Shown here: one piece after another, positions 1 through 64,000 of the stretch
Layout of the letters: each line of letters begins with the position of its first letter
Numbering within the stretch: the stretch's first letter is position 1
NCBI GenBank assembly: GCA_046482545.1
Contig: JAWOEX010000021.1
Location: 128,001-192,000 of the forward strand
Length of the DNA stretch: 64,000 nt
Origin: Candidatus Thorarchaeota archaeon
GTDB taxonomy: Archaea; Asgardarchaeota; Thorarchaeia; Thorarchaeales; Thorarchaeaceae
Direction of reading: 5' to 3'
Made by a program: the position numbers and the translations under genes
The notes under the pieces: model-generated
Databases searched by the model: none
What the model was told of the DNA's origin: nothing
Seen by the model: the letters and a program-made list of their open reading frames with translations, nothing else

Positions 1-744
1 TTTTGTAGCCGCCCAGCGCAGCAATTCCATGATGCGCTCATGGGGCTGTAGCATAGCCTCTGCAATATCCTCTACACTCGTCTTGTCGTCAACAAGCATT
101 AAGACATCGAATCCAAAATTGCGATACTTCTCTTTCATCGCTTTGTACAAATCGGAATCCAGAGATAGGGCATTCGAGTACTGTTCATGACGTTTTGGTA
201 TAGTATCTGACTTCAGAGTGAAGTCTTGCGGTTGCAGTTCCTCTTCAGGTTCTTTTCTTTCTTTAGGCTCTGGTTCTTTCGCTGGTGCTTCTTCGACAGC
301 CGGCTCAGGTTTCGCTTCAGAGAGACTTGGCTCGCTCTCGGTAGAAGCTGCCTTAATTGCAATGCTTTCTAGAACCTCTAAGTTGGATTCTGCGGACTCC
401 TCAAAATCATCAGGGGGAGGAGGCAAATCAATTCCTTCAAGTAATCGAAGAACATTCTTTGTCTTAGCGATTGCGAGTCCCAGCTGGAGCTCCGGTTCAT
501 AGAGAACTGTAAGAATCCAGTTAATATCAACTGGTGATAGTACAACGAGACCCTTTTCGGTGTCGATGGTCATAAGGCGCAAATCTGATTCATAGAGAGC
601 GATGCTGTCCTTCACCCGCGGAAAGAGCTCGTCAGGAAATGAAAAGCTAACGAAAGGTCTGCCAACTTTCGTCATCAATGAATAACCAAGCACTTGTTCG
701 TCAAACCGAAGCTTGGATAGCGCTCGCTCTAAGTCACTGGACAT
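1..744 (-). CDS. Roadblock/LC7-domain + winged-helix protein, runs off window edge (paralog of 2772..3701)
   Basis: Not in ORF track. Manual translation from ATG at 744: MSSDLERALSKLRFDEQVLGYSLMTKVGRPFVSFSFPDELFP...LQLGLAIAKTKNVLRLL, a Pro/Glu-rich linker, then VLMLVDDKTSVEDIAE; aligns with 2772..3701. Confidence 0.8.
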   Translation of the reverse strand, partial: MSSDLERALSKLRFDEQVLGYSLMTKVGRPFVSFSFPDELFPRVKDSIALYESDLRLMTIDTEKGLVVLSPVDINWILTVLYEPELQLGLAIAKTKNVLRLLEGIDLPPPPDDFEESAESNLEVLESIAIKAASTESEPSLSEAKPEPAVEEAPAKEPEPKERKEPEEELQPQDFTLKSDTIPKRHEQYSNALSLDSDLYKAMKEKYRNFGFDVLMLVDDKTSVEDIAEAMLQPHERIMELLRWAATK

Positions 745-997
745 TATCTGTGTACCTCTTCTGGGGATTGGGGCAGACCTAAACCTATCTCTGCATGAGA
801 ATGCAACCGCGGCAATCTGAAAAGGATTGCGGTTGAATCCTCGCATGACGACAGTCTCAGTTTGTCCTAATCAATCTAAAGGTGACATACTGGCCGTAGC
901 ATATTAACGCCAGTAACACAGGGATTCCATACCAAGAAAATGATTAAGAGTGATTGAATGTTAGATGAATAGTGCTAGAAAAGGTGGATATCACAAA

Positions 998-1594
998 ATG
1001 CGAAATCTATTGGGAGCAATTGCTTCTGTTCTGCTTGGATCCTATCTGTCATTCATGTTGATCGAAGGGAATGTTCTCCCATATTCTTCACCTTCTGATG
1101 CTTTGTGGTTTCTTATCGCCGGAGGAACTATACTCAATTCTGCGGTGACAGGTATATTCCAACCGAACTTCATTATACCCTATATTGGCATCTGGCTGAT
1201 TATGGGGCTTATATCAGGCGTATTCTCAATATCGAAAAGCAATACTGTTAGAACCGCTTTGTGGATAGCGGTGATTATTGCAATCTTATCAATCCTGTCA
1301 GCATTTCTGCAAAATCCCTCAATCTGGTTTGGGGACATGTTGGAACGGAATTCGTTCTTGCTAGCCCAGTTCGTTCAAGCTATACCAACTTCGCTTCTTT
1401 CTCTTCCAAGTGCGATACCTATGGTTTATGTTAAACAGGTGCTCTTTTCTGAGGGTGAACCAAAACCACCCAACGAGATTCGGACCAGATGTGAATGTGG
1501 AGCGGTATATAAGTCAAAGCCTATGCTCTGCGCCGAATGTGGCAGGGAGCTACATGACCCGGACTCCGAATCTCCAAAACAACAACAAGTGTAG
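998..1594 (+). CDS. Membrane protein with C-terminal zinc ribbon
   Basis: Several hydrophobic segments; CECG...CAECG at C-terminus; ATG 998 preferred over 965. Confidence 0.7.
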   Translation: MRNLLGAIASVLLGSYLSFMLIEGNVLPYSSPSDALWFLIAGGTILNSAVTGIFQPNFIIPYIGIWLIMGLISGVFSISKSNTVRTALWIAVIIAILSILSAFLQNPSIWFGDMLERNSFLLAQFVQAIPTSLLSLPSAIPMVYVKQVLFSEGEPKPPNEIRTRCECGAVYKSKPMLCAECGRELHDPDSESPKQQQV

Positions 1595-1596
1595 TC

Positions 1597-2115
1597 CTAG
1601 CGTTTTCGAGTAATGGCACCGCCCAGTACGCCGCCAATAGTTGCCCCAATAATTGGGTAGATAGTAGATTCAAGAAGGATTTGAAGTATGGTGAGCGATG
1701 CGGTTCCCAGAATAGCTGTGAAATTAACACCCGGAGCAATAAAGAACACAAGCAACCAATTCAAAACAGCTCCGGAAATGACTGAGAAAATGGATGCCAT
1801 AACTCCATTCGGAATCCCACGCGCTATCAGTCCAGCTATCAACCCCGCTGTGCCCCAAGCTAGAAACATGAGGACGGTGGCACCTTGAGCTCCAAAGCCG
1901 AGATAGGATGCCAAGCTAGTTGAACCGAGAGCACTCGGATAGAGTACAGTACTGACCACCGCAATTCTCAGCTCAAGGTCATTCCGTGACAAGAAATCTA
2001 TGACTATTAGAGGATCTATGATATCCTCCGGTATGAATTCGCCAAAGGCAAGAATTACAAATACAATCATATATGCTGCTACTAGGCCAATGACAGTACC
2101 AAGATTCTGTCCCAA
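1597..2115 (-). CDS. Hypothetical multi-pass membrane protein
   Basis: 4-5 TM segments, Gly-rich (GLIAGLIARG, GGVLGG). Confidence 0.7.
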   Translation of the reverse strand: MGQNLGTVIGLVAAYMIVFVILAFGEFIPEDIIDPLIVIDFLSRNDLELRIAVVSTVLYPSALGSTSLASYLGFGAQGATVLMFLAWGTAGLIAGLIARGIPNGVMASIFSVISGAVLNWLLVFFIAPGVNFTAILGTASLTILQILLESTIYPIIGATIGGVLGGAITRKR

Positions 2116-2251
2116 AACTAAGGTCCTCCGCGCTTATGGGATGATTCTAACACATGTACATTTATGGTTATTCTATATGGCCTTATAACCTATTTCTTAG
2201 GTGAATGACCTAGAAAGATTAAGCTGAATCCGTCAATAGCCAATTCCACTA

Positions 2252-2755
2252 TTAATTGGCCTTTATTGTCCATGTGCACGTTTCATCGCCCACAGCCTGA
2301 CAAGACTCTTGGTAGGATTCGCCCTTGAAACCCCGCAAGTCAAGTACTGCTTGAAATACGCCGCTAACAAGATTGCAATATTGCAGTCCGGGCATTTCTG
2401 TTATTTGAACATCTTGACAGATTACACAGTTATCATCTGTGAACTTAATCGTCTTCTTGTCGTCACTTATCCAAGTAGATGTGAACTCTTGGCCCGAATT
2501 GACCTTATACGCTAATCTGAGTGTGGATGCAAACTCATGAAACTCACCCGCGTGTTCGCTTATCTTTTCCGCATAGTCCATTAGAAGGTGTTCTCCAACA
2601 CGAAAACCAATATCCTTCAGCTGACCGTTGATTACTTCCACGCTTTGAGAGTGCTGAATCAAGTAGTTCATCAGCTCTCTATATACGGACTGGAACAGTG
2701 GTTTAGCCACTTTGTCAATCTTTAGGGCCCATGCAAGCTTTCCTTTCAATCCCAT
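2252..2755 (-). CDS. Bet3/TRAPP-like (V4R-fold) protein
   Basis: INGQLKDIGFRVGEHLLMDY and LQYCNLVSGVFQAVL resemble Bet3 helices; V4R-type C...GD..C C-terminus; start ATG 2755. Confidence 0.75.
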   Translation of the reverse strand: MGLKGKLAWALKIDKVAKPLFQSVYRELMNYLIQHSQSVEVINGQLKDIGFRVGEHLLMDYAEKISEHAGEFHEFASTLRLAYKVNSGQEFTSTWISDDKKTIKFTDDNCVICQDVQITEMPGLQYCNLVSGVFQAVLDLRGFKGESYQESCQAVGDETCTWTIKAN

Positions 2756-2771
2756 TGTGTTTCCCTCATCG

Positions 2772-3701
2772 TCATTCTTTTCGTGTTCTATTCGTGCGAA
2801 CAAACTTGACTCGCTTACCCCGGTATGGCACTATTGACTGGAGTACTTGGAAATACTGAATGCCTAATTCATCGGCGATTTCTTGGACTGTGTGGTTACC
2901 ATCACAGAACTCCAGAACTTGCCTGTGTTCACGCTTCGCTTTTCCAATGTTGCCACTGTAGACTGGACATTCCACAATTTCTCGTGTGTCAGCCTCCTGT
3001 TCTGATGGGCATTGAACCGAGACTACTCGCTTGGGTATAAGCCACTCTACAACAGGAATGATCCTATCTACTTGTTTGTCCAGTATCTCAGCTATCTGGA
3101 ATATAGTCCGCTTCTCATCAGCCATAAGTAGAACGTCTAGCGCTAGATTTCCAAACTTTTCAATCATCACAGTGTGGAGATCGGAGCCGCTTTTCATGGC
3201 TTCAGAATACAGTTCGTCCTTGTGAACGATGCAACCATGGCGGACCACAAAATCGTGGTTTTCATCTGCGGATATTTCAGGTTCCTGCTCTTGAATCTCG
3301 TCCCTTTCGCGTTCTTCATGTGGGTCCTCGCTTATAGTATAATCCGTAGACATAGGTGGATCCGGGAGAGCAGTATCCTGCAATGCCGTAACCACATCTC
3401 TAGTAGTTTGAAGAGAGGCGCCTAATGGTTTCTCAGGTACAAATAGAACACCAAGTACCCAGTTTTCATCAACACGCGAAAGAACGACCGTTCCTGCATC
3501 GGTGAGAACATTCACAAGTTTAAGTGATGACGCGTGCGCCTTCATCGTCCCTTTTAGCTGAGGCAAGATTTCTTCTGGCATGGAGAAGGAGAGAAATGGC
3601 TCCCCATCAGTAGTGAAAAGTGAATAGGCGCTGACTGATTCATCGAATCGCAGCTTCCCGAATACATGATCCAAATCCAAAGGCGTTTCACGTCCGTCCA
3701 C
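2772..3701 (-). CDS. Roadblock/LC7-domain protein with tandem winged-helix domains
   Basis: N-terminal roadblock pattern; DEKRTIFQIAE and CDGNHTVQEIADELG wHTH motifs. Confidence 0.75.
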   Translation of the reverse strand: MDGRETPLDLDHVFGKLRFDESVSAYSLFTTDGEPFLSFSMPEEILPQLKGTMKAHASSLKLVNVLTDAGTVVLSRVDENWVLGVLFVPEKPLGASLQTTRDVVTALQDTALPDPPMSTDYTISEDPHEERERDEIQEQEPEISADENHDFVVRHGCIVHKDELYSEAMKSGSDLHTVMIEKFGNLALDVLLMADEKRTIFQIAEILDKQVDRIIPVVEWLIPKRVVSVQCPSEQEADTREIVECPVYSGNIGKAKREHRQVLEFCDGNHTVQEIADELGIQYFQVLQSIVPYRGKRVKFVRTNRTRKE

Positions 3702-3740
3702 AACGAATAGAGTACTTAGAGATATATTGCAGTCTTTGAT

Positions 3741-4841
3741 TTAAGTAGCTTCTTCGGCTAGCTCATGTTTATCGGGCGGATTTTCGAGAAAGGAAATAAC
3801 ATCAGAAAGAGAAGGGTGCTCAGTAGATACTGAACTAACATATAGAGCAGCAACAGAATTTGCTAGCAACAGACACTCCCGGGGACTCAGTTCGAGCAAG
3901 GTCCCAAGAATAGTGCCCGCATTCCAAGCATCCCCAGCTCCACAGGAAACTCGACTTTTCACTTCAAACGCAGCTACAGTAATTTCCGAATCTGGAGTCA
4001 CTGATGCACTGTAGTGAGGGGTATGTAAGGCAACTTGAATTGCGCACTCAGAAGCCACTTGCTTGGCAGCTTCCAGCCATTTTCTCGGTTTTCCTCTGAC
4101 ACTGAGCCAATCCTTATCTCCAGAAGGAAGATTGTGGGCGAAGTAGCAAATTTCATTCTCGTTTGCACTGAGAATATCTACTAGGCCCCTGCATAACACC
4201 TCCTGTACAAGTGGTTCAACGATGGATGGGTTGTTGGAAGGATCTCCCATATCCATGAAAGTAATGGCATCTGAACTATCCCTGATGGCCCCGTAGAGGT
4301 CTTCAGCGAGGGCTGCTGCTCTCTCATTGTGGTTTAGACAGACAAGTGCTACTAAGGGACTTGCAAAAATTGCTTCAAGGTCATCATTGGTCAAATCACT
4401 GAATTGAAAGTTGGCTGCTGCTCCACTATCGCTTATCATGAGATTGACATTCCTGCCATTGTGCGCTGTTTCAATTGAAACCGTATACGAAAGGGTTCCG
4501 TCAGTATGAACATGCTTCAAATCAAGGTCGGGATGAACTAGGGTTCTCAGCAAATTCTTTCCCCATTCACTTGTTTTCACAATTAGATGCGGCTGGACAT
4601 TAAGTGAAAACAGAGCCGAGGCTGTATTGACTGCATTGCCGCCTCGGCGGATAAATTGTTCTGTGCCCATTAGATTACCACCTCCTTGATTAGCCAAGCG
4701 GTCCAAACCATCTGTGAATTCTTTATAGGAGGGGTATACCACGAAATGGTCAACGAAAAAATCTGGCAATATTACTGGAGGGCTAAAACCAAAGGGACCA
4801 GATAGTGCTTGTAGAAGATATTCAACTTCCAGTTTTGTCAC
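3741..4841 (-). CDS. PfkB-family carbohydrate kinase
   Basis: GGNAVNTA and GAGDAWNAG signatures. Confidence 0.9.
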   Translation of the reverse strand: MTKLEVEYLLQALSGPFGFSPPVILPDFFVDHFVVYPSYKEFTDGLDRLANQGGGNLMGTEQFIRRGGNAVNTASALFSLNVQPHLIVKTSEWGKNLLRTLVHPDLDLKHVHTDGTLSYTVSIETAHNGRNVNLMISDSGAAANFQFSDLTNDDLEAIFASPLVALVCLNHNERAAALAEDLYGAIRDSSDAITFMDMGDPSNNPSIVEPLVQEVLCRGLVDILSANENEICYFAHNLPSGDKDWLSVRGKPRKWLEAAKQVASECAIQVALHTPHYSASVTPDSEITVAAFEVKSRVSCGAGDAWNAGTILGTLLELSPRECLLLANSVAALYVSSVSTEHPSLSDVISFLENPPDKHELAEEAT

Positions 4842-4901
4842 CGCCAGGGTTTAGCCAAAGTGAGTCCGATTTCGGCTTATGCCTTGTCAATCAGCTTGTG
4901 C

Positions 4902-5111
4902 TCATCTTTCTATGTACTGTTCTATCGCTTCCACATTCTCAGAGTATTGAGTGTGACGCCGTAGATCGACAACAAGGCCGATGGAACGGGCCTCATTGAC
5001 TGTCAGCCCTGCCTCAGATAGTTCTCCCCGGCTAAATCCACGGCCAGATCTTCGGTCCTTGGTGTGAGGGGATTTCACAATTGGCTGAGCGCTATCTTCA
5101 AAACTCATCAT
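4902..5111 (-). CDS. rpl13e: 50S ribosomal protein L13e
   Basis: GRGFSRGEL...VDLRR...NVE motif. Confidence 0.9.
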   Translation of the reverse strand: MMSFEDSAQPIVKSPHTKDRRSGRGFSRGELSEAGLTVNEARSIGLVVDLRRHTQYSENVEAIEQYIER

Positions 5112-5191
5112 CTAAAGCTCCTTTAGATGACGGGACGCACAACTGTTCTATTATACTTTCGCGGTTGAAGTAACAGTGTATCGATACAAAA

Positions 5192-6025
5192 TTAGAACTC
5201 ATCAATTGTTGTCTGCTCTATCGAAGTGTGCGTAAGCATTCTTTGGAGTTTCTTTCTTTGGCGCGTGTTGATTTTTCCTAGAAATTTCATCATCTGAAAA
5301 GCATTAAGAGGGGCGTTACCTGCAAAATGGTTATTGAAATAGCCTAGTACAGTATCCGCCTTCTGCTGAATTTCATGAAGCCTTGGAACCCAATTCTCTA
5401 GTTCTTCAAGCGAATAGAGATAGTCATACCATGGATTTCGACCATGCCCATGCCAGCGTATATACGTGAAATCTGTTGTCACTCGCAAGTCTATTGGCAG
5501 TTTTGGTTCATCGACTATAACGTGTGCAATTTCGTAGTCCTCTAGTAGGGCCCATGTTTTCTTTTCCAACCAGCTTTCATGTCTAAATTCCATAGCATAT
5601 CGAAAAGAATCATCCAAGCCAGATAAGAAGGTCTCAAGATTGCCCATTGAGGATTTCTTCCATGGCGGTAACTGGATGAGAAGTACCTGTAGCCTATGAT
5701 CCAATGGCTCCATCAATGAGAAGAAACGTTTTAGAACATCACCGGCCTCACCCTCGAGCCGTAATCTGCTATCGTGAGTTACATCTCGAGGTAACTTAGC
5801 CGTGAAAAACTTGTCTTCAGGAAGGGTCTTTTCAAGATGGCGGATGAAAGAGGGCTTCGGAAGGGCATAGAATGTTGAGTTGATTTCTGCAGTATCAAAG
5901 TAGGTTAGATACTGTTTTAGCAAGGAAGAGCCGGAATGATAGAAGATTCCCATCCAGTCATCTTTGTAGGACCAGCCGCTCGTCCCGATATGAAGACCTT
6001 CAATCAATGCTGCCATCTCACTCAT
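5192..6025 (-). CDS. DUF72 family protein
   Basis: IGTSGWSY, EINSTFY, QLPP, EFRHESW, YIRWHG, YFNNH. Confidence 0.92.
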   Translation of the reverse strand: MSEMAALIEGLHIGTSGWSYKDDWMGIFYHSGSSLLKQYLTYFDTAEINSTFYALPKPSFIRHLEKTLPEDKFFTAKLPRDVTHDSRLRLEGEAGDVLKRFFSLMEPLDHRLQVLLIQLPPWKKSSMGNLETFLSGLDDSFRYAMEFRHESWLEKKTWALLEDYEIAHVIVDEPKLPIDLRVTTDFTYIRWHGHGRNPWYDYLYSLEELENWVPRLHEIQQKADTVLGYFNNHFAGNAPLNAFQMMKFLGKINTRQRKKLQRMLTHTSIEQTTIDEF

Positions 6026-6124
6026 ATTGAAAGATGTTATTCGTTCTTTTGAATGAGCTTGCTACAGCATTGAAGGCGAAACTCATAAGGTACTCTATTA
6101 ATGAAATAGTGTAAGAGGTCTTGT

Positions 6125-6433
6125 ATGAAAGCCGTCGATATCAAGGTCAAGCTAGAGAATCTCGTCACACATCAAGGAGACTTCAGTGATTCTAGCTTCA
6201 AAATGAAATGTGATGCGTCCTACGAGGATTTGATGCTTGTTTTGGAAGGAGATAAGCGAAGGGTAAGATTGCATGCGAGAAATATAGCCAATGCTCACCT
6301 CGAAAAGGATGCACTTCGCGTTAGTGGCATGAACTTCGAAGTAACGGAAGATAACAAGCCTAGCGTTGTCAGCGGTTCGGTACGCCTAGAGCTTGGTGAC
6401 GAAGCGAAAGCATGGTATGAAGAGATTTGGTAG
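6125..6433 (+). CDS. Hypothetical protein, possible PH-like fold
   Basis: Beta-rich 102 aa ending in EAKAWYEEIW helix; overlaps the start of glnA. Confidence 0.65.
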   Translation: MKAVDIKVKLENLVTHQGDFSDSSFKMKCDASYEDLMLVLEGDKRRVRLHARNIANAHLEKDALRVSGMNFEVTEDNKPSVVSGSVRLELGDEAKAWYEEIW

Positions 6434-7800
6434 AAGACAGTTTTATATCAAATCACTATACGGATAACACACATGATTGGGAGCAGATGATGTTGCAGGA
6501 TAGGATCGAATACGTAGAGTTCCGATTAGCTGACATATATGGGCGGCTCAAGGGAATGACTGTACCTTGTAAGCCAGCAAAGTCAGTTGAAGAACTTCTT
6601 GATGATCCCCTGATGGAAAAAGGTACCAGTATAGATGGGAGCTCAATTGTAGGCCTCTCAAGGGTAGAATCATCCGATTTGTTTCTACAACCAGAACCAG
6701 CCACAGCGGTAGAGCTTCCATATTGGGATGTTCGTACTGCAGCGGTGATGTGTTTTGTCAGGGAGAAAATGTTTGAAGATACAGAAGCTGAGTACTATCC
6801 AAGGGATACAAGGGGTCGCCTTCATCATGTTTGTGAAGAATACTTTCGGGACAATATGCAGCTTATGATCAAGACCGAACCGGAGTTCTACGCAATTACA
6901 CCAGATGGACAGCCTATCGATAGAGGAGAGTATGCAGATATATACCCCAAAAGTCCCACTACGTCGTATCTTCTCAATCTTTCAAATGCTTTGAGATTCG
7001 TTGGTATGGAATTACGGGTTATCCATCATGAAGTCGGATTAGCCCAGCAGGAAATCGAAATCAACTACAGTGATGCCAGACACATGGCGGATATGTTGCT
7101 ACTCTTTAAGAATCTCGCAAGAGCCGTGGCAATGGAACAATCAATGGACGTGACATTCATGCCAAAGCCATTCGATGGAGAAGCAGGAAACGGTCTCCAC
7201 TGCCATCTGCAGCTATGGGAGGATGGGGAGAACCTATTCGGTTCCGATAATGCAGGAAGTCTTTCAGAAGCAGCTGAGATGTTCGTAGCGGGTCTGCTTG
7301 AGCATGCTCCAGCAATCACTGCAATTGCAAATCCAACAGTGAACTCGTACAAACGCCTTGTACCTCATCAAGAAGCACCCGTGTATATTTCATGGGGTGA
7401 TAGGAACCGTACAGCATTAATTCGAGTTCCACTATTCAAATCCAAGAATGATGCTGCGATAGAATTTAGATCCCCTGATCCCTCTACAAACCCATATCTT
7501 CTTTTTTCAGCACTTATCGCAGCTGGTATGGATGGCATCGAGAAGGAACTGGAGCCAGCCTCGCCAGTATCCAAAGATGTCTTCAAGATGTCGGATAGCG
7601 AAAGGGAGCAACTTGGTATCGGTTCGTTGCCTTCAACACTTGGTTTTGCACTCAAGTACCTAGAAGAGGACGATGTCATCACCCAAGCGATCGGAGAGGA
7701 GATTGCTGAGGACTTCATTCAGCTGAAGAAGGATGAGTGGCTAGACTACGTAAACCGCAGTATTACCGATTTTGAATGGAATCGCTACAGGAATACCTAG
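6427..7800 (+). CDS. glnA: Glutamine synthetase family protein (type I)
   Basis: DGSSI, EPEF, HHEVG, NGLHCH, NSYKRL, NRTALIRVP, IEFRSPD. Confidence 0.85.
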   Translation: MVEDSFISNHYTDNTHDWEQMMLQDRIEYVEFRLADIYGRLKGMTVPCKPAKSVEELLDDPLMEKGTSIDGSSIVGLSRVESSDLFLQPEPATAVELPYWDVRTAAVMCFVREKMFEDTEAEYYPRDTRGRLHHVCEEYFRDNMQLMIKTEPEFYAITPDGQPIDRGEYADIYPKSPTTSYLLNLSNALRFVGMELRVIHHEVGLAQQEIEINYSDARHMADMLLLFKNLARAVAMEQSMDVTFMPKPFDGEAGNGLHCHLQLWEDGENLFGSDNAGSLSEAAEMFVAGLLEHAPAITAIANPTVNSYKRLVPHQEAPVYISWGDRNRTALIRVPLFKSKNDAAIEFRSPDPSTNPYLLFSALIAAGMDGIEKELEPASPVSKDVFKMSDSEREQLGIGSLPSTLGFALKYLEEDDVITQAIGEEIAEDFIQLKKDEWLDYVNRSITDFEWNRYRNT

Positions 7801-7886
7801 TAGGGATCAACGCCTCAATCATGCTCGTCGGAGGGACTCAATGTTAATATTGGTGAGCATATACATATTAAAAGAGGTTCACGAAG

Positions 7887-8666
7887 ATGAGTGAGGAATG
7901 TGAAAGCAAGGCCCTAGGTGCACCCATTGCCAAAATAGTACAAACAGAAGAATTAGAACTTGATGAGCCATTGCTGGTATGTGGCTTTCCATCTGCTGGA
8001 GTTGTTGGAACTATAGCTGCCAATACCATCATGGACCAGCTCGATATGAAGGAAGTAGCTCATCTTCGTTCTAGGCATTTGCCATCAGCTACGGTATTTC
8101 TAGATGGTAGGCTCAGGCACCCATTCAGAGTATACGCAAGTAAAGATGAAAACCTCCTTGTAATGACGACGGAACTTCCCGTTGCGGAAGAAGGAATGTA
8201 CGAAGTTAGCAGTGCGATTTTGGATTGGGCTGCTAGCGTAGGAGTAAGAGAAACCGTAATACTGGATGGTATTCCTGTTCAGGGTATCCCCTCCAATCGC
8301 AAAGTTTTGTATGCAGCTGAAGTGGAGAAACTAGAGGATCTTGAGGGGGATGAGAATGTTGAGATGCTTCAGAAAGGTATCATAACAGGCATTGCCGGGT
8401 CCATACTCTCAGAAACACTTTGTAGACCTATGGTTGGTTTTGCGTTTCTCACACCTGCTATTGCTGTTGTCCCCGATCCTGAGGGGGCAGCCATGCTGTT
8501 GGAGACACTCAGCAGGCACTATGAAATAGATATTGACACGGTTGAACTCAAAGAAAGTGCCGAGAATATCCGCAAGAAAATGAGAGAAATGGCCGAGCAG
8601 GTAGATGGGATGCGCAGAAAAAAACCAGGTGTTGAACATCCTGGTTTCGACAGGATTTACGCCTAG
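7887..8666 (+). CDS. Proteasome assembly chaperone (PAC2 family)
   Basis: GFPSAGVVGTIA, HPFRVY, PDPEGAA, C-terminal HbYX-like IYA. Confidence 0.88.
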   Translation: MSEECESKALGAPIAKIVQTEELELDEPLLVCGFPSAGVVGTIAANTIMDQLDMKEVAHLRSRHLPSATVFLDGRLRHPFRVYASKDENLLVMTTELPVAEEGMYEVSSAILDWAASVGVRETVILDGIPVQGIPSNRKVLYAAEVEKLEDLEGDENVEMLQKGIITGIAGSILSETLCRPMVGFAFLTPAIAVVPDPEGAAMLLETLSRHYEIDIDTVELKESAENIRKKMREMAEQVDGMRRKKPGVEHPGFDRIYA

Positions 8667-8690
8667 TTGGGGCCTTTGTACATCCATCTG

Positions 8691-8720
8691 GCAGTTGAAA
8701 GAAACAGGTCTTTCAACTGC
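8691..8720. terminator. Perfect 12-bp inverted repeat between convergent genes
   Basis: GCAGTTGAAAGA-AACAGG-TCTTTCAACTGC. Confidence 0.5.
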
Positions 8721-8801
8721 ATAATCCCAAGTACAGCTACATATACATAACAAGCTGGCAAGCTAGACACAGTAGTGCTCAGCAATCATGGGGCTGTAGA
8801 C

Positions 8802-9353
8802 CTATTCACCACAGTCTTTGTAGGCCATTGCTGCCCCTTCAGCGTTACGTTTCCCCACTTTGCCAGGCCAATTCTCTTCTATTACTTCCTGAACAGTCTC
8901 AAGTTTGACCAACCCTGTCGCTTTTGAGAAAGCACCGAGTGCAGGAGTATTAACAACCGGCAGACCAGATACTAATAGACCCAACTTCAAAGCAATCCCT
9001 GTTCCATCAAACGTATAGATTCGCCCACGTTCAATACCGAGATTATCAGGCTCTTTTTGAGTATTGATTATGACTTTTCCACCATCTTTCAGGCCTTCAC
9101 TTACATCCACGAGGTCAATTATGGTCGGGTCCAGCACTGTGACAATATCGGGCTCATAAACTTGGCTTCGAACATTAATCGGTTCGTCTGAAATCCGCGT
9201 GAAAGCCCGTACAGGAGCACCTCTACGTTCAGCCCCGAAGTAAGGGAATCCCTGCACACCCTTATAGCCATCCTTGTAAGCCGCCTTAGCAAGAAGCTCA
9301 GCTGAAGTAACACCGCCCTGGCCGCCTCTGCCATGCCATCGAACTTCTATCAT
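8802..9353 (-). CDS. porG: 2-oxoacid:ferredoxin oxidoreductase gamma subunit
   Basis: MIEVRWHGRGGQGGVT, FGAERRGAPV; start ATG 9353. Confidence 0.9.
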   Translation of the reverse strand: MIEVRWHGRGGQGGVTSAELLAKAAYKDGYKGVQGFPYFGAERRGAPVRAFTRISDEPINVRSQVYEPDIVTVLDPTIIDLVDVSEGLKDGGKVIINTQKEPDNLGIERGRIYTFDGTGIALKLGLLVSGLPVVNTPALGAFSKATGLVKLETVQEVIEENWPGKVGKRNAEGAAMAYKDCGE

Positions 9354-9423
9354 CTTTGAATCCCCAAAGCAGTCATGAGGAGGGGGGCAAGGGTACAGTA
9401 AAACCTTTTCGCTGTGACACATA

Positions 9424-10788
9424 TCAGAAGTCTTCAACCAGAGCCTCAGTTACACCTCGAGCTGAGCGTGCTGCCTGTTGAAGACCAACTCCGCTTCCAG
9501 CCGTGTCTGTTCCCACGATGTAAAGTCCATTAGCTGGTGTCCTGGGGCCAGGTCGATCCAAATCAGTTTGCCCAGGAATGAGAGCTGCCCGTGTTGCATA
9601 TGAAGACTGCATGTGCTCCATTTCTATATGATCTAACACCGCAGGGAAGTATTCAGCCAGTATTTCATCTTTCACTCTTCCAGCCAGTTCTTCAGGAGAG
9701 TCATCAATGATAATCGTGGCTAATCCTAGAAGCTCCTTACCTTCAGGGGCACAAGAAGAATCAAAACTAGATACCGAAACAATCCACGTAGGTGGCCGTG
9801 GATGAACTATCACACGAGACTTGCAATCACCAATGACGACTTCATCTAGGCCCAACCACAAGGTCATTCCCTTGGTTACCCTGAAATCACTCCATCGTTC
9901 GAAGAAGTCGTTTGTTTCTTCATCGTCGGAATCGATTATGTCTGGCATAGACCAAAGCGGAATATTGCTCACAATTCGGTCGTGATTAATCTCTCGACCT
10001 CCTGCTGCGATTCCAGTTACATTCCCGTCTGCAATCCGAACGCTGTCTACCGGTGTATCAAGCACATAATTACCATTGATGTTGTCTGTAACCCGCTGCC
10101 GAATGCCAAGCATCCCCCCAATAACATAGCCTTCATCATATTCATCCGAACCAAAAAGCAGCTTCTTCAGGGATTTAATCTTTGAAGTGTCTTTGTCTGT
10201 GTCCTTCAAAGTTCGGAGAGCTTCGTATGCTGACGCTTCTTCAACGGGTACACCGGCTGCCATGTATATTGCGCTCTCCATCACATCCAGTATCACTTGA
10301 TTTTCGACATTGTTGTTCTTCATGAATTCAAGAAAGGAGATGTCCTTGTATTCCTTCATTTCCTCAAGACTCATTGTCTTGATTTTAGCGCCTATTCTAG
10401 CTAGAGTCAATCGACCTTTAAGAGAAGTCAAAGGCCATCTCAGGGTCTCACTAACGCTGGTAGGTATGGTCCCAACCTTGTCGTATACCCGAAAGAACCA
10501 GCCTTCATGTAATACAAACTCGGGGGGTGGATCAAGATGTTCTCTGAGGAACTCTGTGAACGCTCCTCTCTTGACGCGAGTGATTACATGGAGACCATTA
10601 TCAACTCGATAGCCATCGATGTGATAGCCATGCCAAACCCCTCCTAAGTGATTGTTCTTCTCGATGATAAGTGATTTCATGCCTTTTGAGGTTAAGGAGA
10701 GGGCTGCGAGCAGACCACCTGCACCTCCACCAGCAATGATAGCATCATACTCTGATGGCGCAACTTCGTCAATGGGTATTTTATCCAT
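9424..10788 (-). CDS. FAD-dependent oxidoreductase (phytoene desaturase/amine oxidase superfamily)
   Basis: GGGAGG dinucleotide fold, EKN..LGG, GLYIVG. Confidence 0.85.
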   Translation of the reverse strand: MDKIPIDEVAPSEYDAIIAGGGAGGLLAALSLTSKGMKSLIIEKNNHLGGVWHGYHIDGYRVDNGLHVITRVKRGAFTEFLREHLDPPPEFVLHEGWFFRVYDKVGTIPTSVSETLRWPLTSLKGRLTLARIGAKIKTMSLEEMKEYKDISFLEFMKNNNVENQVILDVMESAIYMAAGVPVEEASAYEALRTLKDTDKDTSKIKSLKKLLFGSDEYDEGYVIGGMLGIRQRVTDNINGNYVLDTPVDSVRIADGNVTGIAAGGREINHDRIVSNIPLWSMPDIIDSDDEETNDFFERWSDFRVTKGMTLWLGLDEVVIGDCKSRVIVHPRPPTWIVSVSSFDSSCAPEGKELLGLATIIIDDSPEELAGRVKDEILAEYFPAVLDHIEMEHMQSSYATRAALIPGQTDLDRPGPRTPANGLYIVGTDTAGSGVGLQQAARSARGVTEALVEDF

Positions 10789-10849
10789 AGGTGGTCACAA
10801 GCATCCGCTTATTGTTCAGTTTACTAAATATTTCCAATCAGCCAATACG

Positions 10850-11950
10850 CTATAATGAAATCAAGCGGTCAGTATCCGCAGACTTGTACGCAACATCAAC
10901 TAATCGATGCGCTTTAAGAGCATCACGAAAAGATGGATCCACATCCTCATTTGCTTGAACAGATTTCAGAAAGGCGTAGCTAAGAGCGGAGTATCTTTCT
11001 GATCCTACAGCGGTAATTGTTTGCAATTGTTCCGTGTTCAATTCCTCCGGATCCAAACCCAATTTTTCCAGTAGAACTTCATTAGCATCATCTACAGAAA
11101 TGATATTTGGGGTCCCACCTTTCAAATGGTATTCTAAGTAACGTTCGTCAGAGCTAAGATCAACAGCAATGTATCCTTCTTGGAAGAAAAGCTCTATGAA
11201 CCGCTCATTGGGGCGGTCCACCCAGTGCCAGACAGAATCTAGGGTGCTTACTGCACCGTTGATATGGGTCAAGGTTACTGATGCTTGATCTTCAACCTCC
11301 CGTTCAGAGAAAAAGTTGACTCTCGAGAATACATTTTCAACATCACCCATTAACCACAGCAACAAGTCCAAATCGTGTATGCTATGCTCAATAAGGGTGC
11401 CACCTCCGGCTATTGATTTGTCACCTCTCCATTGGCTATAGTAGCTGTAATCAACGGGAAAGTGTTGATCATCACGAATATGAGCAAGCATGGGCTGTCC
11501 GAGATTCTTTCTCTCGATAAGCCGCTTGGCATAAAGAAGCAATTGATCGTATCGCAAGACCAGTCCCACGCCAGTTCGGATGCTGTGTCTATTGACAGAT
11601 CCCATCAAATCACGTGTCTGCGGAGTGCTGTGTGTTAATGGTTTCTCACAGAAGATGTCTTTCTCTTGTTCTGCGACAGCTTTGACGATGTCGGTGTGTC
11701 GATTTGTAGGTGTACAGACATAAACAACATCAATATCATCATCGGCAGCCAAGTCTTCATATTCTGTATATGTTGTTTGTACATCATAGAGTGCGGCAAC
11801 TCGTTCCAACGTCTCCTCATCGATGTCACACAGAGCAGTAATATCAAGATTCAGAAGTCCTGAGTTTTTCAATGCAGCCAAACTCATCAGGTGCATATTA
11901 CCGATGTTGCCTGCACCAATCAACCCCACATGAATCCTTTGCAAGGCCAA
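10850..11950 (-). CDS. Gfo/Idh/MocA oxidoreductase
   Basis: GLIGAGNIG, CEKP, GGGTLIEHSIHDLD. Confidence 0.92.
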   Translation of the reverse strand: MALQRIHVGLIGAGNIGNMHLMSLAALKNSGLLNLDITALCDIDEETLERVAALYDVQTTYTEYEDLAADDDIDVVYVCTPTNRHTDIVKAVAEQEKDIFCEKPLTHSTPQTRDLMGSVNRHSIRTGVGLVLRYDQLLLYAKRLIERKNLGQPMLAHIRDDQHFPVDYSYYSQWRGDKSIAGGGTLIEHSIHDLDLLLWLMGDVENVFSRVNFFSEREVEDQASVTLTHINGAVSTLDSVWHWVDRPNERFIELFFQEGYIAVDLSSDERYLEYHLKGGTPNIISVDDANEVLLEKLGLDPEELNTEQLQTITAVGSERYSALSYAFLKSVQANEDVDPSFRDALKAHRLVDVAYKSADTDRLISL

Positions 11951-12071
11951 CTTAACACCAACGAATGGTATATCACAAGGGCATAAGAGTCTTGTTTACC
12001 AACTATTATGAGGATTGTTGCCCCTAAAACTCGTCAAAGAAGCCGCATTCATCTCAAAAGAGTGACCTTTC

Positions 12072-13910
12072 ATGAGTCCAGCAGAACAAACAGTACAGGA
12101 GGCACGAGATGCCATACGAAATGGTGAGGAGAAGCTAGCAGCTGAATTGCTAAAAAAAGCAGCAAGGCAGCTGGCCGCAGAAGGAAAGCCCCAGTGGGCG
12201 AAGAATCTCTATCTTGAAGCATGTGAGCTCTATAGTGAGATTGGTGACAAGAAGGCATGTTTCAATCTGATAGAACAAGCGACCCTCACGTTTATCCGTC
12301 AAGATTCGGACCCTGAAGTACACGAGGCAATCGTAGCCCTCAATGAGAATGGTGGAAAGATTGCAGAAAAATGGGATGAATACAAGACAGCAGCTGATTT
12401 CTATTTTCGAAGCAAAGATTTTGCATCCGATACAAAGGTCAAGGACAGACTCACTATTCGAGCAGCAGATGCCCTAGAGAATTTAGCAGATATACATGAA
12501 GAGAACAAGGAATTCGAAGAATCGATCAACCTCCTGAAAAAGGCGGGCCGTCTGTATTATACTGTTGATGATGAAGAGCTGGGGCGTAGAATGCATGATA
12601 GAGCAATTCGACTGGCCATGAAATGGGTTGATTCTGCAGAAAGTGAGCAGGATTATCTTTCAGCAGGCAATGCACTTGCAGAAGCAGCTCAAATCATGCA
12701 AAGTGAAGATGAGGCTGCTGAGGCTATTCCGCTAATGATGAGAGCAGGAGAGAAATACGAACAGGCAGAGCTGTTCGAAAAGGCAGGAAACATCTATGAT
12801 GCAGCCCAAGAAGCCTATGGATTTGAGCGGCTTTCAAGCGGCCAAAAAAAGGCGGCCAGCAAAGCTGCAGAAGCCTACACAAAAATGAGAGGGGCACCTA
12901 ATGTTCTAGCACCCCTTCTTATCAGAGCAGGTAAGCTATATCGGAAAGCTGGACGAATTATGAAAGCCAGGTGGTCCTATAAGCGTGCGAGTAAGCTGTT
13001 CGGCGAACTTGCTGATGCTGCAGCTGTCGAGGAAGACGACGAAACTGAGAACAGGTACCGCCGTTATAGGGCCATGTGCCTGCAGGAATGGGGGCAAGAG
13101 GAAAAGGCCAATGAAATCTATGAAAAGGTCATTGAGTACTACATCAGCAGAGCGCGAATAGAAAAAGAAGGGGAAAATAAAGAGAGGCAAGCGATGTCTC
13201 TGGAAGAAGCTGCTGAGGTAATGCGAGAAGCTGGCCAACAAGAAGAAGCTGAGGAAACTCTAAGCCTAGCACTTGCAATTTATGTTGAGCTAGCTAAGAC
13301 ATCATCTGAAGCAGATAAACCCGGTGAAGCATCGGAGTACTACAGCAAAGCTGCCGAGTGTTGCAACAAACTTGGGTCTGACAAGGAAGCATCTTCATTT
13401 CACAAAAAAGCAAGTGAACAAGCAAAAGAAGCAGCACACATGTACGAAGAGCTGGGAGTCTCTGAACTGAGCGCTATCTGGAGTAGGACAGCTGGCAGAG
13501 AAGCACTACGTTCAGGAAATTCTGATACCATAGAAGAAGGAATACAATTGCTGCGGCAGTCTTGTGCCATTTTCAGTGATATTGGTGAGAAAACTGATGC
13601 TTTCGAGGATCTATTCAGTATATTCGAGGCACTCTTCACTAATTTCCCTGAAAAGAAGACCGAGATAGAAAACACGTTCCAAGCACTGGAGGAGATTGCG
13701 AGAGCTCAAAACCAAGAAGAGATGACATCTATAATCCCTGTACTAAAGGGGTTGAAACAGAAAAACTTCACAATCGCTCTTATGGCCTTTCAAGAAAATG
13801 AGGATGATTTGATTGAAAAATCTGAGCGACTCCGACGAATGTTAGATACTCTTCCCGGACCAAAGAGGGGGCGATCCTCTCCATTATCCAAGTACGGCCG
13901 AATCGCGTAG
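12072..13910 (+). CDS. Alpha-solenoid protein with SNAP/TPR-like repeats
   Basis: Recurrent A..Y..AA..Y repeats (AADFYFRS, AGNIYDAAQEAY, ASEYYSKAAECC). Confidence 0.7.
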   Translation: MSPAEQTVQEARDAIRNGEEKLAAELLKKAARQLAAEGKPQWAKNLYLEACELYSEIGDKKACFNLIEQATLTFIRQDSDPEVHEAIVALNENGGKIAEKWDEYKTAADFYFRSKDFASDTKVKDRLTIRAADALENLADIHEENKEFEESINLLKKAGRLYYTVDDEELGRRMHDRAIRLAMKWVDSAESEQDYLSAGNALAEAAQIMQSEDEAAEAIPLMMRAGEKYEQAELFEKAGNIYDAAQEAYGFERLSSGQKKAASKAAEAYTKMRGAPNVLAPLLIRAGKLYRKAGRIMKARWSYKRASKLFGELADAAAVEEDDETENRYRRYRAMCLQEWGQEEKANEIYEKVIEYYISRARIEKEGENKERQAMSLEEAAEVMREAGQQEEAEETLSLALAIYVELAKTSSEADKPGEASEYYSKAAECCNKLGSDKEASSFHKKASEQAKEAAHMYEELGVSELSAIWSRTAGREALRSGNSDTIEEGIQLLRQSCAIFSDIGEKTDAFEDLFSIFEALFTNFPEKKTEIENTFQALEEIARAQNQEEMTSIIPVLKGLKQKNFTIALMAFQENEDDLIEKSERLRRMLDTLPGPKRGRSSPLSKYGRIA

Positions 13911-13922
13911 TTCTTTAGGCCC

Positions 13923-14372
13923 TTGATGGCAATGCATGTACTGGTGAATCCATTGCCAACGCATCATGATACGCTTACATTTTCGACTCAAGGTCACTGT
14001 GATATGATTGACATCACGGACGCTGTGAGCAAGAAAGTGAAATCCAGTCCGCTCGAGAGCGGAATATGCACCGTATTCTGCCCTGGATCAACAGGCTCAG
14101 TCATAACAATTGAGTATGAAGAAGGTCTTCTGGAAGACTTCCCGGCGACAATGGGGCGAATCGCTCCTAAAGATACAGAATACAAACATCATCTGCGATG
14201 GCATGACGGCAACGGCCATAGTCACTGTAGAGCGTCAACAGTCGGCCCTTCCATGACAATTCCGTTTGTAAATAAGAAACTAACACTAGGCACTTGGCAA
14301 CAAATTGCCTTTGCTGACTTTGACAACAAAGCGAGAAACAGAACACTTGAGATAATGCTCATTGGTGAATGA
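13923..14372 (+). CDS. yjbQ: YjbQ / secondary thiamine-phosphate synthase family
   Basis: DGNGHSH, LGTWQQI..DFD. Confidence 0.88.
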   Translation: MMAMHVLVNPLPTHHDTLTFSTQGHCDMIDITDAVSKKVKSSPLESGICTVFCPGSTGSVITIEYEEGLLEDFPATMGRIAPKDTEYKHHLRWHDGNGHSHCRASTVGPSMTIPFVNKKLTLGTWQQIAFADFDNKARNRTLEIMLIGE

Positions 14373-14642
14373 CTACAGAAGTGCAGCATCGCTTGGGGGG
14401 TCCCATTTCAGCTGGCGTTGACCATGGTCGTCATCATTCGAGTCCCAGACCCTTGCTGCCAAGTACTTCATGCGAAGCGATCTACGCAAACGATGAAGCT
14501 GGAAAGGTACATTCCAGCCCACAGGGCTATTGCGATACTCAGTTGTTTCCATAAGCTCCCGTACGCTATCCAATTCTTTCTTGACTTGAGCCTTCACACT
14601 CTCGAGGTCTCGGCTTATCAAGAATCGTTCCCTATCGGTCAT
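14373..14642 (-). CDS. Hypothetical protein
   Basis: 89-aa ORF abutting the yjbQ stop, preceded by GAGG; no motif recognised. Confidence 0.5.
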   Translation of the reverse strand: MTDRERFLISRDLESVKAQVKKELDSVRELMETTEYRNSPVGWNVPFQLHRLRRSLRMKYLAARVWDSNDDDHGQRQLKWDPPSDAALL

Positions 14643-14774
14643 GGTTCAGTACCTCGGCAATAACAAAACAAATATCTCAATAGATAATACAAAAGTGAGT
14701 AATACAGCTCAGTGTCATTCTAGCACGGGATGGAAACAGCAGGAAATGATCTGTAGTGTTTCCAGCATAAATTG

Positions 14775-15293
14775 CTATATCTTCTCTCTCTTTATTGGTA
14801 CCCTCTTCATCGTGGTACCGCACACTGGGCAATTGCGTGACCCTGACGCAGGGCGTTGATGTCCACATGCCGGACAAAGAAGAATCCATTCTATCTTGTG
14901 AGTCATTTTCTTCCCAATTTCTTCTACAGGCAGCCCAATCGATTTCGCAGTATTTAGGAGAGCGAAGTCGCTGGATACAATAGTAGCATCAAATCCCTGT
15001 TCATCTTTCCAGACTGCCAAAGCGAGTAGTTGAACGTCCGTTTCTGATAAGACGGAAGCATCACCAGTTTTCGCCGCGGCCGTTTTTACCTCGTTGAGGT
15101 GTCGTGGTAAGGGATCTTGAACAGACAGCTTCCCAGTATCTATCAACCTTTGAGCCCGGGTTTTGCTCGGTCGGTTGTGAAGCTCATCAATCACACTGCG
15201 AGCTGTGAAGAACTGTGCATCGCGCCTTGCTTCTGCCCATTTGCTAAGTAGGGCTCCAGTATCGAGCACAAATATGTCCTCCATCAGGCACAC
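14775..15293 (-). CDS. nob1: NOB1-family rRNA maturation endonuclease (PIN + Zn ribbon)
   Basis: VLDTGALL, LSETDVQLLALA, SSDFALLN, CPACG..CPVCG. Confidence 0.9.
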   Translation of the reverse strand: MCLMEDIFVLDTGALLSKWAEARRDAQFFTARSVIDELHNRPSKTRAQRLIDTGKLSVQDPLPRHLNEVKTAAAKTGDASVLSETDVQLLALAVWKDEQGFDATIVSSDFALLNTAKSIGLPVEEIGKKMTHKIEWILLCPACGHQRPASGSRNCPVCGTTMKRVPIKREKI

Positions 15294-15299
15294 CTGTAG

Positions 15300-16169
15300 T
15301 TACAGCGTTCGGGGCACGATTCTGGTATTGAGTCGGTCATAGTAGTTGTCAGACATGCGTATAAAACGCGTAATCACATCGGATTTCTTGATCCACACTG
15401 TTTCGCCCGGTTCAACTTCTAATCTTCTTTGTCCGTCAATTACGGCAAGGCCGTGAGCTCCAGGTTTCACCAGCTCCAGCTCCACCGTGCTATCATCAGA
15501 GACAACTATGGATTTCAATTCAAAACGTGGTGGGCACACAGGAACGAATATCAAACCACCAACATCAGGGGCAACAATCGAGCCACCCGCAGCAAGGGCG
15601 TAGGCGGTAGATCCTATAGGAGTAGATAGCATAGCTCCGTCAGCTCGACCATAGTCTATTCGAACACCATCCACATACACCTGAAATGTCAGTAATCGAC
15701 CCGGAATGGATGATGCAACATAGACCTCGTTAAGTGCATAACCAAATTCCCGATCACCAACACCCGAAACCAAATTGATGTTCTTGTCAATAACGCAATC
15801 ATTGGCCAACACTTTCTGTAGAGAACTCACAGCCGTAGTTGTGCTGCTTTCGGTCAGAAATCCAACATTTCCGCGATTCACACAAAACAGAGGGTTTTCC
15901 CGATTGCTGAGTTGGGAGAGTGTATAGAGGATGGTTCCATCGCCGCCTATGGTGATAACGAAATCTGTTTCAAATTCCGAGATAGGGCGCTCTTCCGCAA
16001 CGGAGTGGATACCGACACACGATCCTTCATCGACTTGAATGGCAATATCTTGTGATATGAGAAAGCTAGCAATACGCTCGGCTATCTTCCTTGTATCAAG
16101 CCGACCAGGTTTACAGACAATACCCACAGCGCGCCGGTCACTCATTATCTGCGGTTTTCGCTCTATCAC
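15300..16169 (-). CDS. nadK: NAD(+) kinase
   Basis: GGDGT, NE, TPIGSTAYALAAGG; start may be ATG 16145. Confidence 0.93.
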   Translation of the reverse strand: MIERKPQIMSDRRAVGIVCKPGRLDTRKIAERIASFLISQDIAIQVDEGSCVGIHSVAEERPISEFETDFVITIGGDGTILYTLSQLSNRENPLFCVNRGNVGFLTESSTTTAVSSLQKVLANDCVIDKNINLVSGVGDREFGYALNEVYVASSIPGRLLTFQVYVDGVRIDYGRADGAMLSTPIGSTAYALAAGGSIVAPDVGGLIFVPVCPPRFELKSIVVSDDSTVELELVKPGAHGLAVIDGQRRLEVEPGETVWIKKSDVITRFIRMSDNYYDRLNTRIVPRTL

Positions 16170-16360
16170 AACCGTGCACTTCCCGTTGTTGTGGATGGCA
16201 TCCTCGACTCTTTATTCTTATTATTGGTCGGTCATATGATAAATCTAATAGTTTAGAGAGTATCGGGAATCCACAAACCGATTCGCCATAAAGCATTTTA
16301 ATGCAATATCTGTCTCCACATAAGAAACGGTCTGCAAGACACGACAGGAGAGAATCGAAA

Positions 16361-16759
16361 GTGAGTATCAAAAGAACAGAAGTGAAGAACCTGAAGTCTG
16401 GATCATATATGTTGATTGACGATGAACCATGCAAGATTGTCTCTGTAGAAAAATCTAAACCTGGCAAGCACGGTTCTGCAAAAGCAAACATAACAGCTGT
16501 GGGCTTCTTCGATAATAGGAAAAGAAATGTCGTTATGCCGGCAGACCGAATGGCGGAAGTCCCAATCATCGACAAAAGAACTGCAACAGTCATTGCTGAT
16601 CAAGGGAAAACACTGAATCTGATGGATACTGAAACATACGAGTCATTCGAAGTGCCACGACCAGAAGACGCGGATGTAGCATCAGAGATTGAGGTGAACT
16701 GTACTGTCGAATATTGGGATGTCATGGGGCAGAAGGTCATCATGCGCGTTAAGAGTTGA
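16361..16759 (+). CDS. eif5a: Translation factor aIF5A
   Basis: Hypusination loop SKPGKHGSAK; GTG 16361 after AGGAG. Confidence 0.95.
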   Translation: MSIKRTEVKNLKSGSYMLIDDEPCKIVSVEKSKPGKHGSAKANITAVGFFDNRKRNVVMPADRMAEVPIIDKRTATVIADQGKTLNLMDTETYESFEVPRPEDADVASEIEVNCTVEYWDVMGQKVIMRVKS

Positions 16760-17020
16760 CCGAGGACTATCAGTAGGATAGTATGTTGCCCTCCTATGAC
16801 GGCAGCATTATTGTGCCCAATCCATAATGTGCTCAGCTACTCAGTCATTTCCCTCCTGCAATTCCACTACTTCATGCAATATTCCGAGTGAGGTATATAT
16901 CTTCATCTTTGAACAAGCTTCAAATAGCCGGAAAATTGGATTACAATCCCCACTGTGTATTTAGTCGATATTCATTTATCAGAGGCATGTCATAGGGATG
17001 CTTAGCCAGATGTAAGGCGG

Positions 17021-17464
17021 GTGCCGTTTCAGCTCATGCACGAATTGGATTCTACAGATGAAAGAATCATTGAGATTCTGAAGAGAAATGCTCGTAGCTC
17101 CTTAAGAGACATGGCAGACGAGGATGGAGTAAACCTTAGCGCCAGTTCCATACGAAATCGGATGCTGAAGCTCGAACAGGATGGTGTCATCAAGAATTAC
17201 ACCGTTGATGTCGACTATAGGAAAATGGGCTTTGCAATCCAAGTGATAGTGCTCATTCGGGCAAAACCAAAGAAGATTGATATGGTTGTCAAGGAGTTGA
17301 AAGAACACAAGAATGTGCACAACACGTACCGAACTACTGGATCTGTTAACGTGGTCTGTCTCGTAAGAGCAAAGAATATGGAATCACTAACAGACTTCCT
17401 AGAAAATGGCCTTGAGAAGTTCGATGGAATCGAGAAATTCGAAAGCCTGCTTATTCTTGAATGA
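17021..17464 (+). CDS. Lrp/AsnC transcriptional regulator
   Basis: LDSTDERIIEILKRNAR...RMLKLEQDGVI; RAM domain with TTG. Confidence 0.92.
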   Translation: MPFQLMHELDSTDERIIEILKRNARSSLRDMADEDGVNLSASSIRNRMLKLEQDGVIKNYTVDVDYRKMGFAIQVIVLIRAKPKKIDMVVKELKEHKNVHNTYRTTGSVNVVCLVRAKNMESLTDFLENGLEKFDGIEKFESLLILE

Positions 17465-17469
17465 GAGAA

Positions 17470-17557
17470 TGGTGCGGAGGGCGAGATTTGAACTCGCGAA
17501 CTCCTACGAGACTAGAGTCTGAGTCTAGCACCTTTGGCCTGGCTTGGTAACCTCCGC
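17470..17557 (-). tRNA. tRNA-Leu(CAG), CCA encoded, long variable arm
   Basis: GCGGAGG/CCTCCGC acceptor, CTAGA-CTCAGAC-TCTAG anticodon arm, TTCAAAT T-loop. Confidence 0.95.
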
Positions 17558-17787
17558 ATAATCAACCAGTAACATTCGCCTAATCCTAGAAGTTTTGCCC
17601 TTCTTTTTACATTTTTGGATAAACAGATGTACGGTTGATTTGTTCTTCATAGGAAGGTAGTGATCTCATTTTGCATCTTGGAGAAACATGAATATCATCA
17701 ACCTTTTTACGTCAATTCATTTCCTGCGGTACAAGATATCTCAGCTTAAGCTATTGATACAGATTTATTGAGTCAAAAGAGTCTCCG

Positions 17788-18792
17788 GTGAAGCCGATGG
17801 AATATGCAATTGAAGTAAAAGGGCTCACAAAGCGATTTGACGATTTCACAGCAGTCGACAATATCAGTTTCGGAGTTGAAAAAGAAGCGGTATTCGGCTT
17901 TTTGGGTCCAAACGGAGCTGGAAAAACCACGACAACACGCATGCTCACAGGGATTTCAACACCAACTGCAGGAACAGCTCGGATAATGGGTTATGACATC
18001 CAAAAACAGTCGTTCCGTGCCAAGGAACAAATGGGTGTTGTTACAGATATCTCGAATGTGTACAATGATCTTACCGCATGGCAGAATCTCATATTCACCG
18101 GCAAGCTCTACGGGCTTCATCAAGAGGTGCGAGAAGACAGGGCTCATGAACTGCTTGACATGTTCGGATTGGAACAAGTCCGGGATGAAAACGTACGGGA
18201 ATTTTCAGGGGGTATGAGACGTCGACTCACTATAGCCATGGCGCTCATCAACGACGCAAGTGTGCTATTCTTGGATGAGCCCACCACGGCCTTGGATGTT
18301 CAAAGCGTGAGAATAATCAGAGAACTCATCAGAAAACTCAATAATCAGGGAAAAACCATTTTCCTTACAACCCATAATATGGCAGAAGCCAATGAGTTGT
18401 GTACAGAGATAGCCATCATCAATCAAGGCAGAATAGGAACCATCGGCACACCAGAAAAGCTGAAACAAGCAATGGATAGAGTTCACTCAGTCGAGGTCAT
18501 CTTCGAAAACCGCACTTCTCAAATCATCAGGGATTTGGGTGACTTAAATAGTGTACGAGAAGTCGAAAAACGCGGCGATAAGGTTCGATTGTATACAACA
18601 GAACCTTCGGCCACGCTTTCGGAGGTTTTTGCGTTCGCAGAAGACAGGAATCTGAAGCTGATAAGCGTTAACACTCTAAGCCCCACACTTGAGGATGTGT
18701 TTCTTGAGCTCACAGGAGAAAAAATCGTGAAAAGAAGAGAGCAGGGGAAAGTTAGAGCAGGTGGCAGAGGGCGACCAGCAGGGAGGAGATAA
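17788..18792 (+). CDS. ABC-2 exporter ATP-binding subunit (DrrA-like)
   Basis: GPNGAGKT, FSGGMRRR, LDEPT. Confidence 0.93.
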   Translation: MKPMEYAIEVKGLTKRFDDFTAVDNISFGVEKEAVFGFLGPNGAGKTTTTRMLTGISTPTAGTARIMGYDIQKQSFRAKEQMGVVTDISNVYNDLTAWQNLIFTGKLYGLHQEVREDRAHELLDMFGLEQVRDENVREFSGGMRRRLTIAMALINDASVLFLDEPTTALDVQSVRIIRELIRKLNNQGKTIFLTTHNMAEANELCTEIAIINQGRIGTIGTPEKLKQAMDRVHSVEVIFENRTSQIIRDLGDLNSVREVEKRGDKVRLYTTEPSATLSEVFAFAEDRNLKLISVNTLSPTLEDVFLELTGEKIVKRREQGKVRAGGRGRPAGRR

Positions 18793-18795
18793 ACA

Positions 18796-19566
18796 ATGGA
18801 ACGCAGTGATGGCTTATTGGACCGCATCAGAAAAGAGGCGTCACGAGCATGGGCCATAGGCTGGAAAGACATACGTGTCTACTACCTGTCGCCACCTACG
18901 CTGATGTTCGGCGTTATGTTTCCGTTTGCGCTCTTCTTCACCTTTACAGTTGGACGGAATCTGAGTATCACCCAAATGCTGCCGGTCCTATTCTCACAAA
19001 CCGTGTTCTGGGCATCCTCCACCGTGGGTCCTGTTGTCATTCCACTAGAACGACGCATGAAAACATTCGACCGTTATCTCTCGGCACCTATGTCTCTGCT
19101 TTCTGTTATCATTGGCAAGTCGCTGGCAGGTATTGCCTTCGGTTTGATGGTATCAATCGTGCCGCTGACAATTGGCTTCCTGTTCTTCTCTCTTCACATT
19201 GCAGATATTCTACTCTTCTCGCTGGGGATTCTGCTTTCATGTGTAGCATTTGCGGCAATGGGTATTATGTTTGCTAGTGTACCCACAGAAAATGTCGGTA
19301 ACATAATGATGCCAATGAATTTCATCCGCATTCCGCTTCTGTTTATAAGCGGTATATTTATTCCAATCGAAAGTTTGCCTGTTGCAGGTCAGATTCTCTC
19401 GCTTATATCACCGCTAACTCATACGCTCATACTGGTCAGGCTTGGAATGGGTGTTGAATCCTTTCCAATACCTCCTGCAGCAAGCGTATTAGCACTTATC
19501 CTTACTAGTATGATATTCTTCGTAGTCAGTATACAATTCCACGAAATCAATAAACGAAGAGAATAG
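18796..19566 (+). CDS. ABC-2 exporter permease
   Basis: 6 TM, ER..TFDRYL.AP, SGIFIP, SPLTH. Confidence 0.9.
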   Translation: MERSDGLLDRIRKEASRAWAIGWKDIRVYYLSPPTLMFGVMFPFALFFTFTVGRNLSITQMLPVLFSQTVFWASSTVGPVVIPLERRMKTFDRYLSAPMSLLSVIIGKSLAGIAFGLMVSIVPLTIGFLFFSLHIADILLFSLGILLSCVAFAAMGIMFASVPTENVGNIMMPMNFIRIPLLFISGIFIPIESLPVAGQILSLISPLTHTLILVRLGMGVESFPIPPAASVLALILTSMIFFVVSIQFHEINKRRE

Positions 19567-19631
19567 AAATCATTGCCGTACAATCTCCGAGCAGTGTCCG
19601 GCAGGATATCGGCGGTCAAACTACTGAGGGA

Positions 19632-20123
19632 CTACTGTAACTTGCGTATCTTATCGAGTAGTGCACTCATATCTGGACAGGCGCCTCTTTTCCCTCTCAG
19701 AATCTCGATGTGCCTTAGTGTTCCATCTTTGTCGATCAGAAAGATAACGCGCTTTCCGTAGCCCTTCTCCGGAACAAAGCAGTCATACTTCAGCGTAACG
19801 TCGCCGAGTGGAACGTAGTCGGAAAGAAGGGGAAAGGCAAGCCCGCCAATCTCTTCGACCCACTTGTTATTGGCATCCACTGAATCCATGTTGATAGCTA
19901 GCACCTGGGTATTCAGTTCCTCAAAATCTTCGAGATGGTTCTTATAGAAGGTAACATAGTCCTTGCAGGCTTCGTTCAGTTCACCCGGATGAAACGCAAG
20001 GAGAACGTTCTTTTCCCCTCGGAAATCGGATAACTGAATTTCTTTACCGTGTTGATTCAGCAATGAAAATTCTGGTGCCGTTTCGCCTTCATTCAAGCAT
20101 ACATTCTGTTCACGTAATAGCAA
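19632..20123 (-). CDS. Peroxiredoxin/redoxin (BCP/AhpE-like)
   Basis: GETAPEFSL, FHPGELNEAC, FPLLSD, RVIFLIDKDG; TTG 20123 after GGAGGTGA. Confidence 0.82.
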   Translation of the reverse strand: MLLREQNVCLNEGETAPEFSLLNQHGKEIQLSDFRGEKNVLLAFHPGELNEACKDYVTFYKNHLEDFEELNTQVLAINMDSVDANNKWVEEIGGLAFPLLSDYVPLGDVTLKYDCFVPEKGYGKRVIFLIDKDGTLRHIEILRGKRGACPDMSALLDKIRKLQ

Positions 20124-20265
20124 ATTATTCACCTCCAGTATGATTTTTTGTCTATGTTGATTTCTTATCTTAAAAAGTTCACGATTGTTAATATTTTGGC
20201 AAATCTTATCGGGAATATGTGGAGATTTTTGCAGATGGTTCACAGAGAGAAGGAAGAGAATGAGC

Positions 20266-21018
20266 TCAGTGCTGTTTTGAATCATTGCGCAAGACGTTTC
20301 GTAGGTATTCCCAGTCACCAATCTTGTCAACCACGTCTTGAGAAGCCAATGCTACATCGGGCCGACCGTCGAATATGACTCTTCCCTCATGTAGTACCAT
20401 CAGTGATTCAGCCCAATTCTCATAATAGAATCGGTTATGGGTTGTATACATGACACTAATGTCCTGCCTGCGTAAATTGCGTATTATTTCCACGAGCCTC
20501 ATTACCATCTGATAGTCCAGACCGCTGAATGGTTCGTCTAAAAGCAGTATCTTTGGATTCAGGGCGAGGATACCAGCTAGCGCAATCCGTTTTGCCTGGC
20601 CATGGCTCAGTTCGTTGATTGATCGATTTTTGTAATCTGCCATACCAACCATTTCCAGTGTCCTTTCCACCCTTTGGACTACATCCTGATGTGATAGACC
20701 TTGATTCTTCGGACCGAAGGCCACATCTTCCCACACCGTAGGAGCAAACAGCTGATCATCTGGGTTCTGAAAGAGAAGTCCAATATCCTGCCGAATCCTC
20801 CATAGATTAGAGGGCTTTAGTTCTCGTCCCAGTACTCTGATGCTCCCTGAATCTGGTCGCAGAAGACCGACAATGAGCCGAAGCAGAGTGGTTTTGCCAG
20901 ACCCATTCAACCCTACTATCGCCTTCAATTCTCCCTTCGCCAGCTCTAAATTGATTTCTTGCATAGTAAACTCACTGTAACTGAACGATACATCCTTGAT
21001 ATCTGTGGCATTAACCAA
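20266..21018 (-). CDS. nikO: ECF transporter ATPase NikO/CbiO
   Basis: GLNGSGKT, FQNPDDQLFAPTV, LSHGQ. Confidence 0.88.
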   Translation of the reverse strand: MVNATDIKDVSFSYSEFTMQEINLELAKGELKAIVGLNGSGKTTLLRLIVGLLRPDSGSIRVLGRELKPSNLWRIRQDIGLLFQNPDDQLFAPTVWEDVAFGPKNQGLSHQDVVQRVERTLEMVGMADYKNRSINELSHGQAKRIALAGILALNPKILLLDEPFSGLDYQMVMRLVEIIRNLRRQDISVMYTTHNRFYYENWAESLMVLHEGRVIFDGRPDVALASQDVVDKIGDWEYLRNVLRNDSKQH

Positions 21019-21791
21019 TTGCAGAAAACCTCCGTGACTAGGGGGAACAACACCAGAAAGAAGCTGGCAAAAAGCGCAGCAAGCAGAAGTGCAGTATCCC
21101 CACGTTTGAATCCAGTTGCATCCATTATGTTTGCCCTTCCAAACCCACGCAGTAGCATTGCCTCGTATACAGATTCACTTCTCTGTAAGGCGCGACCAAT
21201 TGTAGAACCCACCATGAAGCCGGTGGACTTTATCCTGCTCCATCTTTTCCCCTTCTGATATCCCCGTAATGCCTGGGCATCTTGCATTGTCTCCCGCTCT
21301 TCAACAAAAAGTGGAATGTATCTGAGCATTATAAGAAGAGAGGCAATGATTGAGCTCGGAATATGGAGAGACCTCAATCCCGCTGTGAACTCGGATAGGC
21401 TCATGTGTGAGAAAGTCACCATGAAAAGTAGTAGCAGAGTCATCATTCTAAAACCAAGAAAAAGACCTAACTCCAGTCCTTCCCAGTACAACGGGACATT
21501 CAACAATGGGACCCGAAAAAGTTCAGTATCACCAAAAATGAATGGCATGAAGAATATCCAGAATAGGATAACCAGTTCAAGTCTTGTGACTAATGGCAAA
21601 ACACGGTGCCATGCAGTGTGCGCAACAGTTCCAAAAACCAGAATACACGCTATGATGAGAACAACAGCTACGATGCTCCGTTGTAGTGAAATAACTATAC
21701 CAAGAAAAAAAGAGAAGAGAATGATTCCTGCCGGTGAGAACCGTTCCAGATTCTCTCTAGCACTGGAGAAGGGAAGGAGGAATCGCTCCAT
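20946..21791 (-). CDS. nikQ: ECF transporter T component NikQ/CbiQ
   Basis: LRYIPLF, ALRG, AMLLRGF. Confidence 0.88.
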   Translation of the reverse strand: MERFLLPFSSARENLERFSPAGIILFSFFLGIVISLQRSIVAVVLIIACILVFGTVAHTAWHRVLPLVTRLELVILFWIFFMPFIFGDTELFRVPLLNVPLYWEGLELGLFLGFRMMTLLLLFMVTFSHMSLSEFTAGLRSLHIPSSIIASLLIMLRYIPLFVEERETMQDAQALRGYQKGKRWSRIKSTGFMVGSTIGRALQRSESVYEAMLLRGFGRANIMDATGFKRGDTALLLAALFASFFLVLFPLVTEVFCNWLMPQISRMYRSVTVSLLCKKSI

Positions 21792-21845
21792 TCATCTTAC
21801 ACTTCCAAGTCCAATCCGGGGAGGAGTATTTTAGATTGAAATGAA

Positions 21846-22139
21846 TTACGCTTGTTCAGTTCTGCGGGCAAGCAACCAGAAGAGGAATACGCCCAGCGCA
21901 AAGACAGCAACTATCCCGATGGCACCGGTTATGACATCAGTCACTGCACCTTCTTCGAGAAAAGCGAAAATGCCCTCGAATGAAGAACGGGGCTCTCCTA
22001 CACCCGCGAATTCAAAGAGTGACCATTCGAAACCGTCGGGCATATTGGATGCAAATCCGCCCAGAATAATGACGGAAACAGCTGCTATGAGGACTATGAG
22101 AATCAATACTACAAACTTCATAGCGTTTTGTCCTTCCAT
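21846..22139 (-). CDS. nikN: NikN/PDGLE-domain membrane component
   Basis: ASNMPDGFE motif, 2 TM. Confidence 0.8.
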   Translation of the reverse strand: MEGQNAMKFVVLILIVLIAAVSVIILGGFASNMPDGFEWSLFEFAGVGEPRSSFEGIFAFLEEGAVTDVITGAIGIVAVFALGVFLFWLLARRTEQA

Positions 22140-22140
22140 T

Positions 22141-22827
22141 TTACACACCCTCCGCATCAGGTACGACAGATATTTCATCTAGTTCGCTTGAGTCCAAGAA
22201 GGAAACCAGCTCCGGTCTTGATTTCACGAAATACAGTAGAATGACAAAAGTCAGAATTGCCTCACCCACAGCGATGATTACGTGAACGCTTGTAATTGCA
22301 ATCAGGGATTCAAATCCAAACCCCGGAACTGTGAGAAGCTCGATTCCCAGTAGCATAGCTGCAATAATCGTTGTTACAAAGGATGCAATCGCTGTGGCAA
22401 TTAGTACGGCACGCTTCTTGTCTAGAAAGCTTCCCAACATCTTGAAGAGACCCTTCGCTAGAATCCACCCAAATAAACATGAAAACACACCCATATTGAA
22501 TAGATTGAGACCAAAGGTAAGAAGTCCGCCATCACCATATAGTGCTTGAACGAATAGCACCAGTGCCATTATCAATATCCCAGCCCATGGTCCAAGCATA
22601 ACCGCTAGGAGAGTCGATCCCACAAGGTGTCCGCTAGATGCTGGTGGTACAGGAAAATTGACTAGCTGTACAGCAAATATGACAGCAGCCATCACTCCAA
22701 TATAGGGCACGAGCCGTTCACTGTATCTATTATGAATAATCTTCACTGAAATAATTAATATCAAACCGCTGACAACGAAGAGGAGAAGCTGTAGCCATAG
22801 CGGAACAATACCATCAGGTACATGCAT
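22141..22827 (-). CDS. nikM: ECF S component NikM/CbiM
   Basis: N-terminal MHVPDG metal-binding motif, SGHLVG, DGGL. Confidence 0.9.
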   Translation of the reverse strand: MHVPDGIVPLWLQLLLFVVSGLILIISVKIIHNRYSERLVPYIGVMAAVIFAVQLVNFPVPPASSGHLVGSTLLAVMLGPWAGILIMALVLFVQALYGDGGLLTFGLNLFNMGVFSCLFGWILAKGLFKMLGSFLDKKRAVLIATAIASFVTTIIAAMLLGIELLTVPGFGFESLIAITSVHVIIAVGEAILTFVILLYFVKSRPELVSFLDSSELDEISVVPDAEGV

Positions 22828-22835
22828 TTTAATTC

Positions 22836-22946
22836 GTGTTACTCCTTTTGAATTCGTGTTACTGTAAGGGCGCAGCAGTTATATTTGTTATGAATTTTTG
22901 GAATGATGTGACACGGAAGTGGTATTATCGTGACACAATGTGTTAC
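22836..22946. promoter_or_regulatory. Candidate NikR operator array
   Basis: GTGTTAC-N13-GTGTTAC (22836-22862), GTGACAC at 22908 and 22930, GTGTTAC at 22940, between divergent nikM and nikR. Confidence 0.65.
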
Positions 22947-22990
22947 CATAACCACAAAGTTATAGCAAACAATGAAGCACCAAAAGATGG

Positions 22991-23425
22991 TTGCGTAGCA
23001 TGACTATCCAGAGATTTGGCGTTTCAGTACCCGAAGATCTACTAGCGAAATTCGACAGAATCGTCGAAAAGAGAGATTATGTTGGCAGATCTGAAGCGAT
23101 ACGAGACGCGATGCGCCAGTTCATATCACAGTGGGAATGGGAGAACAAGCAAGAGGGGAGAACAGCTGCGCTGAACATTGTATATGAGCATCAGCCAAGA
23201 TTGATGGCTAAGCTAATCGAAGTTCAGCATTCAGCCGAGGCACATGTGAAATCCACGGTTCATATTCACTTAACAAAGAAGCACTGCTTTGAGGTTCTCA
23301 GCATCGAAGGGAGAAAGGGGCAAATCCAACAACTAGCTGATACAATAGCGGGCCTCCCAGGAATAGTTGCTTCACAGCTGTTTGTGTATTCGCTGGAAGA
23401 TGGAGAAAGTCCCCATGAGCATTAA
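22991..23425 (+). CDS. nikR: Nickel-responsive regulator NikR
   Basis: RFGVSV RHH domain, RSEAIRDA, H..HIH..HC Ni ligands. Confidence 0.93.
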   Translation: MRSMTIQRFGVSVPEDLLAKFDRIVEKRDYVGRSEAIRDAMRQFISQWEWENKQEGRTAALNIVYEHQPRLMAKLIEVQHSAEAHVKSTVHIHLTKKHCFEVLSIEGRKGQIQQLADTIAGLPGIVASQLFVYSLEDGESPHEH

Positions 23426-23443
23426 TGAACTGCTGTGTAGGTT

Positions 23444-23740
23444 CTAATCCGAAAGACGTTGTATTTTGAAGACGACGGTACCACCTGACGTGTATGGTTT
23501 GCCTGGATCCAAGCACTGCACATAGTACGTATCTTTTTCATGCGATAGGCCAATTTCATTAGCAGGTACTCCAGAACGAATAGCCAGCAAATATGGCATC
23601 CATGAGGATGATGCCCATACACAGTAGGCATCCGTCTTCTCAAGATTTAGCGCAGCTCCTTCTATGATGATTTCATCACCTTGCTCGAAGACAGGGCAAG
23701 TCCCTTCTACCTGTTCAACCGCTATTTTGATTCCTTTCAT
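23444..23740 (-). CDS. TIGR04076-like Cys-rich protein
   Basis: GTCPVFEQGD, YC, QCLDPG...GTVVFKI; start ATG 23740. Confidence 0.78.
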   Translation of the reverse strand: MKGIKIAVEQVEGTCPVFEQGDEIIIEGAALNLEKTDAYCVWASSSWMPYLLAIRSGVPANEIGLSHEKDTYYVQCLDPGKPYTSGGTVVFKIQRLSD

Positions 23741-23811
23741 TGCGAGTAGTAATGACTGTGACTCCAAATAAACGAGCTGACTGTCCCTAACCGTTGCTGC
23801 GAAGCTCACGT

Positions 23812-23931
23812 ACAAAGCCCCTGCTGACCTGAGGACCTTCGGGTACCTTGGGGGCAGCGACGCTGGCAGGGGAAGGGTGGAGCACAGAAGTTTCCTCAGT
23901 TGGGTTCACTCAACTGTAAGAAATGGGTTAT
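23812..23931 (+). repeat. Fragment C of dispersed element (3' part)
   Basis: 67/83 ungapped identity of 23812-23894 to 31884-31966; 3' end shared with 26256-26320. Confidence 0.85.
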
Positions 23932-24078
23932 CAGGAAGGTGTAGAAGACAAACTAGCACTACTTGAAGAACGCATCATAGAAAATCCAAAAACCATCAGA
24001 TGGCGGGTTAGAGCTTTTTTAGGACGCAAGTTGCCTGTCAGGAAGGTTGTTGAAGAAGAGAATCTGAAAGTAGGTTAG
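23923..24078 (+). pseudogene. C-terminal remnant of an uncharacterised (nucleotidyltransferase-like?) protein
   Basis: 51 codons, LEERIIENPKTIRWRVRAFLGRKLPVRKVVEE, resembling a PKS..W..R...G C-terminal motif; begins at the end of repeat fragment C. Confidence 0.4.
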
Positions 24079-24118
24079 AATCTTCTCTATTGCCTACCGC
24101 CATTGTTCACGTGTTGAT

Positions 24119-24622
24119 TCATTCTTTCCAGTAGTATTCAAAATCGCAGCAATCCTCGCCTTGCATAAGCGTTTTTGACCGTCTCAATCTAACATCTGGA
24201 TGGATTGCAGGGGTTGCTGGAAAGTCCTGTTTACAGTGAAGGAGATAGCCAATTTCGGTTGCGTCAAGTTTCTCAAATACTCTGGCATGGACACACTGAG
24301 TGACCATGCAGAGTGATTTGGTTTCGTCTTCTTCTGTTATAGTGACCTCTTCGATGTTGTTCTTGTTCAGGTCGTTGACCCATTGATGCAACAGTAGCTT
24401 GACGTCTTCAAAGTTTTGAATGGGCTCATCTAGTTCTTCAACAATACTCCTAACATCTTCAACTGCTTGGCGTTCGGCCCAATCAGAAACCATTTGGTGA
24501 GCTCTCTGTTCACCAAGACTCTTTTCCAAGGCGCGTACGAGTGATACAAGTTGTGAGGCAATGGCTTCAAAGTGCTCTTCAACAGTGATATCCATCTGAT
24601 GCTCAAACTTCGAATTGGACAA
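24119..24622 (-). CDS. L-2-amino-thiazoline-4-carboxylate hydrolase-like (V4R-fold) protein
   Basis: VTQCVHA, GYLLHCKQDF, LRRSKTLMQGEDCCDF. Confidence 0.85.
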   Translation of the reverse strand: MSNSKFEHQMDITVEEHFEAIASQLVSLVRALEKSLGEQRAHQMVSDWAERQAVEDVRSIVEELDEPIQNFEDVKLLLHQWVNDLNKNNIEEVTITEEDETKSLCMVTQCVHARVFEKLDATEIGYLLHCKQDFPATPAIHPDVRLRRSKTLMQGEDCCDFEYYWKE

Positions 24623-24697
24623 GTTTCGTTCCTCATCTTAGAATTGAAAGCCAACTACATATCTTTATCTGAAAATTACAAGGAACTGCGACCTGCC

Positions 24698-24984
24698 TCA
24701 TACCGGGAATCTACTGTTTGATTAACAGCAGATCTTCCACAGTGTTTGCCACGGCGTGGCCATGATGACCCACCTCAGCCTTGTCACCGTAGCTGAGAAG
24801 ATCAATCTAGACATGGTGAACAGCCGTGGGTTCTCCTGAACTCGATGGAGTACCTTGTTTGAAGAGTGAGGGTTTCTGCTTAGAAGACTGGTCTTCCCTT
24901 AGGCTTTCGGCCGCGTGCGTCGTGTAAGAGCACTAGCCCATTTGCCTAGTCGTGCTGATATCCGGTACTGTTGTCAGTCTAATG
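24698..24984 (-). repeat. Fragment B of dispersed element (5' part, inverted)
   Basis: Reverse complement of 24733-24951 is about 78% identical to 31576-31796; weaker similarity extends on both sides. Confidence 0.85.
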
Positions 24985-25064
24985 AACACATCTTTGGCCA
25001 CGAGAAGGGCTTAATCAAATCTTGCAGAAATCCTATATTTTACTGCACTGATGTATTAATATTT

Positions 25065-26210
25065 TTAAGATTTACAAAGCTCTTGAATCATCTCATCCAA
25101 AAGACCAAGGCCTTCCTTCAAATGCTCTTTCTCGCCGCCAAAGCCGATACGTAGATGTTTGTCAAAGCCAAAATGCTCACCAGGTACAAGCAGCAGGCCT
25201 TTCTCCTTTCGTAGCCTCTCCACCAGCTCAAGTGAACTCAACGGGAGATTATGCTTTGGAAAACACATACTTGAAGCCTGAGGAGGAACATAATCAAATA
25301 CACCGCGACGTTCATCAAGCCAATTTTTCAACATTCCCCAGTTTTGACGCACGATTTCAGTAGCGCGATCTCGTAGCCATTCTCTCTTATTGGGTTGTAA
25401 GGCCACAGTTGCCAGCGCATCGCTGATTTTGGTTGGACAGATTGTGATGTAATCCGAGTACGCCCACAATTCTTCAGCATGCTTCTTGTCTGTCGTTGCT
25501 ATCCAGCCCAAACGCAGACCAGGGAGGCCATATGTCTTGGACAGACTGTTGGTGACAACAACCTTGTCATATTGATCGAATATGGTTGGTGTCAACTCGC
25601 CATCCATCTCAGCGCCCTGATAAATCTCATCTGACAGAATCCATACATCAGCATCCTCAGCAATATCAACGACTGGTTTCAATTGTTCAGAATCAAAAGT
25701 TGTGCCTGTTGGATTGTTTGGATTACAAATTGCTATAGCTATGGTTTCTGAGCTGATGGCTTCCTTGAGCATCTCTACATCAAGATTCCATCCGCCACCC
25801 TCCATCTTGAGGTTCCATGGAATGATGCTACCACCTAGCGTTCGAACTACTCCATGAATCTGCATGTAGTTGGGCTGCATCAATATAATCTCATGCCCAT
25901 TATCAGATTCATTCACAAAGTTCCACATGGAAATGAAATTAGCTTCCGCTCCACCGTTTGTGACCAAAATGTTTTCTGCATCAGCTCCTTTGTACATCGA
26001 TGCTATAGTCTCTCTGAGTGGAATGGTGCCATTAGTCTGTGAATAACCCAGCTTCATGTTGAAGATTGTCTCGCGTTCTCGTTGGTCTGGAACAAGTTCC
26101 GCGATACTTAGTGGTTCAACACCACTTTCCGTAAGGACAATATCAACAATATGTTCCCATTCACTTTGAATTCTCTCAAGTTCAAAAGGCTCTAACTTCA
26201 CATGCTTCAC
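25065..26210 (-). CDS. Class I/II PLP-dependent aminotransferase
   Basis: NPNNPTG, SDEIY, SLSKTYGLPGLRLGW. Confidence 0.93.
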   Translation of the reverse strand: MKHVKLEPFELERIQSEWEHIVDIVLTESGVEPLSIAELVPDQRERETIFNMKLGYSQTNGTIPLRETIASMYKGADAENILVTNGGAEANFISMWNFVNESDNGHEIILMQPNYMQIHGVVRTLGGSIIPWNLKMEGGGWNLDVEMLKEAISSETIAIAICNPNNPTGTTFDSEQLKPVVDIAEDADVWILSDEIYQGAEMDGELTPTIFDQYDKVVVTNSLSKTYGLPGLRLGWIATTDKKHAEELWAYSDYITICPTKISDALATVALQPNKREWLRDRATEIVRQNWGMLKNWLDERRGVFDYVPPQASSMCFPKHNLPLSSLELVERLRKEKGLLLVPGEHFGFDKHLRIGFGGEKEHLKEGLGLLDEMIQELCKS

Positions 26211-26255
26211 CTACTGGTTATTCCAAATACCTCGGTCCGGTATTAACCTCTTGCA

Positions 26256-26320
26256 AGGGGGAAGAAGGAACACAGAATTCTTAGGGAGGTTGAGTTCACT
26301 CACCTGTAAGATAGGTGATA
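26256..26320 (+). repeat. Fragment D of dispersed element, abutting tRNA-His 3' end
   Basis: GGAACACAGAA...GTTGAGTTCACTCACCTGTAAGA matches 23879-23921 (21/23 in the core). Confidence 0.7.
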
Positions 26321-26423
26321 TGGGGCCGAGAGCGGGAATTGAACCCGCGGCTAGGGAGCCACAATCCCCAAGGTTGCCAGAGGGCCTGCCCAATGTCATC
26401 AGGCAGTCTACCCCATCTCGGCC
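26321..26423 (-). tRNA. tRNA-His(GUG) with 28-nt intron at 15/16 (26380-26407); encoded G-1 and CCA
   Basis: G-GCCGAGA/TCTCGGC-C-CCA acceptor, GGGGA-TTGTGGC-TCCCT anticodon arm, GCGGG-TTCAATT-CCCGC T arm; removing the insert restores D arm GGGT-AGTGGCA-ACCT. Confidence 0.92.
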
Positions 26424-26488
26424 ATTACTGTTTCTGAAAAATCTGGGATGGCTTATTATCTTATTCCTTCTTGGCAGATATAACCATT

Positions 26489-27161
26489 CTAATCCAATTT
26501 AATGATCATACCATCGTGAGCAAGTTCGATATCCATGTCAGAAAACTGTTTCATTTTCTCACGCCCAGCTTCAACATCGTCAAGAAGCCACTTGCCTAAA
26601 TGGGTGAATATGATGTGGTCAGTATAGGGTTTGAAGAAGGCTATAAAATCGAGGTTGCCTTTGTGACCTAAACTGCTTTGTTATCCGCAAACACTCTCCC
26701 CCTCGCTCGAATGAAACTTCCGTCGGCAATCACTAGATCCAAATCACCGAACTTATCGTGGTGCTTTTTTCAATCCAAACCATGTCCCCAGTGTACAAAA
26801 GACGATTGTCTCTTTCCAACAGATAGGCTGTAGATTCAACTGCTTTACTGTGGATAGTCGGTATGGCTGTTACTGTATAGGAGCCGATACTTACTTCACC
26901 GGAAATAACCTGAATCTCGATGTCTTCGGACTGTTCAGGCGCACACACAGGAACATCAATGGAATCTACTTTTTAGGTTACGAAGAATGCATGGTCCGGG
27001 TGAAGATGAGTGATGAATACAACATCTGGATTACGTTCCAAGAATTCAAATTCGCCAACATCCAGAAGAATGCATCTATCAACCAGCACTCCAGAATATT
27101 TCGAATGACGGGGGGTTAGGGCTGTATTTGCCCGGGTCCCTAGAAACTCAATTTTGGTCAT
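26489..27161 (-). pseudogene. MBL-fold metallo-hydrolase, disrupted
   Basis: MTKIEFLGT..LLDVG..THLHPDH, in-frame TAA at 26973-26975, then LLYTGD; frameshifts before IADGSF and before IIFTHLGKW...LAHDGM. Confidence 0.8.
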
Positions 27162-27369
27162 TTTGTTACAGGAACTAGTTTTCCTGGTAAGTGAAGGGTC
27201 TTTCGGGAGGCCCAAACATTCCCTAGAAGGTTTGTTCGCGAAACTTGACCGTAAATAAAAAGCGGTGGTAACCATTGCTTTCTTTTTGAATAGCGGCTAG
27301 TCCGTATTCCACAAGCATTATACCTACTCACCCCTTCGCAAAAGTGTGGTCTTCTACGGAGAAAAGAAA

Positions 27370-28542
27370 ATGTTCGAAAAAGAAGGTCTGAACGCAAAGG
27401 AGGTGTTCGAGGAACTTAATCGGATACTTGAAGAGGACACAGAATATGAGTCTGGAAGACCTGTTGCTTCAATGTCGTCAATTCCCTATCAGATATCCTC
27501 CGATATCATGGCTGAGCATATGGAACGGAATCTAGGCCGAAAGCACACATTTCATGGATCAGCCAAAATCGAGAAAGAAGTAATTGAAATGATCGGCGAC
27601 TTAGTTCGTGTTGAGAATGCATGCGGGACAACGACATCAGGAGGCACTGAGTCGAATATCCTCGCAATGGTTGCCGCCAGAGAGATCGGAGACACTAACG
27701 AACCAGAAATCATCACTCCGGAAACAATACACTCCTCGGTAGAGAAGGCTGCATGGCTTCTAGGTGTGAAACTCGTCAAGACTCCAGTTGATTCCCAGTA
27801 CAGAGCAATACCAGACGAAATTGAAAAAGCTATCAATGATAATACGGTTGGCATATTCCTTACCGCGGGAACAACTTACGTTGGCCAGATAGATCCAATT
27901 GACCGTATTGGAAAAATAGCATCCGATGAATCTCTCCCGCTACATGTTGATGCGGCATTTGGGGGTTTTGTAATTCCATTTTTGCAGGAGTTGAATCTTG
28001 GAAACTATCCGTTTAGTTTTGAAGTTCCCGGTGTGACTAGCGTCAGCGTTGACCCTCACAAAACCGGTTTGGCACCAATCCCATCTGGTTCTCTTTTGTT
28101 CCGAAAAAAAGAACATCTCAGCGCTATAACGAGAGAAGTACCCTATATTCCGTTCGATTGTCAAATTCCTACCTTGCTAGGTACACGGCCAGCTGCCCCT
28201 GTAATCGCAACATGGGCAATAATGAAGCATCTTGGCAGAGAAGGATACCAATCCATAGTGGAGGATTGTATGTCTGTAACACGGCTCGCACAAAAGAAGA
28301 CACAGGAAAACCCACATCTACAGTGTGCCATTGAACCCATCTTGAATATCCTCGGAATCATAAGCAATGACATAAGCATCGACAAAATCGTCACAGAAAT
28401 GGAGAAACGAGGATGGATGATGGGCAATTGTCCCCTGCCCGTTAGTTTTCGGATAGTTATCGTCCCTCATGTAACTGAGGACGTAGTAAACACCTTTTTT
28501 GATGATTTGGACGAAATTGCCAGCTCTCTTGGAACACATTGA
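27370..28542 (+). CDS. mfnA: L-tyrosine/L-aspartate decarboxylase
   Basis: SGGTESN, HVDAAFGG, DPHK, TLLGTR. Confidence 0.88.
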   Translation: MFEKEGLNAKEVFEELNRILEEDTEYESGRPVASMSSIPYQISSDIMAEHMERNLGRKHTFHGSAKIEKEVIEMIGDLVRVENACGTTTSGGTESNILAMVAAREIGDTNEPEIITPETIHSSVEKAAWLLGVKLVKTPVDSQYRAIPDEIEKAINDNTVGIFLTAGTTYVGQIDPIDRIGKIASDESLPLHVDAAFGGFVIPFLQELNLGNYPFSFEVPGVTSVSVDPHKTGLAPIPSGSLLFRKKEHLSAITREVPYIPFDCQIPTLLGTRPAAPVIATWAIMKHLGREGYQSIVEDCMSVTRLAQKKTQENPHLQCAIEPILNILGIISNDISIDKIVTEMEKRGWMMGNCPLPVSFRIVIVPHVTEDVVNTFFDDLDEIASSLGTH

Positions 28543-28543
28543 A

Positions 28544-28900
28544 TTACAAATCAACTTCGTGTTTCATTTCTTCAATCTCATCTTCAAGATCACGCACTCG
28601 ATCAGACAGCTCAAGGATTTGGTTCAATAGAACAGAAATTATGTAACCGTAATTAGCAGTATAGCCTTCTTCACGGCTGATAATCTTAGCCTCCTCCAAG
28701 CGCCGTGCAGCGTTTGTAATTGATTGCTTGGAAAGGTTTCGCTCCTTGAACCATTCGTTGACCTGATCGCGGACATCCATTGGAGCCAGAGGCTCTCCTT
28801 GGAGAGGGTCTAGAAGACTATAGAGAACCATCAATCCGGCGCTCATCCTTGGGTTCATTAACTTGGCAAATGCTAAATCGAGATCTGACCTCAATACCAT
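28544..28900 (-). CDS. Winged-helix + coiled-coil hypothetical protein
   Basis: LSKQSITNAARRLEEAKII HTH; C-terminal heptads. Confidence 0.7.
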   Translation of the reverse strand: MVLRSDLDLAFAKLMNPRMSAGLMVLYSLLDPLQGEPLAPMDVRDQVNEWFKERNLSKQSITNAARRLEEAKIISREEGYTANYGYIISVLLNQILELSDRVRDLEDEIEEMKHEVDL

Positions 28901-29103
28901 TCGCTTCCTTTAATATCTGAAATACTCATCCGAAGTAAACGCCAGACAAGTGAAAAAGCTTCCTCAAGCTAGGAGAAATCCTGCGAGAGACAAGGATTGA
29001 CAATTAGCGATACCAAAACGTTTACGCTGGGTATCATAAACGGTGTTTCGAAACAGAAAGGTGAAAAGCCACAAGTTTTTACTCCATCAGAGAGATTCCC
29101 GTC

Positions 29104-29787
29104 ATGACCACTGAACTTGACCGCATCCATTTCGTCGCTGTAATCCATGTTGACCAAGACAGCGTAGATGATGCTCGTCAAATTGTGAAACAGGTTGAGC
29201 CAGATGTTGTGGCTGTGGAACTTGATAAACATCGATACAATCAGTTGATGCAAGATGATGATGCCGTCCAAGAACCGCCGACCAATCAAATGAATGCAGC
29301 AGAGGGGTTCTTGAACCAGATAGCTCTTCTGGAAAGGAGCTTGGGACAACTGACGGGATCAGGCGCCGGAGAAGAGATGAAAGCAGCAATTGAAGAAGGA
29401 CGAAAAATAGATGCCAAGATAGCTCTTGTTGATAGGCCCCTTGGAGAGATTATGAACTCATTATCCAAAGTACCGCTGGATGAGATTTACCGTTTTGCCA
29501 GTATGGTACCGGACCTAGATAATCTTCAATTAAAACAGGGAGATTTCGATTTGCTTAGCTTCCTGAAGGAAGAAAGCACTATTCCAGAAATGATGGAGCA
29601 GTTTCGGACGGAATTCCCCGAATTGACAGAAGTCCTGATCGACGAGAGGGATGAATACGTAGCCGAGGCGCTAGAATTCATATTGAGGGATGTCGATGGT
29701 CAGGTTGTCGTAATTCTGGGAGCAGGACACATCAAGGGAGTAAAGGAGAAACTAGCCAAGATACTAGAGACGAACGCTGCAGCGTAA
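29104..29787 (+). CDS. TraB/GumN family protein
   Basis: H, VAVELD, GEEM, IALVDR, LIDERD, LGAGHI. Confidence 0.88.
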   Translation: MTTELDRIHFVAVIHVDQDSVDDARQIVKQVEPDVVAVELDKHRYNQLMQDDDAVQEPPTNQMNAAEGFLNQIALLERSLGQLTGSGAGEEMKAAIEEGRKIDAKIALVDRPLGEIMNSLSKVPLDEIYRFASMVPDLDNLQLKQGDFDLLSFLKEESTIPEMMEQFRTEFPELTEVLIDERDEYVAEALEFILRDVDGQVVVILGAGHIKGVKEKLAKILETNAAA

Positions 29788-29788
29788 A

Positions 29789-30439
29789 TCACAGGTTTAG
29801 CGCCTCAATGACGTTTTGCACACCGTTGGCATTCTTTGCGCTCACCCGGAATACCGGAATGTTGGCATCGACCTCTCTGACATCCTCTACCAGTCCATCA
29901 ACATCAAAGCCAATGGCATCCGCAAGGTCAATTTTGTTTATTATAACCATGTCGGCCCGCTTGATTGTGAGGGGATGTTTCTGAATCATGTACGGACCTT
30001 CGGTGATGCTGACAACGACAATTTTCTTTTCAACACCAAGCGGATAGCCAGCAGGGCAGATGAGATTGCCTACGTTTTCGATGAAGACCACGTCATAGGT
30101 GGATAGGTCTACTTCCCTGAGAGCAACTCTGACCATTCTTGCATCAAGATGGCAGGCGGTTTCTGTGTTGATTTGGACTGTATCAATACCATGAGATGCA
30201 ACCCTGTTAGCATCAATTCGTGTTGCAAGATCTCCAGCAACCATCAAAATCCTATATTTCTCCGCAAGCTCGTCACACATTGCTTCGATAAGCTGGGTTT
30301 TTCCTGTGCCAACCGATCCCATGATGTCAAATGCTCGTACTCCATGCTCTTTGAAGGTCTTTGTATTGATTTGAGCTGCTTCTTCGTTCGCTCCGAACAA
30401 ATCTTTGCGAATGTCGATAGAAATCGTACGTTCTTTCAT
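29789..30439 (-). CDS. hypB: Hydrogenase nickel incorporation GTPase HypB
   Basis: GSVGTGKT, CHLDA, ENVGNLICP, NKID. Confidence 0.93.
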   Translation of the reverse strand: MKERTISIDIRKDLFGANEEAAQINTKTFKEHGVRAFDIMGSVGTGKTQLIEAMCDELAEKYRILMVAGDLATRIDANRVASHGIDTVQINTETACHLDARMVRVALREVDLSTYDVVFIENVGNLICPAGYPLGVEKKIVVVSITEGPYMIQKHPLTIKRADMVIINKIDLADAIGFDVDGLVEDVREVDANIPVFRVSAKNANGVQNVIEALNL

Positions 30440-31008
30440 GCTAGGCCATCTCCTGTTCCGGACAAATTGTTCTGCGTTTTAGCTTTTCTATAGATGTAAT
30501 TCTCGATAATCAAGCGGATACTTTTCTCAACAAACAAAGCCAAAGAAGCCCACAGGCCAGCCTGAAAACAGTCTATAAGGGCGACAATAATCGCCGCTTC
30601 CAAGCTTTCGGTGAAAAATGCAAAAATCGTAATGCTCGGCAGGAATCCTCCGATAAGTGCGCCACCCAAAATCACCATAATCCTATAGTGAACAGAATCC
30701 CTGTCGGAGTTAACATGAATTGCCCAACCAGTCCCAACACCAAGAAAGATGTTGCCAATCATAGGCAGAAGAAACGGTTCACCCCCAGCCATTGCACCAC
30801 CAACCCCCACAATTGCACCAACTAGCATACCCCCTGCCAAACCGCCAATGATACCACCCAACTCTGAAAACATGAAACCGGGAGTCAGTTCCAGAAGACC
30901 CGGTATAATGGGGATTCTCACAAGAAATCTAACACCTATGCCCATCGCTGCAACTATTGCCAAAGTGGTTACCAAAGGGGTATTTTGTGAAACTGAATTA
31001 GACGCCAT
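30436..31008 (-). CDS. ECF S-component-like membrane protein
   Basis: 5-6 TM, RIPIIPG, GG..GG..VG; overlaps hypB start. Confidence 0.6.
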   Translation of the reverse strand: MASNSVSQNTPLVTTLAIVAAMGIGVRFLVRIPIIPGLLELTPGFMFSELGGIIGGLAGGMLVGAIVGVGGAMAGGEPFLLPMIGNIFLGVGTGWAIHVNSDRDSVHYRIMVILGGALIGGFLPSITIFAFFTESLEAAIIVALIDCFQAGLWASLALFVEKSIRLIIENYIYRKAKTQNNLSGTGDGLA

Positions 31009-31014
31009 TTCGCT

Positions 31015-31398
31015 TTACTCTGAAATTTCAGGCCATTCGTTCAGCAAAAAGCTTCTGGTCTGCTCATACCAGTTATCCAGCTGCTTCAATATCTCGCGCT
31101 TCATAGCCTCTTCAGAAATCGCACGATACAGATAGTAGTAGCCGCCTCGTTCCAAGTGCTTCTCCTCACGTATTACAAGCCCCTTGTCGAGCAATTTCGT
31201 GAGCACCCTCTGAACAGTGCTTCTATCTCGTTCTATGCTCTCATCTGTGGCTAGCTCTTCGACTGTCTTCGGTCCAGTAAGCAAAGCGAAATATACATCG
31301 ATTTCGCTTTTTCGTAGACCAAACGCACAACAAAGGAAATCGGAAGGGCGCTCAAATGCTTCTGAGAAGAGTCCCTCAAGTGATTTGTTCAGAGGCAT
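31015..31398 (-). CDS. TrmB/MarR-like HTH regulator
   Basis: CAFGL..SEIDVY, RDRSTVQRVL..LLDKGLV, GGYYYLY; start ATG 31398. Confidence 0.85.
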   Translation of the reverse strand: MPLNKSLEGLFSEAFERPSDFLCCAFGLRKSEIDVYFALLTGPKTVEELATDESIERDRSTVQRVLTKLLDKGLVIREEKHLERGGYYYLYRAISEEAMKREILKQLDNWYEQTRSFLLNEWPEISE

Positions 31399-31542
31399 AA
31401 CACGTAAATTGTACGGCGAGACAAAGATAAGGGTTGTGCAACAACAAGCACAGCCGCACCAGCTCATATAATACTGGACGGCAGAGAGAGACTTCTGTAA
31501 GACTTAACGCAAATCTTCGGACGTAAGAAGACGAGGGGAGTC

Positions 31543-32003
31543 TATTATATCCAGCATAATACTCTATTCTAGTAGGACTAGGCAAGTGGACTAGAGTGGT
31601 ATACATGACGCACGCGACCGAAAGCTGCAAGGAAGATATGTGCTTCCAACCAGAAGTCCTTACTCTCCATAGAGAGAACTTCATCGAGCTCTGGAGAGTC
31701 CGCGGCTGTTCACCTTATCTAAACGGACCTTCTCAGTTACGGTCACAAGGCTGAGATGGGTGATCATGACCACACCGTGGCAAAGACTATGGAAGAACTT
31801 GCTATTGCCGGAGTGATGACCCGGGATGACGACAAGAGGAGGAAGCCTGTACCGCGGAAGGAATCCCATTCCGATGAACGCGGACAAAGGCCTTGCTAAC
31901 GCAAGGGCCTACCGGTACCTTGAGGGCGGTTACGCTGGTAGGGGCAGGGTGGAACACAGAAGTTTCACGCAGCCGCAGAGACTGCAAAAAAAAAACAGGT
32001 TAT
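31543..32003 (+). mobile_element. Fragment A: longest copy of dispersed element, probable decayed DDE transposase relic
   Basis: Contains both B-like and C/D-like parts; broken frame reads ...YAGRGRVEHRSF (Y-x2-R-x3-E pattern); multiple stops. Confidence 0.5.
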
Positions 32004-32054
32004 AATACTGAATTTCAAAAGAAAAAGGTGCTGTTCCTTTATTGAGGTAACATA

Positions 32055-32480
32055 ATGGACTTTCGCAGTGTCGTGAATCCGGACAATAAGAAAGAGGAAT
32101 ACGAAACGATTCCACAGAGAGAGAACCGAAAGTGTATAAACTTGGCACCACTCAAGGGTATGCTTGAATCTGATCCTGTGCGCTCGAAAGTCCTGAAATT
32201 GCTCATCGAAGATGGGGGATGGGTCAGCACAACTGATTTGTTGAAGGCAGCAAGAAAGACAAGACCTCTGATTGGTGCAGTAACGATTGGAACTATCCTC
32301 AATAGCATCAATGAACTCGTTGCATCAAGGCTGGTGCTAAGCCGCACGTCACTCGCTTCAGGAATTGAATGGGCCGAATGGAGAATGAATCCAGATTGGC
32401 TTGGACCCACTCGCAAACTTGTGCAGATGCTAAGCAGACGTCAGCGGCGAATTGACCAGCAACCAGCCAACCGTAGGTAG
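32055..32480 (+). CDS. Winged-helix hypothetical protein
   Basis: RSKVLKLLIEDGGWVSTTDLL..., EWRMNP wing. Confidence 0.65.
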   Translation: MDFRSVVNPDNKKEEYETIPQRENRKCINLAPLKGMLESDPVRSKVLKLLIEDGGWVSTTDLLKAARKTRPLIGAVTIGTILNSINELVASRLVLSRTSLASGIEWAEWRMNPDWLGPTRKLVQMLSRRQRRIDQQPANRR

Positions 32481-32552
32481 CCAGATAGTAACGACCACAA
32501 ATAGCAATTTATCAACTATTCAGTAATTGTTTTTGTTTAAAAGATGTTCAAT

Positions 32553-32593
32553 TTTACTCAATTATGGGTAGTTTACTTACATTGAGTAAACTA
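32553..32593. promoter_or_regulatory. Palindromic operator candidate upstream of S-component gene
   Basis: TAGTTTACT-N7-AGTAAACTA (32569-32593) with a second TACTCA-N4-TGGGTA site; abuts TATATAT. Confidence 0.55.
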
Positions 32594-32620
32594 TATATCC
32601 CGGGTATTTTTCATTGAGGT

Positions 32621-33250
32621 ATGCAATCTGATGAATCATCCACAGAAAAGGACATTGAAGATTACGACGATTTTGTCGATAATGGCGATTTCACTCTGAG
32701 GACTAAGAAGATAGCAGTCGCAGGAGTACTGGCGGCACTCTCAGTAGCAGTAGCGCCTATTGCACAAGTCATCCCCAGAATTCCCGGATGGCAGATAGCA
32801 TTATTTGACCCCGTATCTATATTCTGGATTATCGCGTTCTTGATAGGGGGCATTGAGGTAGGTGTGACTAGTATGACGGTTGGTACAATCGCCTTGTTCT
32901 TTTTTGATCCGTCAGCACCCATAGGACCATTGCTCAAATTTGCTGCAACAGCCCCTATGATAATCATACCGTGGCTGGGAATGAAGGTTGGAGATACTGA
33001 AACCGCTGGAAAGGGGCTCGATAATCTTAGAAATTATGCAGCGCTGATGGTCGTTGGCACTATTATCAGACTTGTCATAATGATTCCGCTGAATCTCATA
33101 ATTGTACCCCTCTTTTTTGGAATCGACAATACTGCCTTCCTGATTACATATGCTATCATATTGAACATAATCCAAGCATTTTGGGATACTGTTATCCCCT
33201 ACGGGATAGTGCACAAAACTACTCTTTTTGAAGAGTTTGGTCTCTGGTAG
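32621..33250 (+). CDS. ECF S component (RibU-like)
   Basis: TKKIAVAGVLAALS, FDPVSI, PIGPLLKF; TM pattern. Confidence 0.72.
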   Translation: MQSDESSTEKDIEDYDDFVDNGDFTLRTKKIAVAGVLAALSVAVAPIAQVIPRIPGWQIALFDPVSIFWIIAFLIGGIEVGVTSMTVGTIALFFFDPSAPIGPLLKFAATAPMIIIPWLGMKVGDTETAGKGLDNLRNYAALMVVGTIIRLVIMIPLNLIIVPLFFGIDNTAFLITYAIILNIIQAFWDTVIPYGIVHKTTLFEEFGLW

Positions 33251-33350
33251 CTCGGATGATTCGAGGAGGGGCACCCAATAATGGTTTAATAGGGTAATCT
33301 GCCACTTCAGGTTAGCTCGGTAATCAATACGTGTTCATGAGGTTATTTGG

Positions 33351-34166
33351 ATGGTCAGACGCTGTGAATTCTGCGATAGCCCTGTCCCGGCTGATGCCAC
33401 TATCTGTCCGATTTGCCATGAAGAGATTGCAGTAGAGACTCTCGAAAGAGTCCTACCCATGCTGAAACGCCCTGAAACAGCCGAGATCAAGGCAATGGGA
33501 CCACTAAAACGACTCTACGGAATAGTCAGACGGCCTGCAACTGCGTTCAGAGACATAGCTCAGCGGCCTGATACTGTTGGTCCATTCCTAATCATTATCA
33601 TGAATGCGGCAGTTATGGCTGGCTTCTTTTTGGCTGTATCATCCAAGTTCACTGTAACTATAGTTGTAAACCAAACGTCCGGGCAAACAGGCACAAGCAG
33701 CATCCTATTCACCGACTATGGCAGCACCTTTCTTCTTTCCTCACTGCTCTCAATATTGCCGAACATATTACTAGGAATGGTATTCCTTCTGCTTGGTTCG
33801 ATTTTTGCTCATCTAGCTTTCAAGGTCACAGGGGGAAAGGGTAGCAAAGGAAAAACCGTGTCTGTTGTCGGGTATAGCATGTTTCCAGTGGTGTTGATAC
33901 GATTAGTGGGTCTGATACTGATACTGATGTTCATGCCAGCAGTTAATGTGAATAACCCTAGCACATGGAGCACCACCATTCAGCAAATCTATGATTCAGG
34001 AATGTGGCTTATTCTCGATTATTTGACAACCGCTTCATTTGTGTGGACCGGTTTCTTGCTCGTTTTTGGGATCAGGGAAGCCCACGATACGTCAACAATC
34101 TGGGCATTTGTAGTCGCAGTCCTATGCATGATTGTTTTGGGTTGGACTTTCTGGCAGGTGCACTAG
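33351..34166 (+). CDS. Yip1-domain membrane protein with N-terminal zinc ribbon
   Basis: CEFC..CPIC; RP..AFRDI, KVTGGKGS, VGYSMFP, GIREAH. Confidence 0.8.
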   Translation: MVRRCEFCDSPVPADATICPICHEEIAVETLERVLPMLKRPETAEIKAMGPLKRLYGIVRRPATAFRDIAQRPDTVGPFLIIIMNAAVMAGFFLAVSSKFTVTIVVNQTSGQTGTSSILFTDYGSTFLLSSLLSILPNILLGMVFLLLGSIFAHLAFKVTGGKGSKGKTVSVVGYSMFPVVLIRLVGLILILMFMPAVNVNNPSTWSTTIQQIYDSGMWLILDYLTTASFVWTGFLLVFGIREAHDTSTIWAFVVAVLCMIVLGWTFWQVH

Positions 34167-34169
34167 GCT

Positions 34170-35105
34170 TCATAATATGATGCCGTAAAGCGGAATGATA
34201 ACAAAGGCAACCAGACCGATAAGCGCTCCAACTTTATCTAATGTGCTACCAATAAGGAGACGGCGATCATTACTTGGACCAGTAAGAGGTGTGGTTGCTG
34301 CACCAGTAACAACTGCAGCCCCGGCTATGAGGAGGAGCCATAAATCCCAACTGGCAAATCCTAAGAACCATATCAGAGAATAGCACACAACCCCGATCAT
34401 ATTCAACACTGCAGCTACTCCAGCAGCTACCTTGTACCCATAAACACGGGCCACCGTTCTGACATCTCTGAGCTTGTCGCCCTCTACATCTTCCGAGCCT
34501 TTGATAGTCTCTCGAGCTTGAAGAATCATGAAAGCAGTAAGGAAGAATAGCCACGAAGGAATTGGTATGAAAAGATGTCCTATGGCTTCGCCATAGACGA
34601 ACGAACCATAGATGATACCAAAAGCAAAGGAAAACGCCACCATGAAATTGCCTGCAAGACCAAGCTCCTTCACCTTAGAAGCATAAGCGTAGCCGACAAT
34701 CTGGAAAACGATTACGATAAGAGTGCCAAGAGGGCCATTCAGCCAGGCAAAAACAATGCCAAGCAAACCGAGAAAGACAACATACGCCCAAGCTTGTCGG
34801 ATGGTCATTCGCTTGCTCGGGAGCACTCTTTCAGGCCGATTTATTCTGTCAACTTCTACGTCAAAGATATCATTGATTACATTCCCTGCCGCTGCCACAA
34901 AGAAGTAAGTCAGGTAGCCGAAGAGAAATGTATCTGCAAATGAGATAAGGGGGGAATAAACAGGCATTGATTTGTAACCCATAGCGATACCTGCTAGAAC
35001 GGTTAAGCCACCAATGAGACAGTTCTGTGGACGAATAATCGAGATTAGAGCAATGGGGTCGAATCGGTTTGTTGAATCTGATTCGGTGATGTCATCCTCG
35101 GACAT
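34170..35105 (-). CDS. Digeranylgeranylglyceryl phosphate synthase (UbiA family)
   Basis: IRPQNC, NDIFDVEVDRINRPERVLPS, RETIKGSEDVEGD. Confidence 0.9.
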   Translation of the reverse strand: MSEDDITESDSTNRFDPIALISIIRPQNCLIGGLTVLAGIAMGYKSMPVYSPLISFADTFLFGYLTYFFVAAAGNVINDIFDVEVDRINRPERVLPSKRMTIRQAWAYVVFLGLLGIVFAWLNGPLGTLIVIVFQIVGYAYASKVKELGLAGNFMVAFSFAFGIIYGSFVYGEAIGHLFIPIPSWLFFLTAFMILQARETIKGSEDVEGDKLRDVRTVARVYGYKVAAGVAAVLNMIGVVCYSLIWFLGFASWDLWLLLIAGAAVVTGAATTPLTGPSNDRRLLIGSTLDKVGALIGLVAFVIIPLYGIIL

Positions 35106-35215
35106 AGCTAACTAGTTCTCCACAAATAGCCCGAACTTGAGTTCCGATTAAAGCTTATCGGCAGGAAGTCTCCCAAAGAGTTTTCTTCAACAGATTCATA
35201 TCTCTACTGGACGTA

Positions 35216-36220
35216 CTATTCCCCGAGACCTTGAATTAACTTCTTTCCCATATCTGTCAGCGATATTAGACCTTCCTGGAGAAGAGCCGTTAATCGTTCC
35301 AAATTGATGCTATCGCCAATTGATTGCCCCAGCCTCAGCAAGCCAATCTGATTCATCTCAAATAATAGCTGTATCAGCGCTCCTAATCTGTAAATTCCAA
35401 GGATGCCAACGCATTTTGTAAGCGCTCGCTTCACTCCCTCAACAACACCTTTTCGAGGGTCATCATATTCGTTTAATGCAGACTCTATCTCTAGAAAAGT
35501 ACAACACATCGTCTTGCTGTTCTCATCAGGCGATTCCAGAAAATGACCAGGTGTCTCAAGCAGGAAAGGATTAGCCATATACTTTCGAATCTTGAATCGG
35601 GTAGATTCATCCGGTATTGAGTACCACGCATCTAAATGCTGATCCGAGAGTGGCTTGACCTCCAGACTAGAATCTGCATTAGAAGGACGCAATTGGGGTG
35701 CAGGTAAGAAAGAATGCCAGCCCGGAATCATCCGCAGGCCAGGACCATCCGTTTTGGAATGCCCTAACTCAAGGCGGCGTGCACAGTAATGCACGAGGTC
35801 ATAGACAGCGTGCCTTCTTCTGCCGCCAAGATATACGAATATCGGTTCGTAATCAGCTTCATGGGCTGGGACTGCTTGATAGTCGTATACATATACATAC
35901 TGTAAACAAGTACCTCCTCGCGGTCCCGGGAGATGCAGAACCCGTCCAAAAACACCAATGAACTCCGTTGACTTCAGAGCCTCCACAGTGGACTTGGGTA
36001 TTACTTCTCCAAGTGTCTTAACCAGATTTTGGTCACCAGTGGCAACGCCCTGCGTCAGAGGAAGGTGTTCTTGGAGAAGGTCTTGGTCATACTTCGCGTT
36101 GATACCGACTTCATGATTGTTGAAAGCCATCTTGTGCCGTTTGGGTTTCACTCGGAGGTACTCTCCAAATCGCTTCTCGACCATCTTTGTCATTTCCTGT
36201 CTAAATGGAACACTCAGCAA
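35216..36220 (-). CDS. Vps62/NPP1-like domain protein
   Basis: LQYVYVYDYQ...HEADYEPIFVY and GWHSF resemble the QY...HEGDWE motif. Confidence 0.55.
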   Translation of the reverse strand: MLSVPFRQEMTKMVEKRFGEYLRVKPKRHKMAFNNHEVGINAKYDQDLLQEHLPLTQGVATGDQNLVKTLGEVIPKSTVEALKSTEFIGVFGRVLHLPGPRGGTCLQYVYVYDYQAVPAHEADYEPIFVYLGGRRRHAVYDLVHYCARRLELGHSKTDGPGLRMIPGWHSFLPAPQLRPSNADSSLEVKPLSDQHLDAWYSIPDESTRFKIRKYMANPFLLETPGHFLESPDENSKTMCCTFLEIESALNEYDDPRKGVVEGVKRALTKCVGILGIYRLGALIQLLFEMNQIGLLRLGQSIGDSINLERLTALLQEGLISLTDMGKKLIQGLGE

Positions 36221-36279
36221 ATCACCTCACCCAATGACTCTTATGAGGGTTCGCTAGAAATTTCAAAGTAGGTGGACTC

Positions 36280-36792
36280 ATGAAAAGCTTTGAAGACCTC
36301 CCTAAGAGCGAGCTCCTCAAGATCATTGATGCTTATGCAAAGGCTTGGCAAGCAATGGACGGAGCTTATTTTCTAGCACTAGAAGACAAGTACGGAATGG
36401 ATACAGCAATTGAAATGGACAAAGAAGCATGGAAGATATTCTCACCTATCGAAGCAAAACGTATTATGAGAGAATTTGATGTTAAACAGAACGGCGGACT
36501 TGAATCTCTGAAAAAGGCTCTGGACTACCGTGTATATGCACGACTTAACAAACAATCTTCCGAGTTCACTGATGAGAACACGCTTCTTTTCAAAATGCAC
36601 GAGTGCCGAGTCCAAGTAGCACGCAAACGGAAGAACCTGCCTGAATTTCCCTGCAAACAAGTCGGCATAATTGAATACAGTTACTTTGCAGAAACAATAG
36701 ATCCTCGCATTCAAACCCGTTGCATTGCCTGTCCACCGGATGAACACCCCGATGATTGGTACTGTGCCTGGGAATTCACCTTGGAAGAGTGA
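36280..36792 (+). CDS. DUF6125-like V4R-fold protein
   Basis: WQAMDGAYF, CRVQVAR, FPCK, CIACPPD...CAWEF. Confidence 0.82.
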   Translation: MKSFEDLPKSELLKIIDAYAKAWQAMDGAYFLALEDKYGMDTAIEMDKEAWKIFSPIEAKRIMREFDVKQNGGLESLKKALDYRVYARLNKQSSEFTDENTLLFKMHECRVQVARKRKNLPEFPCKQVGIIEYSYFAETIDPRIQTRCIACPPDEHPDDWYCAWEFTLEE

Positions 36793-37634
36793 TAGCGCTG
36801 CCTAGAATACGGTTCGGTCCTGCAGGCTATCCAAATGATGCCAACGGGAAACTCGATGAGGTTTTCCGAATCCTCTCAGAAGGAAATCTGAGCGCGCTCG
36901 AATATGCAGCTACCTATGGGCTGAGAATCGGTGAAAAGAAGGCTCAGAAGCTCGCCAGCTTGGCCAATCAGCATGACATAGCAATGAGCATGCACGGAGC
37001 ATACTACATCAATCTCGCATCGAAGAAAGAGAAGACGCGGAAACGATCAAAAGCCCGACTCGTGAAGGCTCTACGATTTGCACCCCTTATGGGCGTAAAA
37101 CGAATAGTCTTTCATCCAGGAACCTACGGTGGACTAGCACCCGAAGAAGCTTTTCTCGTCATTCGTGATGCGATGAGAGAAGCAATAGAAGAAGCAGGAC
37201 AAGAATCTGGAGATGCTGTACTAGCGCCAGAGGTTGCCGGGAAGAAGAACATGTTTGGTTCTCCGGGGCAAATCATAAGACTTTGTCAAGAAGTGAGTAC
37301 CACGATTCCATGCATTGACTGGGCCCACCTATACGCCCGAACCGGTGGTAACATAGGAGACAAAGACAGCTATTCCCAAGTACTGGATATTTTTGAAGAT
37401 GCTCTTGGGAATACTTTCACCGACAATATGCATTTTCATGTCAGTAGTATTATCTTCAACCAAAATGGGGAAAAAGCACATAGACCGCTTGGTGCTGAGT
37501 GGGGTCCAGACATATTACCATTGATAGAGCTAGTGCTGGAGAACGGTTACAAGCCGACTTTCATATCGGAGACGCCCACCCCAATCAGGGGAGCGTTATA
37601 TACAAAGATACTTTGCGATAAACTGAGTGAGTAA
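36789..37634 (+). CDS. nfo: Endonuclease IV / AP endonuclease family 2
   Basis: RFGPAG, HGAYYINLAS, FHPG, PE..GK, DWAH, HFH, GEKAH. Confidence 0.85.
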   Translation: MIALPRIRFGPAGYPNDANGKLDEVFRILSEGNLSALEYAATYGLRIGEKKAQKLASLANQHDIAMSMHGAYYINLASKKEKTRKRSKARLVKALRFAPLMGVKRIVFHPGTYGGLAPEEAFLVIRDAMREAIEEAGQESGDAVLAPEVAGKKNMFGSPGQIIRLCQEVSTTIPCIDWAHLYARTGGNIGDKDSYSQVLDIFEDALGNTFTDNMHFHVSSIIFNQNGEKAHRPLGAEWGPDILPLIELVLENGYKPTFISETPTPIRGALYTKILCDKLSE

Positions 37635-38982
37635 AAAAATGACTGAATACGCCTTTGTCCTCGGTAAGAATTGGACGCTTTCAATTGCAGAGCTTTTGGA
37701 ATATCTGACTGACAGGGGAATCGATTATGACATTGTAGACTATTCACGAACCTCCATCGTACTCGACCTTCACAGATATTTTGAACCCCGTGATCTTGGT
37801 GATATTCAGGAGGCCTTGGGTGGATGCTACAAAATCGGAAAAGTAGTATCCAGATTCAACAAGGATTTAGCAGTCAGGGCGTTCCCGGCAAAGGGGAATA
37901 TTCACAGAGATGCAAGAGGAAGGCTGCGTGAATGTCCGTGGGTCGATAGAATATGGGACAGGGTTAGGGGCAAGAAAATCAAGTTTGGTTTCAGCACATA
38001 TCCATTGGTGAACTATGAAAGTAAAATAGACCTGAAGAAGCTCACGCTAGGTCTCGATGAATGGACCAAAAGAAAGTTGACTGAGAGTGGAGCGAGAAGG
38101 GCGATCTATTACGCATACGATGAATCTAATCCCGATGACCCAGATGCACCTAATATGGCATTATGGCCTCAGACTGTTGCTGAACAGGAACTATACAAAC
38201 CACCGAATTCAGAGATACTCGTTCTTCTTACGACGAACAGAATGTACATTGCGAATACGATTGTGCTCTACGACTCGATGCTTCAGAAGTACCGCGATGA
38301 ATCTCGCCCGTATGTTGCAGCCGAAATTAGCACGAGTCCAAAAATCTGTAGGACTTTGCTGAATCTTGCAGGAGCTCGCAGGGGAGATACCGTACTCGAT
38401 CCGTTTTGTGGAACCGGTACACTGCTCATGGAGGCGGCCCTGCTAGGAATGCATGTTATAGGAATTGACTTGGATGGGAACACAGCACAAGGGGCACGAT
38501 CGAATCTTCAATGGCTTGAGAGAGACTTGGATGAAAAGATTGAGTATAGGATAATCAGGGGGGACGCCCGAAAAGCCGATAGATTGATTCAAGAGACGAT
38601 TGATGCAGTAGCTTTTGAACCAGAGCTCGGACCAGTTTTCGATAACCCACCACAACCAAAGAAAGCAAAATCCATCATCAGTGACCTCACCAAGCTCTAT
38701 ACACAGACACTCAATGCAGTAGCAATGAGACTGAGACCTAGTGGGCGCGTTGGAATGACATTGCCAGTTATCAATGCCGTAGGCAACCAAGTGAACGTGG
38801 ATGTCTATAAGATGACAGAAGGAACACCTTTTAGCGTTAAGAAAATGCTGAGACGAAGCCAGCTTGGCAGCCAAGAGAAAATCGACGAGCGTGTTAAGCT
38901 GTATCCGAACAGAGAGACACTGCCAGAGCGTAAAAGGGGGCAGGTAGTTCAGCGCGATGTGTTGATGCTCAGCAAAGACTAG
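37627..38982 (+). CDS. Trm11-like SAM-dependent RNA methyltransferase
   Basis: RDESRP, SPKICRTLLNL, LDPFCGTGT, EPELGP. Confidence 0.78.
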   Translation: MSKKMTEYAFVLGKNWTLSIAELLEYLTDRGIDYDIVDYSRTSIVLDLHRYFEPRDLGDIQEALGGCYKIGKVVSRFNKDLAVRAFPAKGNIHRDARGRLRECPWVDRIWDRVRGKKIKFGFSTYPLVNYESKIDLKKLTLGLDEWTKRKLTESGARRAIYYAYDESNPDDPDAPNMALWPQTVAEQELYKPPNSEILVLLTTNRMYIANTIVLYDSMLQKYRDESRPYVAAEISTSPKICRTLLNLAGARRGDTVLDPFCGTGTLLMEAALLGMHVIGIDLDGNTAQGARSNLQWLERDLDEKIEYRIIRGDARKADRLIQETIDAVAFEPELGPVFDNPPQPKKAKSIISDLTKLYTQTLNAVAMRLRPSGRVGMTLPVINAVGNQVNVDVYKMTEGTPFSVKKMLRRSQLGSQEKIDERVKLYPNRETLPERKRGQVVQRDVLMLSKD

Positions 38983-39812
38983 AAAAGGTATCTGATGACA
39001 TCGTCAACTATGGCGTAAGTCTCCAGCCGGTCCAAATCTCGCTTGACATATGGCATCGCATGTTCAAAAATCATCTGCTTGAATCTTTCCTCTCCTACTG
39101 TTTCTCTTGTAGTGGTAGCTACGACTTGGAGGATGTCTTCGAGTGCTTTTCGAAGAGTGCGATAGCCGATGTTATCTACATCTAGGCAGAATACATCTAT
39201 GCCGCTCCCATCAATCTCAATTTCGTCCAAAACATAGCTGTGTTTTCGCATGGGCTCAATTTCCCGAACAATGCGTGCCAGTAGATCCTTGCGTTTCCCC
39301 TTGTCCTCTTCCGCCTTGAGAATTGAATGATACAAATGACTGTAAACCGATAGACAATCCATTGCCTTCCCAGTTACTAATCGTTCATCACTCTGTTCAT
39401 ATTGGCTTACAAGCTCATCGATAAAGTGGCTAAAATCATTGAACTCCCCAGGTGCGCCATGCCAGTTTTTCAGTACAGAGGCGACATCCTTGCCTTCTTC
39501 CTTCATTCGCCGCTGAAACTCGTCTAAAGCGTACTTGAGAAGAAATCGCATGTGAGAAAGCCGGGTTGATTTAGAAATTACCATAACAAATAGCAGGTCA
39601 TCGTTGGCCACCCAAACATAGCGATTTCCTTCTGTATCAATCGTCTGCAGCTCCTCTGATGACGCCTTGTCGATGAAAGTATGAGTTGCTGAAAGGAACG
39701 GCGCGATGAGATCCATATCTATAGATACGTCTGAATACGCCCTTGCAACTAGGTAGCGTCCTGTTTCTCGTTCAATAAGCCAGACTCCGTGTATGTCTCT
39801 TCGCGCAGGCAA
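38979..39812 (-). CDS. Longin-domain protein
   Basis: IHGVWLIERETG...DLIAPFLSATHTF...LLFVMV longin pattern with helical C-domain. Confidence 0.65.
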   Translation of the reverse strand: MPARRDIHGVWLIERETGRYLVARAYSDVSIDMDLIAPFLSATHTFIDKASSEELQTIDTEGNRYVWVANDDLLFVMVISKSTRLSHMRFLLKYALDEFQRRMKEEGKDVASVLKNWHGAPGEFNDFSHFIDELVSQYEQSDERLVTGKAMDCLSVYSHLYHSILKAEEDKGKRKDLLARIVREIEPMRKHSYVLDEIEIDGSGIDVFCLDVDNIGYRTLRKALEDILQVVATTTRETVGEERFKQMIFEHAMPYVKRDLDRLETYAIVDDVIRYLF

Positions 39813-39907
39813 TGTAGACCTAACTCCGTAGGGTCAAACAATCATTTTTCAGAAATAAGGATATTCAGTTCACATCTCATTAAAATGTCAATGATTTGCT
39901 ATAATTT

Positions 39908-40960
39908 TCAATTTGTGCCTAGAGCCGAGATTTTCAGCTTTTCAACCATTTCCTTGTACCGGTTTCGTACTGTTACTTCTGTCACCCGGGCGGTTTCTGC
40001 AATTTCGAGCTGAGTGCGTCTGCTTTGTGTGAGAATTCCAGCAACATACAGTGCGGCAGCAGCCATACCTTTTGGATCCTTTCCCACGGTAAGGTGTATT
40101 TTCTTGGCTGCATTGAGAATATCAATTGCCTTCTTCTGTGTATTACCAGGCAACCTCAAGTCAGTCCCAAACCGCGAGACGTAGTCATGAGGTTGGGTGA
40201 TAATCGTGAGATTGAGATGTTGCAGAATAAGCCGAACGCAAAGGCTGATCTCTTTGCGCGTCATGTGAGTACAATCACAGACTTCTTCCAGCGGCCGCGG
40301 AACCTTGTGCACCCGACAGGCCAAATAAAGCGATGCAGCAACCATGCCAAGGATGGTTCTACCTCGTGTAAGATGCTTTCGAAGAACCTTCCGATAAATG
40401 ACTGCAGATGTCTCCCTTATTGAATATGGGATGCTAAGCTGGCTACTGATTCTTGATAGGTCCCCCATAGCAACAGCAAGATTTCGCTTATCTGAAGAGT
40501 GAACTTTAGTCCGGATTTGCCACTTCCGAAGGCGATGAATTTGTGCTCTGCGAGACGAACTAAGTTTCCTACCAGATGCGTCCACGTCCTTGTGTCCGAT
40601 TTCGGTGCTAAGTCCTTGGTCGAACTTCGTCAAGTCGCTCGGACTGCCCACACGTTGGCGTGCATCTCGCTCTTCAGTGCTGAAAGCCCTCCATTCCGGC
40701 CCGGTATCAATGGAATGGTCGGAAAGCACGAGACCACAGCTTGCACATGTCACTTCTCCACGTTGGTAATCAATGTGGACCTTTTTCGTGTTACAAGAAG
40801 GACAGATGTACTTGATTGCGTCAGTTTTATGTTCCCTTCTATTGGTCTTGGAGATGTCAGCCAGTCCAATCCTCTCCCTGGCAACCCTGTATGCAAGTAC
40901 AAGGGCTGCTGCCAGAAATGCGGGTCTATTGTACTTGGTATGTCTCAGTGAATGCATCAT
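39908..40960 (-). CDS. tfb: Transcription initiation factor IIB
   Basis: CPSC..CASCG Zn ribbon, GPEWRAF, two cyclin repeats, VTEVTVRNRYKE; start uncertain. Confidence 0.95.
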   Translation of the reverse strand: MMHSLRHTKYNRPAFLAAALVLAYRVARERIGLADISKTNRREHKTDAIKYICPSCNTKKVHIDYQRGEVTCASCGLVLSDHSIDTGPEWRAFSTEERDARQRVGSPSDLTKFDQGLSTEIGHKDVDASGRKLSSSRRAQIHRLRKWQIRTKVHSSDKRNLAVAMGDLSRISSQLSIPYSIRETSAVIYRKVLRKHLTRGRTILGMVAASLYLACRVHKVPRPLEEVCDCTHMTRKEISLCVRLILQHLNLTIITQPHDYVSRFGTDLRLPGNTQKKAIDILNAAKKIHLTVGKDPKGMAAAALYVAGILTQSRRTQLEIAETARVTEVTVRNRYKEMVEKLKISALGTN

Positions 40961-41180
40961 GTAAAGGAGTTTTTAATGCATAACTAGTATGCGGAACCTG
41001 TACTGGCTCAAACATGAGAAAATGAAATAAAGCTTTCTACAAATTATCTAGAGTACTTAATGTATATCTAATTAAACTCACTTATATTTGAAATTCAATT
41101 GCTCTATGAAAAGTGGGGAAACAGTTCAGCAAACACTTACAGCGCTTGATTTATGAGCGGAAACAAAAGAAGAGGAACAC

Positions 41181-43097
41181 GTGACTGAGATGAAGGGCAA
41201 GAGCTCAAACCCATGGGAATCAGCACTTGATACAGTTATTGAAATTATCACCAGAGTTACCGGTTTACCGGCTAGTGAAGTGAGAAGATCGATAGAGATA
41301 CCTCCTAATCCAAAAATGGGTGATTTGGCTTCTACGGTCGCGTTTGTTCTTGCCAAGAAAGAACACAAAAATCCCGCTGAGATAGTCACCGACCTAGGTG
41401 AAAAGATAGAACAAGAAATCGCTCAAGAGTCTTTGATTGAACGAGTTGAGACAACTGGACCGTATGCGAATTTCTTCTTTGATAACAGCAAGTTCGCAGC
41501 ATTAACAATGGAGGAAGTTCAAGAAGCAGACACCCAGTATGGTATGTCCGACAAGTATTTGGGACAGCGAGCCATGATTGAATCTCCAGCTGTGAATCCA
41601 TCCAAGCCCTGGCATATCGGTCACGCTCGCAATGCAGTTCTCGGTGATACGCTTGGCAAAGTGTTGAAGGCAGTAGGATATGATGTAATTCACCTTGATT
41701 ACATCAATGATTTGGGTTTGCAGATAGCGCAGCTCACTTGGAAACTCCAAGAGATGGATGAGATTGAACCGGAAGAGAAGTATGACCATTTCCTAGGCAA
41801 GCTGTATGTGGAAGTTCAGAAAGCGTTTGAAGAGAATGCGGATGTGGAGAGGCAGGTACGGGATATCTCTAAACAGCTAGAAGATAGAGACTCAGAAGCA
41901 TCAAACAATAGTCTGCAAATCGTTCTCCGCTGTACAAAGGCACAAAATAAAACAGCATACAGACTTGGTATTTACAAAGATTACAAGATTCTTGAGAGTA
42001 CCATCGCCCACAGTGGTTTGTTAGATACCGCCAAGGAAATGATGCTGAAAAGCGAGAGTATCATGAAATTGGAGGACGGGGATAAAGCAGGGTGTATTGT
42101 TGCCAAACTCGACACCATTGAAGAGTTCGCAGATATGAAGGATCCATACAAGGTTCTTTTCCGTTCTGATGGCACACGAACATATACGGGTGCGGATGTA
42201 GCTTTCCAGATGTGGAAATTTGGTATTGTTGATGATCCATTCAAGTATGTAACATTGGAAGAACAACCAAATGGGGAGTGTGTATACAGAACATCTTTCG
42301 AAGGCGAAGATAAGGAAATCGGAGATGTGGACTTGGTGTTCAATGTAATTGGGTCCGCACAATCTCATCCCCAGCGGCTCATATACACCATTCTACACCT
42401 CCTCGGCTATGAAAAGGAAGCCAGGAATTCCCATCATGTTGCCTATGAGTTCGTAGGATTGGAAGGTGCTGATTTCTCTGGACGTAAGGGTACATGGATA
42501 GGGTATACTTGTGACGATATCCTTGACAAGACAACAAGTCTTGCACTAGAAGAGGTTGAGAAACGTAACCCTGATGAAACCGATGACTTCAAGCAGGAAG
42601 TTGCTGCACAGGTGGGAACTGGTGCTGTAAGGTACCTCTTGTTGAAAGCTTCCCCCGACAGGAGAATAACTTTTCGCTACGAAGACGCCTTGGACTTCAA
42701 TGGCGATGCGGCACCCTATCTACAGTATTCCCATGCACGGGCCAAGAGAATTCTTGAGAAAGCAAAGCAGGTTAGCACAAATGAAGTGGACTACAGCGGG
42801 CTTACATCTCCTCATGAATTGGCTTTGGTTAAGAAAATCGCCAAATTACCTGACGTGGTGCTCAGCGTAGTAGACGGTATGAAGAAGGAGGTGTGGGGAA
42901 CTACCTTTCAGACCAATATGATTGCGACCTATGCCTATGAGTTGGCCAATAGGTTCAGTAAATTCTATGATACGTGTCCGGTTCTCCAAGCGCCTGCAAA
43001 GACCAAAAGTGCGCGACTTATGCTGGTTGCCGCTTTCAAGATAACCATGGCTAATACGCTCAGGCTACTCGGGATACCTGTAATCGACAAAATGTAG
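41181..43097 (+). CDS. argS: Arginyl-tRNA synthetase
   Basis: HIGH, NDLGLQ, FSGRKG, PYLQYSHAR, DALR-type C-terminus. Confidence 0.95.
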   Translation: MTEMKGKSSNPWESALDTVIEIITRVTGLPASEVRRSIEIPPNPKMGDLASTVAFVLAKKEHKNPAEIVTDLGEKIEQEIAQESLIERVETTGPYANFFFDNSKFAALTMEEVQEADTQYGMSDKYLGQRAMIESPAVNPSKPWHIGHARNAVLGDTLGKVLKAVGYDVIHLDYINDLGLQIAQLTWKLQEMDEIEPEEKYDHFLGKLYVEVQKAFEENADVERQVRDISKQLEDRDSEASNNSLQIVLRCTKAQNKTAYRLGIYKDYKILESTIAHSGLLDTAKEMMLKSESIMKLEDGDKAGCIVAKLDTIEEFADMKDPYKVLFRSDGTRTYTGADVAFQMWKFGIVDDPFKYVTLEEQPNGECVYRTSFEGEDKEIGDVDLVFNVIGSAQSHPQRLIYTILHLLGYEKEARNSHHVAYEFVGLEGADFSGRKGTWIGYTCDDILDKTTSLALEEVEKRNPDETDDFKQEVAAQVGTGAVRYLLLKASPDRRITFRYEDALDFNGDAAPYLQYSHARAKRILEKAKQVSTNEVDYSGLTSPHELALVKKIAKLPDVVLSVVDGMKKEVWGTTFQTNMIATYAYELANRFSKFYDTCPVLQAPAKTKSARLMLVAAFKITMANTLRLLGIPVIDKM

Positions 43098-44447
43098 TCA
43101 ACCAGAAGTGATTCGCACGTTATCTATGACAATTGATGGCGAGACCACAGACATTGTAGTTCTCACATCCTCGCCAACGTTACTTACCCGTGAAAGCAAA
43201 TCGCGCATGTTAATTCCAATAAGGGTGTTCTTGACGGGGTGTTTAATCTCGCCCTGCTCCACATAGAAGCCTTCCATAATCATCGCGCTGAGCTCTCCCG
43301 TAGTCATGTTAGGTCGATCTGCAGTATTCCGGCACACAATAGCTCGATCCATTTCTGAAATAAAATCCTTTAGTGAGTGTCTATCAGGCTCAATTATGAA
43401 ATTGGTTGTTGAAATTGATGGCGTTCCTGAGTAAGAGCTCCTAGAAGCGTTTGCAGTATTCTCTACACCCTCCCTACTGGCAGTATACGAATTGTGAAGG
43501 TGACTTTTCAACACACCATCAGATAAAATAACGGTCTTTCGGGATGGTACGCCTTCAGCATCAAATGGGCGACTGCTTATGCCCCTCGGGATTGTCGCAT
43601 CATCAACGATGGAAATCTTTTCGGATGCGATTTGGTTTCCAATATCGTCACTTATGTAGGAACGCCCATCCTGTACTTCTTCCGCGTTCACAGCTCCACC
43701 AAAACCATATCCTATAACCCGTCCAACGGCCAGCGGTGTGAAAATAACAGGCATGTACCCTTCCTCAACCGTCTTTCCTCCCAATCCATCCAAGGCTGAC
43801 TTCCCGGCTGAGGAACCAACCCACTCGGGATTTATGTCATCTAGCGACCGGGATATTTGGTACTCATAGCTGGAATTCTGACCATTCTCAGACCTAACGG
43901 TGGGAGAACTGAACAGAAATGCAGCAGTAGATTCCTCAAAACCAGAGATGCCCAAGGAGTTCACGATTGCCCTCGAGAGAGAAGTTGCTGTAAAAGATGC
44001 CTCAACCGCTGTTCTAAACGGCTCTGTTGCCTCCAGAGAAGCATCAACAGCACGAATCAGATAATCAGCAGCTTCGTCTGGCATCAGCTCCTTGATGGAT
44101 GCATCGAAAACACCTTGGATAGTTGGGTAATCCTTGTCAAGGGCAGGCAGGGTCTCAAAGTCTGAATCGGGTAGTGATGCATGGGCAAGTGCAACAGATT
44201 CTTCGGCTATCTCACGGATATCAGCAGTGTCCAGATTTGTAACATAGGCGAATCCAACCCTCTTTCCAATTACTGATCTGATACCACAACCCATATCGCA
44301 ATCGTGGCTTGCTGCTTTAACAGAATTGTTCTCTACTTCAATCGAAACAGATTTAGAAGATGCCGTGTAGGCTTCGGCTTGATCAGCACCAAGCTTCTCA
44401 GCCAAGCTAACTGTGTCTTCAGCAATACGCACTAAATCTTCCTTCAG
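43098..44447 (-). CDS. pmbA: PmbA/TldE family protein
   Basis: GIRSV, FDAEG, no HExxxH; start approximate. Confidence 0.88.
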   Translation of the reverse strand: MKEDLVRIAEDTVSLAEKLGADQAEAYTASSKSVSIEVENNSVKAASHDCDMGCGIRSVIGKRVGFAYVTNLDTADIREIAEESVALAHASLPDSDFETLPALDKDYPTIQGVFDASIKELMPDEAADYLIRAVDASLEATEPFRTAVEASFTATSLSRAIVNSLGISGFEESTAAFLFSSPTVRSENGQNSSYEYQISRSLDDINPEWVGSSAGKSALDGLGGKTVEEGYMPVIFTPLAVGRVIGYGFGGAVNAEEVQDGRSYISDDIGNQIASEKISIVDDATIPRGISSRPFDAEGVPSRKTVILSDGVLKSHLHNSYTASREGVENTANASRSSYSGTPSISTTNFIIEPDRHSLKDFISEMDRAIVCRNTADRPNMTTGELSAMIMEGFYVEQGEIKHPVKNTLIGINMRDLLSRVSNVGEDVRTTMSVVSPSIVIDNVRITSG

Positions 44448-44449
44448 CT

Positions 44450-45835
44450 TTACATCCCTCCCACGGGTACTTTCCTTATTCGAGCATGTGGACCACCACT
44501 CATATCTGGCACCTTCTGCCCCGACTTCCCGCATGTCCCAGAATCCATTCTGAAATCATCACCAATAGCATCTATCTTGGGCAGAATATCGAGAATCTGT
44601 CCAGCGATGGATACATCGCGGACCATATCGCCAATTTCGCCATTTGTTATCTCGAATCCATGACTTGCCTGAAACATGAATTGTCCTTTAGCCGGGCTGG
44701 TGTATCCGTAATTGAAGCTGCACAGAAGAAGTCCTGTATCTGTATCCTCAACCATTTCATCAACGTTCCAATCTCCAGACTCCATGAAAGTATTGCTCAT
44801 TCGTGGCATCGGCGAGTACATGAACGACTGAGCCCGTGCAGCCCCATTTGGTGTCTTATCAAGTCGGGATGCAGTCTCCAAACTGTGGAGAAGCTCAGTC
44901 AGAAAACCGTCTTTGACAAGCGAGCGGCGGGTCGCTTTTGTCCCCTCCCAATCATAATCAAACGAGCCACGCATACCTGGCAATGTAGGATCATCAACTA
45001 TGTTTAGATTCTCAGGACCAACACGGTCACCTAATTTACCTTCCAATACTGTAGTATGCGCTGGCCAATTGTCAGCCTCACAAGCATGCCCAAAGGCTTC
45101 ATGAATCATGACCCCATTGAGAATAGGATCAAGAATGACATCATACACACCACCCTGAACAGCCGTCGATCTCAACATTTCCACGGCGAGCTCGGCGGTT
45201 TTGGTCCCGATGGTTTGAGGATATTCGTTCTCCAATTCCTCAAAGCCGCCACGACCACCATACGACTTGAAAGCGGTCCGCCGATCACCGTTCTCTTTTG
45301 CGGTCACAGAGGATATAACCCGAGGGAGGCTATTACCGAACGTAACACTGGTACCAAATGAATTTGCAACATGTAGGACACAATTGAAGTCACCATATAC
45401 TGCTCGTGAATTCACGATACGTTCATCATAATCATGAGCTTGTTTATCGATCCGTCTAGCAAGATCCACCTTTTCCGCGATAGGAGTTTCCCGGATATCT
45501 TTGGTGACTTTCATTATACACCTGTCTTGGTAGGTTGGACCATCAAGCTCAAACTTCTCAGATGCACGTTCTTCGATTGCTAGGGCCAGTTCAGCGACAC
45601 TTTTGCCACGCTCGCGCATAGTATTCGCCGTCATTCTGTTTTCCTGACCAAAAGCCCAAGCACCGTTCTTGAATGCCCTAATGCCAGCTCCACGGTTTCG
45701 TGATGTTGCAGATTTCTTTGTTACCCCATTGCTTATTTCAATAGTAGTTAGATGTGAGTCTTCTACTCTCACATCGGCAAAATCGGCTCCCACCTCGAGA
45801 GCAGCCTCAATAGCTTCGCGGGCCAAGTGCTCCAT
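44450..45835 (-). CDS. tldD: TldD metalloprotease
   Basis: HEAFGHACEAD, RMSNTF, CGKSGQ. Confidence 0.92.
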   Translation of the reverse strand: MEHLAREAIEAALEVGADFADVRVEDSHLTTIEISNGVTKKSATSRNRGAGIRAFKNGAWAFGQENRMTANTMRERGKSVAELALAIEERASEKFELDGPTYQDRCIMKVTKDIRETPIAEKVDLARRIDKQAHDYDERIVNSRAVYGDFNCVLHVANSFGTSVTFGNSLPRVISSVTAKENGDRRTAFKSYGGRGGFEELENEYPQTIGTKTAELAVEMLRSTAVQGGVYDVILDPILNGVMIHEAFGHACEADNWPAHTTVLEGKLGDRVGPENLNIVDDPTLPGMRGSFDYDWEGTKATRRSLVKDGFLTELLHSLETASRLDKTPNGAARAQSFMYSPMPRMSNTFMESGDWNVDEMVEDTDTGLLLCSFNYGYTSPAKGQFMFQASHGFEITNGEIGDMVRDVSIAGQILDILPKIDAIGDDFRMDSGTCGKSGQKVPDMSGGPHARIRKVPVGGM

Positions 45836-45943
45836 ACGAGTCCCTCCTTATTTCAGCATTATAACTGATATGGAGTAGCAACCTCAGACCGGCTATTACT
45901 CTCGTGATACAACGGTATTTCTTGTATTTATGGCTCTGTAATA

Positions 45944-47539
45944 GTGCCACATGACCATGGAGGCCAGTTATTGAATCAAGAGACACAACCGCCTAGTTGC
46001 GAGAATTGTAGTACTGCAGAAGCCTCTCATATGTGTAAGGATTGTGGAGCGGCCATCTGTGCTGACTGCATTGAGACTGATAGCACAGAATACATTGTAT
46101 GTAGTGAATGCCATCATACAGTCAGTAGCGAGGATTCTGAGGAACAGCCAACTGAATGCCCAGAATGTGACTCTGATAATCTGAGCAAGGGGAGACGAAT
46201 GATTGAACGTTGCCCTCACTGTCACTCCACCCGACTTGTGCTCATTGAGAAACGGAGAGGAGAATTATCCAGGGAAATACGCAAATCAGTCATGACGCTT
46301 CAGTATGGTCACACCAAGCTCCGCGAGTTTGGTAGTAAATTGGACAAAGCCAAGAGAGATCTCGTATCGCTTCGAATGGCAAATTTTCTTCATTACAAGT
46401 GGCTTGAAAGTAAAATCGAACAGATTCACGAGGAAATGCCAGCCATAAAGAGAAGGATTGGAAACAAGGCAGAACTTGTTGCAAAGCAAATAGCAGCAGA
46501 GACCAAAGGACTGATGGTTTCAGAAAGCTGGAGTCCATCCCAGTTTCCCTTTATCGAAGGAGTGAGCAACAGGATTAGGGAGTTGGGAAACGGCTACAAA
46601 CACAGCGTAGATGAAGCATTGGACAAGGCAACAAGCATCTTGAAAGAAGTAAATACACAAATAGATGGTCTCAACTACTACAGAAAAAGATTCAGTAGCT
46701 TCTATGAGAACGCAGATCTTTCGGTCAAGGAATTGCCTGTATGTGCACTTCCCGAGATTAAGCTGGCTGGAAGTGACTTTCTGAAAAATGACAAAGCATG
46801 TGGCACTCTGTACATGACCAACAAACGCTTGGTATTCATCGCAGAAACTGGACATATTCGAAAGAGCATGGAAGTCATTTTCGATTTTCCCCTTGTCTAT
46901 CACACAGGATTCTCGGAAGAGGGACGACTAAGAAAGAGAATGGTAATGAAACTCAAGCAAGGTGATATCAAATTCGAATGTTCAGAACAAACCGAGAAAG
47001 TTCTTCCTGATTATATCCAGATAGCAAAACAATTCGATAGGTATGTACAAACCGACTTGGAACGGGTGCGCAAACTGGAACAACAGAAAACCAATTCTGG
47101 TGAAGTCAGATTAAAAATTGAAAGACTGGTCTACCAGCTGCTCTCCGGGAGGAGAGGTGTACAGCGCAAAGCAGAATTGAAAGATGTAACTCCGAGACAG
47201 CCACGGATTTCTTCTGGTTTTAACACAATTCGAAAGAGCTATGAGGATCGCATGAATCAAGACGATAGCGAAATAACCGATTATAGAGTAGAAGACGATT
47301 TCTTTGGCAGACTGCAAGGACAGTATCATGAATCTCGGAATAGCCGTAGAGAGAACAGGTATCAAACTCCCCCCAGTAACTTCAACGAGAAGATAAGGGA
47401 AACCATCAAAATGTTACGCAATGGACAGATAGTTCCTGAGAATTTCATAAGAAGATACAGGAGTCTTATGCGCGAGTCTTACGAGGATAGACACGGTATC
47501 CAGTCAAGAAGCTCAGATAGAGATTCTTTCAATTGGTAA
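45944..47539 (+). CDS. Zn-finger/coiled-coil/GRAM-PH protein with C-terminal steadiness-box-like hairpin (ESCRT-I Vps23/37-like)
   Basis: CENC..CKDCGAAICADC plus further CxxC pairs; GTLYMTNKRLVF; IKMLRNGQIVPENFIRRYRSL; adjacent to ESCRT genes. Confidence 0.65.
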   Translation: MPHDHGGQLLNQETQPPSCENCSTAEASHMCKDCGAAICADCIETDSTEYIVCSECHHTVSSEDSEEQPTECPECDSDNLSKGRRMIERCPHCHSTRLVLIEKRRGELSREIRKSVMTLQYGHTKLREFGSKLDKAKRDLVSLRMANFLHYKWLESKIEQIHEEMPAIKRRIGNKAELVAKQIAAETKGLMVSESWSPSQFPFIEGVSNRIRELGNGYKHSVDEALDKATSILKEVNTQIDGLNYYRKRFSSFYENADLSVKELPVCALPEIKLAGSDFLKNDKACGTLYMTNKRLVFIAETGHIRKSMEVIFDFPLVYHTGFSEEGRLRKRMVMKLKQGDIKFECSEQTEKVLPDYIQIAKQFDRYVQTDLERVRKLEQQKTNSGEVRLKIERLVYQLLSGRRGVQRKAELKDVTPRQPRISSGFNTIRKSYEDRMNQDDSEITDYRVEDDFFGRLQGQYHESRNSRRENRYQTPPSNFNEKIRETIKMLRNGQIVPENFIRRYRSLMRESYEDRHGIQSRSSDRDSFNW

Positions 47540-47540
47540 A

Positions 47541-48167
47541 TCATATACCGAGCTCGTTCTCTAGACTTTGAATAGCTCGCTCCAGCTTATCGATTTCGGT
47601 TACCTCTCTGGTAGCAGTCCTTGTCTCCTCCATTCCTGCTGCACGATCTATTTCTTCGAACGCAGCTGTTAATTCATCCGAGCTTTCAGAACCGTCCACT
47701 GAATATCCGAGAGCATCCTCAGAAATCTGGGTTTCAATCTCGTATTCCTCGATACGTCTGGAAATCTCGTCGGTATGTTCTATGACCTCCGATACATCAG
47801 ATTCTTCACCAAGAATTTCAAGAACCTTCGATACGTCAGCCAGAGCATGATTTGCCTTTGCGTTGGTCTGTGCTCTAGTTAGATGAGCGAGTAGACGAAG
47901 CATTTGAAGGCGTGACTTCTCTACCGAAAGAACATATTTTCGAAATCGAACCATTTCTTTTGTATATGTTCGATACGCTTGTGTCCTCCCTTCTTTACGT
48001 GCCGTGATAGCTCTAGATTTGGTTTTTCGTTCCTCTATTTCTAGTTTATTCCGTTGACGCTCAAGTTGCTTGGCCATCACCCTAAGATCGCTTTTCACTT
48101 CAGCGATATTCGGCTTGTGTCGTCCCCAAGATAGCGCCTTCCTCACGGAATCGAGAACTCTAACCAT
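47541..48167 (-). CDS. ESCRT-III protein (Vps2/24/46-like)
   Basis: LRVMAKQLERQRNKL...YTKEMVRFRK, basic N-half and acidic C-half, terminal amphipathic helix; start 48167 or 48188. Confidence 0.85.
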   Translation of the reverse strand: MVRVLDSVRKALSWGRHKPNIAEVKSDLRVMAKQLERQRNKLEIEERKTKSRAITARKEGRTQAYRTYTKEMVRFRKYVLSVEKSRLQMLRLLAHLTRAQTNAKANHALADVSKVLEILGEESDVSEVIEHTDEISRRIEEYEIETQISEDALGYSVDGSESSDELTAAFEEIDRAAGMEETRTATREVTEIDKLERAIQSLENELGI

Positions 48168-48284
48168 GGCTATCACAGGAGTTTCCATTATACCATTTTT
48201 AACACCATGTAACACGCACCTTGTCAAGAATAGAAATCGAAAGCCCATTCTCCCATTGGATTCCTAAGGTCATACATGGTTTAA

Positions 48285-48304
48285 AGAATGGTCTGGACCA
48301 TTCT
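48285..48304. promoter_or_regulatory. Palindrome immediately downstream of TATA-like TTTAAA at vps4 promoter
   Basis: AGAATGGTC-TG-GACCATTCT. Confidence 0.5.
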
Positions 48305-48318
48305 CCAGTTGAGTTCCT

Positions 48319-49545
48319 ATGCCAAATGATGCAAGTACCATAGATGAAGGCCTCAAGCAGTTACTTGAGACCGCGGTGGATCTAGATTCCAAGGGTATGC
48401 TCAAGGAAGCAAGTGAATACTACCTGAGCGGCAGCAAGGTCCTCCTCAAACTTGCAAAAGGATCTTCTCTTCCTAGCATTCGTAAACATTACTATGAACG
48501 GGCTCAGGAATGTGTACAAAGGGTTCGAGAAATCTCAGGTATCAATGAGAATTCTAGAAACCAAGATGCAAGAAGCATATCTCATCCCCCAAGAAATACC
48601 AAGGGTGAAGACATAACAAAACCATCGCGTAGATCTGCAGAAGAGGGTGACGAAGAAACGGGAAAGCTACGGGAGATGATAAGGAGAACAATTACAACCA
48701 GAAAGCCCAATGTGGCAATGTCAGATGTTGCAGGGCTTGATGATGTGAAGAATACCATTCATGATGCTGTAGTCACACCAATAAAGCATCCCGAGCTGTT
48801 TAAGGGAAGAGCAAGACAACCATGGAAGGGAATCCTGCTCTATGGGCCTGCAGGATGTGGGAAAACTCTAATAGCTAAAGCAGTGGCAACAGAAGCTGAG
48901 GCCACATTCTTCAACGTATCTGCCGGGAACATGGTAAGCAAGTGGTTGGGCGAATCAGAACGCCTCGTGATGACTCTCTTTGAAATGGCAAGAGAAACTC
49001 AACCGTCGGTCATCTTCCTCGATGAGCTCGATTCCATAGGTGTGTCTCGGAGTGCAAGTGACTTGGGCGGCGAAAGAAGACTCAAGACGCAATTGCTCAC
49101 CGAATTGCAGGGTCTTTCCAACGACATCAATGAAAGAGTGACGCTGATAGGAGCCACAAATCTTCCGTGGGAGATTGATTTTGCCCTTCTATCAAGATTT
49201 GAGAAAAGAATTCATGTTCCGCTTCCTGATAAATCCACAAGAGAACGGATATTCGAAATCCACATGGAAGATATCGATATCACACCTGATGTCAACTATT
49301 CAGAACTAGCAGAATTAGCGAAAGGTTTCAGCGGACGAGATATTAGCGTGGCATGCAGAGAAGCCGCGATGGAACCAATTAGAGAATTGAAGGAACAAGG
49401 CAAGCTCAAAAAGGAGGAGACCATAACTGAAGTTCGTTCTGTAAACAGACGGGACTTCATTGAAGCCCTTCAAACAATAAAGCCCACCTCAAAACAAGAA
49501 CAGATCGAAAAATACTCTTCATGGGCGGAGGACTATAGCCGTTGA
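48319..49545 (+). CDS. vps4: Vps4 AAA+ ATPase with MIT domain
   Basis: MIT (AVDLD..A..YY), GPAGCGKT, VSKWLGESE, FLDE, GATNLPW, GFSGRDI. Confidence 0.92.
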   Translation: MPNDASTIDEGLKQLLETAVDLDSKGMLKEASEYYLSGSKVLLKLAKGSSLPSIRKHYYERAQECVQRVREISGINENSRNQDARSISHPPRNTKGEDITKPSRRSAEEGDEETGKLREMIRRTITTRKPNVAMSDVAGLDDVKNTIHDAVVTPIKHPELFKGRARQPWKGILLYGPAGCGKTLIAKAVATEAEATFFNVSAGNMVSKWLGESERLVMTLFEMARETQPSVIFLDELDSIGVSRSASDLGGERRLKTQLLTELQGLSNDINERVTLIGATNLPWEIDFALLSRFEKRIHVPLPDKSTRERIFEIHMEDIDITPDVNYSELAELAKGFSGRDISVACREAAMEPIRELKEQGKLKKEETITEVRSVNRRDFIEALQTIKPTSKQEQIEKYSSWAEDYSR

Positions 49546-50240
49546 CTGTCAGAGAGAAGGCAAGGAAGAAAGAAGAAAAGGAAATTGAGGATAATACAAC
49601 CGTAGAAAAGGAACATGAAACTGCCACCTCATCACCGCTTTCAGATAATGAAACACAGATAAAACAAGTAGGAGCCCAAGAGTCTATAGATCGTGAGAAA
49701 GCTGAAACCAAAGTTGGTCAAAAGAGTCAGTCTTTGGAAACATTGATACCCGATTGGGGAACTTCCGAAAAAGCTGCCTGGATGTATTTACTACCTACAA
49801 CAGAAGAGGGGGTTAAAAGGTGGGCAAAGGACTGGACCGATTTCCTGATAGAGTGGGCAGACTATAACAATCGATATGTTTTCTCATTTTCAACGTTTAT
49901 CAGAGAGCCTCCCTTCTGTGAAATGCGCAACAAAAGGAAAGCTTTCTCCGAGATAGCTGAATCATTAATTCAACAAGGATTGGCTGAGTGGAGAGATGAT
50001 AGAAAGAGAAACCTTCAGCTGATGTGGAAGTCAAAGAAAGAGGTAGCAGATGATTTGTATGCGTGGGCTCTGAAGACGGGAACCATGCATCTTGACCTCA
50101 GGAGCATGGTGATAGAAGATAGCTTCGACTTTGGTGGATTGCCGCAAGAAGATATCAAAGAGATTTTTGATATAATTGTCCTGAGCGGAAGAGCTGAATG
50201 GGTAGATAAAGAGCGTGCCATGATTAAATTGAATACCTAA
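49542..50240 (+). CDS. vps25: ESCRT-II Vps25-like protein
   Basis: W..DWTDFLIEW, GLAEW, WKSKKEVADDLYAWA, GRAEWVD tandem winged helices; TTGA overlap with vps4. Confidence 0.8.
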   Translation: MTVREKARKKEEKEIEDNTTVEKEHETATSSPLSDNETQIKQVGAQESIDREKAETKVGQKSQSLETLIPDWGTSEKAAWMYLLPTTEEGVKRWAKDWTDFLIEWADYNNRYVFSFSTFIREPPFCEMRNKRKAFSEIAESLIQQGLAEWRDDRKRNLQLMWKSKKEVADDLYAWALKTGTMHLDLRSMVIEDSFDFGGLPQEDIKEIFDIIVLSGRAEWVDKERAMIKLNT

Positions 50241-51028
50241 CTTGCTTCCTGTGCGCTATCGGATTTTTGGTCGGAGCGTAACCCTGGGAAGTAGTATTTT
50301 CCACCACTGCTGAATCTAATATCTGCCACGGCAATTCCGGCCTCGACTAGACTGCTGAGAACTTGGCGTGCATGGTCTTCTGACCATCGAAGATTCATCA
50401 TGACTTGTTCAATGGTCACATGGCCATTTGCTGCAGCTAGATTAATCACCTCAGCTTGGTCTCCCCGCAGTTCTAGTGGGCGTAGTTCCACCACTTTGAC
50501 TCCACCTCCAAGCGTTCGAATTCCTGGAAGAAGACCATGTTCTGCAACACGGTTTACAGCTTCGATAACGTCGTTGTAGCTTACTGAATTCAGCTCTGGA
50601 ATCCTACGAACAACACGTACAATCAGTTCTGCAAGACCCATTAGACCCTTCGATGCATTTGCGGTAGCTACATCAAGAATAGCCAGGCCAATTTGATCAT
50701 AGTATTCCTCCTCGGTCATACCTCGAGGGGGGCCATTCGAACCGTCCGCGAAGAATTGTAAAAGTTCAGCAGCATCAGGAAATCTGTCTAAGATACGCTC
50801 TTCATATATGAAATCCTGTAAATCTTGGCCTCGACGGCGCATACGATCAATATTGGACTTAACATCAAGCATCAGAGCTTCTGATTCGCGTCGATAGGAT
50901 TTCACCCCAACTACTCCCATGTCATACATCTTCTTTAGCTGGTCCAAGGTAGCTATTGAAGCGTATAATTCTGATTCTACATGGAAATCCATCGGCAAGC
51001 CATCACTATCCGGAGTGTCTAGATGCAT
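50237..51028 (-). CDS. Vps28 N-domain - Vps22/EAP30 fusion (ESCRT-I/II)
   Basis: SELYASIATLDQLKKMY...SY (Vps28N-like); YYDQIGLAI...PLELRGDQAEVINLA..GHVT...LRWS...LVEAGIAVAD...YYFP (EAP30). Confidence 0.82.
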   Translation of the reverse strand: MHLDTPDSDGLPMDFHVESELYASIATLDQLKKMYDMGVVGVKSYRRESEALMLDVKSNIDRMRRRGQDLQDFIYEERILDRFPDAAELLQFFADGSNGPPRGMTEEEYYDQIGLAILDVATANASKGLMGLAELIVRVVRRIPELNSVSYNDVIEAVNRVAEHGLLPGIRTLGGGVKVVELRPLELRGDQAEVINLAAANGHVTIEQVMMNLRWSEDHARQVLSSLVEAGIAVADIRFSSGGKYYFPGLRSDQKSDSAQEAS

Positions 51029-51085
51029 CGAACGAATACAGAGATAGAGACCCGCTCTTTAAGAGAGAGTATTACGAGAATTATT

Positions 51086-52456
51086 CTATGGGGTGAGGCG
51101 GTCACGATCTCTGGGTAGCAGAGAGGCTTCTCGAATATTATTTAAATTCAAGAGCTGCATGGTAAGCCGTTCCACTCCGAGTCCCAAACCACCATGCGGC
51201 GGAGCACCATACTTGAAAGGTTCCAAGTAGAACATGAAGTCCTCAGGATTAAATCCCTTTTCTTCGAATTTCTCTACCAATAAATCATAGATATGGATTC
51301 TCTGACCACCTGTCGTGATTTCCATTCCTTTGTACGTGAGGTCGAAGCTTTCGGTTAATCCGGGCTGACTCATGCTAGGCATGGTGTATGCAGGTCGTAG
51401 CTCGGAGGGGTAATGAGTTATGAAAACAAAAGGTGAACCAAATCGCTTGGGGAAAGCTTCCCTCAATATCCCCTCGCTTTCTGGATCCAAATCTTCCCCC
51501 ATGGAAATATCCTTTCCTTCCTCATTGAGGATATCCACGACTTTCTCATACTTTACCCGTGGAAATGGTATGCTAGGAACTTTGAAGTCTATTTGAAATG
51601 CTTCTCTGTTCTCTAGAAATCGCTCACGAGTCTTCGCAAAGGCATAATGAAGCATCCTTTCCTCCAACTCCATGACTTCATCCATATCTCGTATCCACGC
51701 TATCTCAATATCAAAAGATGTGTATTCATTGATATGTCGAATCGTGTTGTGTTTCTCAGCCCTGAATACAGGTCCAATCTCGAAAACCTTTCCAAAGCCG
51801 GCGAGCAGCATGAGTTGCTTGTAGAACTGTGGACTCTGAGCGAGGAATGCAGAACGATCGAAATACTTCACTTCGAAAAGGCTTGCGCCACCTTCGGTTG
51901 CTGAGGCGACTATTTTTGGGGTATGTATTTCCATGAAACCGCTTTTCTCCAGATATTCGCGGCAAAATCTAACAATATCATGCTGTAACCGAAATATCGA
52001 GTTAAGGCGAGGTTTTCTCAAATCAAGTATGCGATGATTAAGACGGGTATCCAAGTCGATGTCTACTTTCCCTTCGACTACATCAATTGGAATCCTTTCG
52101 GACTTGTTGATGATTCGTATTTCATCGGGAATGATTTCTACACCAGTATCAACCTGAGGTGCTTCCACAACTTCCCCCTTGACAGCAATCACATACTCTG
52201 GTTTCAAATCCTCAGATAGCTGGAATACGTCAGCTGGAACTCTCTTCTTCGGCAATGTTACTTGAACGGTGCCTTTCTCATCCCTCAATACCAGAAACTT
52301 GATGCTACCCTTGTCTCGTAGAATGTGCACCCATCCAAAGAGGGTTACTTCCTCTCCTTCGGTTCCAGATTGTATCTCTCTAGAGAAATGGGTCCGTTCC
52401 CAGTCACCAATGCTATCCAAACCATACTTATTGCACAAGTCATCAAGTCCGCTCAA
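51086..52456 (-). CDS. aspS: Aspartyl-tRNA synthetase (archaeal type)
   Basis: GWVH..RDKG, LAQSPQFYKQ, FRAE, GAPPHGGLGLGVER; TTG 52456 likely start. Confidence 0.95.
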   Translation of the reverse strand: MSGLDDLCNKYGLDSIGDWERTHFSREIQSGTEGEEVTLFGWVHILRDKGSIKFLVLRDEKGTVQVTLPKKRVPADVFQLSEDLKPEYVIAVKGEVVEAPQVDTGVEIIPDEIRIINKSERIPIDVVEGKVDIDLDTRLNHRILDLRKPRLNSIFRLQHDIVRFCREYLEKSGFMEIHTPKIVASATEGGASLFEVKYFDRSAFLAQSPQFYKQLMLLAGFGKVFEIGPVFRAEKHNTIRHINEYTSFDIEIAWIRDMDEVMELEERMLHYAFAKTRERFLENREAFQIDFKVPSIPFPRVKYEKVVDILNEEGKDISMGEDLDPESEGILREAFPKRFGSPFVFITHYPSELRPAYTMPSMSQPGLTESFDLTYKGMEITTGGQRIHIYDLLVEKFEEKGFNPEDFMFYLEPFKYGAPPHGGLGLGVERLTMQLLNLNNIREASLLPRDRDRLTP

Positions 52457-52526
52457 ACTGTACACCAGCCTTTTGTCAGCAAGAAATGTCGGGTGCAGTT
52501 GTGTTATGAGGGTTTTGTTCTTCCAT

Positions 52527-52835
52527 CTACATCGGGGCTGCAAGGAGCTCGTAGACGACTTTCCTTCCGTCATTTGCGTGCTCCTCGTCTGTCACAAGGC
52601 CTAAATCTTTAAGCCTGCTCAGGCCATAGTTGACAGTTCGAGGGGGTAGAAAGCTCTCCTCGATAATAGCCTGACGTGACATGCGCCGTTTGTTCTTTAG
52701 CAGCACATAGAGAAGTTTAGCGGAAGGAGGTAAGTCTAAGAATGAGCGCCTGGCAAACGCGATCCCACCTGATTGCTGTTGCCATGTCACTTTACCTCCA
52801 ATTTCTTTTGACGAAGTTTGATGAACGATGCTCAT
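52527..52835 (-). CDS. MarR-like HTH protein
   Basis: LPPSAKLLYVLL...LPPRTVNYGLSRL...DGRKVVY. Confidence 0.8.
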   Translation of the reverse strand: MSIVHQTSSKEIGGKVTWQQQSGGIAFARRSFLDLPPSAKLLYVLLKNKRRMSRQAIIEESFLPPRTVNYGLSRLKDLGLVTDEEHANDGRKVVYELLAAPM

Positions 52836-52950
52836 AAGGGTTACCATCACAACAAGAGAAGCAAGAAATCCGCCCCAAGCCGAGTTGATTAGAGATTTCT
52901 TTTGGCGTCGGAAGTCGAAGATAGACCATACATCGATCAAGGTGCTTCTT

Positions 52951-54297
52951 TCAATTCCTCTTCAACACCACGAGGCTTTCTCTTGAGCTCCTGTTATCTT
53001 TCATGTTCGTAGCAGGATTTACACCATATGAAAACATCCGCCTAGAGACTATGGTGTCAACAAGGGTCCCTTTATGCACCCAGCCGAGCTCCGTGAAGTG
53101 CTCAGTTAATATTTCATCAATTGGAACTGGTCGGCCTCGCATACTGGGCCGACCCACAAAGAAGAAGAGAAATGAATTGATGTCCTCGGACAGCCTTTGA
53201 AGAGCCATGGTCACTCCACGGAAATAGTTATCGTATACATCTTGAATATGGTCCTCTTGTACGCCCCTCCTCATACGTTTGTAGGTTTCAGAGTAGATGT
53301 CAGTTTCTGAAATGTCTCGGTAGGGAATCTCCTTTCTACTCAGGGTTCTCACATCTTCGTCTGAATAACCCAACCAGAATAGATCCATTTTGGCCTGCCG
53401 CATATATTCCTGAGATTGCATATAGGGTGGCGAGGTAACAAGAATATCTTTGCTCTGACCAAGATCGTAATTCAAGGAATCAATTCCAGCATGAATAATT
53501 GAATCCACTTCCCGAGGATTGAAGGTATGATATTCCTCTTGCCGCTCAAGCAAATCGGTTGTCTCTTTCTTGAGCATTGAATAGAAAAGTGCCTTCCAGT
53601 TCTTTTTCAAAATGTTTTCAACTCGCTCTTCCGACTTCGGGGACTTAGACAGCTTCATTCGGCCCATATCATCATAAGAAAAATATCTACTCACTTTCAG
53701 CAGGGGAACAGCAAGTAATTCTTTCTTGTTAGTATCGTTGATCTCATGATAGGAACCCCATACATGTTTCAGGAATTCCTTGAAAGGTTCTGCAAACCAG
53801 TAATCAAAGTTAGCCCATTCCGGATGATAGCAGGTCTCATGAACGGACAGACGATTAATCAAGTCATCAACATTATAGGATTGTGGCGGTGCAATGGCGA
53901 CTCTGTGTAGTAAATCTAGGATTGGATTCAAATCCCACAGCTCATATTCAAGACCATACAGACGCGACACGAGTCCCGTGGTCCCACATCCCGCAAATGG
54001 GTCAAAGACAGTCATATCGTCTTCTGCGTACCTTTCCAAAACGTACACAGGAACTTGCGGAATGAATTTTGCGGGGTACTTGTAAATGCCAAAAGTGGCA
54101 TAGCTAGTTGAAGGAAAATCGACCATCTCTCTGAGGGATACTTCTAGTACTTCTCCAGTTTCTGTATCGTCTTCGAGAAACTCCGTCACAAATCGCGGTC
54201 CAGCAGCTGTCGTAGAGTTATCGGCCCCGCTATCATTGTCCTTCGAATGCTCTATAGCTGGACGCTCTTCCATCTCGTCTGGCATCTCTTTTTTCAA
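52951..54297 (-). CDS. DNA methyltransferase (N4-cytosine type), orphan
   Basis: YPAKFIP, FDPFAGCGTT (motif I), TSPPY (motif IV). Confidence 0.85.
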   Translation of the reverse strand: MKKEMPDEMEERPAIEHSKDNDSGADNSTTAAGPRFVTEFLEDDTETGEVLEVSLREMVDFPSTSYATFGIYKYPAKFIPQVPVYVLERYAEDDMTVFDPFAGCGTTGLVSRLYGLEYELWDLNPILDLLHRVAIAPPQSYNVDDLINRLSVHETCYHPEWANFDYWFAEPFKEFLKHVWGSYHEINDTNKKELLAVPLLKVSRYFSYDDMGRMKLSKSPKSEERVENILKKNWKALFYSMLKKETTDLLERQEEYHTFNPREVDSIIHAGIDSLNYDLGQSKDILVTSPPYMQSQEYMRQAKMDLFWLGYSDEDVRTLSRKEIPYRDISETDIYSETYKRMRRGVQEDHIQDVYDNYFRGVTMALQRLSEDINSFLFFFVGRPSMRGRPVPIDEILTEHFTELGWVHKGTLVDTIVSRRMFSYGVNPATNMKDNRSSRESLVVLKRN

Positions 54298-54528
54298 GAA
54301 AGGACCTCATTTTCGTATAGAGGCTTATTGACTTTTGAGCTTGTACCCAATCGAATCTCTTGGCCAATGTACTTGCTTTCGCTATTCATGATCTGTAATT
54401 TCCTCTTGTTGGAATTACTCATCCATCTCCGAATCAGTTGGGATTAAAAAATGCATTGAGATGAGGAGGGCACCAAAAGTGATGGGGTGCACCTTCATCT
54501 TCATACAACTAGTATGTAATCATTGGGA

Positions 54529-55956
54529 TTATGCCGATTCTGTTAATGCCTTGTCCAAGCGGCTCACAGCATCATCGATTTCATCTTTTGTAATCACATA
54601 GCTTGGAGTCAAGCGGATACAATTCAGGCCGGAGCCAAAAATCCAGAGCTTCTGCTTCTGGACTGCATTTCGTATCATACGGTCCCTCAGCTTCGGCGCT
54701 CGCTCTTTGGTTCTTCTGTCGTTTACCAGCTCAATGCCGACCATCAGACCTGCTCCACGGACATCACCAATTGCCTCATGCTTCTCCTTTAGTTCCTCAA
54801 GCTGCTTTATGAGATACTTGCCTTTCTCGGCGTTCTTCTCCAAGTAGTTGTTCTCTTTCAAGTGCTGGAATAGCCAAAGCGATAGCAAAGCCATTTTGGG
54901 TTCGGCGGAGAATGTCTCCGAATGTCTCGCTCGATCAGAAAACATTGGGGACGGTCCTATGGATGCGCCCATCGGATAGCCAGCACCAAGCGCCTTTGCC
55001 ATTGCAACATATTCAGGTACAACATCGTGCAGCTCTATCGCACACCACTTACCTGTTCTTCCCATCCCTGCCTGAATCTCATCGGAAACGAAGTACCCAC
55101 CATTTTCCTTTGTTACTTCATATATTCCTTTCACGGCTTTGGCCGGTGGAAAAATTAGACCACCTTCACCACACAGTGGTTCCATAACGGTGGCCGCTAT
55201 ATCGTTTCCTTCTACCTGCAAGGCGTACCTGAGTGCTTCAACACACTCAACATTACAATCGTTCACATTCTGGCCATATGGACACCTGTAACAGTAAGGA
55301 TAAGACACACGAATGACATCGACCCCCTGTGGAAAACCAGACTTATGGGTTGAATTGCTGGAAGTTAAAGCCATGGCATAACCAGTACGGCCATGAAATG
55401 CGGGTCTGAACCCTACAAAGCGAGTGTTACCGCTCAAGTCCATAGCAGACTTCATGCAACCCTCGACTGCGCGGGCACCTGATGTCGTAAACACAACACG
55501 CTTCTTATGGTCTCCAGGTACGGTTCCGGCAATCGTTTCAGCAAGTAGCGTTTGTGGGATTGCATCAAAATCCATACCCGGGAGCTCATGAATTACATCA
55601 TTAATTCGACGCTCAAAATCTAGAAAAGGCTGGAATCGTAATCCAAGTGCTCTAACTGCAATGCCACCAGTTACATCCAAATACTCTGTGCCCTCAAGAT
55701 CGTATATGTTCAATCCTCGACCGCGGCTATAATCTAAGCACCCATACACATCTCTCTGCTGGGTAGTCAGGGCAAGTATTTTAGACGCTCTCTTTGTCCA
55801 AAATTCGTTGGTCATCTTGCTTTTGTCCAACTCTTCAAACCCAAGGTCCTTCAAAACCTGAATATCCTCTTCTTCCATCGGTACAGCCGTCTCCAAGTCT
55901 GTTACTTCGTCACATAATGCGGGACATATACATTTATCGATGGCAGCCCAGCCCAT
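54529..55956 (-). CDS. Class III aminotransferase (4-aminobutyrate/ornithine type)
   Basis: SGARAVE, FHGRT, EP..GEGG, DEIQAGMGRTG, AKALGAG; start may lie downstream. Confidence 0.92.
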   Translation of the reverse strand: MGWAAIDKCICPALCDEVTDLETAVPMEEEDIQVLKDLGFEELDKSKMTNEFWTKRASKILALTTQQRDVYGCLDYSRGRGLNIYDLEGTEYLDVTGGIAVRALGLRFQPFLDFERRINDVIHELPGMDFDAIPQTLLAETIAGTVPGDHKKRVVFTTSGARAVEGCMKSAMDLSGNTRFVGFRPAFHGRTGYAMALTSSNSTHKSGFPQGVDVIRVSYPYCYRCPYGQNVNDCNVECVEALRYALQVEGNDIAATVMEPLCGEGGLIFPPAKAVKGIYEVTKENGGYFVSDEIQAGMGRTGKWCAIELHDVVPEYVAMAKALGAGYPMGASIGPSPMFSDRARHSETFSAEPKMALLSLWLFQHLKENNYLEKNAEKGKYLIKQLEELKEKHEAIGDVRGAGLMVGIELVNDRRTKERAPKLRDRMIRNAVQKQKLWIFGSGLNCIRLTPSYVITKDEIDDAVSRLDKALTESA

Positions 55957-55996
55957 TGGAGCCTAACCCCATCTGAGGAGCCGATAGTTGTCTCAT

Positions 55997-56341
55997 CTAG
56001 AACAGGAGGAGGATTGAACCTATAATTACTAGAACTGCTGCAAGGTCCCCGCGGAAAACATACATGAGTATGCCGAGCACAAGCAAAATAACCCAGTTTT
56101 TCTTCAGACGCAGAGATTTCAGATTAACCCTCGGGTTTGTCGCGAGAACTATGAGCGATAAAACGATAAGCACAATTCCCGAAATGAGAAGGTCAAATCC
56201 CCCTATAATTGGGAAATCAATACTATACAATATCACCAATCTTGACCCGAGCAAAGCGAGAATACCAAACAGGAGTCCAACAATGCCTCCTAAGGTTAGA
56301 AGTATTTCTCCAACGTTCTGCGCATCCGATTTCCGTCCCAT
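55997..56341 (-). CDS. Small 4-TM membrane protein
   Basis: Hydrophobic; similar layout to upstream neighbour. Confidence 0.7.
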   Translation of the reverse strand: MGRKSDAQNVGEILLTLGGIVGLLFGILALLGSRLVILYSIDFPIIGGFDLLISGIVLIVLSLIVLATNPRVNLKSLRLKKNWVILLVLGILMYVFRGDLAAVLVIIGSILLLF

Positions 56342-56360
56342 TCTGGGTTCATCCTCTATT

Positions 56361-56723
56361 CTAAATCATCAATAGGATGCCTGCAAGAAGAATCATGAGA
56401 CCAGCAAGTGTGGCCGCGTTCAGTAACCACCCTAAGAAATTGAAACTGAGATTGCGTAGCACAATCACGATTGCTATGAAGCCGAATAGAGCTAAGAGTG
56501 CACCACTCTGTTCAATCTTCCAGTGGACAAAGCCACATGCATCAATTGATAGTGCCACCATTAGGAGAAGAGCTACAGCGAGTATAACATCAGTAATCGC
56601 TTCAATGTTACCTGCTAGAGCTCCATCAATACCACCAAGTAGCATCTGAATAGCGAATATGGACAATACTGCAGAACCCAATAGTGTGTAAGCCTGCGCG
56701 GCTCCACGTGCCTTCGTTCCCAA
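56361..56723 (-). CDS. Small 4-TM membrane protein
   Basis: Hydrophobic; TTG 56723 likely start. Confidence 0.6.
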   Translation of the reverse strand: MGTKARGAAQAYTLLGSAVLSIFAIQMLLGGIDGALAGNIEAITDVILAVALLLMVALSIDACGFVHWKIEQSGALLALFGFIAIVIVLRNLSFNFLGWLLNAATLAGLMILLAGILLMI

Positions 56724-56879
56724 GTCAAATCTCTCCAAGTTGTGAGATGATACTTTAGAACAAATAGCTTTCGTTAGTATTCTCGCAAGAAAAAAGATTG
56801 ATTTGTTGTGTTCTTCAAGTAATACACGGAGTTGTATTTTGAGGAATGAGCATATCATAGAGAGTAGACCAACTACGAG

Positions 56880-57764
56880 ATGGTCGTAATGAGATATCGC
56901 GAAAGATCTTCGAGGACCGGAAGGAAGGAGCCTCAACGTCCGGTAAGATTAGATGATACAGAGGGAACCGTTGTAATTGAAGGCAAATCTTATCCGGCGA
57001 AAGAAGTTGTTCAAGCCCTTACAAACTCGGGCTATACCCAGCTGAGAACAGCGGGAAATTCACTTATACTAGGCAAAGAACGAATCATGCCAATTTATAA
57101 ATCTCGTCAGGAGAGAGCGATGGCATCCCTCTGTCATGGAAGTCTCGCGTTTTGTTGTCCTCTCTCAAAGAGATGCCCTCAAAGAGATAGGGCACTTGAG
57201 GTTCTCGGTCTTACCCCAAATCAGTATAGAAAGCTGAAGAAAGATGCTCATAGCTCCTTCATGGAAACTGCTGCCGGCATCAAAGAGGTTTCTCGGGAAT
57301 ATGAACAGGGACGAGAACGTTCGGTCAATAGACCATCTATTGATAGAGGGTATGGTAGCGATGATTACAGGCGTGATTTTGATCAGCTAGACCGTGCGAT
57401 TAGTTCCTCCGAAAGTCATGAACAAAAGGAGTACTATCACTCAAAAGAACAAGATTCTGATTACAGAAAAAGAGAATACCGACAGGCAGAGCAGGATAAA
57501 TTTGGAATGCAGTCACCATACCGTGATGATGAGCACAACGAGTCTCGTCAACGTAATAGTTGTTCGTCTGATTCGATTCAGAGGATAAGGGATGAAAGTG
57601 AAGAGAGTCTCGATGGGATAGGCGCGCTCTTCCGACAGGATGAGTCTAGCCCCTTCAGAGAAGATGCACACGACGAGGCAACGAGCCCTGCTTTCTGTTT
57701 CTGTTGTGGACGTTCAGTTGAACCTTCAAGTCGTGTATGTCCTTATTGCGGGGCACGCCTGTAG
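56880..57764 (+). CDS. Methanogenesis marker-9-like Cys domain + disordered linker + zinc ribbon
   Basis: CHGSLAFCCPLSKRCPQRDRAL..LGLT..QYRKLKK; CFCCG..CPYCG. Confidence 0.65.
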   Translation: MVVMRYRERSSRTGRKEPQRPVRLDDTEGTVVIEGKSYPAKEVVQALTNSGYTQLRTAGNSLILGKERIMPIYKSRQERAMASLCHGSLAFCCPLSKRCPQRDRALEVLGLTPNQYRKLKKDAHSSFMETAAGIKEVSREYEQGRERSVNRPSIDRGYGSDDYRRDFDQLDRAISSSESHEQKEYYHSKEQDSDYRKREYRQAEQDKFGMQSPYRDDEHNESRQRNSCSSDSIQRIRDESEESLDGIGALFRQDESSPFREDAHDEATSPAFCFCCGRSVEPSSRVCPYCGARL

Positions 57765-57779
57765 GATTACTACAGGTTC

Positions 57780-58829
57780 CTAATAGCTAGGCATTGCATT
57801 CTCGCGATAGTCCGAATAGTTGGCAGGATACCCACGTGTTATAGCAACCCGATTTGCTCCGACTTCGTTGGCCAATGTTTTGAGTATTTGGAGTTCCTCT
57901 ATGTCATCCAAGGCCCATCTGAAGAGCGTAACATGTCCTCCTCGACGGTTGAACTCGCGAATGAAATGCAGCTCTTCAACAAGCTCCTCGTAGTTCTTGG
58001 AGCCTACTGGATCCAAGCCAGGTGTCCAAGGATATAGATTTACCATAATACTACCGGTGATATCCCTAATTCTGGAGAAATCATATCCATTATGATTCTT
58101 TGCACCTTTGACCAATCCAGTACTAGGATCAATTAGTACTTCGATAGAAAGGCGTGGTGAAGACACCTCCTCGTCACCTTGAACCGCTTCAGCATTAGCC
58201 TGTTGCAAGGCCTCAATCCCATCAACGAATTTTTCCCTTCGCCACTCATGCCATTCGTCAAGATGATTCGGGTGATCAGTGAGATATTTGTGAGAAAGCT
58301 GTTCTGGTTCAATTTTAATCTTGGATGAGAATTCCTTCCTGCAAACATCACAGAAGCAGAACTTCTCGCTAAGATAGCCAGTCCCAAGCACAAGAATTTC
58401 GTCTATAGGCAGATTGCTTAGTTCTTTCACTACCTCAGCACCATAATCCCAGATTTCTCTCCTGTTGGGACAAACGTGCTGCAGCGAAGCATTTCCTTTT
58501 GAGTCAAGAGTCTGAGATTCTTGATTCCCCGCAAATCGAGAATCGGTATAATAATTCATAGCAACAATAGTGTCTATTTCGAGAGCATTAGATAGTTCAA
58601 TCCATTCCTCAAAAAATTCAGCCATAGCATCATCCACTGGAGCTTGGTCACTCTCAAAGTAAGCTTGACCATCAGCAGCCTTCGCAATAATTGCTGCTGC
58701 ATTCATGTACGAAGCGTAATTGGACATGAATTCTCTCGCTCCTATGTCAATCTCGTTTGGATCGAAGAGTATGACAGCCTTCTCCATGAGCATCTCTCGG
58801 ATTGTATCATCAGCCATTTGTAGTTCCAC
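57780..58829 (-). CDS. Glycoside-hydrolase-like (GHL10-type) TIM-barrel protein
   Basis: VCPNR, FCFCDVCRKEF, W.EWR. Confidence 0.55.
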   Translation of the reverse strand: MELQMADDTIREMLMEKAVILFDPNEIDIGAREFMSNYASYMNAAAIIAKAADGQAYFESDQAPVDDAMAEFFEEWIELSNALEIDTIVAMNYYTDSRFAGNQESQTLDSKGNASLQHVCPNRREIWDYGAEVVKELSNLPIDEILVLGTGYLSEKFCFCDVCRKEFSSKIKIEPEQLSHKYLTDHPNHLDEWHEWRREKFVDGIEALQQANAEAVQGDEEVSSPRLSIEVLIDPSTGLVKGAKNHNGYDFSRIRDITGSIMVNLYPWTPGLDPVGSKNYEELVEELHFIREFNRRGGHVTLFRWALDDIEELQILKTLANEVGANRVAITRGYPANYSDYRENAMPSY

Positions 58830-58980
58830 CTTTACCTAGTGAATATAGGTACCAGCTTTACATTCTAGCCGCTGTGCTATAAGAATTTCCTATCTTAACC
58901 GGGAACTGAAAATAGTTCTCTGAAACGAGTGAATGCACATTTGCCCGAGACGCTAATCTGCTTTCATGAAAATGGCCAAT

Positions 58981-61755
58981 TTAAAAGAATTGATCCAACG
59001 TGGTAAAGCCCAGCATTTCCTCGAAATTAAGCCCTACAGAATCCAAGACTTGTTCAAAAACACTCCTGAGCGTGTCGATGTACTTGTCTTGATCCAACCA
59101 GTATGCTGTATCTTTGGCAAGCTGGACCGGCATGACTCCGTTTTCGTCCTTTGTTTTGATGTACTCAATTATTGTTCCAGAAGATACCTCATATCCCGCA
59201 TCACGTAGCATCATAGCAGCCCGCACATGCTGTGGAGTGGTTTTGCCGTACTCATCGATTGGTTTGGTCATCTGCACCCGGAAAGCAAGGTCTTCTGGAG
59301 TATATGGTTCAGCCTTGCCTTCTAGACGATCAATAACATTGTTTACAATTTCTCGGATTTCATCCTTTGCTTCTTCAAAGCCCTCAGGATTGCCAACTTC
59401 ACTGAGAATATCAAGCATATCTCTGAAAGCTTCCTGAACAAAATCGGGAGTGTTCCGTTTTTTGCCTGTGAGACCTTTTACATCTACCCGCCCAGAGTGA
59501 TAAACACCGATGTAGTTCTTCTTGCGATCCGATAGTGCTACATACTTGTATGTCTTTTCCACCTCAAGATCAATACCGAGTTCCTCCTTCGACCAGTCAA
59601 CAAGTTCCTGCTCCTGTTCGGGGTTTGGTGCATCAAGAAATACTGAATCAGTATCCCCATAGAGAACACGTACACCCATGGATTCAGCCTTTTTCTTCGT
59701 GCGAATTATGGCATCGCGACCGTATGCAGTTACACTCTCAGCCGCAGGCATGCAAAAAAGCTCGAAATGTTGCGCCCCAGTTACGCCATATGCGGCATTT
59801 ACAAAGACTTTGAGAGCCTTTTCTACAACAGTATACCAGTTACGCATCTTTTCTGGTGTGTCATCAGTTCTACTCTTGGTTTTGAACCATTTCACACGGG
59901 CATCTCTAAAGAAACCGATAATCTGGCTGATCATTCCGGGCCGCTTTTTACATATCCAGTGGTCGGTCTCGGGCACTCGATTATCATCAGCTTTCCTACA
60001 TTCCTCATGAGGACAATCAACAGTCTCGTAGCTTATATTGTACCGCTTCATAATGGAGGGGTATAGGCTAGCAAAGTCAAGAACAGTGGCATTGAAATGA
60101 ACACCGGCCACAGGTTCAATGACAATAGCACCCTTGAATCGTTTATCTTTGATAACTGCTTCAGTTTGTGCTACATTCGCTTTCATTTCTTCTATTTCGT
60201 CTTGCCGTGGGATAAGACAGTCGCGAGTTCGATGTTCTTGTCGAAACAGAGATTGTATCCATGTGGAGATGTAGTAGCGAGTAAGGTCCTCTATCGACAG
60301 CCGGGAGATACGCATAAGAAGAATAATCAGGCGCATCACAAGATCGTCCTGATATGTAGTGATTCTGAGAGTTATATTCGCGTCTCTCCAGCAATAATGA
60401 GCGAGCTCGTAATAAGAGAGATCAGAAATCTCGTCTGATAACTCAAGTTTGCCAATACCGAGCAACCCTTGGGCTATGGTTTCCAAATTATTCCGATCGT
60501 ATGCTCCCGAAAGTGCATAGGATTGTATTGAGGGGTTCTTCAAGAACCTATAGAGATCTACATGAATCCCTCCGTCCAATAGAGCTATATCTCTTCCGAG
60601 TCTTATTGGACAGTACTTCTGCATATCGATTCTTAGACGCTTAGCTCGATGGTAGAGATAGTTTAGGTCAAATGCATCCCCAACAAAAGTCAGCACGACG
60701 GGATAATTATCAATGATTTCGAAAGCCTCAATGAGCATCTCAACTTCATTCTCAAAGTATACTAGCTCCAAGTCATCGGGGTAATCTTCCCGCTTCTGAC
60801 CCTGCTGAATTCGGTCTCGTCTGAGGACGAAGCATCTTTCTTTACCCTGATTGTCGGACATGCCGATAGCGGTAACAGGATAATTGGCTTGCGAAGCATC
60901 GGGAACCTTATTCAACATTGGAGTATAGACTTCGATATCTACAGCTAGTCTACGAATATCGGGCACTTCAATGAAAAACATTGGTGCGTACTCATCCACT
61001 ATCCTCTTGAGACCCTCTTCTTGAATGGTCTCTTCAAATCCGCTCAATGTGGTTTCATCGAGAGGTGGGGGGCTAGGTACTAAGTCTCCATTCTCAATCT
61101 TGTACACAAGACCAGGAACATACTTGGTGTCATAAGTATACGAGTTGTGGTAACGAATTCTTGCTTCCCATGCGTGATTCTCGTCATTCTGTTTCAAATA
61201 CTCCCGGATTGAATCAGAACGTCCACCAATACTAAGGGGATCTCTTGCCAAGATTTTCGTCATCTGCCGTTCCTTGTCTCTCAACAAATCATGAAGGTCC
61301 TCGACCTTTGTATCTACAAAGCCATGATGATTTACAATTCCTCGGATGCGATGGATTTCTTGGGGGGTATAATCGGTGTAGCAGTAAGGTAGATGACCGG
61401 TATTGTCGAACCAGAAGTAAATCCTTTCAGTTTCCGGGTCGTAAAGCTTCAAGATTGCTTTGGCCGTGTCACCGGCGTAATCGATTGATAGCAGATAAGA
61501 TGGTGGCAAATCATCGGGTGCTTTTCGCTCACCAATATCAAGAGTTGAAACAATACTTCTGTCCTCGTAGTCCTCGCCGTATTCATACTCATTATCTTCA
61601 CTGGCAAGCGCGATAGCTTCTTCATCAAGAGCAGTGACAGGTTCTTCTACTGACTCCTTAGGCCCTTCTTTTTTTCTTTGACGTGATTCCCGGCTCTCGG
61701 ATTTTTCATCTAATTCTGCACAGAAATCATCGAGAGTTGACTGGCTATCATCCAT
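58981..61755 (-). CDS. polB1: Family B DNA polymerase, PolB1 type
   Basis: DIE, FDL.YL, DFASLYPS, KVFVNAAYG, YGDTDS, KKNY; KLYDP..DNTGH.PY N-domain; no intein. Confidence 0.92.
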   Translation of the reverse strand: MDDSQSTLDDFCAELDEKSESRESRQRKKEGPKESVEEPVTALDEEAIALASEDNEYEYGEDYEDRSIVSTLDIGERKAPDDLPPSYLLSIDYAGDTAKAILKLYDPETERIYFWFDNTGHLPYCYTDYTPQEIHRIRGIVNHHGFVDTKVEDLHDLLRDKERQMTKILARDPLSIGGRSDSIREYLKQNDENHAWEARIRYHNSYTYDTKYVPGLVYKIENGDLVPSPPPLDETTLSGFEETIQEEGLKRIVDEYAPMFFIEVPDIRRLAVDIEVYTPMLNKVPDASQANYPVTAIGMSDNQGKERCFVLRRDRIQQGQKREDYPDDLELVYFENEVEMLIEAFEIIDNYPVVLTFVGDAFDLNYLYHRAKRLRIDMQKYCPIRLGRDIALLDGGIHVDLYRFLKNPSIQSYALSGAYDRNNLETIAQGLLGIGKLELSDEISDLSYYELAHYCWRDANITLRITTYQDDLVMRLIILLMRISRLSIEDLTRYYISTWIQSLFRQEHRTRDCLIPRQDEIEEMKANVAQTEAVIKDKRFKGAIVIEPVAGVHFNATVLDFASLYPSIMKRYNISYETVDCPHEECRKADDNRVPETDHWICKKRPGMISQIIGFFRDARVKWFKTKSRTDDTPEKMRNWYTVVEKALKVFVNAAYGVTGAQHFELFCMPAAESVTAYGRDAIIRTKKKAESMGVRVLYGDTDSVFLDAPNPEQEQELVDWSKEELGIDLEVEKTYKYVALSDRKKNYIGVYHSGRVDVKGLTGKKRNTPDFVQEAFRDMLDILSEVGNPEGFEEAKDEIREIVNNVIDRLEGKAEPYTPEDLAFRVQMTKPIDEYGKTTPQHVRAAMMLRDAGYEVSSGTIIEYIKTKDENGVMPVQLAKDTAYWLDQDKYIDTLRSVFEQVLDSVGLNFEEMLGFTTLDQFF

Positions 61756-61890
61756 GGACTTCTCGTCCTCAAATGTCTTGATATCATAGAACTCTAGCAG
61801 ACTGATAAGCACTTCCCAATAGCGAATGATTTGGCCCTTGCGAGTGGTTCATTAGGGATAGTTGATAGTATAGTCACCAGAGTGAAGAGT

Positions 61891-62328
61891 ATGGTTGGTT
61901 CGATTTCTACAAGACTAAACAAAATCATTGTGGCCAGACTGAAAACTGGTGAAGATATACTGGAAAAAATAGAACAGGTGGTTCGAGAGCATAACATCAG
62001 GGGCGGTGCCCTCAAACTCATTGGAGCGGTATCACATGTCAAGTTCGGCTATTTCGATCGTGGAAAAAATGAGTACAACTATTTCGAGATAGGTAATGGC
62101 GACTTGGAAGTGGTCTCTTGCATGGGCAACATCGCTAGACATGATGATGACATCATTATTCATGCCCATATGGTTGCTGCAGATAGTGACGGAAACACCT
62201 ATGGTGGACATGTTGCAGAAGGCTGTAAAGCTGGCGCAACGATTGAAGTTGTCATCTGGGCATTCGAGTCGGAACTACAGCGTACCAAGGATGAGACCAC
62301 GGGCTTACATCTGCTTGATATCCTCTAG
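61891..62328 (+). CDS. DUF296/PPC-domain protein
   Basis: RLKTGED, IGAV, GNI, HAH, GGH. Confidence 0.9.
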   Translation: MVGSISTRLNKIIVARLKTGEDILEKIEQVVREHNIRGGALKLIGAVSHVKFGYFDRGKNEYNYFEIGNGDLEVVSCMGNIARHDDDIIIHAHMVAADSDGNTYGGHVAEGCKAGATIEVVIWAFESELQRTKDETTGLHLLDIL

Positions 62329-62750
62329 GCTTCACGAATTGTCTCAGCAATCTCGTTCAGCTGATCCCGTGGTTCAGGCTCATCACGATAGCCATCCGGA
62401 AATTGGAAACCAAACTCGTCACCATGATTACGTGGAATGAGGTGTATATGCAAATGGGTGACCTCTTGTCCGGCTCCTTCGCCGTTCGCGATTATATTCA
62501 GGATGCCATCGGGTTGCATAGCACGATCGATCTTTCGATTCAGGGTGATTAGCTTCTCCGAAAGATAAGACATTACAACAGGATCCACATCTAACGTATT
62601 CTCAAAATGCTTCTTGGGAATAAGCAGGCAATGACCTTTCGCTATTGGATAGATATCCATAAAGGCTAGGCACACATTATCCTCATAGACAACGCTTGTG
62701 GGAATGTCACCATCAACCATCTTGCAGAAGATACAATCTTCAGTAGTCAT
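62325..62750 (-). CDS. HIT family hydrolase
   Basis: CIFC, HLHIHLIPR. Confidence 0.93.
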   Translation of the reverse strand: MTTEDCIFCKMVDGDIPTSVVYEDNVCLAFMDIYPIAKGHCLLIPKKHFENTLDVDPVVMSYLSEKLITLNRKIDRAMQPDGILNIIANGEGAGQEVTHLHIHLIPRNHGDEFGFQFPDGYRDEPEPRDQLNEIAETIREA

Positions 62751-62860
62751 AACTAGTCATCTAATCCAATGAAAATAAAACGTTCGAAAGACAACGCCAC
62801 AAGTCTCATTAGCCAGAGTGACGAGTACACCAGCTAAATACCTGAGCGAGTTGTTGCCCA

Positions 62861-64000
62861 GTGAGTCCAAGAAAGCTTGCCTTCTTCGATAAAACGCAAA
62901 ATGAGCGTGGAAAGCTCGATTCAACTTATTCGGAACTCGGCAAGCTTCTGCGCGAAAACGGCTTCGATGTTCAGCCGTATACTGAATACATGATTTTGCT
63001 TGATGAAATTGAAAAGGCAGATATCATGGTCTTTGGTTGTCCAAATAGTTCCAAATTGCGAAAGGAGGAAATTGGTGTTCTAGAGAAATTCGTGAAAAAT
63101 GGTGGAGGGCTCGTTCTTCTCGCCCTGTCCGGTGGTGACAAGGGACTCATGAACAACCAGTCCGAATTATCTCAAAAATTTGGAATATCATTCCAAAATA
63201 CAGCAGTAAAGGATGATAGGAACAATGCTGGACTCCCCACCATGGTTATCATTGACAATGTAGTAGACCATCCAATCACAGAAGGGGTCAATGATCTCCT
63301 ATATCCATCAGGATGTAGCCTAAAGAATTCAAAAGATGCTGTGCCAATCGCGATGACCTCAGGTACAGGTGACCCCGCTAACGCACCCATAGCAGTAATA
63401 ACAGAATATGACGATGGAAGAGTCCTGTGTATCGGGAGCTACGAAATCTGGAGAAACGGTAGCGGAATCAAGCATCAGGGAAACAAAACATTTGCTGTGA
63501 ATGCATTCAGCTGGCTTGCAGCTCAAGAAAAGCCAAGAAAACCTGCGAGCCAACAAGAACCAGAGGGAAAAATCAGGACAACGGAATCGGAATCAGTTGC
63601 GGAGTATAATAAAGTCGCTAAGGATACTGAAAATGCGCTCAAAAGGCTCATCTCTACCGTATTTGACCTGCAGGATGACATAGAACAGATGAGCGAGAGT
63701 CTTTCAGGCGTCAACGATAACGTTGAGAACCTTCGTGAGGAATTCAAAGCTTTTGCGGAGTCCACACAATCTCAGCTAGGCCTAGTCATACCAACAGAGC
63801 AATTCAGAAGTCACGAAGCAAGTACGAAAGAGGGCTTAGAAGGGGAAATCAAATCGATTGAAAAAGAGATGGACTCTATCAACAAGCTGAAAGAGCATCT
63901 CGAAAGTAGACACATATCTGGAGCAATATCGAAAGATGTCTTCAAAGAGCAGACGGAAAAGCTGACAAAAAGGCTTGAAGGGCTTGAGAAGCGCCTAAGC
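62861..64000 (+). CDS. GIFT (GldG/IFT52-like) domain + coiled-coil protein, runs off window edge
   Basis: Not in ORF track. From GTG 62861: FFDKTQNE...YSELGKLLRENGF...EEIGVLEKFVKNGGGLVLL..GGD...FGISF...HPITEGV...SGCSL; frame open to 64000. Confidence 0.75.
   Translation, partial: MSPRKLAFFDKTQNERGKLDSTYSELGKLLRENGFDVQPYTEYMILLDEIEKADIMVFGCPNSSKLRKEEIGVLEKFVKNGGGLVLLALSGGDKGLMNNQSELSQKFGISFQNTAVKDDRNNAGLPTMVIIDNVVDHPITEGVNDLLYPSGCSLKNSKDAVPIAMTSGTGDPANAPIAVITEYDDGRVLCIGSYEIWRNGSGIKHQGNKTFAVNAFSWLAAQEKPRKPASQQEPEGKIRTTESESVAEYNKVAKDTENALKRLISTVFDLQDDIEQMSESLSGVNDNVENLREEFKAFAESTQSQLGLVIPTEQFRSHEASTKEGLEGEIKSIEKEMDSINKLKEHLESRHISGAISKDVFKEQTEKLTKRLEGLEKRLS

Follow-up and report, generated by a model that had tools for sequence, protein, structure and literature searches.

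An intron at position 15/16 in the D loop of a Thorarchaeia tRNA-His gene, of a kind already described for Asgard archaea

The tRNA-His gene of this Candidatus Thorarchaeota archaeon, which lies in the window (the whole 64,000-nucleotide stretch of DNA analyzed here), carries a real 28-nt intron at position 15/16, one of a type known from earlier work on Asgard archaea. We are highly confident that it is an ordinary protein-spliced archaeal intron of the D loop, with an HBh' motif, which the organism's own EndA would remove and which most likely persists as a near-neutral, tolerated insertion. The tRNA-His(GUG) precursor gene runs on the minus strand from 26423 (G-1) to 26321 (the end of CCA), a length of 103 nt, and its parts are as follows.

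26321 to 26423, minus strand: pre-tRNA-His(GUG) gene; a BLAST search with the spliced form matches these two exons alone in the assembly
26408 to 26423, minus strand: exon 1, from G-1 (26423) to G15 (26408), 16 nt; G-1 pairs with C73
26380 to 26407, minus strand: 28-nt intron at position 15/16
26321 to 26379, minus strand: exon 2, from U16 to A76, 59 nt; C73 (26324) and CCA (26323-26321) are encoded
26410 to 26413, minus strand: 5' strand of the D stem, G10-U13, which doubles as the 5' strand of the precursor's central helix
26407 to 26409, minus strand: 5' bulge, A14 G15 ^ A, with the predicted cut after G15
26386 to 26406, minus strand: intron hairpin, stem 26406-26399 with 26393-26386, loop 26398-26394
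26382 to 26385, minus strand: 3' strand of the central helix, GCCC, competitor of the 3' strand of the D stem
26379 to 26381, minus strand: 3' splice site, U C ^ U16, with no exon-side helix closing it
26371 to 26374, minus strand: 3' strand of the D stem, A22-U25, partner of bases 10-13 in the mature tRNA
26360 to 26362, minus strand: anticodon GUG
26452 to 26460, minus strand: probable archaeal TATA-like promoter box, ∼30-37 nt upstream of G-1

In the predicted precursor, bases 10-13 (GGGU) pair at all four positions with GCCC at the end of the intron, and this 4-bp central helix is flanked by a true 3-nt 5' bulge (AG^A), closed by the intron stem, and by an open 3-nt 3' site (UC^U) on the opposite strand. 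The intron stem has 8 bp and a 5-nt loop, drawn by ViennaRNA as 9 bp and a 3-nt loop. The outer, exon-side helix has 0 bp here and in all eight intron-bearing members of the family, so that the motif falls outside the strict hBHBh' form and into the relaxed HBh' class (central helix plus intron-side helix). Its absence is set by the exons, because the short D loop places G9 and U8 opposite G18 and G19; G9 does pair with the first base of the 3' bulge with a probability of 0.58 in ViennaRNA, and the central helix can thus breathe to 5 bp. When the intron was shuffled, a full central helix with at least eight inner pairs arose at this boundary in 5 of 100,000 cases, and one with at least two inner pairs in 1.2%; the whole precursor folds with a z of -3.0. 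The initial annotation had described a 28-nt insert at 26380-26407, position 15/16, with a relaxed BHB motif lacking the exon-side helix, and all of these particulars are borne out.

Cutting after the second bulge base at each site, as the initial annotation had proposed, joins the exons into a normal 75-nt tRNA. ARAGORN draws it as a regular tRNA-His(GUG) cloverleaf in which G-1 pairs with C73, the acceptor stem has 7 bp and the D stem 4 bp, the D loop reads AGUGGCA and CCA is encoded. The archaeal tRNA-His identity features G-1, C73 and the GUG anticodon are all present, with G-1 (the G at 26423) and CCA both in the DNA as previously reported, and a search of the genome found no Thg1, which is consistent with the encoded G-1. 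The anticodon arm is uninterrupted, and this is hence not a canonical 37/38 intron. The concern about scanners holds for simple ones: ARAGORN returns a truncated 80-nt His from the uncut gene or, with introns allowed, a tRNA-Gly(CCC). The Rfam tRNA model matches 26422-26324 with 42.4 bits. Upstream, a GATAAGCTAATAAG-like box precedes the His genes across the family, and the box at 26452-26460 may serve as the promoter, judging by its sequence; a sigma-70 promoter scan found nothing, although that model is not applicable to archaea.

The predicted position of the junction is supported by comparison with relatives. The intron-less His genes of two members of the same family (G013 and G006) read GGGUAGUGGCAACCU, identical to the predicted spliced D arm, and the cut after G15 that these orthologues match is also the one given by the sequence and the established BHB rule. 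Since the first intron base is A and the last is C, and G15 and U16 flank them, the boundary cannot slide without altering the D loop. In four relatives (G017, G034, G282 and G307) the intron and exon 2 begin with the same base, and on sequence alone the junction there could slide, which would allow a real intron with its junction elsewhere, for example at 16/17 or 14/15. [quoted passage not shown] In two other species of the genus the exons are identical and the locus is syntenic, whereas the introns are 79-82% identical, the changes falling in the loop, at the loop-side end of the stem and in two of the last three intron bases.

Of the 60 central-helix cells in the fifteen Asgard His introns scored at this site, 53 are paired. 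Sliding the register by 1-3 nt lowers this to 12-34 of 60, and combining the exons of one lineage with the introns of another gives 70%. The GCCC strand and its counterparts covary with the exon at bases 11 and 12, with G-C in six introns and U-A in six at position 11, and G-C in seven and A-U in six at position 12. Between genera, intron identity is mostly 32-56%, compared with a mean of 43% (95th percentile, 56%) for shuffled sequences and 79-82% within the genus; the intron sequences are thus unrelated, yet the central helix is kept, because exon and intron have changed in compensation. All these genomes are related and do not count as independent samples, so the figures show a kept shape, not a probability. 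The helix is imperfect, with two or three of the four pairs, in 6 of the 15 relatives, which makes for loose conservation of the motif. Opposite U13 stands G in 11 of the 15 introns and A in 4. Breaks are most frequent in the position-10 pair (5 of 15), and fraying thus occurs at the helix end that has no outer helix next to it.

These pairings bear on whether the insert might stay in the tRNA, which would then function with an enlarged, hairpin-bearing D loop. With the other stems held, fixed-structure energies are -44.6 kcal/mol for the BHB form and -40.4 kcal/mol for the D-stem form, and the D stem could therefore still close around the insert at a cost of ∼4.2 kcal/mol. Five salt-lake metatranscriptomes contain parts of the region, and the contigs of four of them cover flanking genes only, with neither the tRNA nor any joints; the spliced junction is thus absent from metatranscriptome contigs, none of which covers the tRNA gene. 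A retained insert would, however, split G15 from G18-G19 and break the core geometry of tRNA. Its 3' end also changes in step with exon bases 10-13 as the BHB register requires, a match for which an unspliced appendage would have no use. We consider this reading extremely improbable, and conclude from the sequence that EndA very probably removes the intron.

The same energies qualify the earlier statement that the D arm cannot form until splicing. The BHB and D-stem pairings are mutually exclusive, and in these models the precursor prefers the spliceable BHB shape; this part stands, although a gap of ∼4.2 kcal/mol amounts to a preference and not to a block. In ViennaRNA the pair probability in the precursor is 0.002 for the D stem and 0.73 for the central helix, but the program also gives 0.0 for the D stem in the spliced tRNA, so we used the fixed-structure energy difference in place of these probabilities as evidence. 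The sequestration of bases 10-13 follows from the cut lying two bases after a 4-bp helix, as is forced for any cut after base 15, and by the same rule a 37/38 intron uses bases 32-35 as a strand of its central helix. Because the geometry forces this overlap, sequestration of the D stem is not separate evidence of function.

The genome encodes the enzymes that such splicing would call for. Of its two EndA paralogues, the alpha subunit (187 aa) aligns to Aeropyrum pernix EndA, the closest among solved structures, with an E value of 5e-52, keeps the catalytic triad Y125, H133 and K164, and has the L1/CSL (Crenarchaea-specific) loop with a lysine, K42, equivalent to APE K44; the second paralogue lacks the catalytic His, as in a beta subunit. 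The L1/CSL loop is conserved in Asgard (PMC5829648). In A. pernix, the loop and its lysine permit cleavage of D-loop and relaxed introns, and the enzyme cleaves D-loop introns with no extra factors but requires K44 (PMC3241643). By analogy with these homologues, an (alpha-beta)2 EndA of the broad-specificity type appears to be present, and the subunit architecture, which the initial annotation had singled out for determination, is the two-subunit one, complete with the triad and CSL K42. RtcB (C26:96258-97568) and TgtA, the G15 archaeosine transglycosylase (C26:52403-53380), are encoded on the same contig as tRNA-His.

We therefore picture the following course, on the strength of characterized homologues. 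The gene would be transcribed from its own upstream TATA-like promoter, and the precursor would adopt the BHB shape; (alpha-beta)2 EndA, with its L1/CSL loop, would cut after G15 and before U16; RtcB would ligate the exons; and the freed bases 10-13 could then pair with 22-25, giving the normal tRNA-His with its encoded ends.

The state of the locus itself was weighed against the possibility that it is a pseudogene or an integration remnant and that the functional tRNA-His is missing from the assembly. The assembly is a draft, tRNA genes often go unassembled, and the adjoining gene is broken in this genome. Yet no second tRNA-His gene or His half was found by BLAST, Rfam or a custom scan of the 98.9%-complete assembly (45 contigs); another intact tRNA-His, with this copy silent, was the finding that the initial annotation had named as speaking against its reading. 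Three species of the genus share both exons unchanged but differ by ∼20% in the intron, the stems and identity elements of the tRNA are all intact, the locus is syntenic within the genus, and its neighbors are shared with the His loci of other genera, intron-bearing or not. The intron, moreover, has no other copy in the genome, where BLAST gives only chance-length matches of 11-15 nt. A defunct locus is, on this evidence, scarcely credible.

The broken neighbor is an MBL-fold (Lactamase_B_2) gene immediately upstream of tRNA-His (27161-26489, minus strand). An early TAA (26975-26973) and a frameshift close to 26760 interrupt it here, whereas both congeners have an intact 226-aa frame; it is probably a recent pseudogene or an assembly error. 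A BHB-type insert in this gene was ruled out, as it has a point stop and a frameshift and no intron-sized insert relative to the 226-aa orthologues.

The intron is patchily distributed. Among the 52 family genomes with a scorable His gene, 8 (in four genera) carry the 15/16 intron, 2 have a His D-loop intron at ∼20a instead, and in 42 the site is empty and the D loop uninterrupted; these counts come from a survey pattern that requires an uninterrupted stretch from anticodon to T arm, misses His genes with introns there and gave no match in 33 of 86 family genomes, and they leave out an odd match (G104) and a partial duplicate (G072). In a sample of the remainder of the phylum, four further Asgard families have the intron (G054, G197 and G209; G282, G252 and G250; G307; and G156 and G116, whose introns of 21 nt were read by eye), which brings the total to 17 genomes in five Asgard families. 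A collection-wide pattern scan gave seven chance bacterial matches and one real Asgard locus, with the same sequence as G017. Proteins encoded next to the His genes in genomes of this family carry the names Candidatus Thorarchaeota archaeon or Promethearchaeota archaeon, which indirectly places the host in Asgard and very probably in Thorarchaeia.

Other arrangements of the His gene were seen in the course of this survey. The two introns near 20a (L034 in G021 and L035 in G030, genus g5) are different ones that use G15-G19 as the central helix, and two other g5 genomes have no His D-loop intron. In G072 (C133; L045 and L046) a second copy of the 3' part of tRNA-His lies ∼2.9 kb away from the complete gene, as if a small element had integrated there; G033 carries two full-length His genes that differ slightly. 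Loci in other Asgard families (L095, L096, L112 and L107) have two His introns, one at 15/16 and one near the anticodon stem or at 22/23, and the His insert of G138 appears to repeat part of the anticodon arm.

Position 15/16 is thus common, and not rare, in Asgard, and is already present in published tRNA tables for other tRNAs; the earlier suggestion of rarity falls on both counts. Among the tRNAscan-SE calls in Supplementary Data 4 of Valentin-Alvarado et al. 2024 (PMC11291895) are seven introns of Atabeyarchaeia and Freyarchaeia at an offset of 15 nt from the gene start (Ser-GCT twice, Trp, Gly-CCC, Pro-GGG, Ile2 and Lys-CTT), where reading the offset of 15 as position 15/16 assumes that the listed start is base 1. 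The same table has a D-arm intron in a His gene at an offset of 13. Goswami et al. (bioRxiv 10.64898/2026.10.13.758758), in the available text of the preprint, report that Asgard tRNAs frequently have D-arm insertions, that these account for half of the insertions missed by the annotator and that the same sites are used again and again; under their scoring, in which four central pairs and one flanking helix suffice, the tRNA-His motif would fall within the canonical classes. As far as these two sources are available, the introns they describe resemble ours in being short, BHB-type D-arm introns, with scanner miscalls, a two-subunit EndA and repeated use of sites. They differ in that the papers center on Atabeyarchaeia and Freyr/Jordarchaeia, with Thorarchaeia going without mention in the preprint's main text, and a His intron at 15/16 is not named in the available text of either.

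More distant systems offer partial parallels. The pre-tRNA-Glu(UUC) of Methanopyrus kandleri, whose intron lies at 20b/21 and whose mature tRNA is seen in RNA-seq, is alike in its D-loop site, HBh' motif and (alpha-beta)2 EndA; there, however, the central helix does not involve bases 10-13, and the enzyme lacks the L1 loop that the EndA of this genome has (PMC5829648). The D-loop intron of A. pernix pre-tRNA-Thr(UGU) is likewise a substrate of an (alpha-beta)2 EndA that carries the CSL lysine, but it has a full BHB and was tested experimentally (PMC3241643), whereas the tRNA-His intron has no exon-side helix and is known from sequence. Non-canonical introns of Thermoproteales and other TACK archaea fall into the same classes (BHB, HBh' and hBH) at many tRNA positions (PMC4090602, which reviews Marck and Grosjean 2003 and Sugahara 2008); the open-ended list of examples in that review (20/21, 22/23, 25/26, 29/30 and others) does not name 15/16. 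Thermoproteales introns are copied between tRNAs, whereas the tRNA-His intron has no sister copy and so does not belong to a transposed-intron family.

Within this genome, at least nine other tRNA genes carry D-arm inserts with BHB-like ends, at C28:79941-80050, C28:174693-174802, C38:60646-60755, C26:212419-213001, C28:146864-147002, C28:59557-59661, C28:207539-207711 and C34:15773-15919. The sites, read by eye, are Glu(CUC) 10/11, two Pro 17/17a, twin Arg 19/20, Asp and Ser near 20a, Pro(GGG) 21/22 and Lys(CUU) 22/23. With so many tRNAs bearing such inserts, His is not special in this genome.

This distribution also bears on whether the spliced intron has a selected role, either by ordering splicing before archaeosine formation and core folding or by limiting the supply of tRNA-His. 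[quoted passage not shown] Against such a role, 42 of 52 family genomes do without a His D-loop intron, several intron-bearing relatives have A15, two have their intron at a different D-loop site, and inserts occur at many other positions in the same genome. We judge a selected role unlikely, the patchy presence fitting tolerance better than need. The bolder proposal, that 15/16 of tRNA-His is a true Asgard insertion hot spot since the intron end mimics the 3' strand of the D stem, and that the precursor is a checkpoint that places splicing before archaeosine at G15 and core folding of the sole tRNA-His, seems to us equally doubtful. The ordinary, near-neutral intron remains the preferred reading: the insertion is most likely tolerated, selection would maintain the shape needed for splicing and not the sequence, and 15/16 of tRNA-His would have been occupied repeatedly in Asgard lineages.

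The significance of this intron is modest, and it reveals no new mechanism. It corrects the annotation of an essential single-copy tRNA-His, which ARAGORN truncates or calls as Gly. It also brings Thorarchaeia, a class outside the main text of the two key papers as far as that text is available, into the range of the known Asgard D-arm introns. Together with the compensatory changes, the His genes with and without unrelated introns at one site form a natural panel for gauging how relaxed the EndA of Asgard archaea is.

Follow-up and report, generated by a model that had tools for sequence, protein, structure and literature searches.

Within the window, meaning the whole 64,000-nucleotide stretch of DNA that was analysed, five contiguous open reading frames at 45944-51028 make up the standard ESCRT cluster of Thorarchaeota. 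A sequence-only reading had named the five genes, and all five identities hold in Pfam searches, an AlphaFold2 (AF2) model, and fold and profile searches. Taken by themselves, the identities of the cluster parts are almost certain. The genes and their flanks are as follows.

43098..45835, minus strand: TldD/PmbA gene pair, conserved flank of the ESCRT block (Pfam and synteny)
45944..47539, plus strand: Znr_CC_PH_SB gene, Vps23-like ESCRT-I adaptor (longest ORF 531 aa; homologues, AF2 model)
47541..48248, minus strand: ESCRT-IIIA, Vps2/24/46 class (Snf7, 37.6 bits)
48319..49545, plus strand: Vps4 ATPase with MIT, AAA, lid and Vps4_C (Pfam MIT, AAA, Vps4_C)
49542..50240, plus strand: Vps25, ESCRT-II (Pfam PF05871 (ESCRT-II), 3.2e-10)
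50237..51028, minus strand: Vps28N-Vps22 fusion gene, 263 aa (Pfam EAP30, 1.6e-13)
51086..52573, minus strand: class II aminoacyl-tRNA synthetase (Asp/Lys/Asn type), conserved other flank (Pfam and synteny)

The strands switch along the cluster, as had been described, but they do not strictly alternate, the order in the ORF list being + - + + -. The junctions are as tight as claimed, with a 1-nt gap at 47540 and 4-nt overlaps at 49542-49545 and 50237-50240. Vps25 is probably co-translated with Vps4, given its 4-nt overlap with the Vps4 stop. In Thor the adaptor and ESCRT-IIIA genes point toward each other in the ORF list, and are therefore not co-transcribed. The aminoacyl-tRNA synthetase gene runs in the same direction as the fusion gene and lies 57 nt upstream of it.

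The three genes between the adaptor and the fusion encode familiar proteins. The likely start codon of ESCRT-IIIA is ATG 48188, for a product of 215 aa (homologues have 205-210 aa); the protein has the Snf7 fold, and its best PDB matches (CHMP2A, CHMP1B, CHMP3, and Vps24) place it in the Vps2/24/46 class. Vps4 carries the MIT domain, the AAA ATPase, and the Vps4 C-terminal domain in Pfam. Vps25, present as one copy in the genome, has the tandem winged helices of the Asgard Vps25 structure 7pb9_A (E 2e-28). The earlier statement that no Vps20/32/60 gene is present is correct for the window, but a search for a second ESCRT-III found a Vps20/32/60-like ESCRT-IIIB gene elsewhere in the genome, on contig C20. 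The pathway is not without Vps20/32/60, because this gene simply sits on another contig.

A synteny survey found the block TldD-TldD-adaptor-ESCRT-IIIA-Vps4-Vps25-fusion-aaRS in four other Thor genera. Since the same five genes and flanks recur, chance does not account for the block. Distribution was sampled in 201 of the phylum's genomes, 43 of them in the Thor family; the adaptor is present in 42 of the 43 family genomes, and so is a Vps22 homologue. It could be argued that the present genome has a new ESCRT system of its own, specially rewired, as gene 1 is unnamed by Pfam and its database homologues are all labelled hypothetical. The block and flanks kept in other Thor genera, the adaptor's distribution, and the publication of the orthologous Thor AB_25 genes and protein families refute this proposal, to which we give next to no credence.

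Domains of the adaptor

The adaptor gene has no Pfam match above threshold. A database search returned more than 160 Thor homologues with 47-76% identity; identity to most other Thor copies is 47-54%, and the present genome belongs to a different genus from AB_25. Translation probably starts at TTG 45971, giving 522 aa; GGAGG lies 7 nt upstream of this codon, and the database copy of the protein also has 522 aa. Four regions are distinguished.

45998..46222, plus strand: zinc module, aa 19-93 (six CxxC pairs)
46244..46690, plus strand: three-long-helix bundle, the 'CC' stalk, aa 101-249 (AF2 model)
46691..47041, plus strand: PH-like domain of GRAM/GLUE type, aa 250-366 (fold and profile matches)
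47345..47521, plus strand: Vps23-type steadiness box (SB), helical hairpin aa 468-526 (profile search against the PDB)

The six CxxC pairs are consistent with three zinc sites, and the module resembles a B-box/RING-type finger combined with a zinc ribbon. When family members from the whole phylum are aligned, conservation is at least 90% for each of the 12 cysteines. Pfam matches DZR in 26 and zf-B_box in 18 of 42 family members, and RNF4 RING and FYVE match weakly. The stalk helices (101-142, 148-186, and 198-249) have pLDDT values mostly of 85-95 in the AF2 model, which also shows a beta-sandwich (265-345) with a capping helix in the PH region. This region matches the MTMR2 PH-GRAM domain (Z 12.1, rmsd 2.4, 103 aa), Lam6 (Z 11.3), and the EAP45 GLUE domain (Z 11.1), scores that count as tied. 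Family members match bPH_3 (31/42), GRAM (13/42), and Vps36 GLUE (6/42). The earlier assignment to a GRAM/GLUE type of PH domain is thus borne out by fold and by family.

A disordered linker (aa 405-467) leads to the SB hairpin, whose helices span 478-492 and 498-526 in the model. Few parts of the adaptor are conserved as well as this hairpin. When a phylum-wide profile was searched against 177,635 PDB sequences, the top matches were the yeast Vps23 C-terminus, 2f66_A (E 4.3e-4) over the SB and 2p22_A (4.5e-4) over stalk and SB (profile positions 376-497); TSG101 was matched at 0.024. The SB alignment is gap-free over 57 aa, and Pfam Vps23_core and Mod_r give sub-threshold matches in several family members. 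The tail is accordingly a Vps23-type steadiness box, as the sequence-only reading had it.

The adaptor thus has the C-terminal stalk and steadiness box of Vps23/TSG101 without their UEV domain, for which no match was found in the protein family. Where the eukaryotic ESCRT-I core has the UEV, the Thor protein has a zinc/stalk/PH head. The adaptor does have the features of the Znr_CC_PH_SB family: three N-terminal zinc ribbons or fingers, a coiled-coil/helical region, a PH domain, and a gene in an ESCRT neighbourhood.

Structure and origin of the Vps28N-Vps22 fusion

Gene 5 consists of two parts.

50753..50995, minus strand: Vps28 N-terminal (headpiece) domain, aa 12-92 (BLASTP and fold match)
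50279..50719, minus strand: Vps22/SNF8 core, two winged helices, aa 104-250 (SNF8 profile match, BLASTP)

The head is 34% identical (BLASTP, E 1e-11) to aa 15-91 of a full-length Asgard Vps28 (Pfam VPS28 positions 2-186 of 188), encoded by a gene that overlaps a canonical vps22 and stands directly upstream of it. In fold comparisons the modelled head scores Z 11.7 against 6vme_U, the human ESCRT-I headpiece (rmsd 3.3 over 86 aa), and Z 10.2 against 2f6m_D, the yeast Vps28-N, although for helical domains Z scores of 10-12 can come from common arrangements. Pfam VPS28 matches in 21 of 32 fusion-family members. The BLASTP and headpiece matches together confirm the proposed make-up of gene 5, with a genuine Vps28 N-terminal domain ahead of a Vps22 core. 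The core itself matches human SNF8 3cuq_A (E 3e-19; Foldseek 1.4e-8) and is 35% identical (E 4e-27) to aa 104-252 of canonical Asgard Vps22, with the two EAP30-type winged-helix domains of Vps22/SNF8.

Both parents appear truncated in the fusion. The C-terminal four-helix bundle of Vps28 is absent, Pfam VPS28 covering only model positions 2-60 of 188, and no further VPS28 match was found anywhere in the genome. The canonical N-terminal helical domain of Vps22, which in eukaryotes pairs Vps22 with Vps36, is also missing, EAP30 being matched only from model position 85. All 20 non-Thor Asgard Vps22 proteins examined have this domain (EAP30 match from position 2), and in six of these 20 cases a separate vps28 lies directly upstream. 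Given a head like Asgard Vps28-N and a vps28 directly upstream of vps22 in other lineages, the Thor gene looks like a deletion-fusion of the two.

Ubiquitin-related genes and the zinc module

No match to ubiquitin or UEV was found in the window or in the genome, which is 98.9% complete, and the sole E2 signal of the genome, a fragment scoring 17 bits, contains a stop codon. The same ubiquitin and UEV searches match many other Asgard genomes, which serve as positive controls. The absence of UEV, ubiquitin, and E2 genes noted for the window thus extends to the genome, and a canonical UEV-Vps23/ubiquitin system, looked for elsewhere in it, was not found. Ubiquitin occurs in 0/43 genomes of the Thor family versus 139/201 overall, and UEV in 0/43 versus 57/201. 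The sequence-only reading had the adaptor's Zn/PH head replace ubiquitin recognition, a proposal that gains no support here: most other Asgard families have both the adaptor and ubiquitin. That Thorarchaeota lack ubiquitin has been published before, and PMC9192718 notes this absence for the phylum.

The zinc module may nevertheless read a tag other than ubiquitin, by recognising either a modifier akin to SAMP/Urm1 or a ubiquitin-fold protein specific to the lineage. Two ThiF-type genes, which are E1-like, are present in the genome, the conservation of 12/12 zinc-binding cysteines across the phylum suggests a conserved ligand, and the zinc fingers of yeast Vps36 bind ubiquitin (PMC10936438). 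However, nearly all prokaryotes have ThiF-type enzymes for cofactor sulfur transfer, as controls confirmed, and neither ThiF-type gene is linked to the ESCRT cluster. The zinc module is of B-box/RING/ribbon type rather than NZF, and we found no tie between it and any ubiquitin-like protein. We consider such a tag quite improbable, and favour a mechanism in which no ubiquitin tag would take part, because the genome is without ubiquitin, UEV, and E2.

Proposed assembly and published systems

The SB tail is of Vps23 type and the fusion head is a Vps28 N-terminal domain; therefore both partners of the crystallised Vps23-C:Vps28-N complex (2F66/2F6M, 2CAZ) are present. Compared with this eukaryotic headpiece (also 2P22, and human 6VME), the adaptor tail aligns gap-free to the Vps23 SB, and the modelled fusion head superposes on Vps28-N. 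In the searches made here, which were for other families, neither Vps37 nor Mvb12 was identified. The SB and Vps28N hairpins have no significant mutual similarity (hhalign probability 5.5%), which speaks neither for nor against pairing. A Rosetta-stone case comes from one Asgard family, where the Zn-CC-PH module and an EAP30/Vps22 core share a single chain of 601 aa; Thor-built SB profiles detected neither hairpin in it. Docking of the SB onto Vps28N is strongly suggested by homology to the yeast crystal pair and by this natural fusion protein.

We propose that the 522-aa adaptor most likely sits on the membrane via its PH domain, and that the zinc module may add to the attachment. The C-terminal hairpin would plug into the Vps28-type headpiece, which is covalently fused to the Vps22 winged-helix core, and the core would bind Vps25. 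Vps25 would recruit ESCRT-IIIB, encoded on another contig, ESCRT-IIIB would nucleate ESCRT-IIIA, and Vps4, by way of MIT-tail contacts, would remodel the polymer. The process served may be vesicle budding, division, or repair. In eukaryotes, ESCRT-I is bridged to ESCRT-II non-covalently, by the Vps28 C-terminal domain binding Vps36. A peptide bond would take the place of this bridge in Thor, where the Vps28-type head lacks the C-terminal bundle and continues covalently into a Vps22 core in its place. As a whole, we regard this assembly as reasonably probable.

The hairpins may instead not pair at all, with the Vps28N head driving self-association of the Vps22 fusion and the adaptor acting directly on ESCRT-IIIA, bypassing ESCRT-II. 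The adaptor gene adjoins or lies near ESCRT-IIIA in many Asgard families, at 1-7 kb in families other than Thor, even with Vps22 and Vps25 elsewhere (loci L027-L033 and L037). In the two-hybrid data of PMC9192718, Thor Vps22 interacts with itself, and ESCRT-I/II may contact ESCRT-III without going through Vps25. Against this, a Vps23-type tail and a Vps28-N head are established cognate partners, the adaptor module and a Vps22 core occur fused in one natural protein, and the convergent Thor genes are not co-transcribed. We judge unpaired hairpins to be unlikely, and retain the docked assembly.

The sequence-only reading had considered the assembly logic possibly new, which can no longer be maintained. 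Hatano et al. (2022, Nat Commun 13:3398, PMC9192718) and Makarova et al. (2024, mBio 15:e00335-24, PMC10936438) have already described the cluster parts and most of the assembly proposed. The former paper has ThorAB25_08990 ('SB'), 09020 (Vps25), and 09030 (Vps22) with ESCRT-III and Vps4 in Thor AB_25, and reports yeast two-hybrid tests of the SB, Vps22, and Vps25 proteins. Besides the Vps22 self-interaction, these gave Vps25-ESCRT-IIIB and Vps4-ESCRT-III contacts and suggested that the SB protein interacts with a Vps28-type partner. Compared by proteins rather than gene order, the AB_25 cluster has the same proteins with the same domain make-up, and its published 'SB' and Vps22 sequences resemble the consensus of the adaptor and fusion families built here. 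The gene 5 counterpart is labelled simply Vps22 there, and in the accessible text its head is not described as a Vps28 N-terminal domain.

Makarova et al. (PMC10936438) define the Znr_CC_PH_SB family (asCOG cog.011556) by three zinc ribbons, a coiled coil, a PH domain, and a steadiness box, and suggest that it belongs to ESCRT-I and binds membranes through its PH domain. The present adaptor shares all of these domains, the C-terminal steadiness box included. The same work describes Vps22 fused to SB (cog.002769); in our genome sample the full Vps28N-Vps22 fusion is confined to the Thor order. The exact origin of the fusion and this restriction are not spelled out in PMC10936438 or in the accessible portions of PMC9192718.

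A broader reading is that in Thorarchaeia ESCRT-I and ESCRT-II form a single covalently bridged machine, born of a deletion across adjacent vps28 and vps22 that cost Vps28 its C-terminal bundle and Vps22 its N-terminal helical domain. The Zn-CC-PH-SB adaptor would serve as its GLUE-like membrane head, and adaptor and fusion together would be the split equivalent of ESCRT-I plus Vps36, without a ubiquitin-type tag. We offer this tentatively, at somewhat less than an even chance. The two Thor proteins together supply the GLUE-like PH domain, zinc fingers, and EAP30 core of Vps36, but on two polypeptides, whereas a single-chain form occurs in one other Asgard family. The zinc fingers of Vps36 are inserted in its PH domain, whereas those of the Thor adaptor are N-terminal, and the Thor winged-helix core is nearer to Vps22 than to Vps36.

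Gene order and adaptor architecture

The ESCRT block at 45944-51028 consists of five contiguous ORFs in the strand order + - + + -. The ORF coordinates confirm the tight junctions described in the sequence-only reading, with a 1-nt gap and two 4-nt overlaps. Four of the five genes are directly identified by Pfam (Snf7, Vps4, Vps25, and EAP30).

Genes of the ESCRT block, with the source of each call
45944-47539, +, gene 1, steadiness box (SB)-type adaptor (AlphaFold2 model, fold and profile searches)
47541-48248, -, gene 2, ESCRT-III (Snf7) (Pfam)
48319-49545, +, gene 3, Vps4 with MIT, AAA, lid, and Vps4_C (Pfam)
49542-50240, +, gene 4, Vps25 (Pfam PF05871)
50237-51028, -, gene 5, Vps28N-Vps22 (EAP30) (Pfam EAP30)

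The adaptor gene probably starts at TTG 45971, which GGAGG closely precedes and which would give the 522 aa of the database copy, and the ESCRT-III gene probably starts at ATG 48188. The host genome is 3.05 Mb and 98.9% complete, and the window belongs to its contig 26; the labels of homologues assign it to Thorarchaeota (Thor). The proposed synteny survey showed that the five-gene block recurs in four other Thor genera, flanked there too by the TldD/PmbA and aminoacyl-tRNA synthetase genes.

More than 160 close homologues of the adaptor were found; nearly all are labelled Thorarchaeota and 100% are annotated as hypothetical. We inspected an AlphaFold2 model of the adaptor based on 42 homologues (mean pLDDT 76).

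Regions of the adaptor in the AlphaFold2 model
aa 20-100, zinc-rich beta region
aa 101-249, three long helices
aa 265-362, beta-sandwich with a capping helix
aa 405-467, disordered linker
aa 478-526, terminal helical hairpin

The beta-sandwich is a GRAM/GLUE-type PH domain. Its best fold matches are tied between the MTMR2 PH-GRAM domain (Z 12.1), Lam6 (11.3), and the human EAP45 GLUE domain (11.1), and sub-threshold Pfam matches in the adaptor family are to bPH_3 (31/42), GRAM (13/42), and the Vps36 GLUE model (6/42). The whole-model Foldseek search is dominated by DH-PH proteins, in which a helical bundle is combined with a PH domain. We rejected RhoGEF homology and read this resemblance as a coincidence of adjacent folds. 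A Thor-only adaptor profile matched the yeast Vps23 C-terminus weakly (E 0.15-0.85). With a phylum-wide profile of 32 diverse members, the yeast Vps23 C-terminus topped all PDB sequences (2f66_A, E 4.3e-4; 2p22_A, 4.5e-4; 2caz_A, 1.4e-3), the steadiness box aligning without gaps over 57 residues, and human TSG101 was also matched (E 0.024). The zinc-binding cysteines are conserved phylum-wide (12/12). The fold matches, the Vps23/TSG101 profile matches, and the conserved cysteines therefore uphold the description of the gene 1 product as SB-like and as carrying both Zn fingers and a GRAM/GLUE-like domain.

Origin of the Vps28N-Vps22 fusion

Residues 104-250 of the gene 5 product form a Vps22/SNF8 core (human SNF8, E 3e-19; Foldseek 3cuq_A, 1.4e-8). 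The first 92 residues superpose on Vps28 of the human ESCRT-I headpiece (6vme_U; Z 11.7, rmsd 3.3, 86 residues), and this head also matches yeast Vps28-N (2f6m_D, Z 10.2; 2caz_B, Z 9.4). Pfam VPS28 is found below threshold in 21 of 32 fusion family members, always at model positions 2-60. A full-length vps28 (Pfam VPS28 2-186 of 188) lies directly upstream in 6/20 non-Thor vps22 loci, and the vps22 genes downstream of those six are canonical (EAP30 positions 2-219 of 219). In the one vps28/vps22 pair compared in detail, whose genes overlap, aa 15-91 of Vps28 share 34% identity with aa 12-90 of the fusion (E 1e-11), and aa 104-252 of Vps22 share 35% identity with its aa 104-250 (E 4e-27). Since the protein matches the products of both members of an adjacent Asgard pair, the assignment of gene 5 as Vps28N-Vps22 is borne out, and the gene is the N-terminal half of Vps28 joined to the Vps22 winged-helix core.

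The fusion is most simply explained by a single deletion spanning two adjacent genes. Such a deletion would have taken out the C-terminal bundle of Vps28 and the N-terminal helical domain of Vps22. In a sample of 201 Asgard genomes, the fused form was matched over its full length in the Thor family and its sister family of the same order but nowhere else, and the fusion is apparently restricted to that order. The vps28-vps22 adjacency is likely the ancestral arrangement of the Thor fusion, which illustrates how the coupling of ESCRT-I to ESCRT-II may be rewired through a single deletion. Several non-Thor Asgard families have vps28 immediately upstream of a canonical vps22 (loci L040-L045); at L044, vps28 (1298-1936, -) and vps22 (574-1332, -) overlap by ~35 nt.

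Ubiquitin, UEV, and the predicted SB-Vps28N contact

Ubiquitin and UEV had no match in the whole genome. The same models match 139/201 and 57/201 Asgard genomes, respectively, which serves as a positive control for this absence, and both match 0/43 genomes of the Thor family. The UEV count agrees with a 2023 preprint reporting Loki- and Thorarchaeia without UEV-Vps23. The finding named as refuting the proposed ubiquitin-less ESCRT-I/II assembly, a canonical system of ubiquitin and UEV-Vps23 at another locus of the genome, was therefore not made. The genome-wide searches (ubiquitin, UEV, E2, Vps28, Vps23 core, EAP30, Vps25, and Snf7) also covered window positions 1-37,000. For E2, the genome yields a single signal, a UQ_con fragment of 17 bits broken by TGA (contig C22:95554-95706, +), probably noise or a relic. 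Two ThiF-type E1-like genes are present, as in most prokaryotes.

The adaptor occurs in 133/201 genomes. It is common in families nearly all of whose members carry ubiquitin (adaptor 37/40 and ubiquitin 39/40 in family f9; 17/19 and 17/19 in f12; 6/6 and 6/6 in f19), which argues that it did not arise as a ubiquitin replacement. This distribution marks the adaptor as an ancestral Asgard part, retained where ubiquitin and UEV either disappeared or had never been gained. Of the 24 families matched by at least one of the adaptor, UEV, and Vps22, 23 have a UEV protein or the adaptor and eight have both, these being family-level counts from related genomes. The pattern fits UEV and the adaptor as alternative front ends, both built on a common Vps23-type plug.

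The predicted docking of the adaptor SB into the Vps28N of the fusion is supported indirectly by three lines of evidence. The adaptor SB and the fusion head are homologous to Vps23-C and Vps28-N, respectively, which were crystallised as a complex from yeast, and this supports the contact. So do the conservation of the block in Thor genera and that of the two hairpins, which rank among the most conserved parts of the adaptor and the fusion; the adaptor tail has a conserved F-I-R-R-Y-R motif. In a 601-aa protein of another Asgard family, P0271 (L034:7401-9206, +; contig C138 of G053), the Zn-CC-PH module is directly joined to an EAP30/Vps22 winged-helix core (Pfam EAP30, 1.8e-11; Vps36 GLUE model, 1.8e-4). 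Thor-built SB profiles detect neither hairpin in P0271, as expected if the hairpins are non-covalent connectors. Its match to an SB profile from alignment A3 was discarded as circular because P0271 itself is in that alignment. The core is nearer Vps22 than Vps36, and the preferred reading of P0271 is a fusion that arose independently and follows a Vps36-like plan. The same genome also encodes a separate 248-aa Vps22, the P0271 locus includes a UEV protein and a Snf7 gene, and genome G044 has a comparable frame of 608 aa.

Comparison of the adaptor hairpin with the Vps28N hairpin gave an hhalign probability of 5.5%, a value that bears on their pairing neither way. Searching the genome for another SB-bearing partner, with HMMs built from Thor sequences of the adaptor tail and of the Vps28N head, recovered just the two cluster genes, aside from weak matches at C40:32247-32573 (E 0.025) and C10:21866-22102 (E 0.0023). 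A 389-aa cytosolic-looking protein at window 62861-64000 plus 9 codons beyond (L038:362-1531) has an IFT52-type GIFT domain (E 1.2e-13) and a C-terminal coiled coil. It was rejected as SB-like: its tail yields only generic coiled-coil Pfam matches, and Vps23_core, Mod_r, and VPS28 are absent from the best 25 Pfam matches listed per query.

ESCRT-III classes, published counterparts, and neighboring frames

The ESCRT-III protein of the window belongs to the Vps2/24/46 (IIIA) class, with CHMP2A, CHMP1B, and CHMP3 as the best PDB matches. The reported lack of a Vps20/32/60 gene holds for the window but not for the genome, where the suggested check for a second ESCRT-III found an ESCRT-IIIB gene at C20:110881-111372 (-) (L001:1387-2046). 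This Snf7 gene, whose best matches are Heimdallarchaeota ESCRT-IIIB (9ftl) and yeast Snf7, is the only ESCRT-IIIB of the genome and lies apart from the remaining ESCRT genes. Both classes are therefore present in the pathway. The window Vps25 matches the solved structure of an Asgard Vps25 with an E of 2e-28.

The yeast two-hybrid set of Hatano et al. (2022; PMC9192718) includes ThorAB25_08990 "SB", 09030 Vps22, and 09020 Vps25, whose printed sequences are clearly of the same families as the window proteins. Passages of that paper describe Thorarchaeota without ubiquitin, self-interaction of Thor Vps22, and a free-standing SB protein that may interact with a Vps28-type partner, and a supplementary figure shows RING, CC, PH, and SB modules for a Lokiarchaeota homologue (PMC9192718). 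Makarova et al. (2024; PMC10936438) defined the Znr_CC_PH_SB family (cog.011556), regarding it as a probable component of ESCRT-I whose PH domain binds membranes, and Asgard Vps22 is stated there as SB-fused. The arrangement is thus not new, the gene set, protein families, and ubiquitin absence being already published (PMC9192718, PMC10936438), and the discovery value is modest for the same reason. The sequence-only reading is accurate in description and sound in structural logic, and re-derives a published system. Our additions are a firmer homology basis for the SB plug and Vps28N socket, the proposed deletion origin of the fusion with its apparent Thor-order restriction, and the adaptor/ubiquitin co-occurrence pattern.

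[quoted passage not shown] Thorarchaeota offer the natural case of an ESCRT-I/II/III pathway operating without ubiquitin. Should the adaptor dock on the fusion, as homology predicts, a compact three-protein upstream module would be available for reconstitution, which could reveal ubiquitin-independent membrane targeting of ESCRT-III.

Several other frames were observed. A 349-aa ORF at window 57780-58829 (-), between the genes for a zinc-ribbon protein and a family B DNA polymerase, has no Pfam match at E 0.001. A weak EAP30-like winged-helix segment (Pfam 22 bits) lies at C28:61015-61329 (-) inside a 1221-aa open frame; Thor relatives of this frame are ~690-850 aa long and match the Vps22 profile (e.g., at G069:C1:698545-698961) with E around 1e-23 to 1e-28. 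A 277-aa ORF at window 38979-39812 (-) has a weak longin match (Fuz_longin_1, E 3e-4), and the Asgard family of P0271 carries a longin-plus-Arf/Roc GTPase fusion beside ESCRT-related genes (L034:5465-6322, +).
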